Notes under the pieces: generated by a model
What the model was told of the DNA's origin: nothing
Databases searched by the model: none
What the model saw: only the letters and a program-made list of their open reading frames with translations
Position numbers and translations under genes: made by a program
DNA from: an uncultured Poribacteria bacterium
Lineage (GTDB): Bacteria > Poribacteria > WGA-4E > WGA-3G
Direction of reading: 5' to 3'
DNA length: 64,000 nucleotides
Assembly (NCBI GenBank): GCA_958296135.2
Contig: CATQHZ020000001.1
Span: 1,824,001 to 1,888,000 of the forward strand
Part shown: positions 1 to 64,000 of the stretch, piece after piece
Numbering within the stretch: position 1 is the stretch's first letter
Layout: each line of letters begins with the position of its first letter

Positions 1-3000
1 CTTTAGGGGTGTACTTGTCGCCCATGGCGAGGGCCCACCCTTTCATGACGGTGCCGGCGGCTTCCCAGACAGTGAAGCCGTGTTCCTGACAGACGCTCAG
101 CAGGCGAGTAGCGTATGCATCAACTTTTTCGACTTCGCCGCGGTACTGGTAAATCACGGTAGCGAAGTAGAGGAGCACGGCTTCGCTGAACGGATGCTTT
201 CTGTCTTGTCCAATCTTCTCTGCTTCCCGAATCCGCTGCACGGCTTGTTCGGGGTACCCGATGCACCACAACACTGGTGCGGAATAAGCGAGCAGCGTCA
301 TTCCTGGTTCTGCAACGTAGTGCAAGAAAGCGTGTTGTGGATGATAGTGCACAAGTCCTGCTTCAAGGTGAGTTAGTGCGTTTTTGAACTCGCTCAGGTA
401 GTAAAGTGTTGCGCCGAGGGCGCGGTGCGCCTCTACCTCAAACGCCTGGCTCCCCTGTTGCTTCGCAATCACGAGGCACTGTTCGCCCAATTCACGTGCG
501 GAAAGTAACCGTCCGCGCACGAGATAGGAGAGCCACAACCCGAACAGCACTGGGAAACGGAGTTTTTCGTATTTTTCGGACTGGAGCAAAGCGTGTGCAG
601 TCACGTTTCTTTGGGTAACGCTGTCATTACGGGCAGTCCGCCGGTCGGGCTCAGGGGCTCTTAACCTATCCGCGGCAGACCGGTTGTCTTGATAGGCGGG
701 CCCGGTGTCAATGACTACGTTCCTGGTGCTAAGAGTTGTGGCGGTATCCAGTTTATCCAAGAGTTCTCGGGCGCGGGTATAGGTTGTCTCTACCTCAACC
801 GAGGCGTACCCCTTTGTGGCGATGAGTGCGGGGCCGAGCGTGGTTTGGAGGACAAGTTCCCGTTGCGCGCGTTCCGGTGTCGCGGGCAGGGTTTTGAGTG
901 CAGCGAGCCCCTGCGTCAGAAAGCGAACACCTTCCACATTGGCGGAACGTTCTAATGCGCGCTGCCCTGCCTGCTGCCAATACTCGACGGCTCTTTCGGG
1001 GAGTCCGGCTTCTGTCCAATGGTGCGCGACAAGCTCTGGTTGCGCGTGCGCGATTGCGCCAAACTCCCGCGTCAACACGGTGGCAATCTGTCCGTGATAG
1101 TGCTGCCGCGTGCTTTTGAGCAGCGATTGATAGGCTGTCTCCCGAACAAGCGGATGCCTGAAGGTATAGAGTGTCTGTCTGTCGCCCGCGCCTGCCCTCT
1201 CCCGCCGGTCCAGAATATGTCCCGCCACGAGGGTGTCCAATCGGCTCTCCAGCGTCTCTGCGCCTTCCGGCGGAGTGTCCTCAAGTTCTCCTGCGGGCGG
1301 ATATAGAAATCCGCCCTTACCACTATGCAGGGCGACTTGATGGAGCAATTCGCCTGTCCATTCGCGTCCAAGCGTCGCACCGAGTTGGACAATCTCTTTG
1401 GCGGGGCCGAGCCTGTCCAACCGGGCTGTGAGGAGTGCTTGTAAGGTGGCAGGGATGTCTGTCGATATCGCTGCAGTTACGGACTCTTCTCCCTCCAGCA
1501 CCATCCGGGTGAGCTCTTCCACAAACAACGGCACGCCTTCTGTCATCTCGACAATCTGTCGCAGCGCGTTTGCTGGCACAGGCGTATCCCCAGCGAGGGT
1601 GCGAATCATCTCTTTCACTTGGCGGGGTGTCAAAGGTTTCAGGAAGAGCGTCGTCCATTTTCCGCTCCCACCCTGTAGCAGGGTGTCAAGTGCCTCCCGC
1701 TCTAAGGCAGCGTTTATCCTGTCTTCCGCCTGACCCGAGCTGTCTTGCTGTAGCACGCCATAATGCCCGGCAGACCGGCTGGTGAGCACCGTCAAAATCC
1801 GAGCGTTTTCGAGGTGCGCGATGAACAGAGTGAGCCACTCTGTGCTAGACGGATCGATCCAGTGCAAATCTTCGACGACAAAGAGCATGGGTTTGCGTTC
1901 AGCCACCTTGAGGAACACTTGCACGAGGATTTCCAACAGTTGCTGTCGCCGCTGTTCCGGACTGTTGGAAGTTACGCCCCCCAACGCATCGTTATGTCTG
2001 TCCAGGGGCTCAGTAGGCACCTCGAGCCACTCAGCGAGGAGGGCAAAGTTTCCATCTGTCCGCAGTTCTTCGGTGTCATTCAGGAAATCTTCCAACTTGG
2101 CTCGTCGGGTTTCCGGCGTATCGGTGCTGATAAATTGCAAAAGATGCTGCTGTAACAACGCCTTGATCGGATAGAGCGGACTATTCTGGTAATAAGGCGA
2201 ACCTCTGCATTCCATGATGCCGGCTTCCGCCTCAACGTATTCCTTCAACAGTTGAACGCACCGCGATTTTCCGATGCCGGCTTCGCCTTCAATGAGGAGT
2301 GCCTGGCCTTTGCCGTTGCAACTCTGCCGCCAGAGTTTCTTGAGAAGCTCAACTTCCTGCACTCGGCCGATAAAAGGGGTTAGCCCACTCTCGCGTGCAA
2401 CATCCAAGCGACTCTGGCGCGGAATTTCGCCGGATACATCGTAGAGTGCCACGGGCTGTGAAATGCCGCGGAGCGTGGAAGTGCCGAGTGCCTCGCAGGT
2501 AAAAAACCCTTGAACGAGTTGATGCGTGGTAGCCCCAATCACGATGCTGTTCGGGGCCGCCAAGTTTTGCACTTTCGCTGCGAGGTTCGGTGCTTGCCCG
2601 ACAATATCTATCGGCTCCGGCGCATTTTCTGCCGCCATGTGCCATACAACGACGAGGCCCGTTTCAATGCTGAGCCGCGCTCGGATGTCTACACCGAAGG
2701 TGGCGTGAAGAGAGGGATTGAGCGTGTCTATAGCAGCCACAATGCCTAATGCCGCTCTGACAGCGCGATGGGCAGCATCTTCATGCGCAATCGGGTAACC
2801 GAAGTAAACAAGGATGCCATCGCCGAAGTAGCGCGCGATATGGCCGTTTTGTGCCAGCACCACCTCCATAACGCAAGCACGATACGCCTCTAAGACGTTG
2901 CGGAGTTCTTCCGGATCCAACTTCTCTGTCAACGGCGTTGAGTCGACAATATCACAGAAGAGGACAGTGAGCTGACGGCGTTCCGCTTCTCCAGTCCGCG

Positions 3001-3211
3001 GATGAGGCCGCGCCCGCCCCCAAGAGGGATTTCGTATGGACTCCGTCCGGGCATGTTCGTAACTAGGAGAATGTGCCTCCCCAAAACTGTCACCTTGGCT
3101 GTTCATACAAAAAGCCGGCGTTTGTTCGACAGCGGAGAGGGACTTCCCACACTCGCCACAAAATTTAAACGGTGGATTGTCAAAACCGCAGTTGGGGCAT
3201 TGCTTGCTCAT
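1..3211 (-). CDS. Class III adenylate/guanylate cyclase with N-terminal zinc ribbon, AAA/STAND-type ATPase and C-terminal helical (TPR-like) region; runs off the left edge of the window
   Basis: Not in the ORF track, presumably because its stop is outside the window. Manual translation of segments from ATG 3211 in one frame: MSKQCPNCGFDNPPFKFCGECG (CxxC..CxxC), EAERRQLTVLFCDIVDS...FGDG (cyclase), GEAGIGKS (Walker A), IPATLQALLTARLDRL, YTFRHPLVRETAYQSLL, FPVLFGLW. The frame was checked in segments, not base by base. Confidence 0.88.
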   Translation of the reverse strand, partial: MSKQCPNCGFDNPPFKFCGECGKSLSAVEQTPAFCMNSQGDSFGEAHSPSYEHARTESIRNPSWGRARPHPRTGEAERRQLTVLFCDIVDSTPLTEKLDPEELRNVLEAYRACVMEVVLAQNGHIARYFGDGILVYFGYPIAHEDAAHRAVRAALGIVAAIDTLNPSLHATFGVDIRARLSIETGLVVVWHMAAENAPEPIDIVGQAPNLAAKVQNLAAPNSIVIGATTHQLVQGFFTCEALGTSTLRGISQPVALYDVSGEIPRQSRLDVARESGLTPFIGRVQEVELLKKLWRQSCNGKGQALLIEGEAGIGKSRCVQLLKEYVEAEAGIMECRGSPYYQNSPLYPIKALLQQHLLQFISTDTPETRRAKLEDFLNDTEELRTDGNFALLAEWLEVPTEPLDRHNDALGGVTSNSPEQRRQQLLEILVQVFLKVAERKPMLFVVEDLHWIDPSSTEWLTLFIAHLENARILTVLTSRSAGHYGVLQQDSSGQAEDRINAALEREALDTLLQGGSGKWTTLFLKPLTPRQVKEMIRTLAGDTPVPANALRQIVEMTEGVPLFVEELTRMVLEGEESVTAAISTDIPATLQALLTARLDRLGPAKEIVQLGATLGREWTGELLHQVALHSGKGGFLYPPAGELEDTPPEGAETLESRLDTLVAGHILDRRERAGAGDRQTLYTFRHPLVRETAYQSLLKSTRQHYHGQIATVLTREFGAIAHAQPELVAHHWTEAGLPERAVEYWQQAGQRALERSANVEGVRFLTQGLAALKTLPATPERAQRELVLQTTLGPALIATKGYASVEVETTYTRARELLDKLDTATTLSTRNVVIDTGPAYQDNRSAADRLRAPEPDRRTARNDSVTQRNVTAHALLQSEKYEKLRFPVLFGLWLSYLVRGRLLSARELGEQCLVIAKQQGSQAFEVEAHRALGATLYYLSEFKNALTHLEAGLVHYHPQHAFLHYVAEPGMTLLAYSAPVLWCIGYPEQAVQRIREAEKIGQDRKHPFSEAVLLYFATVIYQYRGEVEKVDAYATRLLSVCQEHGFTVWEAAGTVMKGWALAMGDKYTPK

Positions 3212-3215
3212 AGTG

Positions 3216-3932
3216 CTATTTTCTGAATTGAATCAGATATTCCTCAAGCTCCGCATCGCGCGGATCGAGTTTATACGCCTCTTGATAATAGTCAATCGCC
3301 TTGTCTGTCCTGCCTACCTTCATGTAAAAGGAGCCGAGGTTGCGATAGGCGACGCTATGCGTGGGTTTCAGATCCAAGGTACGCAAAAAGTGGTCGCGGG
3401 CTTTCAAAAGAAAAACCTTAGTCTGTCCGATGAGAATGTTGAGAGAAGTCTCGTTCTCCCATCGTTCTCGATAGACTTCGCCGCCGAGTGCCTTCGCCGC
3501 TGCTTCCAGCGCGTTGGCGATAGCATCATCGCGCGTTTTCAGGTTAATGATGCCCGATGCCGTCTGTTCAAGTGCTACGCGGAGTTCGGCGAGCGCGTCG
3601 TCGGTAGAACCGCCGATGATGTCTTTTTGCCAAGAAGGCCACTCCGGGCCGGCGTATTTGATGCCCTGCTGATAATAGACTGCCCCGAGGTCATTGTAGA
3701 TTTCGGCGTTTTCGGGACGCATCTTGAGTGCCACCGCGTAAAGTTGAATGGCCTGTTCATACTTTCCGGCTTTGAAAGCGTCTTTGGCATCGGAGCGGAG
3801 CTGCTTGAACTCCTCGCTTTCCAAGTTGACAGCGATACCCAAGTCCGGCTTATCTCTGCCGAAGAAATAGATTCCGCCGATGAGCAAGATGGCGATGCAG
3901 ACAGCGATGAGTGTCGGTAATTGCAATTTCAT
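3216..3932 (-). CDS. Membrane-anchored tetratricopeptide repeat protein
   Basis: N-terminal hydrophobic anchor; TPR motifs (YEQAIQLYAVALKMRPENAEIYNDLG; AYRNLGSFYMKVGRTDKAIDYYQEAYKLDP). Confidence 0.85.
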   Translation of the reverse strand: MKLQLPTLIAVCIAILLIGGIYFFGRDKPDLGIAVNLESEEFKQLRSDAKDAFKAGKYEQAIQLYAVALKMRPENAEIYNDLGAVYYQQGIKYAGPEWPSWQKDIIGGSTDDALAELRVALEQTASGIINLKTRDDAIANALEAAAKALGGEVYRERWENETSLNILIGQTKVFLLKARDHFLRTLDLKPTHSVAYRNLGSFYMKVGRTDKAIDYYQEAYKLDPRDAELEEYLIQFRK

Positions 3933-4020
3933 TTTTCGTATTTCCTAGCGGTTGTCCAGCGGTATCTGTAAAGACAGCCTCTGATTCCCAGGTCTTCTTG
4001 ATGTCGTCAAGACTTACGTT
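3931..4020 (+). repeat. Intergenic element family A, copy 1
   Basis: TTTTTCGTATTTCCTAGCGGTTGT ... CCCAGGTCTTCTTGATGTCGTCAAGACTTACGTT; homologous to copies at 9005, 11031 and 28497. Confidence 0.7.
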
Positions 4021-4152
4021 AGTATTGGCATTGAGCGTATCGGCAACTTCGCCGTGCGCGCTTTGGGCAACGCATCTCCCGCGTAAGCGGCATACGCCGA
4101 GACAACTCCCTTGCCAAGCCAAACGTGAACGCTTGGCACCTATATAAAACAC

Positions 4153-5760
4153 CTATCTCCGCCGAGAGTTTCTATTAAAAGTGACGATGATAGTTTGCGG
4201 TTCCCCATTTCGCTCAAAATAGAGCCGAATTCTGCGTTGTACGCGGATTTGTTTGTCTATCATTTTAAAGAGCTCAAGCGAGTGAATTTTCCGGTTGCCA
4301 ATCTGATAAATAAAATCGCCGCGCTTGAGCCCATTCGCCAATCCACTCTCCTTCTCAACGCGTGTGATAATCACGCCGGGCTGTCTGTATTGCCGCGCCA
4401 TTTTTAGGTCAGGCTGTTCCAGCGTGAGTCCCCACCCGTTCGGCGTGTACTGGAATTGCCGGGTTCTGAGGCGCAGTGTCGTTCGCCGCTTCTTTCGCTT
4501 TCGGAGGAACTCACACGAAATATCTTGGTTGAGCGGGAGCAGCCGCGCTACCGCCTGAAAGCTGTCTTCATTCCGGATGCGTTGCGCCGCCATCGTGAGA
4601 ATAACATCGCCGCGCTGAATACCAGCCTTCGCAGCCGGACTCCGCTTTTCTATGTCGGATACTAGAACGCCGATGTGGGTTTCAGCTGCATTTCCCAGAA
4701 GTTTTTCTGCCAATTCCTCCGTTACAGGTTGAATTTCCATACCAATGTCAGGCGGAATTACCGTGCCATACGCGGTAAGCTGTTGGATAACCTTCTTTGC
4801 TTTGTTCACAGGAATCGCGAACCCTACGCCTTGCGAACCGCCGCTCGTTGACTTGATAACGGTGTTGATGCCAATGAGCTGCCCGTGCATGTTGACAAGG
4901 GCACCGCCGCTGTTTCCGGGATTAATGGACGCGTCTGTCTGAATCAAGTCTTCACGGAACCTATTTTTGACAGGAAGCGTGCGTTGCGTTGCACTGATAA
5001 TCCCAATTGTCACCGTCGGTTGTGCATCGCCTATGGCTAAGCCAAAAGGATTTCCGATGGCGACTGCCCACTCGCCAATCAGGAGGTTATCTGAATCGCC
5101 CCACTCAATCTGCTGAAGCGGGCTTTCGTCGTGGCCCAAAGCGTTCGGCGAGCGCTGCCGGTCTTTTGACGTTTCTTCACTAGTGCCGCTGGCTACGTTG
5201 TAGCGAGCTCGGTTCCCGATGCTATTTTTGCCGGAGTCCGTGTCAATCTCTAACAGCGCAAGATCGGAAAGGTAGTCGTAGCCGAGCAGATAAGCGTCAA
5301 ATTCGCGTCCATCGGAGACCGCGACCCGGATGTTATCGGCATCTTCGATGACATGATGGTTGGTAAGGATTTTTGTGTGGGTGCAGGAAATAACCTCCCT
5401 CTTCTTCGTGACGTTGATCTGACAAACCGTGGCGGTTCCCTGCAACGACGGAAGAGCACCAATTACAATCCCTGAACCAACCTCGCGCAATGAACGCCAC
5501 CGCGGGTATGGCAGCATCTCGCCCCCGAAAAACCATTCCTCAAATGAAGTTCGCTGTTCAACAATCCGAGTTGCACTGATATTGACGACAGCGGGGCTCG
5601 CGCGCGCAACCGCATTGACGATAGCCGTTCGCCGAGATGCCTCTGCCGCTAACGTTCCTTGCGTGAATCCCGGTGGAACGATGAAAAGAGACAAGAGTAA
5701 CGATAAAATTATGCTTTTCTGTTTTTCGCGACGCGTTCGGCAATGGTTTCTTGTCATCAT
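4153..5760 (-). CDS. HtrA/DegP-family serine protease with two PDZ domains
   Basis: ILTNHHV (His), DLALL (Asp), QTDASINPGNSGGAL (Ser) and PDZ segments. Start placed at ATG 5760 behind AAGGA. Two unusual insertions in the protease domain. Confidence 0.92.
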   Translation of the reverse strand: MMTRNHCRTRREKQKSIILSLLLSLFIVPPGFTQGTLAAEASRRTAIVNAVARASPAVVNISATRIVEQRTSFEEWFFGGEMLPYPRWRSLREVGSGIVIGALPSLQGTATVCQINVTKKREVISCTHTKILTNHHVIEDADNIRVAVSDGREFDAYLLGYDYLSDLALLEIDTDSGKNSIGNRARYNVASGTSEETSKDRQRSPNALGHDESPLQQIEWGDSDNLLIGEWAVAIGNPFGLAIGDAQPTVTIGIISATQRTLPVKNRFREDLIQTDASINPGNSGGALVNMHGQLIGINTVIKSTSGGSQGVGFAIPVNKAKKVIQQLTAYGTVIPPDIGMEIQPVTEELAEKLLGNAAETHIGVLVSDIEKRSPAAKAGIQRGDVILTMAAQRIRNEDSFQAVARLLPLNQDISCEFLRKRKKRRTTLRLRTRQFQYTPNGWGLTLEQPDLKMARQYRQPGVIITRVEKESGLANGLKRGDFIYQIGNRKIHSLELFKMIDKQIRVQRRIRLYFERNGEPQTIIVTFNRNSRRR

Positions 5761-5852
5761 GCTGTTTCCTTCCCAGGTTGTCTCCACAGTCGTCCGCCGG
5801 TCGGATCGCTTGGCTTGAGAGACGTGCCCGTTGTCAAGTCCTCCGTTTTCGA

Positions 5853-7244
5853 TTACCCGGCCGGATCCTGCGTCAATTTCAGCGAGATGCGATAGCCTTC
5901 TAGGCCCGGGTCGGTGTCAACAATTTTCTGGACTTCTGCCTGGCTCCGCCGTTTTGCCGGGAAGTCATCGGCATTCGCGCACCGGAGTGCTATCCGCGCG
6001 CCGATTGCGCTGGCGGCGCGTAGGTTTTCCAACCTCACTTTTTCCAACGTATCATAGGCGGTATGCCCGAATCCTCTGCCGGAGGGTGGTGCACCCGGGT
6101 CGCCGATGTGACTTGAAGGCACGCCTTTCAGGAAAAACGGAAAATGATCCGAGTAGGAATGCACCTTTTGTCCAACTGGCACCTCCGCGTTCAATTGCGC
6201 GGCCGCTTCCTGAAAAAAGGGTTCAAGCGTCTGCCATTGATGCAGGACAATTCCCTTACGGCTTGCGCCGCCAGCGGCATCCATATTCAGCATGAACCGC
6301 ACGCTATCCAATTCGGATGTGTGCGCATCGACATACCGAAACGCTCCTGTTAGTCCAATCTCTTCGGTGCCGAAGGCGATAAACCTGACGGTGCGCTTGA
6401 GCGAACCGGCGGTGTAGGCAGACAGCACGCGCGCCGCCTCTATCACCGATACCATGCCGGAGGCAGGATCGTGCGCACCTTGCGAGATGTCGTGTCCATC
6501 GTAGTGGCATCCGAGAATCACCATTTCGTTGCGATGGCGGCCGCTCCCCGGCAAATCGGCAATGACATTCCACGATGTGCGGGGTTCGTTGACATCCGTG
6601 GTTCGGAGTTTCAAATTTACCTTTCGGTGACGTGCGAGTAATCGCAGTAAAAATTCGCCATCCTCTTTGCAAACGGAGATGCCGGGGATGGGTGCTGCCC
6701 GGTCGTTCTGCAGGCTACCTGTTTCGGGGCCGACCCCGGGGTGTTCGCTGACGAAAATAAAGGCACTCGCGCCGCCGAGCACCGCTCGCTCAAATTTCTC
6801 CTTCCGATGCACCCATCTGCCCAAGTCGGGTGGCGAAGAGCTCTGCGCCATGACGAGTTTCCCGGCACTGGCATCGCCGAGAGCACTGTACTCCGCGGGG
6901 CTGCCACATCCAGCGGAAATGAGCTCACCGGTGATGTCTCCCGCCGGGCAGTAAGGGAGCGAAATGCAGTGCAGCGCACGTTGCATCGGCTCAAGAATCT
7001 CTAACCTCGCCGTGCCGCGCGTCCAGCCAGCATACGGATACTCTTCAAGTTTGACGCTCTGGAGTCCGTAGTATTTAAAGCGTTCGGCGATGAAGTTCGC
7101 GGCTGCGTATTCCTCCGGCGTTCCTGCGAATCGTGAACCGTAGTCGTCGCATAAAACCGTCAAGTTCTCCATCACTTCTTGAGACGTGTAAATGTCGCCG
7201 ACCAGCTGCCGGTCGAGTTGTAAATAAGGATTCGTTTTGCTCAT
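5853..7244 (-). CDS. M28-family metallo-aminopeptidase with PA domain
   Basis: ILGCHYDGHD, GAHDPASG, FGTEEIGLTG, NMD and SDHFPF motifs. Confidence 0.9.
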   Translation of the reverse strand: MSKTNPYLQLDRQLVGDIYTSQEVMENLTVLCDDYGSRFAGTPEEYAAANFIAERFKYYGLQSVKLEEYPYAGWTRGTARLEILEPMQRALHCISLPYCPAGDITGELISAGCGSPAEYSALGDASAGKLVMAQSSSPPDLGRWVHRKEKFERAVLGGASAFIFVSEHPGVGPETGSLQNDRAAPIPGISVCKEDGEFLLRLLARHRKVNLKLRTTDVNEPRTSWNVIADLPGSGRHRNEMVILGCHYDGHDISQGAHDPASGMVSVIEAARVLSAYTAGSLKRTVRFIAFGTEEIGLTGAFRYVDAHTSELDSVRFMLNMDAAGGASRKGIVLHQWQTLEPFFQEAAAQLNAEVPVGQKVHSYSDHFPFFLKGVPSSHIGDPGAPPSGRGFGHTAYDTLEKVRLENLRAASAIGARIALRCANADDFPAKRRSQAEVQKIVDTDPGLEGYRISLKLTQDPAG

Positions 7245-7384
7245 GTTTATCCTATAACCATTTGTCCCTCAAGGGGTTCTTTCGTATGATTGCAGAAAAT
7301 AACGTCACCTTTCGCAGTAGCGTTTTACCACAAGAGCCGTTCGTTCCTGCGACAACAGAAAAATGGCATAAAAAGGAGAGGCAC

Positions 7385-8341
7385 CTATGTCTGCATCGTC
7401 GCGCCTGGGCTTCGCGTACCCTCTTGCAGCGTTTCTGCTTGCGCGGCGGAAGTGTCTTGCGGTGTCCGCGGAAAGGTTCTCATTCGTGAACCCGCGATCT
7501 TTTTCAGCTGCCACGTATCCAGGATTTGGATGCGCCGAAACCGCTTTTTAATGATATGATGCCGCTGGAATTGCTCCAAGAGCTCTTCCATTTCCTCCTC
7601 CGAGCTCCCGATTAACCGTGAAAACGCCTTTGTAGAGAACTTGCAAGTCCACACCGTGCCAGCGGGTAGCGGCGGCCTTGCGTAGTGCTGAAGAAGTAAG
7701 GCCAGCCGAGATGCAGGCGACCGGAAGGCGACATTGCTCAATGTGTTGGTAACTTCCGACCGGCGAGTTTTTTGGACGGCGCAAGCGTGATAAATGAAAC
7801 GCTGGGCTTGAAACGGAGCAGTCTTTTCACGAAGCCTTGCGGACGACATAAATCCTCGCCCTCCGTGCTGCTGACGGACTTCGGCACAGCGGGGGACAGG
7901 CCCTCGCGCGACAAAGGGTTTGAACACTTGCTGGATAAGCGTGCTGAAGTTTTTTGTTCGCATCGGCATAGCCAAATGCGGTTTCCGTTTTAAGAAAAAC
8001 ATGAAATTCCGCACGCTGATAACTCCGATGACACTCTCCGTAATCGCCTCGGCGGTGACGTTTGAAAGTTCGTCGTCTTCTTCCCACGCGACTGCGCCGA
8101 AAACTTCGCCAGATGTGAGCACTTCCAAGGTGATTGGCTCGGCCTCCTCAAGCGGGGTTTCATAGATTTTGACGCGTCCCTCCTTGAGCAGATAAACGCC
8201 TTCTGCACAGAGAGGCTCTCCGATTTTGAAACGTTTGAAGGCGGTTATCTGGGCCAGCGCGTCCGCGTCTGCATCGGCGAGCGCGCGGAAGATATCAATC
8301 TGTTTGATGCACCAGAATCGCTCTGGGACGAAATTTTTCAT
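7385..8341 (-). CDS. Crp/Fnr-family transcriptional regulator
   Basis: cNMP-binding beta-roll (GVYLLKEGRVKIY...GEVFG) and C-terminal HTH (SRLALLL...SRLIGSSEE...). Long insertion between the two domains. Confidence 0.8.
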   Translation of the reverse strand: MKNFVPERFWCIKQIDIFRALADADADALAQITAFKRFKIGEPLCAEGVYLLKEGRVKIYETPLEEAEPITLEVLTSGEVFGAVAWEEDDELSNVTAEAITESVIGVISVRNFMFFLKRKPHLAMPMRTKNFSTLIQQVFKPFVARGPVPRCAEVRQQHGGRGFMSSARLREKTAPFQAQRFIYHACAVQKTRRSEVTNTLSNVAFRSPASRLALLLQHYARPPLPAGTVWTCKFSTKAFSRLIGSSEEEMEELLEQFQRHHIIKKRFRRIQILDTWQLKKIAGSRMRTFPRTPQDTSAAQAETLQEGTRSPGATMQT

Positions 8342-8931
8342 CAGTTTTCAGATTTATCAGGAAACGCAACGTGGCGATAGATGTGCTTCAAGGGCAGCTT
8401 GCATTCAACCGACACGATGGGTAGCACATCCTCAATGTCCCGGAATTCGGTCAAGAGCCACTGCGGGCCTTGGCGGAGATAGTGCTCAACGTGAACGCTA
8501 TCCTGTGAAATGAGGATGTATTCTTGGAGCGATGCCAGCTGCCGATACTGCGCGAATTTCTCGCCTCTGTCACGGGCTTCAGTTGAAGGCGAAAGCACTT
8601 CAATCACAACCGCCGGGTTAAGAAGAGTGTCAAAGACATCATCCTCAAAGCGAGCTGGACCGCAGACAACAAGGATATCTGGGTACAAATAGGAATCCGC
8701 TCCCCCGGCTCTGACACGCAGATCCCCGGCGTAGAGACTATACTCCAGGTCATCCAACAAGTTACCGAGCCTCAGAATTATATTTACTGTGATGCGATTA
8801 TGCGCTCTGCTTGCTCCGGACATTGCAATTATCGCTCTGTTAAGGTATTCGTTTTTAAAATCCGCCTTGCGCTCCCAAGCGAGGTATTCGGCCGGGGTTA
8901 AGTGCGTTGGGGCTGCAACAGGTAATGACAT
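8341..8931 (-). CDS. Uma2-family (DUF820) putative endonuclease
   Basis: LTPAEYLAWE, YPDILVVC, VIEVLSPSTEARDRGEKF, LQEYILISQD. Confidence 0.92.
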   Translation of the reverse strand: MSLPVAAPTHLTPAEYLAWERKADFKNEYLNRAIIAMSGASRAHNRITVNIILRLGNLLDDLEYSLYAGDLRVRAGGADSYLYPDILVVCGPARFEDDVFDTLLNPAVVIEVLSPSTEARDRGEKFAQYRQLASLQEYILISQDSVHVEHYLRQGPQWLLTEFRDIEDVLPIVSVECKLPLKHIYRHVAFPDKSEN

Positions 8932-8975
8932 GACTGCCTCCTTAAACGCGTTTTCGTTTGAGTTAACCGATTAAC

Positions 8976-9004
8976 ATTTTAACGTAAAACGCATTAAAAT
9001 TCAA
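8976..9004 (-). promoter_or_regulatory. sigma70-type promoter for the Uma2-crp genes
   Basis: Minus strand TTGAAT-17 nt-TAAAAT, about 45 nt upstream of ATG 8931. Confidence 0.6.
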
Positions 9005-9245
9005 GTTTTTTGTATTTCCTAGCGGTAGTTTGGCTGCGTGGAGTCTGATGAGGTTGCCTCAGCAGGCCGACTTGACGGTAGTCAGTCGCTCTGCCGGTCA
9101 CGCCTATGGAAAACTGCGTACAGTAGGGAAACCGTCGATCTGACGAGGCAGCTCAACTGTCTTGATAGACGTGACCGTTGCATCGCATAAGCAAACTACC
9201 TTATTCTTATCAGACCGATTGTCTTGATAGACGTGACCGTGGCAC
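9005..9245 (+). repeat. Intergenic element family A, copy 2, with internal direct repeat TGTCTTGATAGACGTGACCGT (x2)
   Basis: TTTTTTGTATTTCCTAGCGGT start; hairpin CGACTTGAC-GGTA-GTCAGTCG; TGTCTTGATAGACGTGACCGT at ~9158 and ~9220; partial inverted copy CGGTCACGCCTAT at ~9095. Confidence 0.7.
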
Positions 9246-9255
9246 CACCTAAGTA

Positions 9256-9951
9256 CTATCCAGGGATTCCGAAAAAAAGAGAGAAAAAACGATGAAAAAA
9301 AAGCGTTGTGAGAATCTTATAGCCTGCCTTCAGCGTACCGAGAACCGTGCCGCTGATTTTGGAAGTGCCGATGCGCTTTCGGTAACGGACTGGCACCTCA
9401 CAGACTTTTAGTCCCATTTTTGCCGCCTTGATTTGCATCTCTACCGTCCAGCCGAACGTTTTGTCCTGCATATCTAGTGCCAGCAGTTGCGGGTAACGGA
9501 TGGCTCGAAACGGCCCGAGGTCTGTCCAATGAACACCGAAAAACCGCTGCATTAAAAGGCAAGCGAGCCAATTGCCGAACCGTGCTTGCGGTAACAACGC
9601 CCCCTTTGAAGCCACCCGCGTGCCGACGACAAAGTCTGCCTTTCCATCAAGAATCGGTTGGACAAGTCGCGGCATCTCTGTTGGATAGTCACTGTAGTCA
9701 CCGTCAAGAAAGACGACGACATGGGGTTCAGCCACCGCTGCGATGCCCGCGAGACAGGCATAGCCGTAGCCTTTTTGCGGCTCCGTTACAACCTTCGCGC
9801 CATTCCGTTTTGCCACTTCTGCCGTGTTGTCGGTGCATCCGTTGTCAACGACGATAATCTCCTGCACGAGGGTTTTGGGAATATCGCCGATGACGTTGGC
9901 AATGGATGCCTCTTCATTCAGCACGGGAATGATGACAGATATTTTTTTCAT
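9256..9951 (-). CDS. GT2-family glycosyltransferase (DPM1-like)
   Basis: ISVIIPVLNEE, IIVVDNGCTD, GYGYAC, FLDGDYSD, YRKRIGTSKISG. Confidence 0.93.
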   Translation of the reverse strand: MKKISVIIPVLNEEASIANVIGDIPKTLVQEIIVVDNGCTDNTAEVAKRNGAKVVTEPQKGYGYACLAGIAAVAEPHVVVFLDGDYSDYPTEMPRLVQPILDGKADFVVGTRVASKGALLPQARFGNWLACLLMQRFFGVHWTDLGPFRAIRYPQLLALDMQDKTFGWTVEMQIKAAKMGLKVCEVPVRYRKRIGTSKISGTVLGTLKAGYKILTTLFFHRFFSLFFGIPG

Positions 9952-10022
9952 TTGTCGTCTGGCGGGGGACAGGCCTTCGCCCTACCGAAAAAAAGACAGT
10001 TGTTGGGAGAACAACGCGCGTC

Positions 10023-11030
10023 TTACAACTTTGTGGCCGGTTCCTCAACTGTCTCAAGCAGGCGTTGGATAACTGCGTCCGAATCGACTCCCTCTGCCTC
10101 GGCGTGGAAATTGGTTAAGATACGATGCCGTAGCACCGCTGGCGCAACTGATTTGACATCCGTAATGGAGGCGTTGTAGCGTCCCTTCAAGATGGCTCTC
10201 GCTTTCGCGCCTAAGATGAGATATTGTCCCGCGCGGGGCCCCGCGCCCCATCGCACCCACTGCTGAATGAAATCGGGGGCTTTCTCGGCTTTCGGCCGGG
10301 TTGCACGGGCCAGTCTCACGGCATATTGCACGACATTATCTGCTGCAGGGACGCGCCGGACAATTTTATGCAGCGCCAAAATCGCCTCACCGGAGAGCGC
10401 GGTTTCAAGTTCAGGCTCTTCAGCACCTGTTGTTGAGGAGACTATCTCTGTCTCCTCCGCCTCGGTCGGGTAGCTGATGACGACTTTGAACATGAACCGG
10501 TCCAACTGCGCTTCTGGCAAGGGGTACGTTCCTTCCTGCTCGATCGGGTTCTGTGTGGCGAGCACGAAGAAAGGCTGTTCCAGTTGGAATTCGGTGCCGC
10601 CGGCGGTGACGTGATGCTCCTGCATCGCCTCCAAGAGTGCCGCTTGTGTCTTGGGCGGCGTGCGGTTAATTTCATCGGCGAGGAGGATATTCGCGAAGAT
10701 GGGGCCCTGAATGAACCGAATGGTTCGATGCCCCGTCGTCCGGTCTTCCTCTAGCACATCGGTGCCGGTGATGTCGGCAGGCATCAGATCTGGGGTGAAC
10801 TGAATGCGCTTGAATTTCAGGTTCAAGATCTGCGCTAATGTCTTAATCATCAGCGTTTTCGCGAGCCCGGGCACGCCTTCTAGTAGGCAGTGTCCGCCGG
10901 CAAAAAGTGCCATCAACATTTCGTTGATAACCGCCTCTTGCCCGACAATCACTTTTTTGAGTTGCGCCAAGATGAGTTCCTGGCTCTCCATGAGTTCTTC
11001 AATCGCTTGAACTTCTTCTGTTGCTGGCAT
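10023..11030 (-). CDS. moxR: MoxR-family AAA+ ATPase
   Basis: [70 protein letters not shown]. Confidence 0.95.
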
Positions 11031-11245
11031 TTTTTGTTGTTCCTAGCGGTTGTTCAGCTGCATTTGGGCAGAGAACGTTGACTTATACCAAATTAGATTG
11101 ATTGTCTTGTGTCTGTAGGGCAAGCCTGTCTCGTCTTGTCCTGTTCGGGCTCCCGATGTCACTAACAGCGGCGGGTCGCGAGCCCAAACGACTCAGGTTC
11201 ATTTGGTATTAGCAGGCCGTCTTCACGTTGTGAAGACTTGCATGT
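11031..11245 (+). repeat. Intergenic element family A, copy 3, containing a nested insert of about 125 bp
   Basis: TTCCTAGCGGTTGTTCAGCTGC...GCAGAGAACGTTG matches the copy at 28497; hairpin GTCTTCAC-GTT-GTGAAGAC at ~11219-11237. Confidence 0.75.
11085..11209. mobile_element. Putative small MITE nested in the family-A element
   Basis: Segment absent from the homologous copy at 28497 and bounded by the 9-bp inverted repeat ATACCAAAT...ATTTGGTAT. Confidence 0.4.
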
Positions 11246-11401
11246 CTGGGATTCGGTTAAATAAAGATGGGTCCGGTCCATTTCCAGACCGGAGCCCGGT
11301 TGCAAACCACGCAGAATTGTATTCCGCCTCTTTGAAGTGGGACATACATCAACGCGGGTTCTATCGGAATTTCCGTTCTAGCCCTCTGCGTGGGATAAGA
11401 A

Positions 11402-14287
11402 CTAATTGAGTCTCCTAAGGATGAACCGTTTTGGCCCGCGGTTGGAAGCAATCCGTACCACATCCTTGAGATGCATAATTTGGCTCGGTTCAACCCGTGG
11501 GGTATAGAAACTGACGGTTTGTCGCATCTCCGCCTTCCGCTTGGAATGCGCGTAGGCGAGTTCAATTTCGGCGACATCGGTTTTCAACGTCTGTGCAGCC
11601 GGGACGGTATCGATGACGAACGGTGCATCCGCATGCACGCTGATTTTATCCTCAAATACCAACGCTTTTCCGATGACAGCGGGATGAGTGCGCTGCTCCT
11701 CACTCAGCAGTTCGGCATAAGGGTGCTTAATAAGCGGGAGTTCAAGCACAAATTGGCTGCCGATTGCATACAGATATTCCTCGCATGTCCACGTGAGCGT
11801 CACCTTCAACTCGCGCTTTAATTCATGCAGTCCCGAGATTTTGAATTCCTCAACTTTGGCGCGTTCGTCTAATTCCAACGTTTTATGAAGGAACTCGGCT
11901 TGCTCTTCCTTTGTGCTGAAGCGCGATAACTTACTCCGAAGTTTCGTATTGAAACTCCCCGTAACCTTGAGTTCTTGGCGGACTGTTACGCCCCGGTCTT
12001 TTTTCACCTGCACCCGTGTGTCGACGCGTTTGATGTTAGACGCTGCGTCCAGGACGGGGCTCTTTTGAAAGAGATAGAGCTGGTTGGCTAGCGAGTGCGC
12101 TGACGATTCGTTGCGTCTCCCGGATTCATCGTCACGTTCGAGGAAATCCGGGTTGATAATGAGCGTCCATCTATCCTGGTCGTTCGCTGGAAAATCGCCG
12201 AAGGCGCAGGTTTCGGCGGTTGCGTCCAGCCAGAGGAATTCGTCATCTTTTTCACCCTCAACGGCGAGGATCATGTGATTGAAATAGGCCAACGAGGGGA
12301 TTTCTTTGACAATTTCACGTGAATCGCCGGCAGAGATGAGGACGGGATATGAGGCGATACCGGCGTGCTTCAGCATCGTAGAGAGCAGCGTCGTTTTATC
12401 CTTGCAATCCCCCCTGCCCTCCTTCAAAACGGCTGCGGCGGGATAGGGTTTAATGGCCCAAATTCCGAGTTCAAATCCGAGGTACCGGATTTGCGTGGCG
12501 ACGTATTCGTAAAGTCGTCGGATCTTTTCCCGTCTGCTCCATGCGCCCCGGAGGAGTTCCTCAGTCTTCGCCTCAATGTCAGGGGTAATCGTATCCTGTT
12601 CGCGAATGAGGGTTGCATACCACGTCACTAGTTTATCCCAAGACGCTAGTGAAGAGATGCTGATGTTGTACGCCAGATCTTGCGGCGCGGGCATGAGGTA
12701 TTCCTCTGTCAAGGGTGGCACATCGTGTGCTTTAAATGTATAGGTGCGCGTGTAATTGTTCTCCGTAAGCGTTGGCTCTATCGCAGTACCCTCCACCTGT
12801 CCCTTCACAACATAGTGGAGCTCTTTTTTCTTTGGAATGTGCGCGCGGAACCGATAGGACAGCACTGGTACCGAGGTCTGGAAATAGACCTGCCGCCAAA
12901 ATTCGCCCTGCATGACATGCCCCAGATTATTCGTTGAGTAAGCGTAATCGATGATGCATCCTGGGGTGAGTTCGGGCATTGTGAAATACATCAAGCGTGC
13001 ATCCACGTATAACCCAGCTTCAACAGCACTTGGCGGCGGGATGTCCCGGAGAATCTCGGCGGGATTCAGTTTGATGATTTCCCCATCAGGCGTAAGCGTT
13101 CTGGCGTGATGAATGGTGACATCATCTCGGCCGCGCATATACGGAATGCTGATTTCGCCGAGGCCGTATCCGTTCTCATTGAAAATTCTGACAATTCGGC
13201 GGGTGGAATAGATATGCTTACTGGCCTCATCAATGTCCACTTCGACGGCTTCCCACAGCACGACTGCGCCAGCATCAGGATAATCTTCCGCCTCTGGCAT
13301 GTTTTGAATAGCGGTTTGGATTGCGTCTTCGTCTGCTTCGCTGATAAAATCATAGGGGATAGATGAAGCGTCTTTTGCTCCGCTGCTATTCCCTGGCCTG
13401 CGGTTGTGCGCGTGGTTCTGACTGTCCAAGAGTAAGGAGCCGCGTCCTTCTTCCATCGCGTCTGCGAGCTCTGTCGGTTCGTCTTGCACCGGTAAAGGCG
13501 AACGCCGTTTGCCTAGGAACGTCTCCGCTGCAAGTGCGCCTTCACCCTTATCTTCCAAATCTTTTCGTGACGCGTTTCTGTCGCCGTTATCGTCCAGATG
13601 CGGATGTTCGGATTGAACAGAACCGTCATTTTCATACCACGCCTTGGTTTGTTCCTGCAGCCATAAAAACGCCTCTAACAGCGAGACGGCACCGTCGCTG
13701 TTTGTATCGGCAGTGGCAGTAGAGAATGCATCGACCAGGGCATCGCCAAATCCGGCTTGTAGCGAGTATCCCTCATTCCGTGAGCTTGAGGTGAGAATTA
13801 TCGTTTCCGGTGCGCTGACGCGCGGCACAAACCTCGCGCTGTAAGGGAACCCGAAGATTAAAATCTTTTGCGCCGCAGGAATGCGGTTGATGCTATCGGC
13901 GTATTCGGTTTCGCTAATATCGCGGCCCGGCAGGTTAAATTTTAACCCCTGGCTGGAACGGGAAGCGTGTCCCATCATGAAAAGCAAAAACCGGTCTGGC
14001 GGTTGCATCTTCTCTGCGAGTTGCGCGAACGCCGCTAAAATCGGTTCCCGTTTTGCTGCTGCATCGACGAGCCCCGGGATATCCCCCTCATCTTCAAAAA
14101 GGAAGGTGATTTGCTCGGGGGAATAGCCGTATTCGTCGGCGAGCAGTTGGTGAAATCGGGAGGTGGCACTCCAGAATGCATCGTAGAACGATTTTTCACC
14201 GCCGACACCACCGATGATGAGAGCGTAGTCCGCTCCAAAACCCATCGTGGGCATTAAGAGAACAACAAGTAGCGCGAGCATTTTCAT
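11402..14287 (-). CDS. Secreted fusion protein: caspase/C13-fold-like N-terminal domain + DUF3857 + transglutaminase-like domain
   Basis: Signal peptide MKMLALLVVLLMPTMGFG (ATG 14287; the ORF-track start at 14560 runs through a repeat). YALIIGGVGG...LLFMMGHAS...FNLPGRD...EHPHLDDNGD. Transglutaminase triad in GDCKDK / FNHMI / WLDAT. Confidence 0.8.
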   Translation of the reverse strand: MKMLALLVVLLMPTMGFGADYALIIGGVGGEKSFYDAFWSATSRFHQLLADEYGYSPEQITFLFEDEGDIPGLVDAAAKREPILAAFAQLAEKMQPPDRFLLFMMGHASRSSQGLKFNLPGRDISETEYADSINRIPAAQKILIFGFPYSARFVPRVSAPETIILTSSSRNEGYSLQAGFGDALVDAFSTATADTNSDGAVSLLEAFLWLQEQTKAWYENDGSVQSEHPHLDDNGDRNASRKDLEDKGEGALAAETFLGKRRSPLPVQDEPTELADAMEEGRGSLLLDSQNHAHNRRPGNSSGAKDASSIPYDFISEADEDAIQTAIQNMPEAEDYPDAGAVVLWEAVEVDIDEASKHIYSTRRIVRIFNENGYGLGEISIPYMRGRDDVTIHHARTLTPDGEIIKLNPAEILRDIPPPSAVEAGLYVDARLMYFTMPELTPGCIIDYAYSTNNLGHVMQGEFWRQVYFQTSVPVLSYRFRAHIPKKKELHYVVKGQVEGTAIEPTLTENNYTRTYTFKAHDVPPLTEEYLMPAPQDLAYNISISSLASWDKLVTWYATLIREQDTITPDIEAKTEELLRGAWSRREKIRRLYEYVATQIRYLGFELGIWAIKPYPAAAVLKEGRGDCKDKTTLLSTMLKHAGIASYPVLISAGDSREIVKEIPSLAYFNHMILAVEGEKDDEFLWLDATAETCAFGDFPANDQDRWTLIINPDFLERDDESGRRNESSAHSLANQLYLFQKSPVLDAASNIKRVDTRVQVKKDRGVTVRQELKVTGSFNTKLRSKLSRFSTKEEQAEFLHKTLELDERAKVEEFKISGLHELKRELKVTLTWTCEEYLYAIGSQFVLELPLIKHPYAELLSEEQRTHPAVIGKALVFEDKISVHADAPFVIDTVPAAQTLKTDVAEIELAYAHSKRKAEMRQTVSFYTPRVEPSQIMHLKDVVRIASNRGPKRFILRRLN

Positions 14288-14459
14288 GGTTCTCAGTGCG
14301 GCGTTCAACTGCCACTTGACTAAGCCTACTGATTTATCAGGCTGCATTCGCGGTTGGCGAATGCTTATCTCCCTTGGCACATACAATTTTACCATTTTTC
14401 GTCTCCCACTTTTCGCTGGTAAAAGAAAGAACCCATTCCGATGAAACACCGAATGAAGA

Positions 14460-14708
14460 TTAAGAAAATAACCAGGTCTTCCCGGCGAGCGAATATAGAA
14501 ATCCGCCCTTACACTCATCGCACTCCTTGGCCAGAAGCTGCAAGGCAACGTTCCCGGCACAATAGCAGTTAAACCACCGCATAGGGACTAATTCTCCCTT
14601 AACGTATTCATAACCGTCAACGTCGCTTGCCAGAAATTCCTCCAGCGTCATCCTGACGTTTTCGGGGAGGATTCCCTCTGGCGTGAGTTGCTGATGTGCT
14701 AGAGCCAT
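14460..14708 (-). pseudogene. 5' fragment of a Uma2-family gene, truncated next to repeat sequence
   Basis: MTLEEFLASDVDGYEYVKGELVPM matches the N-terminus of the intact Uma2 at 39695-40264 (MTLEEFLESGLEGYEYLKGEVVQM). Homology stops at ~14580; a family-B palindrome follows at 14486-14512. Confidence 0.75.
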
Positions 14709-14711
14709 CTC

Positions 14712-15182
14712 TTATTCCTCCGCAAAATCGCTTTTTCCACCCGTTTTTTTGACTAACCGAATGTCGGAGATACGCATCCCCCGGTCTGCCGATTTGCACA
14801 TATCGTAGACGGTGAGGCCTGCTACTGACACCGCGGTGAGTGCCTCCATTTCTACGCCGGTTCGTCCGACGGTTTGGACTTCCGCCTCAATCTCAATTTT
14901 CTCATCCACAATTGCTAGTGCGACACGGACAGAAGTGAGTGCGAGGGGATGGCACAACGGGATGAGCTCACCGGTGCGTTTGGCCGCCATGATGCCGGCC
15001 AAACGCGCTACCTCCAAGACATCGCCCTTTTTGATGCGCTGCGCCGCGATGAGTTGGAGCGTCTCGGGTTTGGCAGTCACATGTCCTTGTGCGATGGCGA
15101 TGCGCAACGTCTCGGGTTTCTCACCGACGTTTACCATTCGCGCGGCACCTTTCTCGTCAAAATGCGTGAATTTTTCTGTCAT
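14712..15182 (-). CDS. moaC: Cyclic pyranopterin monophosphate synthase MoaC
   Basis: [62 protein letters not shown]. Confidence 0.96.
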
Positions 15183-15247
15183 TTGTATGCGTTCGGCGGA
15201 CATCTCCTGAATAAAGAACGTCCACTTCCCAAGTCGTCTTGGCGATA

Positions 15248-16894
15248 TCAAGATTTACGTTTGATGATTCTCTCATAGGCCTGGCGAAACCGTTGGAGGT
15301 ATTCGCCTTCGCCGTGATATGCGGCGACATCCGCAGGCTTTGGATGAATCGGTTCGCCGCGCTTCAAGACAGCCGCGCTGAACGTCTCCATGTCAAAGGC
15401 CTCATCGTTATCGTCACAATACGCTTTCGCACCGGCGACAGCGGCTCCGAGTGCCGCGCCGCCTTTTTCTACAGGAACAGCGGTTCTGTTCCAAATACCT
15501 GCAACACGCCGCATAATTTCGGGGCTCTCTGTGGCACCACCTGTCACAAACAACGGTGCCTGCGTTTCCTTCGCAAACACTTGTGAATACACATAAACGG
15601 CGGCGAGGCTCGTCTCTACAACGCCTGCGTAGTCACCGGCCAGCGTGGCAGATTCGGGCTCAGACGAACTTGAACGATAGCGAATGATGTCAAAGGCTGG
15701 CGAGACAGGAAACGACTCGGTTTTCGGTTGCCAGAACGTCATAAAGTGTCCGGGTGAAGTCTCACGCAGCGCAGCTTCTGCGGGTGCATAGCCCTCTTTT
15801 GCCAATCCGTAGCGGCTTCGGACAGCATCCCATACCATCGCGCCGTTGGTACGGCAGCCAAACATAAACGGCCGGCAGACCCCGTCATACATCGCATTGG
15901 CAAATCCTTCTGGATCCAACGTATCCCCATCCGTGGATACCATGTTCACGAAGCTGGTGCCGAGGCTGAGCAAATCTCCCGAGACAGGTACTTTCGCTTG
16001 CGGATTATCGCCTGAGCCAACTACCACGCTGCACCTCGGATCGAAGTCGTATTTATCAATAAAATACTGTGCAATCCGCCCGATAACAGTGTCAGATGGC
16101 ATCAGCATCGGCAACTTCTGGCGGAATGCTGCCACGCCGCCGGGTAACCCATCTGCTGTTGCAGCAAGCAACTCTGCATCCCATTCTTTGCTGCGATAGT
16201 TCATCAGGGACATCCCACACGCGTTGCCGTAGTCAATCGGCACAAGGCTGTTTCCGGTGAGAACCGCGGGGATAAAACTGCTAATCAGTTGGATGTTCAG
16301 TGTCTCTTCGTAGTGGCCGGGGAATTGCTCGGCGACGCGCCGCATCACAGCCCCCGTGAATCGGAGTGGCGTATCGGAACCGGAGAGCTCAATCATCCGC
16401 GCTTTGCCGCCGACTTTCTCCCGGACGTGGTTGGTTTGCTCCACCGTGTTAGCCGTCATCCAGATGGGCGCGGTAGGGTAAGCAAAACATCTATCCAACC
16501 GAGTCTTTAGCCCTGCTTTAGAACAATCAGATTCGTGCAACTCAAGGAAGAGCCCTGCAGCGTTTTTATCAAGATAGACGTGCCCATGCTGTTGTCCAGA
16601 CGTGTTGATGACAACGACATCCTCTAATGGCACTCCTTCGATGCGCATATCCGTGAACAGCGCATCAAGCGACGCGAGATACATCAGCGGCGGCTGCTCT
16701 GCTTCGCCTTCCTCCTGCGGCGGCAGGATATAGTCCTCACCGATGCCGAATTCGTTAAGCCGGTTATCGGCGCGATAGTCCAGCGAATATTCAAAACACT
16801 TCTCTGCTGTGTCTATATCAATGATGATGGCAGAGAGGCTCTGCGTGCTAGAATCCAAGCCGAGGGCAAGTCTTGGTTCTTTGGTGTCACTCAT
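15248..16894 (-). CDS. FGGY-family carbohydrate kinase, xylulokinase-like
   Basis: [27 protein letters not shown] and VTGGA motifs. Confidence 0.85.
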
Positions 16895-16897
16895 GAA

Positions 16898-17848
16898 TCA
16901 ATTCCCCGGATATGCGCGGTTATCCAATTCCGCGACAAATTTTTCAGAGGCGATGGCTGCCGCTGCGCCTGCGCCTGCCGCCGTGATGGCTTGCCGAAAC
17001 ACCTGGTCATGCACATCACCAGCCGCAAAAACGCCCTCTATATTGGTGCGCTGCAGGCTGTCTACGATGATATAGCCCTGTTCATCCATCTCAATGATGT
17101 CAGTAAAGAGTTCCGTGTTCGGGATGTGCCCGATGAAGATAAACACACCGTCGATCGGAAAAAGTCCCATTTCGCCAGTCTTGACGTTTTTGAGTTTCGC
17201 GCCGGTTACCTTTTCGGCATCGCCGCAAATTTCTTCGACGACGGTATCCCAGATAAACCGGATCTTGTCGTTTTTGAAGGCGCGTTCCTGCATAATCTGG
17301 CTCGCGCGGAGCTGGTCCCGGCGGTGGACGATGTACACCTCGGTGGCGTATTTGGTTAAGAAGATGCCTTCCTCAATTGCTGCGTCTCCGCCGCCGACGA
17401 CAATGAGCCGCTGGTTCTGGAAGAAGAACCCATCGCAGGTGGCGCAGTAAGATACGCCGCGGCCGCCGTATGCCGCTTCACCCGGAACGTTGAGCGTGCG
17501 CGGTGAAGCACCAGTGCAGACAATCACCGATTTGGCGTGATAGGTTTTCTCGTAAGTATCAACGACAAGCGGCTGTCGTGTGAAGTCTACTGCGGTGACG
17601 GTATCAAACAGGACTTCGGTTCCGAACTGTTCGGCTTGCGCCTGCATGCCTTGGATGAAGACAGCGGCTTCGCTGCCGAAGAAGCCCGGGTAATTCTCAA
17701 GGTCGAGCGTCAGCGAGAGCTGCCCACCAAGGGCATCGCCGGTAATCAAGACCGGCTCCAACATGGCGCGGGAAGTATAGACACCCGCGGCAAACCCGGC
17801 AGTGCCGCCGCCAATGATGACAATGTTTCGTTTTTCTGTTGTTCGCAA
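16898..17848 (-). CDS. trxB: Thioredoxin-disulfide reductase
   Basis: IIGGGTAG, GGQL, GRGVSYCATCDG, VGGGDAAIEEG, FAAGDV, RQAITAAG. Confidence 0.96.
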   Translation of the reverse strand: MRTTEKRNIVIIGGGTAGFAAGVYTSRAMLEPVLITGDALGGQLSLTLDLENYPGFFGSEAAVFIQGMQAQAEQFGTEVLFDTVTAVDFTRQPLVVDTYEKTYHAKSVIVCTGASPRTLNVPGEAAYGGRGVSYCATCDGFFFQNQRLIVVGGGDAAIEEGIFLTKYATEVYIVHRRDQLRASQIMQERAFKNDKIRFIWDTVVEEICGDAEKVTGAKLKNVKTGEMGLFPIDGVFIFIGHIPNTELFTDIIEMDEQGYIIVDSLQRTNIEGVFAAGDVHDQVFRQAITAAGAGAAAAIASEKFVAELDNRAYPGN

Positions 17849-17930
17849 GGCGTTGTTCAGCTCCTCTTTTCGTTTGTGGGTTGTCTTGTCAAGTCTTGCA
17901 TTTCTGTTCCGGCGGAGGACAGCCCCCGGA

Positions 17931-18770
17931 CTACGGCATCAAGCGAGGGATTCCGTTGATAATCGGATAATTCCGCGCACAAGTTTTGCAGTGGAGGTTC
18001 TCCTCTGTCCAAATAATTTCGCCCTTGCACTGCGGACATACGAGAATCTCCCGGAGCGTTTTCGCGGGCGAGCCTCGCGCTCGGAAGAGCACCCCTACCA
18101 CAGTTTTCACACGGGCAAGGATACCGCTTGGGACCGCGTTTTTGAGGAGCGGCAGATGTCTCCTCAGCCAGTGGCTCAGCATCGAAACATTGTTATGCTG
18201 CATCGTTAACGCCGCGAGCGTTTCCGGACATTCTAGGTTAAGCGGCGACTTTCCCTGCGGGAGTATCTCGTAGTCAATCTCGTCTTCCCACTCGTATTGG
18301 ACGAGGAAAAGGTGATGATGCGTGAGATGAAACCGCTGCCACAACTTATCCCCTGCGGCCAAGGCGTGAAACAATTGCCCGAATTTCGATGCGTCTTCTT
18401 TTTTTTGCAAAAGGAGCCGGCCATTAACTTTGTTGACTACCCATTGGTGGTAAGGCCATCCATAAATGCGTTCGGCGATTTCAGACGGCGTTTCAATGTA
18501 ACCGCGCTTGGCAACCCGCATCAATTCGGAGATGAGCAGCGTGGGCTCTTCCACATGTTCAAGCACATGCGAACAGATAACATAGTCAAACGCGCCATCT
18601 GCGAAGGGGAGATACTGGCCATCCGCCGCAACGAGGGGCCGGTCTGCGACGATGCCGCCGCCACGCTGTTCGTCGTCTTCTATGAATTTGTCGCACAAGA
18701 CATCTGCGTGGGGCTTCGGATTATGACCGCTCCCTATCTCTAGGACAAAATCACCAGGCTGAATGTTCAT
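17931..18770 (-). CDS. Class I SAM-dependent methyltransferase with C-terminal Trm112-like domain
   Basis: VLEIGSG, LPFADGAFDYVICSHVLEHV; C-terminal LVCPQCKG...CKTC..YPIINGIPRL. Confidence 0.85.
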   Translation of the reverse strand: MNIQPGDFVLEIGSGHNPKPHADVLCDKFIEDDEQRGGGIVADRPLVAADGQYLPFADGAFDYVICSHVLEHVEEPTLLISELMRVAKRGYIETPSEIAERIYGWPYHQWVVNKVNGRLLLQKKEDASKFGQLFHALAAGDKLWQRFHLTHHHLFLVQYEWEDEIDYEILPQGKSPLNLECPETLAALTMQHNNVSMLSHWLRRHLPLLKNAVPSGILARVKTVVGVLFRARGSPAKTLREILVCPQCKGEIIWTEENLHCKTCARNYPIINGIPRLMP

Positions 18771-18865
18771 TTTTTGTCTTTCGCAATGCGTTCGGTGTGC
18801 ATCACTTGCGCAGAGGGCATTGACTTACCAGGCCATTTTAGCGTTGTCAAGCCTGGCATCCCTGG

Positions 18866-19720
18866 TTATTTCTGAACAATCATGCTGATATAGGGGCTCA
18901 GATAAGGAAACGCCGTAGCGACGATGCCGCCCTTGAGTCCAAATCCGACACACCTTTTGACGATTTGAAGCCCGTTCGCTCGGAAAAATTGTGCAAGATC
19001 TATCGGGCACGCGTAGTAGGCACTGTCTGAATCGCCGCCGATGGCATCCGCCTGCAAATCCGGATGGCGATATAGGAATTGCGGTGCCTGTCTTGCGAAC
19101 CGCTTCTCCACAGAGAGTCGGCAATTCTTCACGAACTGTCCCCATGCCTGCCGTTTGGTTTCGCCCCAAACCGGTCTGCCCTGTTTCCCAACGATGAGCC
19201 CGAGCCAGTCAAGCAGCGGCGTTAAGGGTGAGCAGAGATTCGGGCCTGACAGCACAATCCGGCCGCCTTTTCGCGTCACCCGCATCATTTCAGAGAGCGC
19301 GGTTTCAACGTCAGGCAGATGCTCAATCAGTTCGTTTGAGCAAACAACGTCAAACGCCTCCGTTTCAAACGGCATTTCCAGCACATCGCAGACTTGGTAT
19401 CGCAACTGCTGATTTTCCCATCCCCGTGCCTCTTGTAAGAAGAGCGGGGAAATGTCGGTGCCGACAACGTCGTGTCCTGCCTGACTGAGGAGCTGCGCGG
19501 AGATGCCGTTCCCGCAACCCAGGTCGAGGATTTTGGAATTCGGTGGCGTGTGACAGATTACCAATTCCACGTAGTGTCGGAGGTAGCCCTCGTCGTGTGC
19601 AGCGAGGAGAGCTTTATACGCCACTGACGTTTCGTAGAACTTGCGCATCTGCTCCCGGACTTGCCCGGTGGGCGCGCGTGCCAGCAGCGATGAAGTCTCT
19701 GATGCGGAGGTTCCCATCAT
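18866..19720 (-). CDS. Class I SAM-dependent methyltransferase
   Basis: KILDLGCGNG, GTDIS, PFETEAFDVV, EHLPD, RKGGRI. Confidence 0.88.
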   Translation of the reverse strand: MMGTSASETSSLLARAPTGQVREQMRKFYETSVAYKALLAAHDEGYLRHYVELVICHTPPNSKILDLGCGNGISAQLLSQAGHDVVGTDISPLFLQEARGWENQQLRYQVCDVLEMPFETEAFDVVCSNELIEHLPDVETALSEMMRVTRKGGRIVLSGPNLCSPLTPLLDWLGLIVGKQGRPVWGETKRQAWGQFVKNCRLSVEKRFARQAPQFLYRHPDLQADAIGGDSDSAYYACPIDLAQFFRANGLQIVKRCVGFGLKGGIVATAFPYLSPYISMIVQK

Positions 19721-19808
19721 TTTTTCTCTTTCACAAGTCGTTATGCTGTATCCGCTGGTGTTTCAGCACCAGTGGTGCTGTTATCACGCTTTGCGTCATA
19801 CAGAAAAT

Positions 19809-20210
19809 TTACGCGCGTAGCGTATGCCACGGTGCCTCGTCAAAGACATCTATCAACTGATACCCCTCCTCGCCTTTGCAGGGGCTCAGGGTGACGAACA
19901 ACTTCGCGGGCTGAGACGAGACGTTAAAGGACGCGTGGACAACGTCGGCAGGGATGAAGACAGAGTCGCCTGCGTTTAGCGTCTGCTTCTTGTCCTCTAG
20001 CCACTGTTCAACACTGCCTTCAATAACGTAGATAACCTCTTCTTGTTCTGGGTGCTTATGGAAATCGTGCCCATTGCCGGGCAAGAGGCTGACTTCCATC
20101 GCGACGATGTCTTTCGCCCCGGTCGTTTGTGGGCGGCTGAGCCAGCCTGTTGTGCCCCACTCCAGCTGATCGCGTTCCACATCTGCGGAAGCGATGAATT
20201 TTCCGTTCAT
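19809..20210 (-). CDS. Cupin-domain protein
   Basis: HDFHKHPEQEEVIYVIEG ... GDSVFIPADVVH. Confidence 0.9.
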   Translation of the reverse strand: MNGKFIASADVERDQLEWGTTGWLSRPQTTGAKDIVAMEVSLLPGNGHDFHKHPEQEEVIYVIEGSVEQWLEDKKQTLNAGDSVFIPADVVHASFNVSSQPAKLFVTLSPCKGEEGYQLIDVFDEAPWHTLRA

Positions 20211-20298
20211 TGTTAGTTCCTCAGGTATCGCAATCTGGGAATGTTGAGAGTTCGCGGGGGCCAGGCCCCCGCGCTACGTCAACTCCCATACAAAATCG

Positions 20299-21072
20299 TT
20301 ACTTTCGGGATTTTATCTGTCCCCAAGTGGTAGTCAGTTTCTGTCTCGGGTCGACAGCGAACATCTCAAAAAAGCCTATGTCCATCTGTTCAATCACCTC
20401 GTCTTCGTCAAGGGCCCGGTTCCAGACGCGGACTTCGTCAATGAGTCCGAGGAATTCACGCGACCCTTCATGCGTTTTGCCGACGAGGAGACTGGCAGAG
20501 TCGGCTTTCCCAGGGGGAGGTGGTTTTCCGCCGAATTCGCCGACGTTCTTACCATTTATCCAGTAGCGGTGTGTGCCATCATCGACTTGGGCGACGACAT
20601 GCTGCCATTTTTCAAGTTCCACTTTTCCGTCGCAGACGCTGCCGCCTCCGCCGACACTGAGGTGCAAGCATTCGCTCGGAAACTCGGTGTAGAAACTATA
20701 GGAACGCGGATTGTTGCTCTTGGCAAGGATACCCTGCCACCGCTGGCCGCCGGGCCCCTGATGGCGTTCGGTATTAATCCATGCCATCACGGTGACGCTT
20801 TCATCTACGGTGAGGATGTTATCGTGTGGGACTTCAACCCAGTCGCTCTCACCGTTCAGTTGCAAGGCCTTGCCGAATTTTCCATCAGCAAGTTTCGCAT
20901 CCCCGGCGATTTCCCCGTTATTCTCGTATTGCGAATGATCGATGGTGTTCTTCCCATCAAGTTCATCAAACGAAAAATAGAGGATAAGCGACTCATCCGG
21001 TTCGTTTTGCGCGTAGGCGAACGGTGCCGCACTCGCAAACAGGATTAGCACTATTAGCAATACGAATTTCAT
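20299..21072 (-). CDS. Secreted LamG/ConA-like jelly-roll protein with C-terminal AVDPxxKLTTTWGQIK motif
   Basis: Signal peptide; LILYFSFDE, GKFGKAL, TVMAWI, WQHVVA, FLGLIDEVRVWNRAL. Confidence 0.88.
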   Translation of the reverse strand: MKFVLLIVLILFASAAPFAYAQNEPDESLILYFSFDELDGKNTIDHSQYENNGEIAGDAKLADGKFGKALQLNGESDWVEVPHDNILTVDESVTVMAWINTERHQGPGGQRWQGILAKSNNPRSYSFYTEFPSECLHLSVGGGGSVCDGKVELEKWQHVVAQVDDGTHRYWINGKNVGEFGGKPPPPGKADSASLLVGKTHEGSREFLGLIDEVRVWNRALDEDEVIEQMDIGFFEMFAVDPRQKLTTTWGQIKSRK

Positions 21073-21135
21073 TTTTTCTCCTTTTCGGATTCATGAAAAC
21101 AAGTCTTCTTTTGGTTGGACGAAACAACATTATAT

Positions 21136-21227
21136 AGTATAAACAAAAATTGCAAAAAAAGCAAATTTATTTTGCGATGTGTCAAATGAATTTAGAAGTT
21201 GATAACTTTAAGAACCTATGCTAAAAT
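21136..21227. promoter_or_regulatory. Divergent sigma70-type promoters
   Basis: Minus strand: TTGCTT-17-TATACT (21164-21136). Plus strand: TTGATA-17-TAAAAT with TG extension (21199-21227). Confidence 0.55.
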
Positions 21228-21302
21228 TATCCTCAAATCAACCAGAAACTATCGCGCAGTTAAAACCGCGCCACGCACGAACAGAATTCAGCCATAAAAA
21301 AT

Positions 21303-23276
21303 ATGAAATCTCCAAACACATCGCGAATCCCGGCGCACGGGGTTACCTTCAAATCTGTCAGCATCGCCGCGCTTTTAATACCGATTAACTGCTATTGGGT
21401 GATTGAAATGGAGGTAATCCGCTATTCAGGGCACCCCGTCACCATTTCCCTCTTTTTCAATGTTATTTTTAGCTTGTTTGTCGTTATCGGCGCGAACGAA
21501 CTGTTCAAGCGGTTTTTGCCGACGCTGGCCTTGGCACAAAGCGAGCTCGTCATCGTTTATCTGATGCTGTCGATTGCGTCAGGGATTACCGGGCACGACA
21601 TGCTGGAAATTCTGGTGCCGATGCTCGGGCACGCCTTCCGCTTTGCTACCGCGGAAAATGAGTGGCAACAACTGTTCGTGCCGTTTCTTCCGAAATGGCT
21701 CACCGTAAGCGATAGCCAACTCTTACAAGGCTACTACGAGGGCGAGCTGCCGCTCTACACCGGCGAGACACTGCTCGGATGGGCAACGCCTGTGCTTTGG
21801 TGGACAGCATTCATTACCGTCCTCATCTTCGGCATGCTGTGCATCAATATCATCGTCCGGAAGCAATGGATTGAACATGAGAAATTGAGTTACCCTATCA
21901 TTCAACTCCCGTTGCAGATGTCGCAATCGGGGCTCACAAGCGGTTCACTGGTAGCGCCGCAGCAGCACCGCTTTTTCCGGAACAAGTTGATGTGGCTCGG
22001 TTTTGGCATCGCGGGCGCGCTCGCGCTGTGGAACGGCGTGAATTTCCTGTATCCGATTTTACCAGAATTGCGGACGCGCGTGCGGAGTTTTCAGGTTTTC
22101 ACGGAGAGCCCCTGGAATGCGATGGGAGGGATTCCGTTTTCGCTTTATCCGTTTGCGATAGGGCTCGGGTTCTTTATCCCGTTGGATCTTTCGTTTTCGT
22201 GTTGGTTTTTCTTTTGGTACTGGCGATTCATGCGCGTCGTGGGTGCCGCCATCGGCATGCGGAGTTTGCCGCGTTTTCCGTATATGAACGAACAAGCGTC
22301 CGGCGGCTACCTCGCCTTGTGCGTTTTGGCAATCTGGGCAAGTCGTCGGCATCTTTTGCAGATTGGGAGAACGGTTATCGGCCTGCATACCGATTCCGTT
22401 CGCGATGATTCAGACGGCCCGATGTCCTATCGCGCCGCGGTGCTTTGCCTCATCGGGGTGATGGCATTCCTCGTGCTTTTCTGCTACTACGGCGGTGCGG
22501 AAATTTGGGTGATGTTTATCTTTTTCGTCATTTACTATATGATTTCCATCGCTGTCACGCGTATGCGCGCCGAGTTAGGCACCCCCGTGCATGACTTGCA
22601 CTATTCCGGCCCCGACGAAATTCTGACACGGACAGTTGGAACACGCAGATTGGGCAGAGATAACCTCGTCATGTTCTCCATGTTCTGGTTCATCAATCGC
22701 GCCTACCGGAGCCATCCAATGCCGCATCAACTAGAAGGGTTCAAGATTATGGAGCGCGCAAACATGACGATGTATCGGATTATCTTTGCTTTGACGCTCG
22801 CCGCGGTGTTAGGTTCACTGGCAGGATTCTGGGCACTAATCGACAGAGGATATCGGTTAGGCATGGAGGTACGCGCCTATTGGCCCTCCCTTAGTGCGTT
22901 CGGGATAGAACCCTATCGCCGGCTCAGCGGCTGGTTGCAAGCCCCAGAAGAGACTTTGATTGCCGAAAGCGGGTTTATGGGACTCGGTTTCTTGCTCACA
23001 ACGGTTCTCATGTTATTTCGGATGCGGTTCGTGTGGTGGCCCTTTCACCCTGCCGGATTCGCCATTTCCACGAGTTGGGGCATGAACGTCACGTGGAGCT
23101 GCCTCTTCATGAGTTGGCTGATTAAGATGCTCATCCTCCAATACGGTGGTGTGGTGCGGCATCGGAAAATAGCCCCCTTCTTTTTAGGACTGATTTTGGG
23201 CGAGTTTACCGTCGGTAGCCTCTGGACAATTATCGGTATCATCGCGGGCATCCCTACCTACGGCTTCTGGGTTTAA
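21303..23276 (+). CDS. Multi-pass membrane protein, DUF6785/DUF6784-like (putative peptide transporter)
   Basis: 657 aa, many hydrophobic helices; RKQWIEHEKLSYPIIQLP, RMRAELG, WWPFHPAGF, WLIKMLILQYGG, PFFLGLILGE. Confidence 0.75.
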   Translation: MKSPNTSRIPAHGVTFKSVSIAALLIPINCYWVIEMEVIRYSGHPVTISLFFNVIFSLFVVIGANELFKRFLPTLALAQSELVIVYLMLSIASGITGHDMLEILVPMLGHAFRFATAENEWQQLFVPFLPKWLTVSDSQLLQGYYEGELPLYTGETLLGWATPVLWWTAFITVLIFGMLCINIIVRKQWIEHEKLSYPIIQLPLQMSQSGLTSGSLVAPQQHRFFRNKLMWLGFGIAGALALWNGVNFLYPILPELRTRVRSFQVFTESPWNAMGGIPFSLYPFAIGLGFFIPLDLSFSCWFFFWYWRFMRVVGAAIGMRSLPRFPYMNEQASGGYLALCVLAIWASRRHLLQIGRTVIGLHTDSVRDDSDGPMSYRAAVLCLIGVMAFLVLFCYYGGAEIWVMFIFFVIYYMISIAVTRMRAELGTPVHDLHYSGPDEILTRTVGTRRLGRDNLVMFSMFWFINRAYRSHPMPHQLEGFKIMERANMTMYRIIFALTLAAVLGSLAGFWALIDRGYRLGMEVRAYWPSLSAFGIEPYRRLSGWLQAPEETLIAESGFMGLGFLLTTVLMLFRMRFVWWPFHPAGFAISTSWGMNVTWSCLFMSWLIKMLILQYGGVVRHRKIAPFFLGLILGEFTVGSLWTIIGIIAGIPTYGFWV

Positions 23277-23353
23277 TTGTATTGGCGCGAAGCAGTCGGT
23301 GCCTGTCAAAAGGAGCACGCTTGCAAAGCGCGCCTCCTGCTAGAAAAATATAA

Positions 23354-26284
23354 CTATTCCCGGTGCGGGCGCGGATTAATCGCCAAATTGAGCGGCAAGA
23401 GGAACAAGGTGAAACTAAACAGAAGCGTCCATTGCCACTCCCATTTCAACGGTGTCAGCCCTATAAGTTCGCTGATAGGTGTGACATAGAGCGCGGCGAG
23501 GTGAAGCCCGATAATGACAAGGAAGATTATGAGCAGTCTTGTGTTAGCGAACATCCGCTGAAAAAGCGACTCCCATGGATACCGTAGGGCCTGCCAGCAT
23601 GTTGCTAATTGGGTGAAAATCAGCATAGTAGCAACCATCGTGCGAGCAATTGCCACTTCCGAATCCTCTAAATCTGAACGCCACAGCATAAAGAAAAACG
23701 GAATCAGTGACATCAAACTGATAGTTACGCCGCGGCAAACGATGTCTAATCCGGCGATTTTCGGCAGAAATCGCGAGACAGAGAACATGGCGGGCCGGTG
23801 GTACTTTTCATCGGCGAATATCTGTTCGCATCCGGCACCGAAGGTGGGAAACAGACTGACGAGCAGTTGCACCCACGCAACCTGGGGGAACGTCAGCGGC
23901 ATCGGCAGGTGATAGACATAGTGCAGAATTGTGCCAAAAACGAGGGTGAGCGGCAGTGCCAGCGTGCACGAAAGCCCCCACCGTATTGAGCCAGCCAAGT
24001 TTTGGTAAGCCTCGCGCGCGTGAAGCAGGCCGTCCCGCACCGCACGGAAGCCTCTTTTCAGAATGAGCCCATCGCTCTGGGCTTGTGCTATGTCTGAGGC
24101 ATCTTGTCTGTTTGCAAAAGCGATATCCGCAGCCATCATAGCGCGAAGATCTGTGCCGGATTCCCCTAAAAAACCGACGGTATGCCCGTGGCGTTTCAGC
24201 CCGAAAACAATGCCGCGCCGCTGTTCCCGGTTCGGCTGTGAATAGGCTAGACACTTGCGCACCTTCTCGTCCAATGCCTCACGAGAAAGCGAGTCAAGCA
24301 CTTCTCTGGACGCAACCGCCTTTCCGGTGTGAATCAGACCGAGGGCTTTCGCCAGCACGCCTGTTTGTTGTTCATCGCGCTCGGTGATGAGGATGATTTT
24401 GAGCCCGGTGTCAAGGCTGGATTTGACAACCGCTTTCGTTTCCTCGTCATCGCTGACAGAAAAAGCGATGAAGCCTAGGAACGTTGAACCTGCCGCCATA
24501 TCCTGCGGCGTGAGCATCACTTCCGAAGATTGCGACGCGACCCCGTAAACATCGCCTAGAGCCCTTTGCGAGGACAGGCTCTGGAGGTAGGCAAGTGCAT
24601 CCCGATACTGATGATACCGTTCGTCTTGCAAGTGTATCACCTCACCTTGCGTGAGCGTGAAGTCACACACATCCAACACTTTTTGTGCCTCCCCAAAGAT
24701 GATATTCAAGTAGTTTTCATCGCCGGACTCAAGCACGCCCATCTGATACCCGTAGCGAGATGTCCACGGGTACTCATTGACAAGCGGGAGATTCGCTTTT
24801 AAATCCTTCAGTTCATAGCCGAGCCGCTGTAGCTGCTTTTGGAGAACTCGCCGGGGCGATGTGTCTTCATCGCTCCTTTTGCCGAGTTGATGCCGTTTCC
24901 CTGACACGCCGAGTGCTGCTGTCAATACCAATCCTGCAGCACTCGGCGGAATTTGGCTATGATGGCCCGCAGCCTGAATTGCGTTGACAGCTTGTTTCTT
25001 TTCTTCAACCGATAGGTTCTGAAGGGAGCGCAGCCACGCATTCCAAGTTGTTTCCTCAACGAGTTGTTCATCAACGAACATATAAGAGAGCGCGAGGGCA
25101 CGGGTGGTAGAAAGGCCCTTCTCATTTGCACAAAAAGTTGTGATACGGCTCAATTTTTCAAGGGAACGCGGATTGCGAAGGGCCACCCCTTTTTTCAGCA
25201 ATTCTCTGGCGTGTTGCGAGAAATTCAATCGAATCAGGGAAACGGCATCTTGCGGCGCAGCGGCGAGAATGAAGAGGACACCGAGGTGCAGCAGCGCAAA
25301 CCAGTCTTTCCCCTGGTCTTCGGCATCAACCCACCACGCTATCGCGACAACTAATCCCGCGACACATACGCCGGCTATTTTGATGAGGTTGTGCAGGAAT
25401 TTCAGTTCGCCTTCTGCGTAAGTCGTCGCGTCCGGGGTTGGCCGTGCGTTTGGACGTTGCTTCCAAAATTCAGTCTGTTTTCCTATCTGCACGACAATCG
25501 CTTGCCCACTGCCCACCTCCACGTAGGTTCCGGCAAATACCATGTTTTTCTGTTTTTCGGGAGGGATAGATGTTGCAGCACCTTCGCCGCCTGCAGGTTC
25601 GTCCGAAAGGGTATCACTTGTCTTTTGCACGGGGTCCTCTGTGCCGAATAGCCCAGCTTCGTCAATCAGGAGTCCATCAGCTTCAACGATTCTGGCATCA
25701 GCCGGAATGTAGTCACCGGTGCTAACCGAGATTAAGTCACCCGGGACAATGTCCTGCGGCGGACACTTTTCGAGCTTGCCTTGCCGGATAACTTGGACGC
25801 TGAGCCCTAAATGCTCATGAATCTGCTCTTCTCGGCGCCGGATGCAGTATTCGGAGAAGCACGCCCATCCGATATGCAAAATGAGCATCGCGCCGAGGAC
25901 ACCCGCGGCGGTTTTTGCCTGCGGGGCAGCGACAAGTGAAAGTTCTGGCCTAATGAAGGGGACAATTAAGACAGCAGTTGCCACGGCAAACACCAACACT
26001 CGCCAGCTCAGCATCGATTTCAAAAAGGCGGCGAACTGTCCCGTTTTTTGCGTCGCCCCCAGTTCGTTTTTGCCGTGTCGCGCGCGCGCCTTTTGCAAGG
26101 CATCAAGACTCAACCCTTGTTCCAAGTCGCTGTTAAATTGATTCAATATTGATGAAATGCCATTCGCGTAAAACTTTGACATCGGTTTTTCGTGTTCTTC
26201 TGTTTTTCGCAATGCGTTGTTCAGCCGCTTTTGTGCTGCCAACCTTGTCTCACTAAGCCGCATCGTCGTTGGCGATGTTTGCAT
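23354..26284 (-). CDS. P2-type cation-transport ATPase homolog with degenerate catalytic motifs
   Basis: GLS...HGKNEL, IVPGDLI..GDYIPADARI, NMVFAGT, SLEKL and P2-type C-terminal TM helices. DKTGT, TGES, PEGL and GDGxND are all substituted. Confidence 0.85.
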   Translation of the reverse strand: MQTSPTTMRLSETRLAAQKRLNNALRKTEEHEKPMSKFYANGISSILNQFNSDLEQGLSLDALQKARARHGKNELGATQKTGQFAAFLKSMLSWRVLVFAVATAVLIVPFIRPELSLVAAPQAKTAAGVLGAMLILHIGWACFSEYCIRRREEQIHEHLGLSVQVIRQGKLEKCPPQDIVPGDLISVSTGDYIPADARIVEADGLLIDEAGLFGTEDPVQKTSDTLSDEPAGGEGAATSIPPEKQKNMVFAGTYVEVGSGQAIVVQIGKQTEFWKQRPNARPTPDATTYAEGELKFLHNLIKIAGVCVAGLVVAIAWWVDAEDQGKDWFALLHLGVLFILAAAPQDAVSLIRLNFSQHARELLKKGVALRNPRSLEKLSRITTFCANEKGLSTTRALALSYMFVDEQLVEETTWNAWLRSLQNLSVEEKKQAVNAIQAAGHHSQIPPSAAGLVLTAALGVSGKRHQLGKRSDEDTSPRRVLQKQLQRLGYELKDLKANLPLVNEYPWTSRYGYQMGVLESGDENYLNIIFGEAQKVLDVCDFTLTQGEVIHLQDERYHQYRDALAYLQSLSSQRALGDVYGVASQSSEVMLTPQDMAAGSTFLGFIAFSVSDDEETKAVVKSSLDTGLKIILITERDEQQTGVLAKALGLIHTGKAVASREVLDSLSREALDEKVRKCLAYSQPNREQRRGIVFGLKRHGHTVGFLGESGTDLRAMMAADIAFANRQDASDIAQAQSDGLILKRGFRAVRDGLLHAREAYQNLAGSIRWGLSCTLALPLTLVFGTILHYVYHLPMPLTFPQVAWVQLLVSLFPTFGAGCEQIFADEKYHRPAMFSVSRFLPKIAGLDIVCRGVTISLMSLIPFFFMLWRSDLEDSEVAIARTMVATMLIFTQLATCWQALRYPWESLFQRMFANTRLLIIFLVIIGLHLAALYVTPISELIGLTPLKWEWQWTLLFSFTLFLLPLNLAINPRPHRE

Positions 26285-26293
26285 ATGCCTCTA

Positions 26294-27214
26294 TCATTCA
26301 GAAGATATGATTGCGGCCCCTCGGGTATCCGGATCCAGAATTTTCATCTCGCATTGAATGTGATGGTTTTTGAAAGCGGCCTGCATCTCTTGCGCAATTT
26401 GTGGTGCGAGTTGTCTGTAACAATATGCTGCCAAGGTCGGTCCTGCGCCACTCAGTGCGACGCTGAAAGCACCGGCATCCACAGCCGCTGCCGCTACCTC
26501 ATCAAACCCGGGAATCAACGTGGCACGGTAGGGCTGATGCAACCGGTCTTTCATCGCAACCTCTAACAAGCTTAACTTTCCGGTGGCGATGGCGGCGACT
26601 AACATCGAACTGCGACTGGTATTGTAAATCGCGTCAGCAAGTGCCACTGTGGTAGGCAGCACGCTGCGCGCCTGTTGCGTAGAAAGTGTGAAGTTTGGAA
26701 TCGCTAGCACCACAGCAAGTTCCTCCGGGCACTGCAACTGAATTGTGTAGACATGCCCGGCTTCCTGTGTACAGACAACCAGGCCGCCGTGCAAAGAAGC
26801 CGCAACGTTATCTGGGTGCCCCTCCAGTTCTGTTGCGAAGTTGAGCAGTGTCTGCAAAGGAAACGCTGTGGCGCACAATTCATTCGCTGTTAGCAAGCCG
26901 CCGAGGATGGCTGTGCCGCTGCCGCCCAACCCGCGAATCGCGGGGATGCCGTTGTCTATTGACAATCTCAAGCCTGGCGGGATTTCCGTGCCGCTCCGTT
27001 TGAAAACCAGTGCCGCCGCTTGAAACGCGAGGTGCTCGGTGGTGCTCGGGATTTTATCAGCGTCAACTCCCGTGACAACTACCTCAACACCGGGCGTTTC
27101 TGTCACTTCCAGCGTTACTGTGCTATAGAGTTTCAACGCGAGCCCGAGCACATCAAAGCCAGGGCCAAGGTTGGTTGTGCTGGCTGGCATACGTGCTACC
27201 GCTTTACGTGACAT
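26294..27214 (-). CDS. thrB: Homoserine kinase
   Basis: PASTTNLGPGFDVLGLAL, IPAIRGLGGSG, EGHPDN, DRLHQPYR, LSGAGPT. Confidence 0.95.
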   Translation of the reverse strand: MSRKAVARMPASTTNLGPGFDVLGLALKLYSTVTLEVTETPGVEVVVTGVDADKIPSTTEHLAFQAAALVFKRSGTEIPPGLRLSIDNGIPAIRGLGGSGTAILGGLLTANELCATAFPLQTLLNFATELEGHPDNVAASLHGGLVVCTQEAGHVYTIQLQCPEELAVVLAIPNFTLSTQQARSVLPTTVALADAIYNTSRSSMLVAAIATGKLSLLEVAMKDRLHQPYRATLIPGFDEVAAAAVDAGAFSVALSGAGPTLAAYCYRQLAPQIAQEMQAAFKNHHIQCEMKILDPDTRGAAIISSE

Positions 27215-27304
27215 AGAAAGTTCCTTGAGCACTGGTAGGCGCGCAATTGGAAAACCGCTCGGTGCAAATCGCGCCTACCGGGTTCATCTTGCGTCAATTT
27301 TGTG

Positions 27305-28477
27305 CTACAACTTCGCAATAGCCGTTTCCATTCGGCCGAGTGCCTCTTGTATGTTCTCCAACGAATTTGCATACGAGAGTCGAAGGTAGCCATCGCCATA
27401 TTTACCGAAGGATGTGCCAGGCAACAGCGCGACACCGGCTTCATCCATCAGATAATCGGCGAGGGGCTCACACCCCATGGGCAGCTGCGTCACGTTCGGG
27501 AACACATAGAACGCGCCAAGCGGCTGGATACAACTGACACCTTCAAGCGCGTTCAATCCGCCCACGATGCCGTCCCGCCGTCGCTGAAATTCGGCTACCA
27601 TCTCCGTGACAGAGTCTTGCGGGCCCGTCAGTGCCTCTATACCAGCGATTTGCGTAAACGTGGCGGTGCAAGAATTCGAGTTAATCGTCAACCGCGTAAT
27701 TTTGTCTGCAATCGCCTGTGGGGCGATGCCGTAGCCCAACCGCCATCCCGTCATCGCGTACGTCTTTGAGTGCCCTTCGATGAGGATAGTCCGCTCCTTC
27801 ATACCGGGGAGGCTGAGAATACTCAGATGCGTACCTTCGTAAAGGATGCGCGAGTAGACCTCATCAGTAAGCACATAAAAATTGTGTTTCTGCGCGAGTT
27901 CGGCGATGGCCCCGAGGTCTTCCGCCGTGAGCGTGCCGCCGGTCGGATTCTGTGGTGAGTTGAGAATCAGGAGTTTTGTGCGCGTAGAGATGGCCGCCTC
28001 GAGGTCTTCGATGCGGAAGCGGAAACCGACTTCCTCGCGCAGCAGCAGCGGCACCGCTTTTCCACCAATGAAATCAATGACAGATTCGTAGACAGGGAAG
28101 CCGGGTTCGGGATAGATAACCTCATCGCCTTCGTCAATCAGGGCCAAAATGGTGAAGAAGATGATAGGCTTCGCACCGGGGGTGACGGTGACTTCATCGG
28201 GGTGGATAGTCACGCCGCGTGTGTCCGTGATGTGCTGCGCGACAACCTCGCGAAATTCGGGCAAACCTGCGGAAGGACCGTAGCCGGTCTGGCCGTCCTT
28301 CATTGCCTTAAATGCCGCCTCACAGATATTCATGGGTGTCGGGAAATCCGGTTGCCCGATTTCAAGGTGAATGATGTCTCTACCTTGCGCCTCTAACCCT
28401 TTGGCTTTCGCGAGTACCTCGAATGCAGACTCGGTTCCCAGGCGACTCATCCGCTCAGCGAATGTGTGTGTTTCCAA
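27305..28477 (-). CDS. PLP-dependent class I/II aminotransferase (aspartate aminotransferase type)
   Basis: IGQPDFPTP, NSPQNPTG, DEVY, HSKTYAMTGWRLG, GAFYVF, LRLSYA. Confidence 0.93.
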   Translation of the reverse strand: METHTFAERMSRLGTESAFEVLAKAKGLEAQGRDIIHLEIGQPDFPTPMNICEAAFKAMKDGQTGYGPSAGLPEFREVVAQHITDTRGVTIHPDEVTVTPGAKPIIFFTILALIDEGDEVIYPEPGFPVYESVIDFIGGKAVPLLLREEVGFRFRIEDLEAAISTRTKLLILNSPQNPTGGTLTAEDLGAIAELAQKHNFYVLTDEVYSRILYEGTHLSILSLPGMKERTILIEGHSKTYAMTGWRLGYGIAPQAIADKITRLTINSNSCTATFTQIAGIEALTGPQDSVTEMVAEFQRRRDGIVGGLNALEGVSCIQPLGAFYVFPNVTQLPMGCEPLADYLMDEAGVALLPGTSFGKYGDGYLRLSYANSLENIQEALGRMETAIAKL

Positions 28478-28496
28478 AATGGTGTCTCCTAACGAA

Positions 28497-28582
28497 TTTT
28501 TGTTATTCCTAGCGGTGGTTCAGCTGCGACTGTGCAGAGAACGTTGGTTTACCGGCCCGTCTTGACTTTGTCAAGACTTGCC
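28497..28582 (+). repeat. Intergenic element family A, copy 4 (short form)
   Basis: TTTTTGTTATTCCTAGCGGTGGTTCAGCTGC...GCAGAGAACGTTG...GTCTTGAC-TTT-GTCAAGACTTGC. Confidence 0.75.
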
Positions 28583-28650
28583 AGCTTGCCAAGAAGATGC
28601 CAATCCGGTAGGCGCGCGTTCAAAGCGTGCCCACCGAAAATGAAGTCCTG

Positions 28651-29748
28651 TTAATCTGCCTGTAAGATGGCTCCGGTGGAGCCGGCTAGCCACACGTTTC
28701 GTCCATCCAGCACAAAAACTTTGACGAGTTTCTCCTTGGAGTCTTCAACTTCCCACGTTTCGCCACCGTCAGTGGTGCGTAGAATGGCCCCGACACCGAA
28801 GTCGCCGCCGACGGCCCAGCCATTCATTTCATCGGCGAATCCAACGCTTCTAAGCGTTTCTTCGGTGCCGCTGGTTTGCGGTTTCCACGTTTCGCCGCCG
28901 TTGTTGGTGTGGAGGATAGTGCCGTTCTCGCCGACGGCCCAGCCGAGTGAGGCATTGAGGAAGAAAATATCCTCAAGGATGTCTTCTCTTCCGGTCTCTT
29001 GCGTCACCCAGGTTTCTGCGCCATCGGTTGTTTTCTGGATGAGAGCACTCTGTCCCTGTGTGCTCGGGCTGACGCGCACCCCGGCAGCCCAGCCAGTGTC
29101 TTCGTCAAGGAACTGCAGCGCGTTATACATGTTGGCATCATCGTCGCCAACCGCGCCCACCTGTCCGCCTTGTAGCACCTTCCATGAGCGGCCGCCGTTT
29201 TTGGTGGAGAGAATGGTGTCGCTTTCGCCGACAGCGTATCCGACATCTTTGTTGACAAAGTAGATGCCTTTCAATCCGTTGCCAACCTTACTTGTCTGCA
29301 TTTCCCAATCTGCGCCGTTTTGGGTGGCCGCTATTGCGCCCTTCGCGCCGACGGCCCAGCCGTGTTTCTCATCTAAGAAGTAGACTTCGGCGAGGTCCGC
29401 GCTGATTTTAATCTCGGATTTTTGCCACGTTTTGCCGCCATCCGTGGAATACCCGATGAAGCCGGGGTTTTCAAAATCTTCAAACGAGGCGGCACCGACT
29501 ACCCAGCCAGTATTCTTGTTCGTAAAGGTGATAGACATATAGTCCCGAACTTCCGGATCTCGTACTTGTAAGACGGTCCAACCGGCTGCGGCAGGTAAGG
29601 AAATTACCACGGTGCAGGCGATGGCCAAGCCCATAAAGATTACAGCGAGTGGGCATGCTATAAACATTTCGTGCATAACGGCACTGTGAATGGATTTGAA
29701 TTTGTTCACTGTTATCGTGTCTCCTTTGTTGTTCAAGTGGTTTCCCAC
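28651..29748 (-). CDS. YCF48/BNR (Asp-box) beta-propeller protein, probably secreted; start uncertain
   Basis: Repeated F.D...GWAVG..G.I..T.DGG.TW units. Confidence 0.88.
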   Translation of the reverse strand: MGNHLNNKGDTITVNKFKSIHSAVMHEMFIACPLAVIFMGLAIACTVVISLPAAAGWTVLQVRDPEVRDYMSITFTNKNTGWVVGAASFEDFENPGFIGYSTDGGKTWQKSEIKISADLAEVYFLDEKHGWAVGAKGAIAATQNGADWEMQTSKVGNGLKGIYFVNKDVGYAVGESDTILSTKNGGRSWKVLQGGQVGAVGDDDANMYNALQFLDEDTGWAAGVRVSPSTQGQSALIQKTTDGAETWVTQETGREDILEDIFFLNASLGWAVGENGTILHTNNGGETWKPQTSGTEETLRSVGFADEMNGWAVGGDFGVGAILRTTDGGETWEVEDSKEKLVKVFVLDGRNVWLAGSTGAILQAD

Positions 29749-29828
29749 GTTATGAGCCCGGTTAAGGGCGAGAGGTTTCTAGCCATTTTGGCAAGTATCG
29801 CATTAATGCAAAATTAAGTCAACAATTT

Positions 29829-31232
29829 TTACTTTGCAACAATTACGGTGCCTGTTTTGAAACTTTCGCCTATCTGGAGTTGATAGACATACACGCCGCT
29901 TTCCACGATTTCGCCTGCTTCGTCCGTGCCATCCCAGCTGAGTTCCGTTTCGCCGAGTGGCGCGGTTAGCGTTTTCACAAGCATGCCATCAATGTTAAAA
30001 ATCAGCACCATGAATTCGCCTTGTAGCGTGCTGCTTGCCAGTGCGTCTGCAAGCGCGCGAGCCGGAAATATCACGCGGTTGAAGTCTTCGTTCGGCGAGA
30101 GCGGCGTGAACGGGTTCGGATAGGGTTCATCCAATATCCGCAGGATTTCTTGTAGGGGTGCAGAGCGGTTCTTAGCCTCGTCAATCGCTTCAATTGTGTA
30201 AACGAAACTGCCTACCTCTAACGGACGCACATCCACAAATTTATATGTGCCTATGGATGCCTCCACATCTCTATTAACCAGCGGACTGAGCGAAGCCGGT
30301 GACGAACCGAAGAAAAGCTGATACTGCATAACGTCGCGGCTGACGCTCGGTGTCCACGTGAGTTCAATGCCCTCGTTCAGCGCAACGATGTGAAATGTCG
30401 CAGGTGGCTGCGGGGCCGCGGTATCTTCCGAGACGTTCACCGTCTGAACAGCGGAACGTTCCGAACGGAGCTGCAGCGTTTTGTAAGACGCAATCTGATA
30501 GGTATGGCTTCCCGGGACAACGTTCACATCGCGATACGTGGTTGAGGACGCGTTTTCAACGTTGATAGGCGGTTCCCTATTTCCATCCCGATAGATGAGA
30601 TAGCCGTTGACATCCGGGTCTGTCGACTTTTGCCAGCGTAGCGTTACGTCGTTCTCGCCGTCTGCATCGGCCGCGGCGGTAAACCCGTTCACTGGTGCTG
30701 GCGGCACATTTGGAATCACTTGTAAGGTGAAATCGTCGTTGTTGAGTTTTCCATCTGCTTGCCCGGAGCGGATAAATTCGCCGATGGGGCCGTCTTGCAG
30801 ATTTCGGAGGCGCGCGCGGAACGTTGCCTCCAACCTCACAGTATTCGGGGTTCGACAGTCAAACCGGATGTCATAGACAGAATTCTGAAGATCGATGATG
30901 ACATCCGCGAGTTCAACGCGCAGCTGGTTACTCGATACCACGGCCCGCGCCACAATGCTGCTGCCATCGCGCGTGATGCCTTTAAAATCGGCCGAGCGTG
31001 TTAAGAAGCCGGGCGGCAACGCAATTTCAATCGTCTTAATTTCTTCACCCGGCTCCGCTAACGAACGATCGATGCTGAGCGTGACAAGGAGCGGCACGGT
31101 TGAACTCGCCGGCACAACGCCTTGAGTCTCCCCCTCAACGTTAATCTCACCGACAGATGTAACCGCGCCGTAACTGTTCACGGCAATGAGCAAATTACTG
31201 ATGAGTATCAACACGAAGTGTATCTTATCCAT
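29829..31232 (-). CDS. Secreted fibronectin type III protein with C-terminal FlgD-Ig/T9SS-like sorting domain
   Basis: Signal peptide; two FN3 units (PPAPV..LRWQKS.DPDVNGYLIYR; APQPP..LTWTPS...AIDEAKNRS); PYPNPFTP...IFNIDG..VKTL...WDGTDEAGEIVESGVYVYQL. Confidence 0.8.
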   Translation of the reverse strand: MDKIHFVLILISNLLIAVNSYGAVTSVGEINVEGETQGVVPASSTVPLLVTLSIDRSLAEPGEEIKTIEIALPPGFLTRSADFKGITRDGSSIVARAVVSSNQLRVELADVIIDLQNSVYDIRFDCRTPNTVRLEATFRARLRNLQDGPIGEFIRSGQADGKLNNDDFTLQVIPNVPPAPVNGFTAAADADGENDVTLRWQKSTDPDVNGYLIYRDGNREPPINVENASSTTYRDVNVVPGSHTYQIASYKTLQLRSERSAVQTVNVSEDTAAPQPPATFHIVALNEGIELTWTPSVSRDVMQYQLFFGSSPASLSPLVNRDVEASIGTYKFVDVRPLEVGSFVYTIEAIDEAKNRSAPLQEILRILDEPYPNPFTPLSPNEDFNRVIFPARALADALASSTLQGEFMVLIFNIDGMLVKTLTAPLGETELSWDGTDEAGEIVESGVYVYQLQIGESFKTGTVIVAK

Positions 31233-31300
31233 AATACCTCTTTTTGTCTTCCCTACCCAAAAACTTTCCATGCCCGTAGCGCGAGGCGTTTTCCTTTCGT

Positions 31301-32287
31301 TTAGAAGCGCAAATTGACTGAGAACCGCTGCGTTGTGTTGTCCCGGAAAACGCCGGTGAGCAGTTGGAATCCGTAGTCCAATTGCAAATGGGTAGCACTT
31401 ATCGGAATTTTCACACTGGTGCCGAGGGAGACAGTTGAGGCGGAATCCACGCCGGTTTTCACGCCATAGCCGCCACGTGCGGCGACATTTTTTCCCAACC
31501 AGACCTCGGCACCGACGCGGACCTGGGTTTCGCCATCGCGCAGCGCGATTTCAAACGTGGCTAGACTCGATTTCAATATGTTGCTCACGGTCGCGCCTTG
31601 CGCGCTCATCGCGGCAATGGACTCAAGCCGATACGCTGCCCCCGCCCGAATATTGCGAGGCACCGAATCGGTGAAGGCTTCGGAGATGCTCATGTCCGCC
31701 GGAACGAGATTTTCTGCGGCAACCCCGATGCTCAGCCCGGTGACAGGTTTGGTAATTATTCCCACGTCTACCGAAATCGCCGAGGCAGAAGTTTGCGTGA
31801 AATAGGCGTTCCCCGCGACAAATTCGTTCGTTTCATCAAAGGTAGTGCTGAAACGTTTCAAGTTAACTCCGATGGAAAATTGCTTGAGGAACGCCTTGCC
31901 GTAAGAAAACAGCAGCGTCTGTTCTCGATAAATCTCTGAATCCTCAGCCAATATGCCGATATTCGCGCCGATAGAACCGAGCATCCCGATGGGAATAACA
32001 CCGCTAAACGCGTTATAGGTGATGAGGCCGTTAAATCGCTGCTCGCGCGTTACGCCAACGTGGATTGCATCGATGTAACCCAACCCTGCGGCATTGTAGT
32101 TCGCGGCGTTGCTATCGTCGGCGAGTGCGACGAATGCCCCACCGAGCCCCAGCGGCCGCGCGCCCACGCCGATGTCGTTAAACGCCGCGAAACTGTTGCT
32201 GCACAGCATCAGCGTGAAAAAAACGAGCGCGATTTTTTTGTATGTCGCAATGCGTTCGGACAGCTGTGACTGTGCCAAAATGTTCAT
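31301..32287 (-). CDS. PorV/PorQ-like (UPF0164/FadL-type) outer-membrane beta-barrel
   Basis: AFNDIGVGARPLGLGGAFVALADDSNAANYNAAGL; alternating beta-strands; C-terminal ...SVNLRF. Confidence 0.8.
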   Translation of the reverse strand: MNILAQSQLSERIATYKKIALVFFTLMLCSNSFAAFNDIGVGARPLGLGGAFVALADDSNAANYNAAGLGYIDAIHVGVTREQRFNGLITYNAFSGVIPIGMLGSIGANIGILAEDSEIYREQTLLFSYGKAFLKQFSIGVNLKRFSTTFDETNEFVAGNAYFTQTSASAISVDVGIITKPVTGLSIGVAAENLVPADMSISEAFTDSVPRNIRAGAAYRLESIAAMSAQGATVSNILKSSLATFEIALRDGETQVRVGAEVWLGKNVAARGGYGVKTGVDSASTVSLGTSVKIPISATHLQLDYGFQLLTGVFRDNTTQRFSVNLRF

Positions 32288-32465
32288 TTTCCCAGGTCGC
32301 CTTGACGTTGTCAAGCCTTGCGTGTCAGAGAGAGTGTGTTTCAGCGTCATATTATTATTTTAGGAGAGGCGAGTGATGCTCGCGACACCCTTGGTGCTCC
32401 TTACTTTCGCAGAAGAAGTTCGGCCGGCGCTGTTTGCAACCGCGCTCCGATGTTGTTTCGCGCGC

Positions 32466-33107
32466 CTACGAAGCGCGCTTACCCCCAAACCCCGTCATTG
32501 GCACGAAATTGACAGCGGTAACCCTCGTCGTATCTGTCTCTCCCGCTATTTTCTGAATCAAAAGCAGGTGTTGCGCCGTATCGCCGACAGGAATAACCAT
32601 GCTTCCACCTTCGTCCAATTGATGAACGAGGCGTTGCGGGACTTTTTTCGGTGCCGCTGCAACAAGGACAGCATCGTAGGGCGCGTTTTCGTGCCAACCG
32701 AAATGCCCATCCCCGCGTTTGAAATGGATATTCTGATAGTTGAGTGCCAGTAGCCGCTCTCTCGCGCTTTCGGCAAGTTCAGGCAGAATCTCAACGGAGT
32801 AGACTTCGCCCGCCAATTCCGCCAAAACGGCGGTTTGGTAGCCGCACCCCGTTCCAATTTCAAGCACTTTTGACTCTGGCGTTAGCGCAAGCAACTCCGT
32901 CATCAATGCCACGATGTAAGGCTGCGAGATTGTCTGCCGACACGCAATCGGCAGGGGACTGTCCTGATACGCCAAGTTGACGTATTCCGGCTTGACGAAG
33001 AGGTGACGTTTCACCTTGCGCATGACAGCAAGCACCTGCGGGTTGCGGATATCGCGCTTCTCAAGTTGGTTTTGAACCATTTCGCGCTGGAGGGTTGAAT
33101 AGTCCAT
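32466..33107 (-). CDS. pcm: Protein-L-isoaspartate O-methyltransferase
   Basis: QTISQPYIVALM, VLEIGTGCGYQTAVLA, APYDAVLVAAA, GGSMVIPVG, FVPM. Confidence 0.96.
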   Translation of the reverse strand: MDYSTLQREMVQNQLEKRDIRNPQVLAVMRKVKRHLFVKPEYVNLAYQDSPLPIACRQTISQPYIVALMTELLALTPESKVLEIGTGCGYQTAVLAELAGEVYSVEILPELAESARERLLALNYQNIHFKRGDGHFGWHENAPYDAVLVAAAPKKVPQRLVHQLDEGGSMVIPVGDTAQHLLLIQKIAGETDTTRVTAVNFVPMTGFGGKRAS

Positions 33108-33119
33108 CGTGCTTACTCC

Positions 33120-35525
33120 CTAATCGCTCAGTGCTATCTGATAGGGCATCAACAAAAAAAGTCTGTGCCTCAGGATTTCGCGATACGCGCTCAGCACACC
33201 GCTGTCCACAAAAGGGCGCGGTGCTAAAAGCAGCCGATAGTTGCTAACAAGTTGCGACATCCATGTCTGTTTTGGAAACCGGACAATTTCCACACCCTTT
33301 TTCTCTAACCCCGCCTTTTCCTTGGCGATAGCGAGGGCGCGGCTTAACCCGCCGAGTTCATCAACAAGTCCTTTCTCCTGCGCCTGCTTTCCTGTCCAAA
33401 TGCGCCCGCGGCCGAGGTTGTCTACCTCTGCCTTTGTCAACCCGGGCCGCCCGATGGCGACTTTCGTGATAAAATCGTCGTAAATCTCTGCAATCTGTTT
33501 GTGGACGATTGCCTGTTCCGCGGGTGGATAGTCGCCGTAATCGGAATAAAAATCAGCATGCTTGCCGCGTTTCAGGATGTCCTTCCGGATGCCGAATTTC
33601 TCGTAAAGTCCCTTGAAACTATACTTGCCGCCGATAACGCCAATAGAACCGGTAATGGTGCCGGGTTCAGCGACGATGACATCCGCGGGCGCAGCAATGT
33701 AATAGCCGCCCGATGCCGCCACTCCTGCCATTGAAACGACTAGCGGTTTGTCTGCAGCAAGCAGCACGAGTTCACGCCATAAAATGTTTGCAGCGACGAC
33801 AAGTCCACCGCCGCTGTCAATCCGCAACACGACTGCCTTTATTGATTCGTCTCCACGAACATCGCGAATTGCGCGGGCGATTGTGTCGGAGCCCATCACC
33901 TGCGTGCCCATAAGCGGATCGGTGAAGCTACTCCCCGTCATCATCAATCCCTCTGCCTCAATAATCGCAATCTTCGGCAGTGGTACCTGCCAATTGTGCA
34001 CGTAAAGCCCACTCTTCGCGTATTCGCCAAGGGTTATCAAATCCACTCGGGCAGGCGCGCTTTGGAAGCGCGCGTCCATCACTTGGGTTACAACATCCGG
34101 CAGTTCGTCTTCATAGACGAGCCTGTCTACCAATTCGGCGTTGAGCGCGCCTTGCGCGGTGTAAGGCCCTCCATCAATCAGGTTTTTGACGGTTTCCGAT
34201 GTCCACCCGCGGTTTGTGCCACGGTTTGTAACTATCGCCGTTACCAGCTGTTCATAGAGCTCATCAAGGATGATATTCTGGACTTCGCGGTGCGCTTCCG
34301 ACATCTTGTGCCGCGTGAACGTTTCCGCCGCCGATTTATATTTTCCGATATGTTCAATGTCGGCTCGGATGCCGAGTTTATCCAACGCGCCTTTGTAAAA
34401 CGAACGCTCCGCGCGCAGTCCGATGAGCCGCACCTCCGCAGAAGGGTGCATCAGCATCGCATCACATGCGGAGGCGACGATGTAATCCCCAGTGGAACAG
34501 TTGGAGAGATAACTGATGACGACACGGCCGGATGCCTTGAAATCGGTGATAGCATCGCGCATCTCTTGGAGTTTCCCAAGGCCGTAGCCGCTGCCATTGA
34601 TACGGATGAGCACCCCTGCAACATCCTTATCCCACTTCGCGATGCGCAGCGTCTGCTCCAACGAACCCATGGACAAGTCTATAAACTTACGCCGACGGCG
34701 AAGCGGCTTCGTCTTCGGCGCGCTAGAAAATTGGAAATAACCAACACCGGTTTGCGCACTGTCCCCATCAAAACGGTTGTCAGTCCCCAAACCCCAATTC
34801 CCGATATTGATGCCGAAACGGATATCAAAACTGCTATCGCTGTTCAGCGTGCCGCGGAGCATCAGTTCACGAATAGGACGCAACTCAAGCGCGTATTGAA
34901 AATCAATACCACTGATGCCCTGTGTTTTCTGCATATCAACGGAGAGTGTCGCCCGCCATGTGCCGGGGCGCAGCGCGACACCTACGTCATAAGTGCGCCC
35001 CAACTTTTCTCCTAACAACTCCGGACGGTTCAGATCTCGGGCCATTGCACCGATTGAAAAATAGCGGCGACGATACATCAATCCCAACGAAACCGACCGG
35101 AATTTGTCGTAGCCGCTCTCATCGGAATTCATCCAACTGTAACTACTGCCCCAGTAAAGCGAGCTCCCTAAATGCCGCCCAGTGGAGAGGCTATACCTTG
35201 TGAAGTCAATCTCATCGGCAGCCGTTGCGAATTCCATGCTGAATCCCGCGCCCGGCGCGGCGACGAAAAAAGCGTCATCACCAATTTGAGACTCGCTCTG
35301 GTATGTCCGCAGGTAATAGAGATTCAGCGCGCGCCCGGCACCTAATCCTGCCGGATTGAAAAACGTCGCCAAGGCATCGTCACTCACGGCGACAGAACTA
35401 GCCGGCAAGTGGGTGCGTGCCTTTGGCGGCGCGGCCGCCGCGATTCCTGCAAACAGCACAGCCCAAACGCAGGCAACCCAAAGACAGCGTTTGCGAGCAG
35501 AACGTAAAACCATAAACAGCACCAA
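33120..35525 (-). CDS. sppA: Signal peptide peptidase SppA (S49, two-domain) with an N-terminal beta-barrel-like extension
   Basis: KAVVLRIDSGGG, VVSMAGVAASGGYYIA, TITGSIGV, GRIWTG, LVDELGG, GKYKSA. The N-terminal ~270 aa contain DDALATFFNPAGL and amphipathic strands. Confidence 0.88.
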   Translation of the reverse strand: MVLFMVLRSARKRCLWVACVWAVLFAGIAAAAPPKARTHLPASSVAVSDDALATFFNPAGLGAGRALNLYYLRTYQSESQIGDDAFFVAAPGAGFSMEFATAADEIDFTRYSLSTGRHLGSSLYWGSSYSWMNSDESGYDKFRSVSLGLMYRRRYFSIGAMARDLNRPELLGEKLGRTYDVGVALRPGTWRATLSVDMQKTQGISGIDFQYALELRPIRELMLRGTLNSDSSFDIRFGINIGNWGLGTDNRFDGDSAQTGVGYFQFSSAPKTKPLRRRRKFIDLSMGSLEQTLRIAKWDKDVAGVLIRINGSGYGLGKLQEMRDAITDFKASGRVVISYLSNCSTGDYIVASACDAMLMHPSAEVRLIGLRAERSFYKGALDKLGIRADIEHIGKYKSAAETFTRHKMSEAHREVQNIILDELYEQLVTAIVTNRGTNRGWTSETVKNLIDGGPYTAQGALNAELVDRLVYEDELPDVVTQVMDARFQSAPARVDLITLGEYAKSGLYVHNWQVPLPKIAIIEAEGLMMTGSSFTDPLMGTQVMGSDTIARAIRDVRGDESIKAVVLRIDSGGGLVVAANILWRELVLLAADKPLVVSMAGVAASGGYYIAAPADVIVAEPGTITGSIGVIGGKYSFKGLYEKFGIRKDILKRGKHADFYSDYGDYPPAEQAIVHKQIAEIYDDFITKVAIGRPGLTKAEVDNLGRGRIWTGKQAQEKGLVDELGGLSRALAIAKEKAGLEKKGVEIVRFPKQTWMSQLVSNYRLLLAPRPFVDSGVLSAYREILRHRLFLLMPYQIALSD

Positions 35526-35553
35526 GACAAAGCGTCAAAAGAGATACATATCT

Positions 35554-35582
35554 ATTATACCACAAAACGGCGGAAATTGCAA
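35554..35582 (-). promoter_or_regulatory. sigma70-type promoter for sppA-pcm
   Basis: TTGCAA-17-TATAAT upstream of 35525. Confidence 0.6.
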
Positions 35583-35619
35583 CAAAAATGCGACATTTTA
35601 CCAGAGTGATTCAGTTCTT

Positions 35620-35722
35620 CCCCTCTGTGTTGAGAGTGTTGTCGGCGCGCCCTCCCGGTCTCGATGTGTTTCTCCTCTGTGTTGAAGCACCGTAGGAGAG
35701 CCCTCCCGGTCTTGATGTGTTC
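35620..35722 (+). repeat. Two tandem copies of REP-like family E (GTAGGAGAGCCCTCCCGGTCT(C/T)GAT)
   Basis: GCCCTCCCGGTCT(C/T)GATGTGTT within copies at 35641-35670 and 35692-35721; CCTCTGTGTTGA also occurs twice. Confidence 0.7.
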
Positions 35723-35762
35723 CATAGGAAGACGAATCAACTTACAGGGCGCGGCGGAGAAC

Positions 35763-38186
35763 TCAAAATTCCACTGTCAGCCCGAGATACGGGATGATGG
35801 GAAATTGCCTTGTCTCTTCCACGCTGCCATCGGCAGGATTTGTAAATCGCATGACATTTCGCCGATTATAGGCGTTCAAAATTTCCAGGAACCCGCCTAT
35901 CTTCCAACCGTCAAAATCCCATTTTTTGCTTATCCGCACGTCCAACCGGTGGTAGGGTGGCAGCTCAATTAACGCGTCATCTTCAGTTTCAAAGGGTAGT
36001 TGGCGCATCCCGCGCGTAACCTGATCTTGAATTAAGAAAATCTCGCTCACGGGGACACCGGACGTGCCGCTGGAATACTGCCACTTCGCCCCCACCTCAA
36101 ATGTCGGCGAGAAATTGTAACTCGCGACGACACTGACAACGTTCGTGTTATCAAAGAGGTAGGGGGCATACTCAGCATCAGGATGGGTGCGGCGTTCCGC
36201 ATGCGTCCAAGCATACGAAATCCAACCGAAAAATTTATCGGTAATACGGTGCCGCAGGAACATCTCCGCGCCACCGACATACCCCACACCCTGATTGAGA
36301 TACCCTTCTGCTTCATCCGGCGTTACCAAATTTGCCTGCGTTTTGTAATAGCCCGCCAACTTAAGTTCAGTTTGAGACGTGAGCTCCTGCTCCAATTCCA
36401 CGATGTAGTGGCTGGTGACGCTTGAGGTTAACGCCGGATTTCCGTCTTCGGCAAGCATTTGATACGGTTTTGGGCTTTGTTCATACCGTCCGTAAGCGAG
36501 ACGCAGGTCAGCACCGCTCGGCATTTTGAGTGCAAGACTGGCCCGCGGCTGCACCGAGATTTCGTCTGTCATGTTGAGGTAATCTAGCCGAACGCCTAGT
36601 GCCGCCGATAGAAACGGAAACGGCTCATATCGCGTTTGGAGGTAACCTTCGGCACGGCGGAACTGTTTGTTGAATTCTTCGCGAGTTTCCTCGGTCCGCG
36701 TCTCCTGCAAAAAAGTCCCCTCGCTGCCATCGGAATCGTTTCTATAGACAATTGCCTCGTCTCCATCCGCCTGAGCCTCTTCAAGCACTTCAGTCAGATC
36801 TTCACCTTCTGTCACTTCCGTTGCCTCGGAGACTGGCAGATTGGTGTAAGAAAAGCTGGTCGCGGGGCTGATGGAAAAAAGAAACCCTGGTTCAAACTGA
36901 AGCGTCGGTGTGATTTTGTATGACACGTCTTCGCGCAGCATGTAAACGGGAACGTTCACTTGAATGTCATAGTGCGAATACTCAGTGGATGCCACTTCCC
37001 ACTCACCATCTGGGCCCTGTTCAAAACGTTCGCTTGTCAGCAAATCAAAGTCAACGTTGAGAAAATTGTGGGAACGCGTGAGAGAGAGGTGTGAGGTGAG
37101 TTTTTCCGTGAAATGTGAACGGAGATGTATCCCTTGTGCCTCAAACCCGTTTTTGAAATAGGCAGAAGAAGGTGAACTTTCAACGCCTTCAGGGCGCGTG
37201 TCTTCAATGTCTGGGCCATCGGCAATTTCAAATTCAAAATGATCGGTTGCACCAAAGGCGTTGAGCGTCAGATGATGCTTCTCCGCCAAATCGTGGGCAT
37301 ACTTGAATTGATAATCTGAAAAGTAGGGCAACACGTTATTTCCCTCTATGAACGGACCGATGACGAGGTCGAGGTAACTCCGCCGTCCTGCCACGTGCAC
37401 ATATCCGTTCTCGCCGATTTTCCCCTCCAGCAATCCCTCCGAATAGAGGATATTCAGGTTAAAGGTGCCGCTCAACGTCTCATCTTCCAGTCTATCTCGC
37501 GAACGGATGTCAATCACCGTTTGCGCATCCAACCCGAATTCCGCGCCGTAGCCGCCAGCGTAGATGTGGATGTCGTCAATAATTTCCGAGCTGATAGTTG
37601 AGACAATCCCGCCGTAGTGGAACGGATAGCCCATCGGTGTCCGGTCGAAATAGATGAGATTGTCTCCGGGCGCGCTCCCACGGATATAGAGCGTGCCGAA
37701 GAAATCGTTCGGAATACCGATGCTCGGCAGCGTCATGAGGCCTTTGAGCGCATCGCCGCCGGTGCCGGGGAGGCGGAGCAATTCACTGCCACGAATCTCC
37801 TGACGACTGACAGTAGGAGGCACGCGCTCGCCTTCGACGATAACCTTCTCAAGTTCAAAGATTTCGCCGAGGTAGATTTTCACCTGCGTCGTATCACCTG
37901 CACGCACCTCAAGTTTGCTTTCCAGTGCAGTGCTATAGGCGGGATGCGAGACAGATAGCGTGTAGGTGCCCGGTGCAACCCCGATAAACCAAAACGTCCC
38001 ATCTGCCGCGGTGGTTTGGTGTTCGTCGGTTTCAAGCAGATGCACATCGGCATCGGCTAACGGTGCCCCGGTAATCTGTTCGACAATGGTGCCCTGAATC
38101 GTCCCAGTTGCAGCCGGTTCCGATTGGGCGAAGGCGGCTACTGGCAAGGTGAACACCAGCAGCAGCGAGAGAAAACGTTTTTTCAT
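35763..38186 (-). CDS. TonB-dependent receptor with carboxypeptidase-regulatory-like N-terminal domain
   Basis: Signal peptide; GTIQGTIVE; plug region YIRGSAPGDN...HYGG; barrel ending LPPYHRLD...NAYNRRN...PYLGLTVEF. Confidence 0.9.
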   Translation of the reverse strand: MKKRFLSLLLVFTLPVAAFAQSEPAATGTIQGTIVEQITGAPLADADVHLLETDEHQTTAADGTFWFIGVAPGTYTLSVSHPAYSTALESKLEVRAGDTTQVKIYLGEIFELEKVIVEGERVPPTVSRQEIRGSELLRLPGTGGDALKGLMTLPSIGIPNDFFGTLYIRGSAPGDNLIYFDRTPMGYPFHYGGIVSTISSEIIDDIHIYAGGYGAEFGLDAQTVIDIRSRDRLEDETLSGTFNLNILYSEGLLEGKIGENGYVHVAGRRSYLDLVIGPFIEGNNVLPYFSDYQFKYAHDLAEKHHLTLNAFGATDHFEFEIADGPDIEDTRPEGVESSPSSAYFKNGFEAQGIHLRSHFTEKLTSHLSLTRSHNFLNVDFDLLTSERFEQGPDGEWEVASTEYSHYDIQVNVPVYMLREDVSYKITPTLQFEPGFLFSISPATSFSYTNLPVSEATEVTEGEDLTEVLEEAQADGDEAIVYRNDSDGSEGTFLQETRTEETREEFNKQFRRAEGYLQTRYEPFPFLSAALGVRLDYLNMTDEISVQPRASLALKMPSGADLRLAYGRYEQSPKPYQMLAEDGNPALTSSVTSHYIVELEQELTSQTELKLAGYYKTQANLVTPDEAEGYLNQGVGYVGGAEMFLRHRITDKFFGWISYAWTHAERRTHPDAEYAPYLFDNTNVVSVVASYNFSPTFEVGAKWQYSSGTSGVPVSEIFLIQDQVTRGMRQLPFETEDDALIELPPYHRLDVRISKKWDFDGWKIGGFLEILNAYNRRNVMRFTNPADGSVEETRQFPIIPYLGLTVEF

Positions 38187-38245
38187 AAGGAGCACTCCTT
38201 TGGTGCGTAGAAAGCCGCATCTGCTCCAGTTACGGCGGTTGCGCG

Positions 38246-38656
38246 CTATCCGGATATCTCATACACGACAATCTGAGATGTTTCATAAGTTCCATCGGAT
38301 ACCGTGACAGTGATTGTAGACTTCGCAGGAAACTGCGCGGGCGCAGTAAACACGACTCGCAGTCCGGTTGTGGTGTCGATGCTGCCATCACCACTCAGCA
38401 TCCATTCGTAAGTGAGCGGATCGTTGTCTGCATCAATGGCGGTTACCTCAAGCGTATAAGTCTCGCCGGGTGAAATCCGATCAGGTGCCGTGAAATTGGT
38501 GATTTCCGGCGGCTCGCCAACTAACGTACGACAACCTAAAATCACCGCCAAGACAGCAACCCACCCGAGACAGTATAATACCAAATTAACCTGAGTCGTT
38601 CGGGTCAACTTAATTTGGTATAACTTGTGCCCTGTCAGCATTTTCTTAAAATTCAT
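38246..38656 (-). CDS. Putative lipoprotein with Ig-like/PKD domain
   Basis: Hydrophobic stretch + ILGC lipobox; PPEIT..AIDADNDPLTYEW...TVTVSDG. Confidence 0.65.
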   Translation of the reverse strand: MNFKKMLTGHKLYQIKLTRTTQVNLVLYCLGWVAVLAVILGCRTLVGEPPEITNFTAPDRISPGETYTLEVTAIDADNDPLTYEWMLSGDGSIDTTTGLRVVFTAPAQFPAKSTITVTVSDGTYETSQIVVYEISG

Positions 38657-38766
38657 ACGTTCCTCCTGAGAAAAACGGGTTAAAGGATGGTGTTCGCGAA
38701 CCTCCGCAGTACCTGCCATACCCGAACTGCGGGTAGGGGCGTGGAAAGGCATATGCCCACACGTAG

Positions 38767-39582
38767 TTAAGAACGCCGTGCATACTGCGGAAACAGCTCA
38801 TCATGAATATCGCTACATTGCCGGAGGTGAATCCACCGCGCCTTGTCGGCAGTGTCAACCATAGTTGGGAAGAACATGCCTGCGCCGGTTTCGATTTGAT
38901 ACCCGCCAGCCGAATGGACGCTCAAATACTGATGCAGTGTCTCTAAATCCGGCTCCGTAGTGCAATGCTGCGTGCAATTCATCGTGAACATCCGCCGGCG
39001 CGTGCCGCCGCCAAACGCGGCATGGTACGTATCATGATTGAATATCATGACATCACCAGGGGTGCTCTCCAACGCGATGCTAGTGGGGAAATCACGAGGC
39101 GGAATGCCAAAGAGTGCTGCCGACTGATTCGGATCGAGTTTCTGGGCGCGCACGAAGTGCGCGGGGTTCTGGCTGCCCGGAATGATGCGCAAACACCCCG
39201 TGGCGCGCGTCAGCGGCTCGAGGTAAAACGCGACTTTACACGCGAAGAGGCGGCCCCAGTTTCCATCAGGATGCCAACCTGTATCGCCGGTGTAGTAGTT
39301 TCCATCGCCGCCTGCGTAGTTAAAATCCGCGCCGAGCACCCCGCCGATGAGCCCTTTGAGGCGTTCATCATCCAGCAGCGTGCAGAGCCGGGGGCGATGC
39401 TCAATCGGACCGCCGAACATCGTGCGGTGTGTGCCATCATGCGCTTTACCACCCCCGAATTCCTGAATGGAGCACTCAAACTCTTCCGTGATCCATTCTA
39501 TCTCGCTCGGAGAAAACATCCCCGGTATCGCGAGATAGCCGAAAGTGTTAAAGAAATTGATTTGGTGTTCGGTCAGTTTCAT
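38767..39582 (-). CDS. Phytanoyl-CoA dioxygenase (PhyH)-family 2OG-Fe(II) oxygenase
   Basis: LTEHQINFFNTFGYL, WHPD, GCLRIIPGSQ, PGDVMIFNHDTYH. Confidence 0.9.
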   Translation of the reverse strand: MKLTEHQINFFNTFGYLAIPGMFSPSEIEWITEEFECSIQEFGGGKAHDGTHRTMFGGPIEHRPRLCTLLDDERLKGLIGGVLGADFNYAGGDGNYYTGDTGWHPDGNWGRLFACKVAFYLEPLTRATGCLRIIPGSQNPAHFVRAQKLDPNQSAALFGIPPRDFPTSIALESTPGDVMIFNHDTYHAAFGGGTRRRMFTMNCTQHCTTEPDLETLHQYLSVHSAGGYQIETGAGMFFPTMVDTADKARWIHLRQCSDIHDELFPQYARRS

Positions 39583-39694
39583 GGTGCAACCTCCTGTGTT
39601 CCTATGAATCGTCTCGCGTCTGTAGGGAAACCTGCTCGCTCAAGCTTGACTTGTTCGGGGCGGGCAAGCCTGCACTCCAGAGGAAAATTGCGTA

Positions 39695-40264
39695 TTATTC
39701 AAAAAGTCGCAAGACCTCACAAGAAAAGCCCTTGACGACATCTTCTCCGGTGAGCCTATCTACGTCTGTGAGAAGTGTGAAGTCTTTGCCGGGGCGATAC
39801 ACCTCCACGGTTTTCAGCACCGGGTTAACCACCCAAACCAGCCGGGTGCCGGCCTCAAGATAAGCGAGGACTTTCTCCGAAACCCGCGCCTGTTTATCTG
39901 AAGGTGAGACTACCTCAACGGCCAGATCTGGCGGCACAGGAGAACCCTTGCTCCTGTCCTCCGGCAAACGCTCCATTGAGACAAAGGCGACATCTGGCAC
40001 CAGCACTTGGGTTCCCACCCGGAAACCTGTATCCGATGTGTAGACGCGTCCCAATTGATTTTCACGAACGTGCATGCCTAACGGCACGACAAGATTCGTG
40101 CTAATATCTCCATGTTCCATTGAGGTAGGCGACATTTGCACGACTTCTCCTTTCAGGTATTCATACCCTTCCAAGCCGCTTTCAAGAAATTCCTCCAGCG
40201 TCATCGTGATGTGTGCGGGAGGCGGCATTTCTTGCGCGAACGGGTGAAGTTCGGGTGAATTCAT
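39695..40264 (-). CDS. Uma2-family (DUF820) putative endonuclease
   Basis: MTLEEF, VPDVAFVS, PDLAVEVVSPSD, YLEAGTRLVWVVNP. Confidence 0.92.
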   Translation of the reverse strand: MNSPELHPFAQEMPPPAHITMTLEEFLESGLEGYEYLKGEVVQMSPTSMEHGDISTNLVVPLGMHVRENQLGRVYTSDTGFRVGTQVLVPDVAFVSMERLPEDRSKGSPVPPDLAVEVVSPSDKQARVSEKVLAYLEAGTRLVWVVNPVLKTVEVYRPGKDFTLLTDVDRLTGEDVVKGFSCEVLRLFE

Positions 40265-40353
40265 CCTTTCGTTCCTCCTGAAGATAGCGACAGCGTTGCT
40301 GAGTTGTTTTTTTGCGCGCCCTTCCCAAAGTCAGCGCGAACCGCTATAAATAT

Positions 40354-40473
40354 ATTATACACGCAATTTATCAGGTGTGTCAACTCTTTTTTGAACGCGT
40401 AGATGAAAACACAAAACGGAAAAGTAAGTTGTTCTGAAAAAAGGTTGACATAAATTAGAATTTTCGGTAAAAT
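40354..40473. promoter_or_regulatory. Divergent sigma70-type promoters (Uma2 / DNA methyltransferase)
   Basis: Minus strand: TTGACA-18-TATAAT (40383-40354). Plus strand: TTGACA-17-TAAAAT (40445-40473). Confidence 0.65.
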
Positions 40474-40574
40474 ATGAGTGTTGTAGTAACGAAATTTCAG
40501 CGAACGTTTCGCACAGCGCGTGAACCGCCGCAACCGAAAAGCGGCATCCGGAACGCGCACGTCAGGAAATCACT

Positions 40575-42544
40575 ATGCCAACAAGAACATTCAACGAGAA
40601 ACTCATTGAACGCCTCAAAACTGACGCGCGCTTCGTTGACAACGCTGGCGAACTCATCCCTGCCGCTGTCAAAGACCGCGCCTGGCACCTCGACCCGGGC
40701 CTCCTCACGCTGTTAATGACAGATAAGGAGATTGAGGCACAGTTCTTTGACGAAATTAACGGAAGATGGGTGTTCAATTACAACACCTTCATTACCTACC
40801 TCTCCGATAAAAACTTCCTCGCCAACGCATACACCCGATTCCGAAACAAAATTGGCTTGAACATTGACGACAAGTTTCTGCCTGAACGCAGCGAAGTCGC
40901 ACTCGTCTGGCCCTACAAAGACTGCGTCTTGGAAGGTGGACAGACGCGCCAAGAGGAAAAACGCACCGAGATATTTTTCAACGAACTCCTCGCGCCTGAT
41001 GAGATTAACCGGCTCCTCGCGCCAAAGGTGTTCACACAGTGGAAACGGCACACGCATGCAGGTGCACACCCGATATCTGCCATCAAACGTGGTGAAGATG
41101 GCACGATTCGCGAGAACTTGCTCATCAAGGGGAACAATCTGTTGGCACTGCACTCCCTGAAGTTGCAGTTCCGCGGCAAGGTGAAATGTGTCTACATCGA
41201 TCCGCCCTATAACACCGGCGGCGCAGCGGACAGTTTTACCTATAACAACACCTTTAATCACTCCACGTGGCTCACCTTCATGAGAAATAGATTAGAGGTG
41301 GCGAAGGACTTGCTCCGGCCCGATGGGTTCATCGCTATCGCGATCGACCACCACGAGCTCTTTTATCTCGGTGTGTTGGCCGACGAAGTCTTCGGACGCG
41401 CGAATAGGTTAGCGACAGTTTCGGTGGTTCACCAGGCTCGGGGCCGGAATATGGATAAAGGGTTTTCGACAAGCAACGAATTCATGCTGGTTTACGCCAA
41501 GACCCGCGGAAACAACATCAAAAACGTTGTTATCGACGAAGAAAAGAAAAAGCAGTTCAACCTGAGCGATGAGAAAGGTAACTATTATCTGAAAAATTAC
41601 ATCATGGTCCAAGGGGGGAGCCGGGGATGCACGAGGCAAGATAAGCCTGCATACTGGTATCCTATCTACGTTAGCGAAGACTTAACCGCTGTCTCGTTGG
41701 AAAAAGTGGATGGCTATGAAGAGGTTTTGCCCATAACGAATACGGGGCGGGAAATGACCTGGGTAACGAAACCTGAAACCTTTCTAAAACGGTTTAGCAA
41801 CAATGAAGTTGTCATCAAGAGGGAGAACGGTAAAATCGTCATTTGTAGGAAATTTCGGGAGCAGCAAATAATTCCAACGCATTGGATAGCCCGGAAATAT
41901 AACGCGACCTCTCACGGCACAATGTTGCTAGAAAAAATTATCGGCAAAAGAGGCGTTAGTTATCCCAAATCCCTCTATACCGTCATGGACATCCTGAAAC
42001 TCACGACAGATACCGGCGACATCATCGTGGACTTCTTCGCCGGCTCCGGCACGACAGGACACGCAGTCGTTGAACTTAACAAACGTGAATGGGGGGGGGC
42101 GAAAGGCAGTTTATCCTCGTCGAGCAGTTGGAAGAGCATGTCGCCATCTGCCAAGAGCGGCTTGAAAAGGTTCTTGCGCAAGAGGGGCTTGTCAGCACCG
42201 ACTTCCTCGCCTGTGAACTGATGCCCTACAATGCCGTTTTTGTGGCGCGCATCCAAGCGGCGCGCACGAGCAACGAATTGGTGCAAATCTGGCGTGAGAT
42301 GGCAACGGAGTCGTTCCTCAATTGGTATGTCAATCCTGAGGTTCCTGAAGATGCGGTGGCGGATTTCATCGCTATCGGGGACGTAGCAAAGCAGCAGTCG
42401 CTGCTGATGGAGCTACTGGACAAGAATCAACTCTACGTCAACCTTTCAGAGATGGAGGATGAGGATTTTCAAGTCAGCAATGCGGATAAGGGGCTGAACC
42501 GCGAATTTTATGGAGACGAAGTCATCCCCAGTTTATCCTTGTAG
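40575..42544 (+). CDS. mod: Type III-like (Mod) adenine DNA methyltransferase, split by a frameshift at a G9 tract (42091-42099)
   Basis: NLLIKGNNL, YIDPPYNTG, HSTWLTFMRNRL, YPK, DFFAGSGTT in frame 1. The expected continuation GGERQFILVEQ lies in the -1 frame (ORF 42089-42544). Confidence 0.88.
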
Positions 42545-42688
42545 TTCGGGCTCGCCTGAAGATTCAAAAAAAGAAACAACTCATTTTTTTCGCGGGAGAT
42601 GGGCGGATAGTTAACGACATCCGCCCTGACACACCGCGCGTCCACGCTTGGGACATCATACAGAAAACTGCACGAAAAAGGAGCATTA

Positions 42689-43096
42689 ATGCCACAACAC
42701 TCTAACTACGACAACCTACAAACAGATATCCGTCAACTGAAAACGCCGCCGATTGAGACATGGGAGAACCAATATCCTCATCGCGATTACACAATTGAGA
42801 TGACTCACCTAGAGTTCACTGCTGTCTGCCCCAAAACGGGATTACCTGATTTTGCGACGCTACGCATTACCTACGTGCCAGACAGGCACTGCGTTGAGCT
42901 CAAATCGTTGAAGGAATATCTGCTTTTCTATCGGGATGTCGGCATCTTTCATGAGCATGTCGTCAATAAGGTGCTTGAGGATGTCGTCGCGGCATGTCAG
43001 CCGAGGCGGGTGGAAGTGGTCGGCGATTTTAATGTCCGTGGCGGGATCCAAACGATTGTCAGCGCGCGTTATGAAAAAAATCCGCAAGGGACGTAG
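42689..43096 (+). CDS. queF: NADPH-dependent 7-cyano-7-deazaguanine reductase (type I QueF)
   Basis: EFTAVCPKTGLPDFA, VELKSLKEYL, HEH, FNVRGGI. Confidence 0.95.
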   Translation: MPQHSNYDNLQTDIRQLKTPPIETWENQYPHRDYTIEMTHLEFTAVCPKTGLPDFATLRITYVPDRHCVELKSLKEYLLFYRDVGIFHEHVVNKVLEDVVAACQPRRVEVVGDFNVRGGIQTIVSARYEKNPQGT

Positions 43097-43252
43097 CGCG
43101 AGGGGCCTGGTCTTCGCCAGGCTTGAATTGAGGGCTCGCGAGGGGAACCCTCGGCGATTAGCGATCGCCGGGTTTTCCCTCGCGCTACGGAACACGGGAG
43201 GTGCCGGTCGGGCGATCGCGAGGGACAGGCCCTCGCGCTACGGAACACGGGG
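43093..43252. repeat. Cluster of family-C REP-like palindromes (BIME-like) between convergent genes
   Basis: GTAGCGCGAGGGG at 43093 is inverted relative to CCCTCGCGCTAC at ~43177; direct repeat CCCTCGCGCTACGGAACACGGG x2; full GCGAGGGACAGGCCCTCGCGCTAC at 43218-43241. Confidence 0.8.
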
Positions 43253-43277
43253 CATCCTACGGGCCACGGGACGTTTC

Positions 43278-44306
43278 TTACGCAATCGGCACGGAGCGGC
43301 CTATCCTCGCCGATTCGTAGAGCGCGTCGAAGATTTTCGCTACGTTCAGCACCTCTTCCGCTGGCACTGGTGACGATAACCCCTCGCGAATTGCGGTGTG
43401 GAACGATTTAAATTCACCCGGCAATCCTTTGAGGAGTTCAGGTGTGTAATTCACCATATCGTCTTTCTCGTCAAGGTAGATTTGGAGCGGTTCGTAAGTC
43501 GCGCCCGCCAGCTCTCCCATGAAGAAAGTGCCGCCGATGTTCTCAATATGCGATGCCCACGCTGTCTCTAACGTCACGGTGAGCCCGCCTTCAAAGCGGA
43601 TAGTTCCCATCGCGAAATCTTCCACTTCAAATTGCGCAGGATCCCATTTGCCCCACGGGTTGATAACATCGGCGCGATGTCCGAACTTCTTGGCTGTCAT
43701 GCCAAACGCTTCAACGGGTTTCGGGCAGCCTATCATCCAGAGCAGCACATCAAGGATATGCACGCCGATGTCAATGAGCGGTCCGCCGCCAGCAATCGCT
43801 TTGCTCAGGAACGATGGCGATGCCGGGACACCGCGTCGCCGCATCGCCATCGCGCGGGCGTAGTAGATGTCGCCGAAGAAGCCTTCATCGTAGAGTTTGC
43901 GCAATGTGCGGGATTCAGCGCGGAAGCGGGATTGCAATCCGATCTGGAGCACTTTACCGCTTGCTTTCTGTGCGTCTACCATCGATTGGCCATCAATAGC
44001 GTTACCCGCAATAGGCTTTTCGCAAAGCACGTGTTTGCCAGCGTTGAGTGCGGCGATAGTCGGACCGGCGTGGAAATTGTTCGGCGTGCAGACGCTCACC
44101 GCATCAAGTTCGTCCATCTCAACCAGTTTCTCGTAATCGGTGAAGACATGCGGGATCTCATGCCTTTTGGCGAATGCCTTCGCGCGCGTCTCGTCAATGT
44201 CGCAGGCGGCGATGATCGAAACGCCTTTGACGCTTTGATGACCGGGGAGGTGTTTGCCGCCCGCGATGCCCCCGCAACCGATAATACCGACTTTAATTTC
44301 TTTCAT
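43278..44306 (-). CDS. Gfo/Idh/MocA-family oxidoreductase
   Basis: KVGIIGCGGIA, KHVLCEKP, GGGPLIDIGVHILD. Confidence 0.92.
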   Translation of the reverse strand: MKEIKVGIIGCGGIAGGKHLPGHQSVKGVSIIAACDIDETRAKAFAKRHEIPHVFTDYEKLVEMDELDAVSVCTPNNFHAGPTIAALNAGKHVLCEKPIAGNAIDGQSMVDAQKASGKVLQIGLQSRFRAESRTLRKLYDEGFFGDIYYARAMAMRRRGVPASPSFLSKAIAGGGPLIDIGVHILDVLLWMIGCPKPVEAFGMTAKKFGHRADVINPWGKWDPAQFEVEDFAMGTIRFEGGLTVTLETAWASHIENIGGTFFMGELAGATYEPLQIYLDEKDDMVNYTPELLKGLPGEFKSFHTAIREGLSSPVPAEEVLNVAKIFDALYESARIGRSVPIA

Positions 44307-44413
44307 ATTTTCTCCTTTGTGAATGCATCGGATGCCGGTAGGCGTGCCCTCCAAGCGCGCAGGTGCTATGATGTGCGCGGTTGAAAACCGCTCCTACCGG
44401 GGTTGTTTTGCTC

Positions 44414-45262
44414 TCATTGGAAGACAACTTGCGGAGCCTGTTCCAACCTCAACTGATGCGCCGCCGCCCACTCTGTGCCAGCCCAATGCACACCGTTCGG
44501 GTCGCGGCGGCCCTGCGTATCTTCTGCAGCACCGAGAAACTGCCTACCCAGGTCATTGAGTCGAGAGACGATGGACGCGTCAGGCTGCGGCGTATTATTG
44601 TAATATCGCAGATAATAGTCGGGCTTTACCCAGCGATAATGGTAGCCGTAGATGACAACCTTGGACACGTTCGCGGTGAAATTCAATCCGGCGGCGTGAT
44701 AGATACGGCTTTCAAAGAGGAACGCATCTCCTGCGCGAAGGAGCGGTTCGTCATACTTCGGCGGATCGACTTCGCCTGCAGCGATGCGCAACGGTTCACC
44801 GAGGGTATGACTTTTCCGCACAAACCACGTTGCGCCGGAATTCGGCACGCTGAAATCGGTGAGGCAGTATCCTACCTTCAACCCGACGCGCGGACAGCCT
44901 TCGTGCCCGACATCTAAATGCACGCCAACATCCCGGTGCCAATTGCGGTTTTCAGGCTTCTCCGGGGGCTGTGGGTGTTTATAGATGAGCGCGGTGTTCG
45001 TGATATGGATATTTGTGCCGAGCAGTTGCAGAATGAGCGGCACCGCCTTTGACTGTGTAGTAAGAGCGACGAAGGCGGGTTCTTGCACCAATCCATCGCG
45101 CCGATGCGCGTAGTAGCCGTGGTATTCAAACGCCTCCATGAGCCGGTCACCGGTTTCGGTTAGGCAGCGAATCATCTCGTCATCAATCGCCTCGCGCACG
45201 ATGAGGTAGCCGTTCTCATCAAATTCTTGGCGTTGCGCTGCCGCTAGTTGAACAAATTCCAT
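44414..45262 (-). CDS. PhyH-family 2OG-Fe(II) dioxygenase
   Basis: FDENGYLIV, WHRD, GATWFVRKSH, AGDAFLFESRIYH. Confidence 0.88.
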   Translation of the reverse strand: MEFVQLAAAQRQEFDENGYLIVREAIDDEMIRCLTETGDRLMEAFEYHGYYAHRRDGLVQEPAFVALTTQSKAVPLILQLLGTNIHITNTALIYKHPQPPEKPENRNWHRDVGVHLDVGHEGCPRVGLKVGYCLTDFSVPNSGATWFVRKSHTLGEPLRIAAGEVDPPKYDEPLLRAGDAFLFESRIYHAAGLNFTANVSKVVIYGYHYRWVKPDYYLRYYNNTPQPDASIVSRLNDLGRQFLGAAEDTQGRRDPNGVHWAGTEWAAAHQLRLEQAPQVVFQ

Positions 45263-45347
45263 GAGTCCTCTCCTCAATTTGATAAACGCGTGGAAATATG
45301 TTATCATAAATGCAAATTGATGTCCACCGTTAATTGCGGATAAAAAA

Positions 45348-46514
45348 ATGCGAACGACGTTTATTGGTTTCTTTTTCACCTATCTCTTATTCGTGTCGGA
45401 ACCGGGGAGTCCCTCCTACTGCGACGATGTGAGCGAGGCACAACGCGCTTATCAGGCAGGAATGCAGGCACGCTCCTCAGCGGAGGCTTTTGCCGAATTT
45501 CAGCGCGCGATAGCACTTGAACCATCGTCCGCGGCGGCACACTACCAACTCGGTCTGCTCTATGGACAACAATCGCAGTGGAGCCCGGCGGTTCAAGCGT
45601 TCCAAACTGCTATCCAGTTCGATGCGGATTTCGCCGATGCGCACTGCCGCCTCGGTGAAGCATACCTAATCGGACTGGCGCAGGCAAAAGCTGCAATACC
45701 ACCGCTGAAACGCGCCTTGCAGGTGCAGCCAGATCTGGAACGAGCGCGAAGACTGCTCGGCACCGCCTACCTCCGTCAAAACCGAATTGATGACGCTATC
45801 CAGCACTTGAAGCAGGCATCGGATACAGAAGCGCGGTATCTGCTCGGGCTCGCCTATTTCCAAAAAGGCGCATTTGCACAAGCAATTCCGCACTTTGAAG
45901 CGGTGATTCAACGCGAGAAACGGCACGCGAAAGGACACTTTAATCTTGGGAACTGTTATCTGCGCACCGGCGAAGTCACAAAAGGTCGGAACGCCTTGCG
46001 CACTTTTGAGAAACTGACACAAGAAGAGGAGCAACTCGCCAGCCTTCGTCGGGCAATTCTGGATAGTCCACAACGGTTGGATTTCCGCTATCAACTCGCC
46101 GAGCTCCTCATCAAAAGAGAGGCATGGGATGCCGCTATCGTGGAACTCAAGGCGTGCGTCGCTATCGCGCCGCGCGATGAGAAGGGATATGAACGGCTCG
46201 GCTATATCTATCTGCAAACCGAAACTTACGCTGAAGCGCGTGAAGTATACGGACATCTCGTTGAAACGCGCCCAGACAGCGCGGTGTATCGGAACAGCCT
46301 CGGCGTTGTCTATATGATGCTAGAGAAACCGCGGCAGGCGGTTGTGCAGTTTGAAACAGCTGCGCGCCTTGCTCAGAATAATCCACAAGTTTACCGAAAT
46401 CTGGCGAACGCTTATCGCCACATCGGCGAGCAGGAGAAAGCAGCGCAGGCTTATCAACGCTATCGCGCCGCGGTCTCCCGGTCGCGAAATGAGACACATC
46501 GTGAGCAAAAGTAG
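45348..46514 (+). CDS. Secreted/periplasmic TPR protein
   Basis: Hydrophobic N-terminus and multiple TPRs (AHYQLG, AHCRLG, GHFNLG, YRNSLG, YRNLA). Confidence 0.88.
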   Translation: MRTTFIGFFFTYLLFVSEPGSPSYCDDVSEAQRAYQAGMQARSSAEAFAEFQRAIALEPSSAAAHYQLGLLYGQQSQWSPAVQAFQTAIQFDADFADAHCRLGEAYLIGLAQAKAAIPPLKRALQVQPDLERARRLLGTAYLRQNRIDDAIQHLKQASDTEARYLLGLAYFQKGAFAQAIPHFEAVIQREKRHAKGHFNLGNCYLRTGEVTKGRNALRTFEKLTQEEEQLASLRRAILDSPQRLDFRYQLAELLIKREAWDAAIVELKACVAIAPRDEKGYERLGYIYLQTETYAEAREVYGHLVETRPDSAVYRNSLGVVYMMLEKPRQAVVQFETAARLAQNNPQVYRNLANAYRHIGEQEKAAQAYQRYRAAVSRSRNETHREQK

Positions 46515-48048
46515 ACGCGTCCTCCCGATTGCGAGAGACTCCGCCGACGTATGCGTTATCGGTTCAGGAGCGGGCGGCGCGGTTGTCGCCAAAGAGCTCG
46601 CCGAAGCTGGGCTCTCTGTCGTCATTTTAGAGGCAGGCGAACCTCATGAACCGAGCACCTTCACCGAATATGAACCCGACATGTTGCGTCGCCTTTTCTG
46701 GGATAGCGGCTTACGGCGGACGCGCGACGGTGCTATTATTATCTCGCAAGGTAGAAGTGTCGGCGGTTCGACGGTGCATAATCTTTGTTACGCAGTGAGG
46801 CCGCCGCAGCCGTTATTGGACAGATGGGGACTGCCAGATATCTCTTCTGCATTAGTACGCGTTGAGCAGACGCTTAACGTTAGGCAGGCCGAGGAATCTG
46901 AAGTGAACCCCCTCAACGCTGTCATCCGCCGCGGTTGCGAGGCGATGGGGTGGCGCGGTACTGTGCAACGGCATAATCGCGGCGTGTGCGCGGCGTGCGG
47001 CGCGAGGTGTCTCTTTGGATGCCCAAATTCCACAGCAGGCATCGGCAAACAGAGCATGGCTGTCACCTATATCCCGTTGGCACTTGCAGCTGGCGCGCGA
47101 CTTTATAGTAACTGCCTCGCGGAAGCGGTGCTGGTTGAAAAGGGCAAAACGGTCGGCGTTTCAGCGAACTTACCCTCGGGCCAACTGACTATCCGAAGCA
47201 AGGTGGTTGTTTTAGCCGCCGGAGCGATTAATTCTCCGCAGCTCTGGTTAAAAAGTCGTTTGCCGAATCCAAACGGACAGGTTGGACAAAACCTGCATCT
47301 GCATCCCGCTGTGTTTGTCGGCGGCATTTTTGATGAGATTATTGATGGACACTTCGGCATCCCGCAAAGTTATTATATTGATGAGTTTCTGGATTTGGGA
47401 GACACCCCGGCCGTTGGGAAAACGGGTGAATATAGAAATCCCCCCGGACACTCCGCGCAAGAGTTGGACAGCGGATACCTCCTTATGCCGGCATTTGGCT
47501 CACAGATGATAGTCGCGGCGAGTCTACCGGGGTTTGGCAAAAACCATCGCGAATTGATGGAACGCTACCGCCACATCGCCGCGCTCCTCGTCCTTTTGCA
47601 CGATAGGACAGCGGGGCGCGTGTCCCTCAATCGGGATGGCACGCCGCGCATTACGTATCGTTTGAGCCGCGAGGATAAAGCGGTATTGGTTGAAGGCGCA
47701 ATCAACGCCGCGCGCCTGCTGTTCGCCGCAGGTGCAAGGGACATCCTGATGCCCTACACACAACGCGTGCGTATCCAAACGGAGGCAGACTTGGAAATCA
47801 TTCGCCGGCGCGGTGTTGTGCCAAACGATGTGATGCTGGCATCGAGTCATCCGCAAGGCACCCTCCGCATGGGTGCGGACGCGGCGACTTCTGTCGTCAC
47901 TCTTTCCGGAGAAGCGCGGCCTGTCCGGAACCTCTTTGTCGCCGATGCGAGTCTGTTTCCGGCTTCGATTGGCGTGCCGCCCACGCTGACTATCGCCGCC
48001 CTAGCAGACTATGTCGCGCGACAGATTATCGCGAAGGTGTCGTCATGA
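46501..48048 (+). CDS. GMC-family flavoprotein oxidoreductase
   Basis: DVCVIGSGAGG, GRSVGGSTVHN, VVLAAGAINSPQL, VGQNLHLHP, HPQGTLRMG, NLFVADASLFP, PTLTIAALA. Start placed at GTG 46501. Confidence 0.9.
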   Translation: MSKSRRVLPIARDSADVCVIGSGAGGAVVAKELAEAGLSVVILEAGEPHEPSTFTEYEPDMLRRLFWDSGLRRTRDGAIIISQGRSVGGSTVHNLCYAVRPPQPLLDRWGLPDISSALVRVEQTLNVRQAEESEVNPLNAVIRRGCEAMGWRGTVQRHNRGVCAACGARCLFGCPNSTAGIGKQSMAVTYIPLALAAGARLYSNCLAEAVLVEKGKTVGVSANLPSGQLTIRSKVVVLAAGAINSPQLWLKSRLPNPNGQVGQNLHLHPAVFVGGIFDEIIDGHFGIPQSYYIDEFLDLGDTPAVGKTGEYRNPPGHSAQELDSGYLLMPAFGSQMIVAASLPGFGKNHRELMERYRHIAALLVLLHDRTAGRVSLNRDGTPRITYRLSREDKAVLVEGAINAARLLFAAGARDILMPYTQRVRIQTEADLEIIRRRGVVPNDVMLASSHPQGTLRMGADAATSVVTLSGEARPVRNLFVADASLFPASIGVPPTLTIAALADYVARQIIAKVSS

Positions 48049-49148
48049 TTCACTCGCTTCCACACCTCTCTCTCGGAAACTTTCCAACCCCGGTGCATCG
48101 CCTATCGAACCTAGGGCGCGCCATCGGCATTGACTCACTCTGGATAAAACGCGATGACCTGGGCGGACTGCTAGGCGGCGGCAACAAGGTGCGAAAATTG
48201 GAATACCTGTTCGCGGACGCGCAGAAATCGCGCCCGGGAGATAGTTCCTACCCAACTCTCTTCACAATCGGTCCCACCGGTTCCAATCACGTTCGCGCGA
48301 CAGCAGTTTACGGAAAAGCGGCAGGTTTCCGCGTCGAGTGCCTGCTTTTCCGACAGCCGCCCACCGAATATTCTGAATTGAACTATGAGACAATCTGTGA
48401 ATACGCGGCGGAGATTCAGGAAGTCACGCGCGTAAGCACCCTTTTTGCCCGTTATGCATACCAAAAGACGAAGCACGCCTTTGGCATCGGACCGGAACGT
48501 TATTTCATCACCGCGGGCGGTTCGTCACCGCTCGGTTCTGTCGGATACGTGACAGCTGTCACGGAACTCAAAACGCAGATCGATGAGGGCCTTCTGCCAG
48601 AACCGCGGTTTATCTTCGTTCCTGTTGGCACTTGTGGCACGATGGCGGGCTTGATGGCAGGCGTGCGGCTCGCGGGGTTGCGAAGTCAAGTCGTCGGTAT
48701 CCGCGTATCCGACTGGATAATAGCAAACGCGTGGGCGGTATCCCGAATGGAGCGGCGTATCCTGCGTCTTCTAAGTGCGACAGATGGTGGATTGATGAAC
48801 CCGCGTCCGGTTGAGCTCTGGCATCACGATTTCGGCAAAGGCTACGCCATTCCTACGGAGGCAGGCACGCGCGCCGTAGAAATGATGATGGAACACGAAG
48901 GCATCCTCCTCGAAAATACCTATACCGGCAAGACGTTGGCGGGGCTGGTTCACTATGTGCAGACGCACGGTTGCGAAGATGAACCGGTGCTGTTTTGGCA
49001 TACATACGGCGGAGGTGCTACTTTCCTCCAGCATACCCCTCCCCAATCGCTTCATTCACCGCCACCTGCCAACTATTTTCAAACAGCATCCGAAACGACA
49101 TCGCCGCATCATTCGGACCGGCGGCGTTCATCATGCCATACGAACTAG
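48045..49148 (+). CDS. D-cysteine desulfhydrase/ACC deaminase-family PLP enzyme
   Basis: PTPVHRL, LWIKRDD, GGNKVRKLEYL, SNHVRATA, GTCGT, YTGK, LFWHT. The C-terminal tail overlaps the convergent res gene. Confidence 0.88.
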   Translation: MIHSLPHLSLGNFPTPVHRLSNLGRAIGIDSLWIKRDDLGGLLGGGNKVRKLEYLFADAQKSRPGDSSYPTLFTIGPTGSNHVRATAVYGKAAGFRVECLLFRQPPTEYSELNYETICEYAAEIQEVTRVSTLFARYAYQKTKHAFGIGPERYFITAGGSSPLGSVGYVTAVTELKTQIDEGLLPEPRFIFVPVGTCGTMAGLMAGVRLAGLRSQVVGIRVSDWIIANAWAVSRMERRILRLLSATDGGLMNPRPVELWHHDFGKGYAIPTEAGTRAVEMMMEHEGILLENTYTGKTLAGLVHYVQTHGCEDEPVLFWHTYGGGATFLQHTPPQSLHSPPPANYFQTASETTSPHHSDRRRSSCHTN

Positions 49149-51672
49149 CGTTCCCATACGCCGCCTCTAACGTCTCAATCAACTGCTGCTTGTAAGTCGT
49201 GTCGCTGTTGCCTTCAAGCTGCTGTCCTTTGGTTTCAAAAATTAGTAACCGCTGCGGCTGATTTTTTCGTCCCTGCAGACAGGCGATAAAATCGGGATAC
49301 ACCCGGTCGCGCCGCCAACCCTGCAGGAAATATCCTCGCTTCGCGGCGATACGATGCCACCACTGAATCGCCTCTCTTTCATCAAGATAAAGCGCGAAAT
49401 CTTTCTCTAAATTGTTGAATTCCGCTTCATATACCTGCTCAAATAGGTTCAGCTGCAACGCATCGCCATGCTGACGCACAAGCGTCCTTGACTCACCAGA
49501 TAGGCTAACCTCCAGCGTCCTCTCCAATTCGTAGTTCAGCGCGACATCCGTCTCAAGTCGAAACTGAATTTTGTTAGCCGCCAATTTCTCACGGAAGATG
49601 GATTCAGACAGCTTCTCAATACGTTCGCGCAGGCGGAGTTTCAACACCTCCGAGAGATAAAGCCGATTCTGAAACAGCACTTCTTCGGTTGTGCCTTGCT
49701 CGCGATAGCAGTTGAGTGTCGCTTTGACGATGCGCGCCGATTGCCACGGGTTCGGCACGACATCGGCTAAACGCCGGACGAAAAAGGCGAGCTCCAAGCC
49801 TTCGGCCGCGCCTGCTTGCCGCGCTTTTTCAATCACTGCCTCGTCTTGCAGATGGATAGTAGCGCGAATCTCCTGAAAGAGTTCCTGAGATTCCAAATCC
49901 ACCGGCTCCACGGCACCGAGTTGGTGCCATGCAATCGCGCTTAAAATGTCGCGTTCATAATCAAGGGCTCTCCAATTGCGTCCCTCCTTATGCAACACGC
50001 GCGGCAGGAAGATGTCCACCTCACGGTATTCTTGTCTGCGCTGAATCGTTTTTTGGACGCGCACCGTCGCCGGACTCTCAACGTAATCGGCAAGTCCGGT
50101 TAAGCCTTCTGCCTCTAAACCCTTCTTGACGTTGCTGACTGCATCGCCGACTTTCTGATTGAAGCAGTAGATATAGCAACTATCCAGTTTCGCGACGTTC
50201 GTGGCGCGGGCGTGCGGTTGCCGCATCACCCTCCCCATGAGCTGCGTCATCGCCGTTTTTGCTGTCGTGTTATCCAAAAGTGCCAACAGGTAAGCAAATG
50301 GACAATCCCATCCCTCCTTCAGCGCATCCTTCGTGATAATGTAGCGCACAGGACAAAACGGACTGAGCAGCTCGAGCCCGGCGAGTTCGTCTTGCGCCGA
50401 CGATTTCACCTTAATCTGCTCTGCCGGAACACCAAGCGCATTGATGAGTTCCTCACGTGCATCTTCCGCATGCACCCGAATACCGTCGCGCTGGGTTTTG
50501 CCCGTCCTATCTACCCGAATCACCGCGATGGGACGGATATAACGGGCATCGGTTGTCTGAAACTGCTTTGCCGCTTCCTCAAGTGCATCGCGCTCCGCCT
50601 TCGCCTGCGTGAGTGTATACTTCCAATCCGAATCTGGGAAATTCCGCAGGTGGATGGGGAGTTTAATCATCTCCTCTTCCTTAAGCGCAACCCCAGAAAC
50701 GTTGACGAGGATGTTGCTAATACCGAGCTGCGGCGTGGCAGAAAGTTCCAGCACAAAGCGCGGGTTGAGGCGATTCACGGCCTTCACAAATTCTTGGTTT
50801 TCCTCCGCCTTTTTTCTTCCATAAGCCTTATGCGCCTCGTCTAAGATTACCGTCGGACGCAGCAATTTTAACACATTGAAGAGGCTCTGCTTAATCTGCC
50901 GGTCAGCAGGATTGGCGGCGAGTATCCCACGAAGCTGAACCGAGCTCCCAGAAGAATCGGGACCGGAAGCCCCGTCTACTGTCTCCAGGTCTGGGTGTTC
51001 TTCTGATAATGCCAGATGCTCCCGAACATCGTCTTCGATCGGAAAGAACGACGCGTAGCCGTTGCTATCGCGGAACATTTTGAGGAATTCCTTATTCCGA
51101 TTTCGGTTTGTGGCAGGGAGCATGAGAAGCATGACACAGAGGAAGTCCTCAACATGCTGCTTCGTAAACTTGTCGTCTTTTTGGAGCAACTTGACGCGCC
51201 CACCCGATGCCCTATCTAGGCTCTGCCGATACGGATGCTCGCGGTTCCGGAAGGCATCCCATGTCTGTGCATAGATGGCTTTCGTCGGCACAAGCCATAG
51301 TAGAAATCCGCTGCCGAGTTTGAGGCGACGCACGGCTTCCACGCCGAGCAGCGTCTTTCCGCCACCTGTCGGCACTTTAAGGCAGACATGCGGAATCGGT
51401 GCACCGACGGCGGTTTCGCGCGGAACGTATTCGGGCACCTGGTCGGCGATACCCGGCAACATCCCTCTTTCCCGGAGGCTTTCCCACGCTTTGCGCGGAT
51501 AATCTTCGGCATCCGCCGCTAAGGCCGCTGCCTGCTCTTGCAAAACAGTCGGAAGCCCAGGGGCTGCTAAGGCTGCCGCGAGTTCCTCAGCCTTTTGACG
51601 CGCCTCCTTCAGTGCAGCTAAATAACGTTCCAGTGTGTCTAACGCTTGTTGTTGGTAGTCTTTGAGTTCCAT
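49018..51672 (-). CDS. res: Type III restriction endonuclease subunit (Res; DEAH helicase + PD-(D/E)xK nuclease)
   Basis: MELKDYQ, KVPTGGGKT, ILDEAH, ELSATP, ALKEGWDCP, QLMGRVMR, YPDFI...IFETKG. Confidence 0.92.
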   Translation of the reverse strand: MELKDYQQQALDTLERYLAALKEARQKAEELAAALAAPGLPTVLQEQAAALAADAEDYPRKAWESLRERGMLPGIADQVPEYVPRETAVGAPIPHVCLKVPTGGGKTLLGVEAVRRLKLGSGFLLWLVPTKAIYAQTWDAFRNREHPYRQSLDRASGGRVKLLQKDDKFTKQHVEDFLCVMLLMLPATNRNRNKEFLKMFRDSNGYASFFPIEDDVREHLALSEEHPDLETVDGASGPDSSGSSVQLRGILAANPADRQIKQSLFNVLKLLRPTVILDEAHKAYGRKKAEENQEFVKAVNRLNPRFVLELSATPQLGISNILVNVSGVALKEEEMIKLPIHLRNFPDSDWKYTLTQAKAERDALEEAAKQFQTTDARYIRPIAVIRVDRTGKTQRDGIRVHAEDAREELINALGVPAEQIKVKSSAQDELAGLELLSPFCPVRYIITKDALKEGWDCPFAYLLALLDNTTAKTAMTQLMGRVMRQPHARATNVAKLDSCYIYCFNQKVGDAVSNVKKGLEAEGLTGLADYVESPATVRVQKTIQRRQEYREVDIFLPRVLHKEGRNWRALDYERDILSAIAWHQLGAVEPVDLESQELFQEIRATIHLQDEAVIEKARQAGAAEGLELAFFVRRLADVVPNPWQSARIVKATLNCYREQGTTEEVLFQNRLYLSEVLKLRLRERIEKLSESIFREKLAANKIQFRLETDVALNYELERTLEVSLSGESRTLVRQHGDALQLNLFEQVYEAEFNNLEKDFALYLDEREAIQWWHRIAAKRGYFLQGWRRDRVYPDFIACLQGRKNQPQRLLIFETKGQQLEGNSDTTYKQQLIETLEAAYGNASSYGMMNAAGPNDAAMSFRMLFENSWQVAVNEAIGEGYAGGK

Positions 51673-51694
51673 TCTCTCTTATTCCTGCGCAATT

Positions 51695-51720
51695 GCGGGC
51701 GGATACAGAAATCCGCCTAC
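51695..51720. repeat. REP-like family B copy between mod and res
   Basis: GCGGGCGGATACAGAAATCCGCCTAC; related copies at 1294-1320, 14486-14512, 47423-47446 and a variant at 42601-42626. Confidence 0.75.
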
Positions 51721-51736
51721 AAAGGTGGCTCGGGCA

Positions 51737-53493
51737 TTATCCATCTGTAACGGGATGCATGTTGTAGGGCAGTTGACAAAACGTAATGCCCATCGGAGTC
51801 AGGTCCTTCTGACTCATGAACTTATGCGCGCCCCAGACATACGCCTTCTTTCCCGCCGCTTTGCACTGCGCAGCGATTTGTGCCGCACGCGCACCATCTA
51901 ACGCAGCGGCGTTGCTCTCTAAAAAGGCGAGAGTCGGTTCATAGATGAGGTAGAAACGGAGGGTTTCGGTTTCCCCGAAAAAGAAGTCTTCTCGGCGCGC
52001 GACAGCGTCAAGCGAACTCCCTGTTGCGACATAGGCGATGTAGTTCGCCAAGGTCACGTAAGAAGGTAAGGTTTCGCCGGAGAGCATGCCTGCCTCATCG
52101 ATAGGTTCGCCGAGCTCGCAGTAGGTAAAAGAACCGCCGAATCCCTGCCGAAGCGTCGCGTCTCTAGCAGAAGCCACGCCGTTGATGACGCGTCGGACGC
52201 GTTCTGCAGTGATGTCATCGGCGTAGTCTTCACACTCAATGAGGATGAACTTACGATTGCCGCCGTCTTCTTTGTTGAGCGCGAGGACAGCATGCGCCGT
52301 GGTGCCACTGCCGGCGAAGGAATCAAGGATGATGTCGCCCGGGCCGGTTACCGCCTCAAAGAGCGGCTTTAACACCTCTTCATCTTTGGGGAACGGGAAA
52401 GGTTTGCCGAGTAGCGAACGTAATCGCTTTGTAGCGGCGCGGCCATCTTTATAGAAAACGCTGTAAGGTGTCTCGTATTCAGATTCTTTCAGGTAAACTT
52501 TAACGGTGAGAACAAACGTTTCATCTGCTCCAAACCGAATCCGATTATCCGCGATGAGGGCGTTCATTCGCTGTTCTGTATAAACCCAACCGCGCGAAGG
52601 AACAACGCAGTCCTCGCCTGTTATCGGATGGAGGACAGGATACCGTGCTCCGTTGCCGCCCGGTGCAGAGGCATCAGAGGCATGATAGAGTCCACGACTA
52701 TCCACATAACAGTAATGTCTGTGCCGCTTAGCTGAATGGCCATCGGGGAGCCCTTTAAACCATGCAGCCAATTCTCCTTCGATTTTCGGAAAGTCTTGCC
52801 CGTGTTTCCGCGCAAGTTCCGTGTGTTTTTTATAGATGTCTTCAAGGCCTTGCTTCCGAACGCGCCACGTAGTTCCCGATTGATTCAGGAATTCGTGGTT
52901 GTTGAGGTAGCACAAGATGTAATTGTGCGAATTGGAGAAAAGCCTTGCGTTGTTTTTCCGCCCGGCCGCCCAGACAAATTGCCCGACGAAGTTTCCATCG
53001 GGGAAAATCCGTCGCGCATCGAAAATCTCATCCATGATAGCACGGAGGAGATGCACCTCGTTATCGTCAATAGAGATGAAAATCACACCATCTTCGGAGA
53101 GCAACTCACGTAAGAGGTGCAAGCGCGGCCACATCATGCACAACCACTTATCGTGACGCTCTAAGTCTTCAACGTCAATCGGGCTGTTTGTCGTCAACCA
53201 CCGCTGCATTATCGGGCTAGTGACGTTATCGTTGTAAACCCAGCCTTCGTTGCCGGTGTTATAGGGCGGATCGATGTAGATGCACTTAATTTTCCCCGCA
53301 TATTTCGGGAGGAGTGCCTTGAGCGCGTGCAGATTATCGCCGTGAATGATGAGGTTCTCATCCAACGAGGGCTGGTTTACCCCCCCCCTTCAAATTTTAA
53401 GGATTTGGCTGCATCTACTTCCAGCGTGCGAAACGGCACGGTAAGGTGATGGGAATAGATAAATTGTTTGCCTCTGAAATCGAGTGTAGGCAT
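51737..53493 (-). CDS. mod: Type III Mod DNA methyltransferase; the 5' part is out of frame at a G9 tract (53380-53388)
   Basis: ATG 53493 gives MPTLDFRGKQFIYSHHLTVPFRTLEVDAAKSLKFEGGG-stop. The -1 frame continues VNQPSLDENLIIHGDNLHAL...YIDPPYNTG...DSFAGSGTT. Confidence 0.9.
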
Positions 53494-53540
53494 CCGGTTT
53501 TCCTAGTTTCGTCCTCGCTGTTATCCGCAACAGCGAGGAC
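53310..53540 (-). repeat. Direct repeat copy A (hairpin + RBS + mod 5' end)
   Basis: Near-identical to 54169-54408; differs by two substitutions and a 9-bp indel. Confidence 0.95.
53511..53540. other. Perfect 12-bp-stem hairpin upstream of mod (second copy at 54379-54408)
   Basis: GTCCTCGCTGTT-ATCCGC-AACAGCGAGGAC; no adjacent U-tract on either strand. Confidence 0.8.
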
Positions 53541-53550
53541 AAGTTGGATC

Positions 53551-53763
53551 TCATACGGCGATGTCAACTACCTCAAACGCGTCTTCACCGCTGTGTTTTG
53601 CTTGCTGCGCGTCATACTCCAAAATGTCGAGAAGCGCGGATTGCAGGCTTTCCAGCAGTTCTTCCCGTGTCCGTTCTTGGCAATTCACGCCAGAAATTTC
53701 ACGGATCCATCCAATCCACCATTCGCCGGTGTATTGGATTTGCGCGGTATAGATTTGTGACAT
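53551..53763 (-). CDS. hicB: HicB-family antitoxin (short, no DNA-binding domain)
   Basis: YTAQIQYTGEWWIGWIREISGVNCQERTREELLESL; paralog of 54598-54810. Confidence 0.88.
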   Translation of the reverse strand: MSQIYTAQIQYTGEWWIGWIREISGVNCQERTREELLESLQSALLDILEYDAQQAKHSGEDAFEVVDIAV

Positions 53764-53793
53764 TTTCAGTCTCCCTCTCTGGTTTATGAATTC

Positions 53794-53829
53794 ATTATCG
53801 CGTACATGTGCGGTTTTGTCAAATTAAAA
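53794..53829 (-). promoter_or_regulatory. sigma70-type promoter upstream of hicB (homologous to 54901-54937)
   Basis: TTGACA-17-GATAAT; shares TTTTAATTTGACAAAA and GCGATAAT with the second copy. Confidence 0.65.
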
Positions 53830-53956
53830 TGATACGGACAGACTCGCATTGCAACGAGTGTGGATATATTTCATTCGTCTGCCCCTTAAGACTGATTAAT
53901 GCCAAACCAAACGTCTTGGCATACCTAGTTATCAGAAACGGCGAAGTCCGAACAGA

Positions 53957-54142
53957 TTATGGACGAGGAACCTCTAAATCTTTACAGATTTTTTTGGCAA
54001 GTCCATTATCAATCTCAGTATGCCTCGGGACCACGGTGCGAGTATTCAGGTCTGCATTAGCCCACACTGAGTGCCTACGTCCTTCCCGGACCTGATGGCA
54101 TCCCTGCTGTCTAAGGTGTTTGATCAATCGTTTCAATTTCAT
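53957..54142 (-). CDS. hicA: HicA-family mRNA interferase toxin
   Basis: LIKHLRQQGC..VREGRRHS...VPRHTEI..GLAKKICKDL; strong RBS AAGGAGG. Confidence 0.9.
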   Translation of the reverse strand: MKLKRLIKHLRQQGCHQVREGRRHSVWANADLNTRTVVPRHTEIDNGLAKKICKDLEVPRP

Positions 54143-54168
54143 TGAAACTTAACCTCCTTGTCCTCGTT

Positions 54169-54408
54169 AGGAGTGCCTTGAGCGCATGCAGGTTATCGCC
54201 GTGAATGATGAGGTTCTCATCCAACGAGGGCTGGTTTACCCCCCCCCTTCAAAATTTACATTTTTTAAGGATTTGGCTGCATCTACTTCCAGCGTGCGAA
54301 ACGGCACGGTAAGGTGATGGGAATAGATAAATTGTTTGCCTCTGAAATCGAGTGTAGGCATCCGGTTTTCCTAGTTTCGTCCTCGCTGTTATCCGCAACA
54401 GCGAGGAC
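54169..54408 (-). pseudogene. Direct repeat copy B: truncated 5' end of mod with its hairpin and RBS
   Basis: ATG 54361 gives MPTLDFRG...KSLKNVNFEGGG-stop with the same G9 tract. Homology to mod ends abruptly after ...HALKALL at 54169. Confidence 0.9.
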
Positions 54409-54415
54409 GGTAGGG

Positions 54416-54601
54416 TTATGGACGTGGAATCTTCAAATCTTTACAGATTCTCTTGACAAGCCCCTCAGGAATCTCATTATGCCGAGGGACCGAGGTCTTG
54501 GTATTGAGACTTGAATTACCCCATCGCGAGTGCCGGCCGCCTTCCCGAATAAAATGGCAGCCGTGTTTTCTGAGGTGCTGAATCAATGCCCTTCGTCTCA
54601 T
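54416..54601 (-). CDS. hicA: HicA-family toxin
   Basis: LIQHLRKHGC.FIREGGRHS...VPRHNEI.EGLVKRICKDL; start overlaps the hicB stop (ATGA). Confidence 0.9.
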   Translation of the reverse strand: MRRRALIQHLRKHGCHFIREGGRHSRWGNSSLNTKTSVPRHNEIPEGLVKRICKDLKIPRP

Positions 54602-54810
54602 AGTTGGATAGTGATTTCCTGATACCCAGCTTCCGCGTCCCGGATAGCTTCTTCCCGATTGAATTCTATCGTTTCGCGAAGCGTGATTTCCAGGGTATTC
54701 AGCAATTCGTCACGGGTGCGTTCCTGGCAATTGACCCCGGGAATCTCTTGTATCCAACCGAGCCACCATCCGTCACTCTGTTGGATAACGGCTGTGTAAG
54801 TTTGGGACAT
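54598..54810 (-). CDS. hicB: HicB-family antitoxin (short)
   Basis: MSQTYTAVIQQSDGWWLGWIQEIPGVNCQERTRDELL; RBS AAGGAG upstream of ATG 54810. Confidence 0.9.
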   Translation of the reverse strand: MSQTYTAVIQQSDGWWLGWIQEIPGVNCQERTRDELLNTLEITLRETIEFNREEAIRDAEAGYQEITIQL

Positions 54811-54900
54811 CTCTTGCTCCTTTTCGACATGCATGCGAGTTTGCAGATTCGCCCAATATCCTATTTACCGGTGTATTGGGTTTAAGGCGCGAGTAATGAT

Positions 54901-54937
54901 ATTATCGCATTAATTGCGCAATTTTGTCAAATTAAAA
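54901..54937 (-). promoter_or_regulatory. sigma70-type promoter for hicB-hicA, abutting the bioF stop codon
   Basis: TTGACA-18-GATAAT. Confidence 0.6.
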
Positions 54938-56101
54938 CGCGCTAAGCGCAAACCCTTCAATCGCCTGTTGGATATCCTCATCTTCATGCGATGCCATCAC
55001 CGTAACGCGCAAGCGGCTCGTCCCCGATGGAACAGCCGGCGGCCGAATCGCCGGGGCAAATACACCCGCCGAAAGCAATATCTCTGCAACCTGCACCGCG
55101 CGCTGTGGAGCGCCAAGCACCACAGGCAAGATTTGCGTTTCACTCGGTAGGAGCTCAAACCCTAATTCCACTAATGCGGTTTTGAGGCGTTTCGCGTGGA
55201 AAAGCAGACGGTACCGCAACTCTGGCGAGGAACGCATCACATCTAACGCAGCCGTTGCCGCGGCTAACGTCGCCGGTGGGAGCCCTGTCGAGAAGATGAA
55301 GCCGCGCGCACGGTTGATGAGCAACTCAATTAAGGCGCGGCTACCCGCGATATACCCACCGAGCCCGCCGATTGCCTTACTGAGCGTGCCCATCTGGATA
55401 AGGTTTCCTTCGCCTTGCAACCCGAAATGTTCGACGGTGCCGCCGCCCTGTTCGCCTAAAACGCCAAATCCGTGAGCGTCATCTACCAATACCATTGCAT
55501 CATGTTGCGCGGCGACTTCGCAAATATCGGGTAGCGGCGCGATATCGCCGTCCATGCTGAAAACCCCATCTGTGATAATGAGCCGTCGCTGAAAGCCCGC
55601 GGATTCCGCCAACAACGTCTTGAGATGCGCGACATCGCGATGCCGATAGACTCGCTTCGTGGCACGGCTGAGCCGGCATCCATCTATGATACTGGCGTGG
55701 TTGAGTGCGTCGCTTAAGATGAGAGCGCGTTCGTCGGCAAGCACTGGGATGGCACCGGTATTGGCGGCGTAACCTGAACTAAAGACAAGTGCCGCCTCCG
55801 TGCCTTTCGCCGCTGCGAGGGCGGCTTCCAGCGTCGCGTAAAGTTCGCTGTTCCCAGAAATGAGGCGAGAGCCGCTCGCGCCCGTGCCGAACGCGCGTAT
55901 CGCCTCCACCGCAGCCTCAATCACTTTCGGGTGCGTGCTCAAACCGAGGTAGTTGTTGGAAGCGAGGTTGATGACTTCGCGCCCATCAAGGATAATTCTG
56001 CCAGTCGGCGCGCTCATCACGGTGCGAAGATGGCGCAGCAAACCTGCTTGTTTGAGTTCGGCGTATTCTGTTTCTAACCATTCGTCAGATAGATATGACA
56101 C
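54932..56101 (-). CDS. bioF: 8-amino-7-oxononanoate synthase
   Basis: SNNYLGL, GASGSRLISG, SDALNHASIIDG, DGVFSMDGD, VDDAHG, GTLSKA, IRPPAVP. Confidence 0.93.
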   Translation of the reverse strand: MSYLSDEWLETEYAELKQAGLLRHLRTVMSAPTGRIILDGREVINLASNNYLGLSTHPKVIEAAVEAIRAFGTGASGSRLISGNSELYATLEAALAAAKGTEAALVFSSGYAANTGAIPVLADERALILSDALNHASIIDGCRLSRATKRVYRHRDVAHLKTLLAESAGFQRRLIITDGVFSMDGDIAPLPDICEVAAQHDAMVLVDDAHGFGVLGEQGGGTVEHFGLQGEGNLIQMGTLSKAIGGLGGYIAGSRALIELLINRARGFIFSTGLPPATLAAATAALDVMRSSPELRYRLLFHAKRLKTALVELGFELLPSETQILPVVLGAPQRAVQVAEILLSAGVFAPAIRPPAVPSGTSRLRVTVMASHEDEDIQQAIEGFALSAF

Positions 56102-56134
56102 GGTAGCTTTTCTCCAAGATTCATTAATTCTCCA

Positions 56135-56167
56135 CCGGTAGGCGCGGTTTCAAACCGCGCCTACCGG
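56135..56167. repeat. REP-like family D, perfect palindrome
   Basis: CCGGTAGGCGCGGTTT-C-AAACCGCGCCTACCGG; related intergenic copies at ~23309, 27232-27281, 28606-28636, 32426-32470 and 44336-44400. Confidence 0.8.
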
Positions 56168-56269
56168 GGTTGTGCTGCGTCCATCCTATTTATTTTTCTT
56201 TCAAAACTGATAAAAATATGATATAATTTTTTTCTAGCAATAAACAAGGAAAATTGGGAGAACGAAACG

Positions 56270-57109
56270 ATGACACCTGAACAACGCTATCTGTTTGACG
56301 TTACAGGCTACTTGCACATCGAAAACGCTGTTACTGGCACAGCGTTGAAGGAGACGCAGACGGCTGTTGACAGATATATCCATACACCGATTGACAAGAG
56401 ACCGGAGGGGTTCACCACGCGTCCGCGCGATTTGGAACCTGGCAAAGGCGGTAGATACGAACACGGCTTCGCCTTCGACCGGGCGTTGGAGGCAATGACG
56501 GTGCATCCCGCCATCTGGCCGCTCGTCAAAGAGTTCACTTTTGACAAACCGAGATTTGTCACCGGCACGCTCACGCTGGAACAGCACAACCCTGATAGAC
56601 AGCCGATGGGGACGAATCCGGCAGGGCTGCACTGCGCACGCGAAGGACGACACTGGACGACTCGGTATGAGATTAAAGATGGGCGCGTTTACTGCAACGA
56701 TTTCGTCGCCTTCTTTTACCTTACCGATGTCCACCCGGGCGATGGCGGCCTCATCGTAATTCCCGGTTCGCATAAAAGCCAGTTTGAACGGCCGGAGGAA
56801 CTTCTCACGCCTGGGCCCGATGGCATCGATCCGGAAGCCGATGATGTTTTCACCAACATCACGCCGAAGGCGGGGGATTTTGTCGTCATCTCCGAGCTCT
56901 TGACACACGGTGTCTTGCAGTGGAGACCGGAAGACAGGGACAGACGCTTCCTCATCTTGCGGTATCGGCCGCAATATGATGGCAAACCGAGTCTGCCCGA
57001 GGCGATCATTGAGCGGTTATCACCGGAGGTTCAGGAATTGGTGCAGACCGCGTCCTATCAACACACGAAGGAGATTGTGAAACAAGATGTCGTGAAGTTG
57101 ACAGGCTAA
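56270..57109 (+). CDS. PhyH-family 2OG-Fe(II) dioxygenase
   Basis: MTPEQRYLFDVTGYL, YLTDVHPGDGGLIVIPGSHK, AGDFVVISELLTHG. Confidence 0.88.
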   Translation: MTPEQRYLFDVTGYLHIENAVTGTALKETQTAVDRYIHTPIDKRPEGFTTRPRDLEPGKGGRYEHGFAFDRALEAMTVHPAIWPLVKEFTFDKPRFVTGTLTLEQHNPDRQPMGTNPAGLHCAREGRHWTTRYEIKDGRVYCNDFVAFFYLTDVHPGDGGLIVIPGSHKSQFERPEELLTPGPDGIDPEADDVFTNITPKAGDFVVISELLTHGVLQWRPEDRDRRFLILRYRPQYDGKPSLPEAIIERLSPEVQELVQTASYQHTKEIVKQDVVKLTG

Positions 57110-57128
57110 TACCGTTCTGACAGTTTCC

Positions 57129-57166
57129 GTAGCGCGAGGGAAAACCTGTCCCTCGCGAACGCTACG
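57129..57166. repeat. REP-like family C copy
   Basis: GTAGCGCGAGGGAAAACCTGTCCCTCGCG; other intergenic copies at 9962-9985, 20254-20277, 43218-43241 and 63098-63121. Confidence 0.8.
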
Positions 57167-57192
57167 CATTTGAGCGAAATGGAGGCAATCCG

Positions 57193-58236
57193 ATGGCTAC
57201 CAGTGAATACCGCGTCTGTATCGTCGGCTGCGGCCGGATGGGCGGCACGATTGACGAAGAAGTCCGCGCCACGCCGCACGGTGCTCTGCCTTACTCGCAC
57301 GCCGCAGGCTACACCGCGTGCGAACGGACAACTATCGTCGCCGCTGCAGATGTCGTCCCAGAAAAAGCGAAATATGTCTGTGACAAGTGGGACATACCGA
57401 AGTTATACCTTGACTATCGCGAGATGATAACGCGAGAGAAACCGGATATCGTCAGCATCGCCACGCGCCCGGGGAACCACGCCGAGATTACGCACTTCGC
57501 CGCCAAACACGGCGTGAAAGGCATCTATTGCGACAAACCGCTCTGTGCTTCGATGGAGGAAGCAGATGTGATGGTAGAGATGTGCGAGAGATACAACATC
57601 AAGTTTAACCTCGGTACACAACGTCGTTTCACACCGGGCTACCTCAAAATGCGCGAGCTCCTTGAGAGTGGGCAGCTCGGTGAACGGCGCGCGATTATTG
57701 CCTACACCGGCGGTGCCGCGCTCTGGGGTTATACGCACGCCGCCGATATGCTCCTCTTCCTAGCAAGCGATTCGCCAATTGACTATGTGCAGGGCAACGT
57801 CGCTGTTGACGATGCAGATTTTGACGACAACCGCACCGAGGCAGACCCGGGCATTGTGATGGGATTTATCCAATTTCAGAACGGTATCCGCGGCATCAGC
57901 ATTCCCGGAACTGCTTATGAATTTGAGGTGAATTGCAGCGAAGGCACAGTGCGTTCACTCAACAACGGACTCGGATTCCAACTCCGTAAACGGCAGGGAC
58001 GATTCAGTGAAATTTTGGAGGCGCAATTCCCGCCTTTTGAACGGAAAAGCGGCACCGTCGGGTGCATCGAGGACATCGTTGAAGCAATCGAAACGGATAC
58101 CGAGACACAGGGCAACATCCATCTCGCGCGGCGCAGCACCGAGATGGTGTTCGCCATCGTTGACTCGCAGCGCCAAAACGGCGCGCGGGTGCAAATGCCC
58201 GTGGAAAATAGGGAACTCTACTTGGGAAGGTGGTGA
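57193..58236 (+). CDS. Gfo/Idh/MocA-family oxidoreductase
   Basis: VCIVGCGRMG, PDIVSIAT, IYCDKPL. Confidence 0.88.
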   Translation: MATSEYRVCIVGCGRMGGTIDEEVRATPHGALPYSHAAGYTACERTTIVAAADVVPEKAKYVCDKWDIPKLYLDYREMITREKPDIVSIATRPGNHAEITHFAAKHGVKGIYCDKPLCASMEEADVMVEMCERYNIKFNLGTQRRFTPGYLKMRELLESGQLGERRAIIAYTGGAALWGYTHAADMLLFLASDSPIDYVQGNVAVDDADFDDNRTEADPGIVMGFIQFQNGIRGISIPGTAYEFEVNCSEGTVRSLNNGLGFQLRKRQGRFSEILEAQFPPFERKSGTVGCIEDIVEAIETDTETQGNIHLARRSTEMVFAIVDSQRQNGARVQMPVENRELYLGRW

Positions 58237-58979
58237 AACTGATGCTCAGGAAACATCTTTTCACAGGCATCGCTAGCGTAGTTATCCTATGGAGTTACGC
58301 CGCAAGCGCGCCTTCTGAACGTCCCGCGAGCACACAGTATGAACATCGTGCCCCAAGCCGAGATGGCATTGGGAAATTCTATATGGGACGCGAAATCTCG
58401 CAGGTGATGGGGCACCTCGGCGCAGAATGGCTGGAACGCTCGGAGCGTGAACGCGAAGAGATGCCGAGCCGCCTCATTGAATTGCTCGCGCTCAAACCGG
58501 GCGATGTCGTCGCCGATATCGGTGTCGGCACCGGTTACATCGCCCGGCGCATCGCACCGAAAATTGGAGATGAAGGCATCGTCTATGGCGTTGACATTCA
58601 GCAGGAGATGTTGGACTTGCTCGCCGAACAGATGGCGGCAGCCGGCATTACGAACGTCAAAGGCGTGCTAGGCACTATCACGGATGCGAAGTTGCCGGAG
58701 AATTCAGTAGATCTGGCGATTATGGTAGATGTCTATCATGAGTTTTCGCATCCGTATGAGATGATGCAGAACATCTGTCGTGCCCTTAAAACGGGCGGCC
58801 GCGTCGTTTTCGTGGAATACCGCGCCGAGGACGAAACCGTGCCAATCAAACGTCTGCACAAGATGAGCGAGTTGCAGGTAATCAAGGAGGCAACGCCGCA
58901 TCCACTGGTGTGGGTGGAGACACACGATGAGTTGCCGTGGCAGCACGTCATCGTTTTTGAGAAAATTGAGGGGCAGTAG
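58230..58979 (+). CDS. Class I SAM-dependent methyltransferase with N-terminal signal/anchor
   Basis: GIGKFYMGREISQVMGHLGAEWLER, VADIGVGTGY, VDVYHEFSHP. Confidence 0.88.
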   Translation: MVKLMLRKHLFTGIASVVILWSYAASAPSERPASTQYEHRAPSRDGIGKFYMGREISQVMGHLGAEWLERSEREREEMPSRLIELLALKPGDVVADIGVGTGYIARRIAPKIGDEGIVYGVDIQQEMLDLLAEQMAAAGITNVKGVLGTITDAKLPENSVDLAIMVDVYHEFSHPYEMMQNICRALKTGGRVVFVEYRAEDETVPIKRLHKMSELQVIKEATPHPLVWVETHDELPWQHVIVFEKIEGQ

Positions 58980-58980
58980 T

Positions 58981-59448
58981 ATGCAAACGAACATCTACGC
59001 TTTACGTCCCGCAACCGAGGACGACTGCAATTTTCTCTATCAATTACATCGTGTCGCCATCAGAGAAACCGTCGAAGCAACATGGGGATGGGATGAGGCA
59101 TTTCAGCGGGAACATTTTCAGAACCGTTGGACTCCTGCCAATCGCCAAATTGTGGTTGTTGACAACACGGATGTTGGCGTGCTCGTCCTGAAAGAATCCG
59201 ACTCGGAGGTTTTCCTATCGCTTATCGAAATTCTCCCGGATTACCAAGGGTGGGGAATCGGGACAACTCTGCTTACCAATGTTATCGCATCGGCGCGACA
59301 ACGCGAACTACCGGTTACGCTGCACGTCCTCAAAGCCAATTTAAAGGCACAGCGTCTGTATGAACGCCTCGGGTTTGAAATTGCCCAAGAACGGGACGAA
59401 CGTTATGTCATGACAAAAACGTTTGACAAAAAATCGACATTTGCGTAA
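58981..59448 (+). CDS. GNAT-family acetyltransferase
   Basis: LRPATEDD, ILPDYQGWGIGT, LHVLKANLKAQRLYERLGF. Confidence 0.9.
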   Translation: MQTNIYALRPATEDDCNFLYQLHRVAIRETVEATWGWDEAFQREHFQNRWTPANRQIVVVDNTDVGVLVLKESDSEVFLSLIEILPDYQGWGIGTTLLTNVIASARQRELPVTLHVLKANLKAQRLYERLGFEIAQERDERYVMTKTFDKKSTFA

Positions 59449-59451
59449 AAT
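59423..59451 (+). promoter_or_regulatory. sigma70-type promoter for the DUF1553/DUF1501 genes
   Basis: TTGACA-17-TAAAAT. Confidence 0.65.
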
Positions 59452-59516
59452 GCAGCATTACGCGTAAACGTTTTTGCCTCCCGATAGGCACAAAGAAAAA
59501 ATAGGAGATAGTTACC

Positions 59517-62500
59517 GTGAACATTGCTAAAAACACCGTTCCACTATTGCTCGCGCTCGTATACTGCCTCACTATCTTGCCGATAGTCTCCGCGGAGCCA
59601 GGTAGACAGCCCGTGCAAACAGAACTGAATTACAACCTTGACATTCGTCCGATCCTCGCTGATAACTGCTACGCTTGTCACGGGCCAGACGAAAAGGCCC
59701 GACAAGCCGAACTGCGGCTGGATACGAAAGCGGGCGCGTTCTCGGAACCGAGTGGGTACCCGATAATCGTTCCCGGGGAACCGGATGAGAGCGAGCTCTA
59801 CCGTCGTATCCTCTCCGAGGATGACAATTATCGCATGCCGCCAGCAGATTTCAACAAAATGCTCACGCCCGAGCAGGTAGCGGCACTCACACAATGGATA
59901 CGTGAAGGCGCGACGTGGGAGGAACACTGGGCATTCACTACACCGACGCGTCCAACCCCACCGACTGTCAAAAACGCAGACTGGGTGCGTAATCCGATTG
60001 ATGCGTTTATCCTCTCGCGGCTGGAAGCAAAGGGGTTAACGCCTGCGCAAGAAGCAGATAAACGGACGCTCATCCGGCGGCTCAGCTTCGATCTCACCGG
60101 CTTACCACCGACGCGCGAAGAGGTGCATCAATTTCTCGCAGACGATTCCCCCGATGCTTATGAAAAACTCATCGCGGCCTTCATGGCGAAGCCTGAATAC
60201 GGCGAACATATCGCCCGTTTCTGGCTAGATGCCGCTCGCTACGGCGATACGCACGGACTGCATTTGGACAACTATCGGGAAATGTGGCCCTACCGAGACT
60301 GGGTAATCAATGCCTTCAACGCTAATATGCCGTTCGACCAGTTTACCACTGAACAGCTGGCAGGGGATCTGCTGCCTGAACCGACGCTTGAACAGCGCAT
60401 CGCGACCGGCTTTAACCGATGTCACGTCACGACTAGCGAAGGTGGCTCCATTGACGATGAATACTACGTCCGATACGCCGTTGACCGGGCGAATACTACC
60501 GCCACCGTGTGGATGGGATTAACCGTCGGATGCGCGCAATGCCATGACCACAAATACGACCCGATTACACAAAAGGAGTTTTATCAGTTCTACGCCTATT
60601 TCAACAACATCACCGAGAAAGCGATGGATGGCAACCGCAAGGATTCGCCGCCTGTCGTGAAATTGCCAACACCGGAGCAAGCAGAACAACTCGCTGCGTT
60701 TGATGCGCAAATCGATGAACTGGATGCACAGACGAAGGCACCTATCTCGGAAGTCGATGCAACGCAAATCGCCTGGGAAAACAGAATGCCGCACTGGACG
60801 CTCCTGAAACCCATCGAAATGCACTCAAAAGGCGGCGCGACTTTGGAGATGCTGGAGGATAATTCCATCCTCGCCAGCGGCACCAATCCGGAGCAGGAAG
60901 TCTACGAAATCGTCGCGGAGCTGCCACCCGGCAAATGGAGTGCCGTTCGGTTGGAAGGCATCACGCACGAATCCTTGCCGAAAGGCGGCGTTGGCAGAAG
61001 CGACAATAGCAATGTCGTTCTCACCGATTTCTCCCTGGAACTCACCACGGCTGACGAAGAATCGTGGGCACCCATTCCAATAGTGCAGGCCTGGGCAGAC
61101 CTCGAGCAAGCCGGCGGGGACTTCGTCGTCGCTAACGCGATTGACGACAAGCCAGAGACCGGATGGGCACTTGACAGACGACGCGAAAATCGGCAGGCAA
61201 TCTTCCTCGTCGCGGCACCCTTTGAAAGGAAGGGCGGCAAGTTAAAGATTCGCCTCAAACATGAATATGACCTGAGGCATAAGCAGCTCGGTAGGTTCCG
61301 GCTTGCTATCACCGACGCGCCGACGATTTACCCGGTCGGCTCCAAAATCACGTTGGGGAATTGGCACTCCGTCGGGCCCTTCACCGCTGAGCACGGCAAC
61401 CTCGCCTTCTACCAAGTTTACGAACCGGAGACGAAACCTGTCAAAACAGGCGATAAATTCACCTTCGGCGACAAAACCTTGAAGTGGGAACAGCAGATGC
61501 ACTGGGTTGACGCGCAGGTGCATAACGACATCGGCGGTGAAAATAGTGCCACCTACCTCCACCGAAACATCGCCTCTGTTACGCAGCAGAAAGCGATCCT
61601 GCACATTGGTAGCAACGACGCACTGAAGATTTGGATGAACGACACGGAGATCTTCGCCAAAAACGTTATGCGTGATGCAGCGGCAGACCAGGAGCAGCTT
61701 CAAGTGCAACTCAAACCGGGTAACAACGCCTTGCTCCTCAAGGTTGTCAACTATTCCGGTCCCTCTGGTTTCTACTTCCGCATTGAAACCGATGCACCGA
61801 TGGTCCCAGCGAACTTTGTGGACATCGCGGGAATTGCCCGCGGCGAACGTGAGGCGGAACAGCAGGCACAGATTCGGGACTATTACCGGAAGAACGTCAC
61901 GCAGAATTCGGGGTTGAAGGCTCTGTTTGCTGAATTAGCGGATGTGCAAAAGGAGCGGAATACGCTGGATGCTTCGCTGACGACGACGCTTGTGATGCAG
62001 GAACGGACTGAACCGCGCGGTGCTTACGTTTTGGAGCGCGGTGAGTATGAACGCCGAGGCGAACAGGTATATCCGCAAACGCCAGCAGCGCTTCCCGCGA
62101 TAGCGGCTGACGCAGCCCCAAATCGTCTCGCGCTTGCACAGTGGCTGCTTTCACCCGAACACCCGCTCACGGCGCGGGTGACTATCAACAGGTTCTGGCA
62201 GAACGTCTTCGGCACAGGCATCGTGAAAACTGCTGAGGACTTTGGCACGCAAGGCATTCCCCCCGTGCATCCGGAGCTCCTAGACTGGCTCGCCACCGAA
62301 TTTGTCGCATCCGGATGGGATCTCCAAACGATGCTCAAGTTGATGCTCACCTCGTCCACTTATCGGCAGAGCGCGCAAGTAACGGCGAAGAAGCTGGAAT
62401 TGGACGCGGACAACCGCCTCCTTTCGCGGGGACCGAGGTATCGGTTTGATGCAGAAACCTTGCGCGATAACGCTCTTGCTGTCAGTGGTTTGTTGTACGC

Positions 62501-63074
62501 CTATATCGGAGGCCCGAGTGTCAAACCGCCGCAACCGGATGGACTCTGGGCGGCTGTCGGGTTTACCGGCTCTAATACTGACAAGTTTGTCCAAGATACG
62601 GGCCGTGATAAAGTGCATCGCCGGAGTCTCTATACGTTCTGGAAGCGCACTGCACCACCGCCACAGATGAACATCTTGGACGCGCCTTCACGCGAATCCT
62701 GCACAGTCAGACGCGAACGCACTAATACACCGATGCAGGCGTTGATGCTCATGAATGACCCGCAGTATTTTGAGGCGGCGCGTACCTTTGCAGAACGCAT
62801 CCTCAAGGAAGGCGGAACGACAACCCAGGAACGCCTCGCCTACGCCTTTGAGATGGCCACGGCGCGGCTGCCAAAGTCAGATGAAGAGGCACTGCTTCTC
62901 ACGACGTTAGAAGCGCAAATGGAAGAACTTGAGGCAGACCCGGCGGCCGCCGAGGCACTCATACATGTCGGCGCATCGGAACCTGATGAAACCTTAGACG
63001 CAATTGAAGTCGCTGCATGGACGATGATTGCGAACCTGATTCTCAACCTTGACGAAGTGGTGAACAAGGGGTAA
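59517..63074 (+). CDS. Planctomycete-type cytochrome c protein (PSCyt1 + DUF1549 + DUF1553) with inserted carbohydrate-binding-like domains
   Basis: Signal peptide; CYACHG, HWAF, NPIDAFI, RRLSFDLTGLPP, CAQCHDHKYDP, HPLTARVTINRFW, HPELLDWLA, RRSLYTF, TNTPMQAL. Confidence 0.92.
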   Translation: MNIAKNTVPLLLALVYCLTILPIVSAEPGRQPVQTELNYNLDIRPILADNCYACHGPDEKARQAELRLDTKAGAFSEPSGYPIIVPGEPDESELYRRILSEDDNYRMPPADFNKMLTPEQVAALTQWIREGATWEEHWAFTTPTRPTPPTVKNADWVRNPIDAFILSRLEAKGLTPAQEADKRTLIRRLSFDLTGLPPTREEVHQFLADDSPDAYEKLIAAFMAKPEYGEHIARFWLDAARYGDTHGLHLDNYREMWPYRDWVINAFNANMPFDQFTTEQLAGDLLPEPTLEQRIATGFNRCHVTTSEGGSIDDEYYVRYAVDRANTTATVWMGLTVGCAQCHDHKYDPITQKEFYQFYAYFNNITEKAMDGNRKDSPPVVKLPTPEQAEQLAAFDAQIDELDAQTKAPISEVDATQIAWENRMPHWTLLKPIEMHSKGGATLEMLEDNSILASGTNPEQEVYEIVAELPPGKWSAVRLEGITHESLPKGGVGRSDNSNVVLTDFSLELTTADEESWAPIPIVQAWADLEQAGGDFVVANAIDDKPETGWALDRRRENRQAIFLVAAPFERKGGKLKIRLKHEYDLRHKQLGRFRLAITDAPTIYPVGSKITLGNWHSVGPFTAEHGNLAFYQVYEPETKPVKTGDKFTFGDKTLKWEQQMHWVDAQVHNDIGGENSATYLHRNIASVTQQKAILHIGSNDALKIWMNDTEIFAKNVMRDAAADQEQLQVQLKPGNNALLLKVVNYSGPSGFYFRIETDAPMVPANFVDIAGIARGEREAEQQAQIRDYYRKNVTQNSGLKALFAELADVQKERNTLDASLTTTLVMQERTEPRGAYVLERGEYERRGEQVYPQTPAALPAIAADAAPNRLALAQWLLSPEHPLTARVTINRFWQNVFGTGIVKTAEDFGTQGIPPVHPELLDWLATEFVASGWDLQTMLKLMLTSSTYRQSAQVTAKKLELDADNRLLSRGPRYRFDAETLRDNALAVSGLLYAYIGGPSVKPPQPDGLWAAVGFTGSNTDKFVQDTGRDKVHRRSLYTFWKRTAPPPQMNILDAPSRESCTVRRERTNTPMQALMLMNDPQYFEAARTFAERILKEGGTTTQERLAYAFEMATARLPKSDEEALLLTTLEAQMEELEADPAAAEALIHVGASEPDETLDAIEVAAWTMIANLILNLDEVVNKG

Positions 63075-63143
63075 TGCCCATAAACGCCTCGTAGTTCGTA
63101 GCGCGAGGGCCTGTCCCTCGCATGCTACCAATTGGAGAAACCC

Positions 63144-64000
63144 ATGGATCCAATTAAAGAATATCTAACACTTGAGACGCGCCGCCAATTTTTTGGCAAA
63201 TGCGCTACAGGGCTCGGGGGCGCGGCACTCGCCTCCCTGCTGCCGAATGCTGTCGTTAACGCCCTTGAAAGCCAAACGGCCGCGCCGCGATTTGGTGGAT
63301 TGCCCGAGCTGCCGCACTTTGCACCGAAGGCGAAGCGAGCGATTTACCTCTTCATGTCCGGCGCGCCGTCACAACTCGATCTGTTTGACTATAAACCCCA
63401 GATGGGCGAGTGGTTTGACACCGATCTCCCGGAGTCTGTCCGCATGGGGCAACGCCTCACGACGATGACATCGGGACAGGATAAGTTCCCCATCGCGCCT
63501 TCCATCTTTGAATTCAAGAAGTATGATAACGGCGGCGATGGGGTCTGGCTCAGCGAGTTGCTGCCGCATACAGCCTCCATGGTCAAAGATTTGGCCATTA
63601 TCAAGACGGTGCATACCGAGGCGATTAATCACGACCCGGCTATCACCTACATTTGTACCGGTGATGAGAGCCCCGGCAAGCCGAGCCTCGGTGCATGGCT
63701 TAGCTACGGGTTGGGCAGTGAAAACCGGAACCTGCCCGCTTTCATTGTGATGAACGCGACGTGGTCAGGGCCAAAGGGCGCGCAGGCACTCTACAACCGC
63801 CTCTGGGGCGCAGGATTCCTACCCTCTGAACATCAAGGGGTGCTACTCCGCAGCCAGGGAGACCCGGTCCTCTTCCTCTCAAACCCCAACGGAGTGAGTG
63901 CCAAAGCGCGTAAGCAGATGCTTGACACACTCGTCGCTTTGAATCAGAAACTGTATGAAGAGGTTGGCGATCCGGAAACCCATGCCCGTATCTCGCAATA
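63144..64000 (+). CDS. DUF1501-family (sulfatase-like) protein, partial
   Basis: Not in the ORF track (runs off the right edge). Manual translation: [17 protein letters not shown]...[68 protein letters not shown]1501 genes typically neighbour DUF1553 genes. Confidence 0.9.

Follow-up and report, generated by a model that had tools for sequence, protein, structure and literature searches.

The stacked toxin-antitoxin (TA) and mod blocks in front of a type III restriction-modification operon of an uncultured Candidatus Poribacteria genome are, in our judgement, likely the fixed scar of an illegitimate recombination combined with gene conversion in a fast-changing cassette slot, rather than a device for cassette exchange. 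The partial duplication itself is confirmed and was probably accidental. Taken on its own, the stacking is what recombination in a defence locus ordinarily leaves behind, and it falls into a known category; the homopolymer tract within the mod gene is the more useful lead.

The window comprises the whole analyzed stretch of 64,000 nt, and coordinates prefixed with w are positions within it. The Poribacteria genome carrying the locus is designated G000, and G001 and G002 are other genomes of the same genus. Gene order on the minus strand agreed with the original prediction (bioF, P1, hicB1, hicA1, hairpin, mod stub, hicA2, P2, hicB2, hairpin, mod, res), and the following features were assigned:

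w54932-56101, minus strand: bioF-like gene for an 8-amino-7-oxononanoate synthase (class I/II aminotransferase; Pfam PF00155, 1.4e-67)
w54901-54930, minus strand: promoter P1, TTGACA-N18-GATAAT with TG in front (11/12 consensus matches)
w54846-54883, minus strand: probable 5'-terminal remnant of a hicB2-like gene, between P1 and hicB1 (74% identity over 38 nt)
w54598-54810, minus strand: hicB1, HicB-family antitoxin candidate of 70 aa (sub-threshold UPF0150 match)
w54416-54601, minus strand: hicA1, HicA toxin (Pfam PF07927, 5.4e-13)
w54169-54408, minus strand: distal direct-repeat copy with hairpin (w54379-54408), leader with ribosome binding site (RBS), mod ATG (w54361), and mod nt 1-193
w54139-54168, minus strand: presumed remnant of hicBx, the last 9-10 codons of a deleted hicB, reading NEDKEVKFQ*
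w53957-54142, minus strand: hicA2, HicA toxin, own upstream hicB apparently lost (Pfam PF07927, 2e-10)
w53794-53822, minus strand: promoter P2, TTGACA-N17-GATAAT (11/12 consensus matches)
w53551-53763, minus strand: hicB2, HicB-family antitoxin candidate, no hicA downstream
w53310-53540, minus strand: proximal direct-repeat copy with hairpin (w53511-53540), leader, and nt 1-184 of the full mod
w51737-53493, minus strand: type III mod, divided into two frames by the G9 tract w53380-53388
w49018-51672, minus strand: type III res (Pfam ResIII; PADLOC REase_III 6.3e-234, full-length alignment)

The direct repeat pairs w53310-53540 (231 nt) with w54169-54408 (240 nt) at an offset of 868 bp, the distal copy lying upstream. 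Both copies agree in 229 identical positions and differ by two substitutions and one 9-bp indel; the 231-nt block consists of hairpin, leader, and mod nt 1-184, and the copies bracket hicA2, P2, and hicB2. One boundary falls, as had been claimed, exactly at the hairpin base, the first hairpin base being the repeat start. At its other end, the duplication connects mod position +193 (numbered from the ATG; position 240 of the distal repeat when numbered from the hairpin) with the last codons of the presumed hicBx, and this mod|hicBx join is non-homologous and carries no hairpin. The 30 nt in front of hicA2 would represent the C-terminus of a former HicB: the stop codon of this remnant overlaps the hicA2 start as ATGA, and at 28 of 29 loci of the family the hicA start is overlapped in the same way by a HicB C-terminus (e.g., ...YEEVKIAV*). 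The remnant also holds the hicA2 RBS (AAGGAGG) and one arm, CTTGTCCTCG, of a 10-bp inverted repeat originally proposed to bracket the unique block. While the pair CGAGGACAAG/CTTGTCCTCG is indeed present, its significance as a bracket was rejected, the count of perfect 10-mer inverted pairs within 2.1 kb being at chance level (~2.1 expected, two seen besides the hairpins).

The distal copy amounts to a dead mod stub, which has its own G9 tract (w54239-54247). It is a mosaic, composed partly of the local mod and partly of a paralog located 1.57 Mb away: stub nt 1-43 agree with the proximal mod at three of three informative sites, and over nt 100-193 the stub follows the paralog (C1:3449 kb) in three of three events. 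This pattern supports the earlier claim that mod 5' ends are exchanged by recombination. A tandem mod precursor is plausible because pairs of mod 5' ends spaced 1.8-2.1 kb apart were found in several family genomes.

The alternative that the locus is an assembly artefact, in which two strain variants were concatenated through their common mod 5' sequence, could draw on the metagenome-type source of the genome and on the allele-like differences between the repeat copies. We evaluated it with short-read de Bruijn contigs from four runs (X1-X4) of one sample, which is possibly the source of the genome assembly; runs X5-X20 contained no more than small portions of the stretch. In all four runs, a contig of 688-689 nt crosses w53511-54198 and with it the mod|hicBx junction. 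It is as deep as the flanks (X1, 41.6 vs 40.1 and 40.9; X2, 108.5 vs 106.5 and 102.5; X4, 136.5 vs 143.2 and 130), and a repeat-internal 120-nt contig reaches about twice this depth (83 in X1, 216.6 in X2, and 282.3 in X4). None of the contigs listed covers the whole stretch. A strain mixture would be expected to give unequal depths instead of the 1:1:1:2 ratio of unique block, both flanks, and repeat, and could not create a non-homologous mod|hicBx junction in independently built contigs. Because the junction is crossed at single-copy depth in four runs and the repeat has double depth, the locus is not an assembly chimera of two strains, and the artefact reading is extremely improbable. Excised, inverted, or circular joints were absent from the X1-X4 contigs, which is weak evidence, as contigs drop rare variants.

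Analysis of the TA genes assigned both toxins to HicA, with PF07927 scores of 49.3 bits (hicA1) and 41 bits (hicA2) against a cut-off of 27. The two HicB candidates gave only sub-threshold matches to the UPF0150 profile (PF21748, E-values of 0.1 and 0.014), no match in NCBIfam or PADLOC, and only chance-level CutA matches among solved structures (E 0.12 or weaker); no DNA-binding domain was detected within their 70 aa. Their homologs at 66-67% identity bear HicB-family names (NCBI, JGI). The pairs are diverged paralogs as stated originally (HicA1/HicA2 62% and HicB1/HicB2 48.5% identity). hicB1 and hicA1 overlap by 4 nt and are coupled as a HicAB pair, in the manner seen at 28 of 29 loci of the family. 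The second pair is uncoupled, with hicA2 lying 190 nt upstream of hicB2, P2 in between, and only the 30-nt hicB remnant in front of hicA2; the best family relatives of hicA2 are at most 70% identical and all come after a hicB.

Extension of the comparison to the genus showed that the interval between bioF and mod is as variable as had been supposed, three genomes presenting three different cassette sets. bioF forms its conserved left border: the homology with G001 and G002 continues across bioF as far as w54900-54901, ending just past the -10 box of P1, and P1 is kept downstream of bioF in all three genomes. The G001 array reads P1, TIR, TIR, hicB2, degenerate hairpin, mod; that of G002 reads P1, repeats, P2, truncated hicB2, repeats, hicB1, TIR, TIR, hairpin, mod, P2 again standing upstream of hicB2. 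Between P1 and hicB1 of G000, w54846-54883 aligns with hicB2 coding sequence (w53704-53741) at 74% over 38 nt, above the 68% of the true homolog hicB1, and is probably a leftover from the 5' end of a hicB2-like gene. The best reading of the interval from bioF to mod-res is a fast-changing slot for small defence cassettes, i.e., HicBA pairs and TIR-like genes. Since the hicB2-hairpin-mod block is 90% identical in G001, with the same hicB2-hairpin junction, the loss of hicA after hicB2 would be older than the duplication.

On this basis, the following origin can be proposed. An illegitimate join may have placed position +193 of one mod copy next to the final 9-10 codons of the hicB formerly preceding hicA2, the two mod copies involved being sister, allelic, or tandem. 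It would have left a dead mod stub, complete with its hairpin leader and G9 tract, as well as an orphan toxin gene, hicA2, while downstream of it the unit P2-hicB2-hairpin-mod-res, with hicB2 already lacking its own hicA, would have continued. The 3' half of the stub was putatively homogenized by gene conversion with the paralogous mod 1.57 Mb away, or derives from that paralog. Three genomes are too few to fix the order of events (duplication or deletion from a tandem precursor) or the direction of the gene conversion.

Transcription of the operon can be placed in the same context. P1 and P2 have 20 of 23 nt in common, and the 16-mer at w54922-54937 shared between them takes in the bioF stop codon, as foreseen. 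The gap of only 17 nt from the hairpin to the mod ATG contains no promoter-like site. Besides P1 and P2 there is no strong promoter upstream of mod, so that read-through from the TA cassettes probably accounts for mod-res transcription. In that case, the hairpin would lie in the mod mRNA leader, where it may act as a stabilizing, processing, or attenuating stem and not as a DNA crossover site.

A crossover site is nevertheless what the original prediction had made of it, proposing the hairpin or a CGAGGAC motif as the place where TA cassettes and mod alleles are added or swapped. The hairpin itself was found as described at both repeat copies, with a perfect stem of 12 bp, extended to 13 bp in the distal copy, a 6-nt loop, and folding z-scores of -3.7 and -5.5. 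A dedicated site, either attC-like or the target of a hairpin-recognizing transposase, serving for the insertion or exchange of HicBA cassettes and mod 5' ends, would account for a hairpin with three different left neighbors (hicA1 and hicB2 in G000, a TIR-like gene in G002), for the hicA1|hairpin homology boundary at exactly the hairpin base where the distal repeat begins, for a stem perfectly conserved across two species (30/30 identical positions between G000 and G002, the flanking mod DNA being ~85% identical), and for the differing cassette content among relatives. The degenerate state of the hairpin in G001, where the flanks are 90% identical, counts against our preferred reading. Against a dedicated site stands its restriction to a single locus. 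A pattern search allowing up to three mismatches matched 3 of 112 family genomes: G000 twice, both copies inside the duplication, G002 with a single copy at the corresponding locus, and G063 with one match that has three mismatches and lies in an unrelated AT-rich stretch containing neither mod nor hic gene, i.e., a chance match. The exact stem occurred in none of the metagenome_contigs and in one record of the genome_contigs, the G002 locus, and a dispersed repeat was rejected accordingly. Moreover, the hairpin is missing after hicA2 and at the P2 border, the duplication terminates on its other side in a plain illegitimate join, and homology with G002 already begins ~18 nt upstream of the hairpin, within the remnant last hicB2 codons. 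The cassettes have their own promoters, and a scan of 28 ORFs (w33120-59448) revealed no recombinase family, in line with the original prediction. We therefore regard a dedicated recombination site as very unlikely; given the boundary at the hairpin base, the palindrome may still have had a part in breakage. Other identities of the hairpin also failed: no intrinsic terminator was called at either copy in the scan, the stem being followed by GAAACTAGGAAAACC; Rfam returned only a snoRNA model (E 0.53) elsewhere in the stretch; and candidate similar hairpins after hicA2, mod, or res fold no better than shuffled sequences (z-scores -1.2, -0.9, and 0.1).

The stub might be kept as a functional silent cassette, either to donate sequence for conversion of the mod 5' end with its tract or because its own tract gates hicA2 translation. 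It does retain leader, RBS, ATG, and an intact G9 tract, and gene conversion among mod 5' ends has happened. With G10, the stub frame would cross the hicA2 RBS and start and end 31 nt inside hicA2 (ORF w54224-54111), a frame geometry in keeping with gating. Stub and expressed copy, however, differ by three events only, offering little diversity, and neither G001 nor G002 has such a stub at the locus. A functional silent cassette is accordingly very unlikely, and for the gating of the orphan toxin by the duplicated tract in particular we see hardly any likelihood. The scar of an illegitimate recombination in a variable slot remains the preferred reading.

The operon behind the stacked blocks is of type III, with PF01555 and PADLOC MTase_III (2.9e-164) for Mod and PF04851 and REase_III for Res, both adjacent on one strand (mod end w51737, res start w51672). 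The claimed frame interruption of mod at a homopolymer tract was borne out. A stop follows directly after the G9 tract, so that an N-terminal part of 38 codons (w53493-53377) is separated from a body of 542 codons (w53365-51737) in another frame, and G10 restores the frame; slippage to G10 would be predicted to switch mod on. The tract is located within a variable linker, which follows ~33 conserved aa at the N-terminus. G002 has G7 at the same position, in frame, encoding 587 aa, and among the relatives G7 is in frame and G8 and G9 are out of frame. Within the family, mod 5' ends carrying a G/C tract of at least 8 are out of frame in 8 of 8 cases and those without one are in frame in 21 of 21, a count that leaves out three further loci without an anchor. 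Similar tracts occur in at least 15 methyltransferase genes of G000; the carriers of such tracts are the mod of the locus, its stub, a second Mod gene in the window, and at least a dozen others.

That few tracts are in frame could point to homopolymer miscalling in long reads, which we do not favor as the whole explanation. De Bruijn contigs of 126 nt for the stub have 9 C without gaps in X1, X2, and X4, the 210-contig genome G001 holds 20 exact G9/C9 tracts, the shifted tracts would need mixed +1/-1 corrections (roughly 18 vs 10 in a frame-index tally), and one paralog family comprises an in-frame C10 copy together with an out-of-frame G9 copy. A +1 C contig appeared at both tracts only in X3 (10.1 of 100.9 and 14.1 of 153.2), a run that also has a private +T at w53673 and may be in error here; neither tract showed this variant in the X1, X2, or X4 contigs. 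The tract in mod together with those elsewhere suggests phase variation. Going further, it is conceivable, though somewhat short of probable, that this Poribacteria lineage runs genome-wide G/C9-10 contingency tracts aimed mainly at restriction-modification methyltransferases, by which defence and methylation would switch stochastically in the sponge host. Among the records returned by a full-text term search, no paper linked Poribacteria or sponge symbionts with phase-variable restriction-modification through homopolymer tracts, and the co-occurrence of "Poribacteria" and "phase variation" appeared incidental from the listing alone. If the tracts are true switches, phase-variable restriction-modification would not be limited to host-adapted pathogens, and methylome heterogeneity would matter for symbiont populations and also for metagenome-assembled genomes, in which genes of this type are routinely labelled as pseudogenes.

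Phase-variable type III mod genes (phasevarions) are known from Haemophilus, Neisseria, Helicobacter, and Moraxella. The present mod resembles them in having a simple-sequence tract in the 5' part of the ORF whose length sets the frame. It differs in its host, an uncultured Candidatus Poribacteria lineage, in the position of the tract in a variable linker behind the conserved segment, and in that all eight tract-bearing mod 5' ends examined are out of frame, switching within a population being a prediction here. In respect to HicAB type II systems, the likeness lies in the pairing of a PF07927 HicA domain with a small HicB-family protein; the lineage has the order hicB then hicA with an ATGA overlap, the HicB proteins comprise only 70 aa with no DNA-binding domain detected, and the second pair is an orphan toxin upstream of an orphan antitoxin with its own promoter. 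Integron cassette arrays likewise stack small same-strand cassettes, often TA genes, with a hairpin at the cassette 3' end. Unlike attC sites, the hairpin of the locus is a perfect 30-nt palindrome confined to one place, one cassette lacks it, the cassettes have promoters of their own, and the ORFs scanned include no integrase, so that the locus does not qualify as an integron. The closest match is found in defence islands, where illegitimate recombination produces tandem duplications or deletions and paralogs undergo gene conversion. Shared features are direct repeats of which one junction is non-homologous, a repeat copy of mosaic type, remnants of genes at the borders, and content differing in close relatives; we see no essential difference, and the locus belongs here. 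It illustrates the loss and regain of partners by TA genes and the swapping of sequence between paralogous mod 5' ends.

The interval between a bioF-like gene and a type III restriction-modification (R-M) operon is probably a fixed scar of illegitimate recombination and gene conversion, located in a fast-rearranging cassette slot upstream of an R-M system whose mod gene carries a slippery tract. ORF, promoter and profile analysis bore out the gene order of the original prediction, with every gene of the region on the minus strand. In order of transcription (w, window position), the features are:

w56101-54932, minus: bioF-like aminotransferase (PF00155)
downstream of the bioF-like gene, minus: promoter P1 (TTGACA-N18-GATAAT, 11/12 matches)
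w54810-54598, minus: hicB1, overlapping hicA1
w54601-54416, minus: hicA1, passing the Pfam cut-off
between hicA1 and the mod 5' stub, minus: perfect hairpin, distal copy
between the distal hairpin and hicA2, minus: mod 5' stub
w54142-53957, minus: hicA2, passing the Pfam cut-off
between hicA2 and hicB2, minus: promoter P2 (TTGACA-N17-GATAAT, 11/12 matches)
w53763-53551, minus: hicB2, sub-threshold UPF0150
between hicB2 and the full mod, minus: hairpin, proximal copy, same as the distal one
3' of the proximal hairpin and before res, minus: mod (type III model)
w51672-49018, minus: res (type III model)

Mod and Res matched the type III models along their length, and both HicB candidates matched UPF0150 below threshold only; among the best 120 of 3330 HicB homologs, those bearing names are mostly HicB-family proteins, several of them from Candidatus Poribacteria. 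A second type III-like Mod (40575-42544, plus strand, 548 aa, PF12564 and PF01555) has no adjoining res; a G9 tract (42091-42099) interrupts it close to its C-terminal part, followed by a 151-aa ORF in another frame.

Alignment of both copies of the direct repeat, w53310-53540 (231 nt) and w54169-54408 (240 nt), found them identical at 229 positions and different by two substitutions and a 9-bp indel, and confirmed that the repeat begins exactly with the first hairpin base. The 10-bp inverted repeat described around the unique block is present as well (pair I9); its frequency is that of chance, with two perfect 10-mer pairs seen besides the hairpins against ~2.1 expected in 2.1 kb. Contigs of four public sequencing runs (X1-X4, all from one sample, possibly the source sample) were aligned to w53100-55100. 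A 688-689-nt contig covering w53511-54198 and crossing the non-homologous stub/hicA2 junction was recovered in 4/4 runs.

Contig depth at the locus in the four runs
Run; junction contig; unique flanks; 120-nt contig inside the repeat
X1; 41.6; 40.1 and 40.9; 83
X2; 108.5; 106.5 and 102.5; 216.6
X3; 25.1; 27.5 and 22; 49.2
X4; 136.5; 143.2 and 130; 282.3

The structure is fixed: the order flank-repeat-block-repeat-flank fits essentially all cells. With the junction contig at flank depth in all runs and the repeat at ~2x single copy, a chimeric assembly of two strains fits poorly and is hardly credible. No other joints were found over w53100-55100 in these contigs, to which rare forms are invisible and whose longest listed pieces are shorter than the whole stretch.

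The original prediction took the hairpin or its CGAGGAC motif as a recombination site for toxin-antitoxin cassettes and mod alleles, for which the exact start of the repeat at the hairpin speaks. The hairpin is, however, confined to one locus and not a dispersed site. At up to 3 mismatches, the source genome holds only the two repeat copies, and 3/112 family genomes match: the source itself, its congener G002, again at this locus, and G063, where the match falls in AT-rich sequence that is unrelated and lacks mod and hic genes. An exact-stem scan retrieved no match from metagenome_contigs and one record from genome_contigs, the G002 locus. Moreover, the other end of the duplication is a junction without hairpin, and homology between G002 and the source genome starts ~18 nt before the hairpin, in the apparent last hicB2 codons, and not at the hairpin, where variable content had been expected to end. 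A recombination site at the hairpin is therefore very improbable. The stem is stable (folding z-scores -3.7 to -5.5) and identical at 30/30 positions in G002, where the flanking mod DNA is ~85% identical; the second congener, G001, has a degenerate version in which GTCC/GGAC and GCTAT/ATAGC remain and which folds no better than shuffles. A terminator scan found no terminator-like site at the hairpin, and an Rfam search gave no match for it. P1 and P2 probably drive mod-res by transcription through the hairpin, which may act at the RNA level. A functional role of the stub as silent cassette or toxin gate is very unlikely.

The probable scar can be read where the duplication ends on the far side. 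Between stub and hicA2, 30 nt encode NEDKEVKFQ and a stop codon overlapping the hicA2 ATG. The same overlap of hicA with a hicB that ends in EVKIAV or a like sequence is seen in 28/29 family loci having a close homolog of hicA, so that hicA2 apparently once had a hicB of its own directly upstream. The stub is joined within the last codons of this lost gene, by what reads as an illegitimate junction; the inverted-repeat arm CTTGTCCTCG lies within the same remnant, beside the hicA2 RBS. Between P1 and hicB1, 38 nt with 74% identity to the hicB2 5' coding part (family D5) are a probable further scar.

Alignment with the full mod and with a mod paralog elsewhere in the genome (C1:3449 kb) shows the stub to be a mosaic: it follows the local mod at positions 6, 33 and 43, and the paralog at positions 170 and 176 and in a 9-bp segment. 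Since G002 and the other paralogs have this segment too, its absence from the full mod is a private in-frame deletion of 9 bp. A 126-nt contig over the stub 3' half has 2.3-2.6x single-copy depth, which fits sharing with the paralog. Homologous exchange between mod 5' ends has thus taken place, a part of the original prediction that is supported. The paralog (C1:3449225-3449541, minus), which gave or received the 3' half of the stub, is 91% identical to the focal mod at its 5' end. It has a conserved promoter of its own (TTGCCA...TAAAAT), is frameshifted at a G9 tract, and has a Rieske-type gene instead of res downstream. The mod 5' 300 nt matched 82/112 family genomes at E 1e-20 or better, often with several matches in one genome, and with 5' ends paired 1.8-2.1 kb apart in several; a tandem mod-mod precursor followed by deletion would be as plausible as duplication. 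The order of events is one that we infer.

In the focal mod, the N-terminal frame ends directly past a G9 tract; G10 would give ...FEGGGVNQPSLDENLIIHGDN, as in relatives. Mod 5' ends with a G or C tract of at least 8 were out of frame in 8/8 cases, those without in frame in 21/21, three further loci without anchor being left out. Genome-wide, G/C runs number 62, 28, 44 and 10 at lengths 7, 8, 9 and 10, the rise from 28 to 44 being a bump beyond simple decay, and runs of 9 and 10 lie mostly where a long open frame changes to another. Twenty long-ORF loci with tracts of at least 9 were sampled, and nearly all of them lose their frame at the tract. Methyltransferase or R-M genes make up 15 of the 20 (5 Eco57I-type, 9 N6_N4_Mtase, 1 DUF1156); the other five tracts are at a sulfatase, ligA, two LTD-domain proteins and a cadherin/fn3 protein. 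A methyltransferase-Mrr_cat fusion family carries a G/C9-10 tract ~350 nt into the gene, in frame in one copy (L055, C10) and out of frame in its paralog (L052, G9, needing +1). These two and four further G9 places, also out of frame and sharing this open-frame geometry, lie at C1:195552, 601424, 670244, 1453394, 2953827 and 4145681. Exact G9/C9 counts are 44, 20 and 29 in the genus, including the 210-contig genome G001, 46 in G009, 28 in G015 and 0-5 in most others searched. Contigs with +1 C occur in X3 only, which also has a private +T elsewhere. We tentatively infer phase variation of mod; given the excess of out-of-frame tracts, systematic miscalling and selection for OFF are candidate explanations as well. 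Literature accessible to full-text search yielded no link of Poribacteria or sponge symbionts to phase-variable R-M. A C17 and C88 run on the small contig C4 (7759-7864) and a cluster of G8-G12 runs at C1:3588040-3588121 look like low-complexity or assembly-end artefacts.

Cassette content varies between relatives, as predicted. All three genus genomes share bioF and P1, with homology ending at w54900-54901, right after the -10 box, and mod-res homology resuming from the hairpin region onward; the interval between differs in each. In G001, two TIR-like genes (PF10137, PADLOC PDC-S35) precede hicB2, which is followed by the degenerate hairpin and mod. This mod reads in frame and, exactly where the G tract would be, holds a 66-bp unit in four in-frame copies (L013 3090-3360); the unit also recurs as a dispersed repeat across the G002 locus. 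In G002, dispersed repeats come first, then P2 with a truncated hicB2, further repeats, hicB1 and a pair of TIR-like genes, and last the hairpin before a mod that is in frame with G7. At E 1e-12 or better, hicA is absent from the locus in both and from G001 altogether, and G002 has a single match elsewhere (C1:4940164). In 15/29 distinct family mod loci fetched, TIR-like genes are found no more than 1.5 kb upstream of mod (e.g., L013 1472-2713 and L014 3049-4296; also L007, L009, L030, L032, L036 and others), from which TIR-mod-res looks like the common module and the hic genes like later additions. With one or two genes of the CAP12/Pycsar TIR type (PF10137; PADLOC candidate PDC-S35) adjoining type III mod upstream, TIR-mod-res could be a conserved module.
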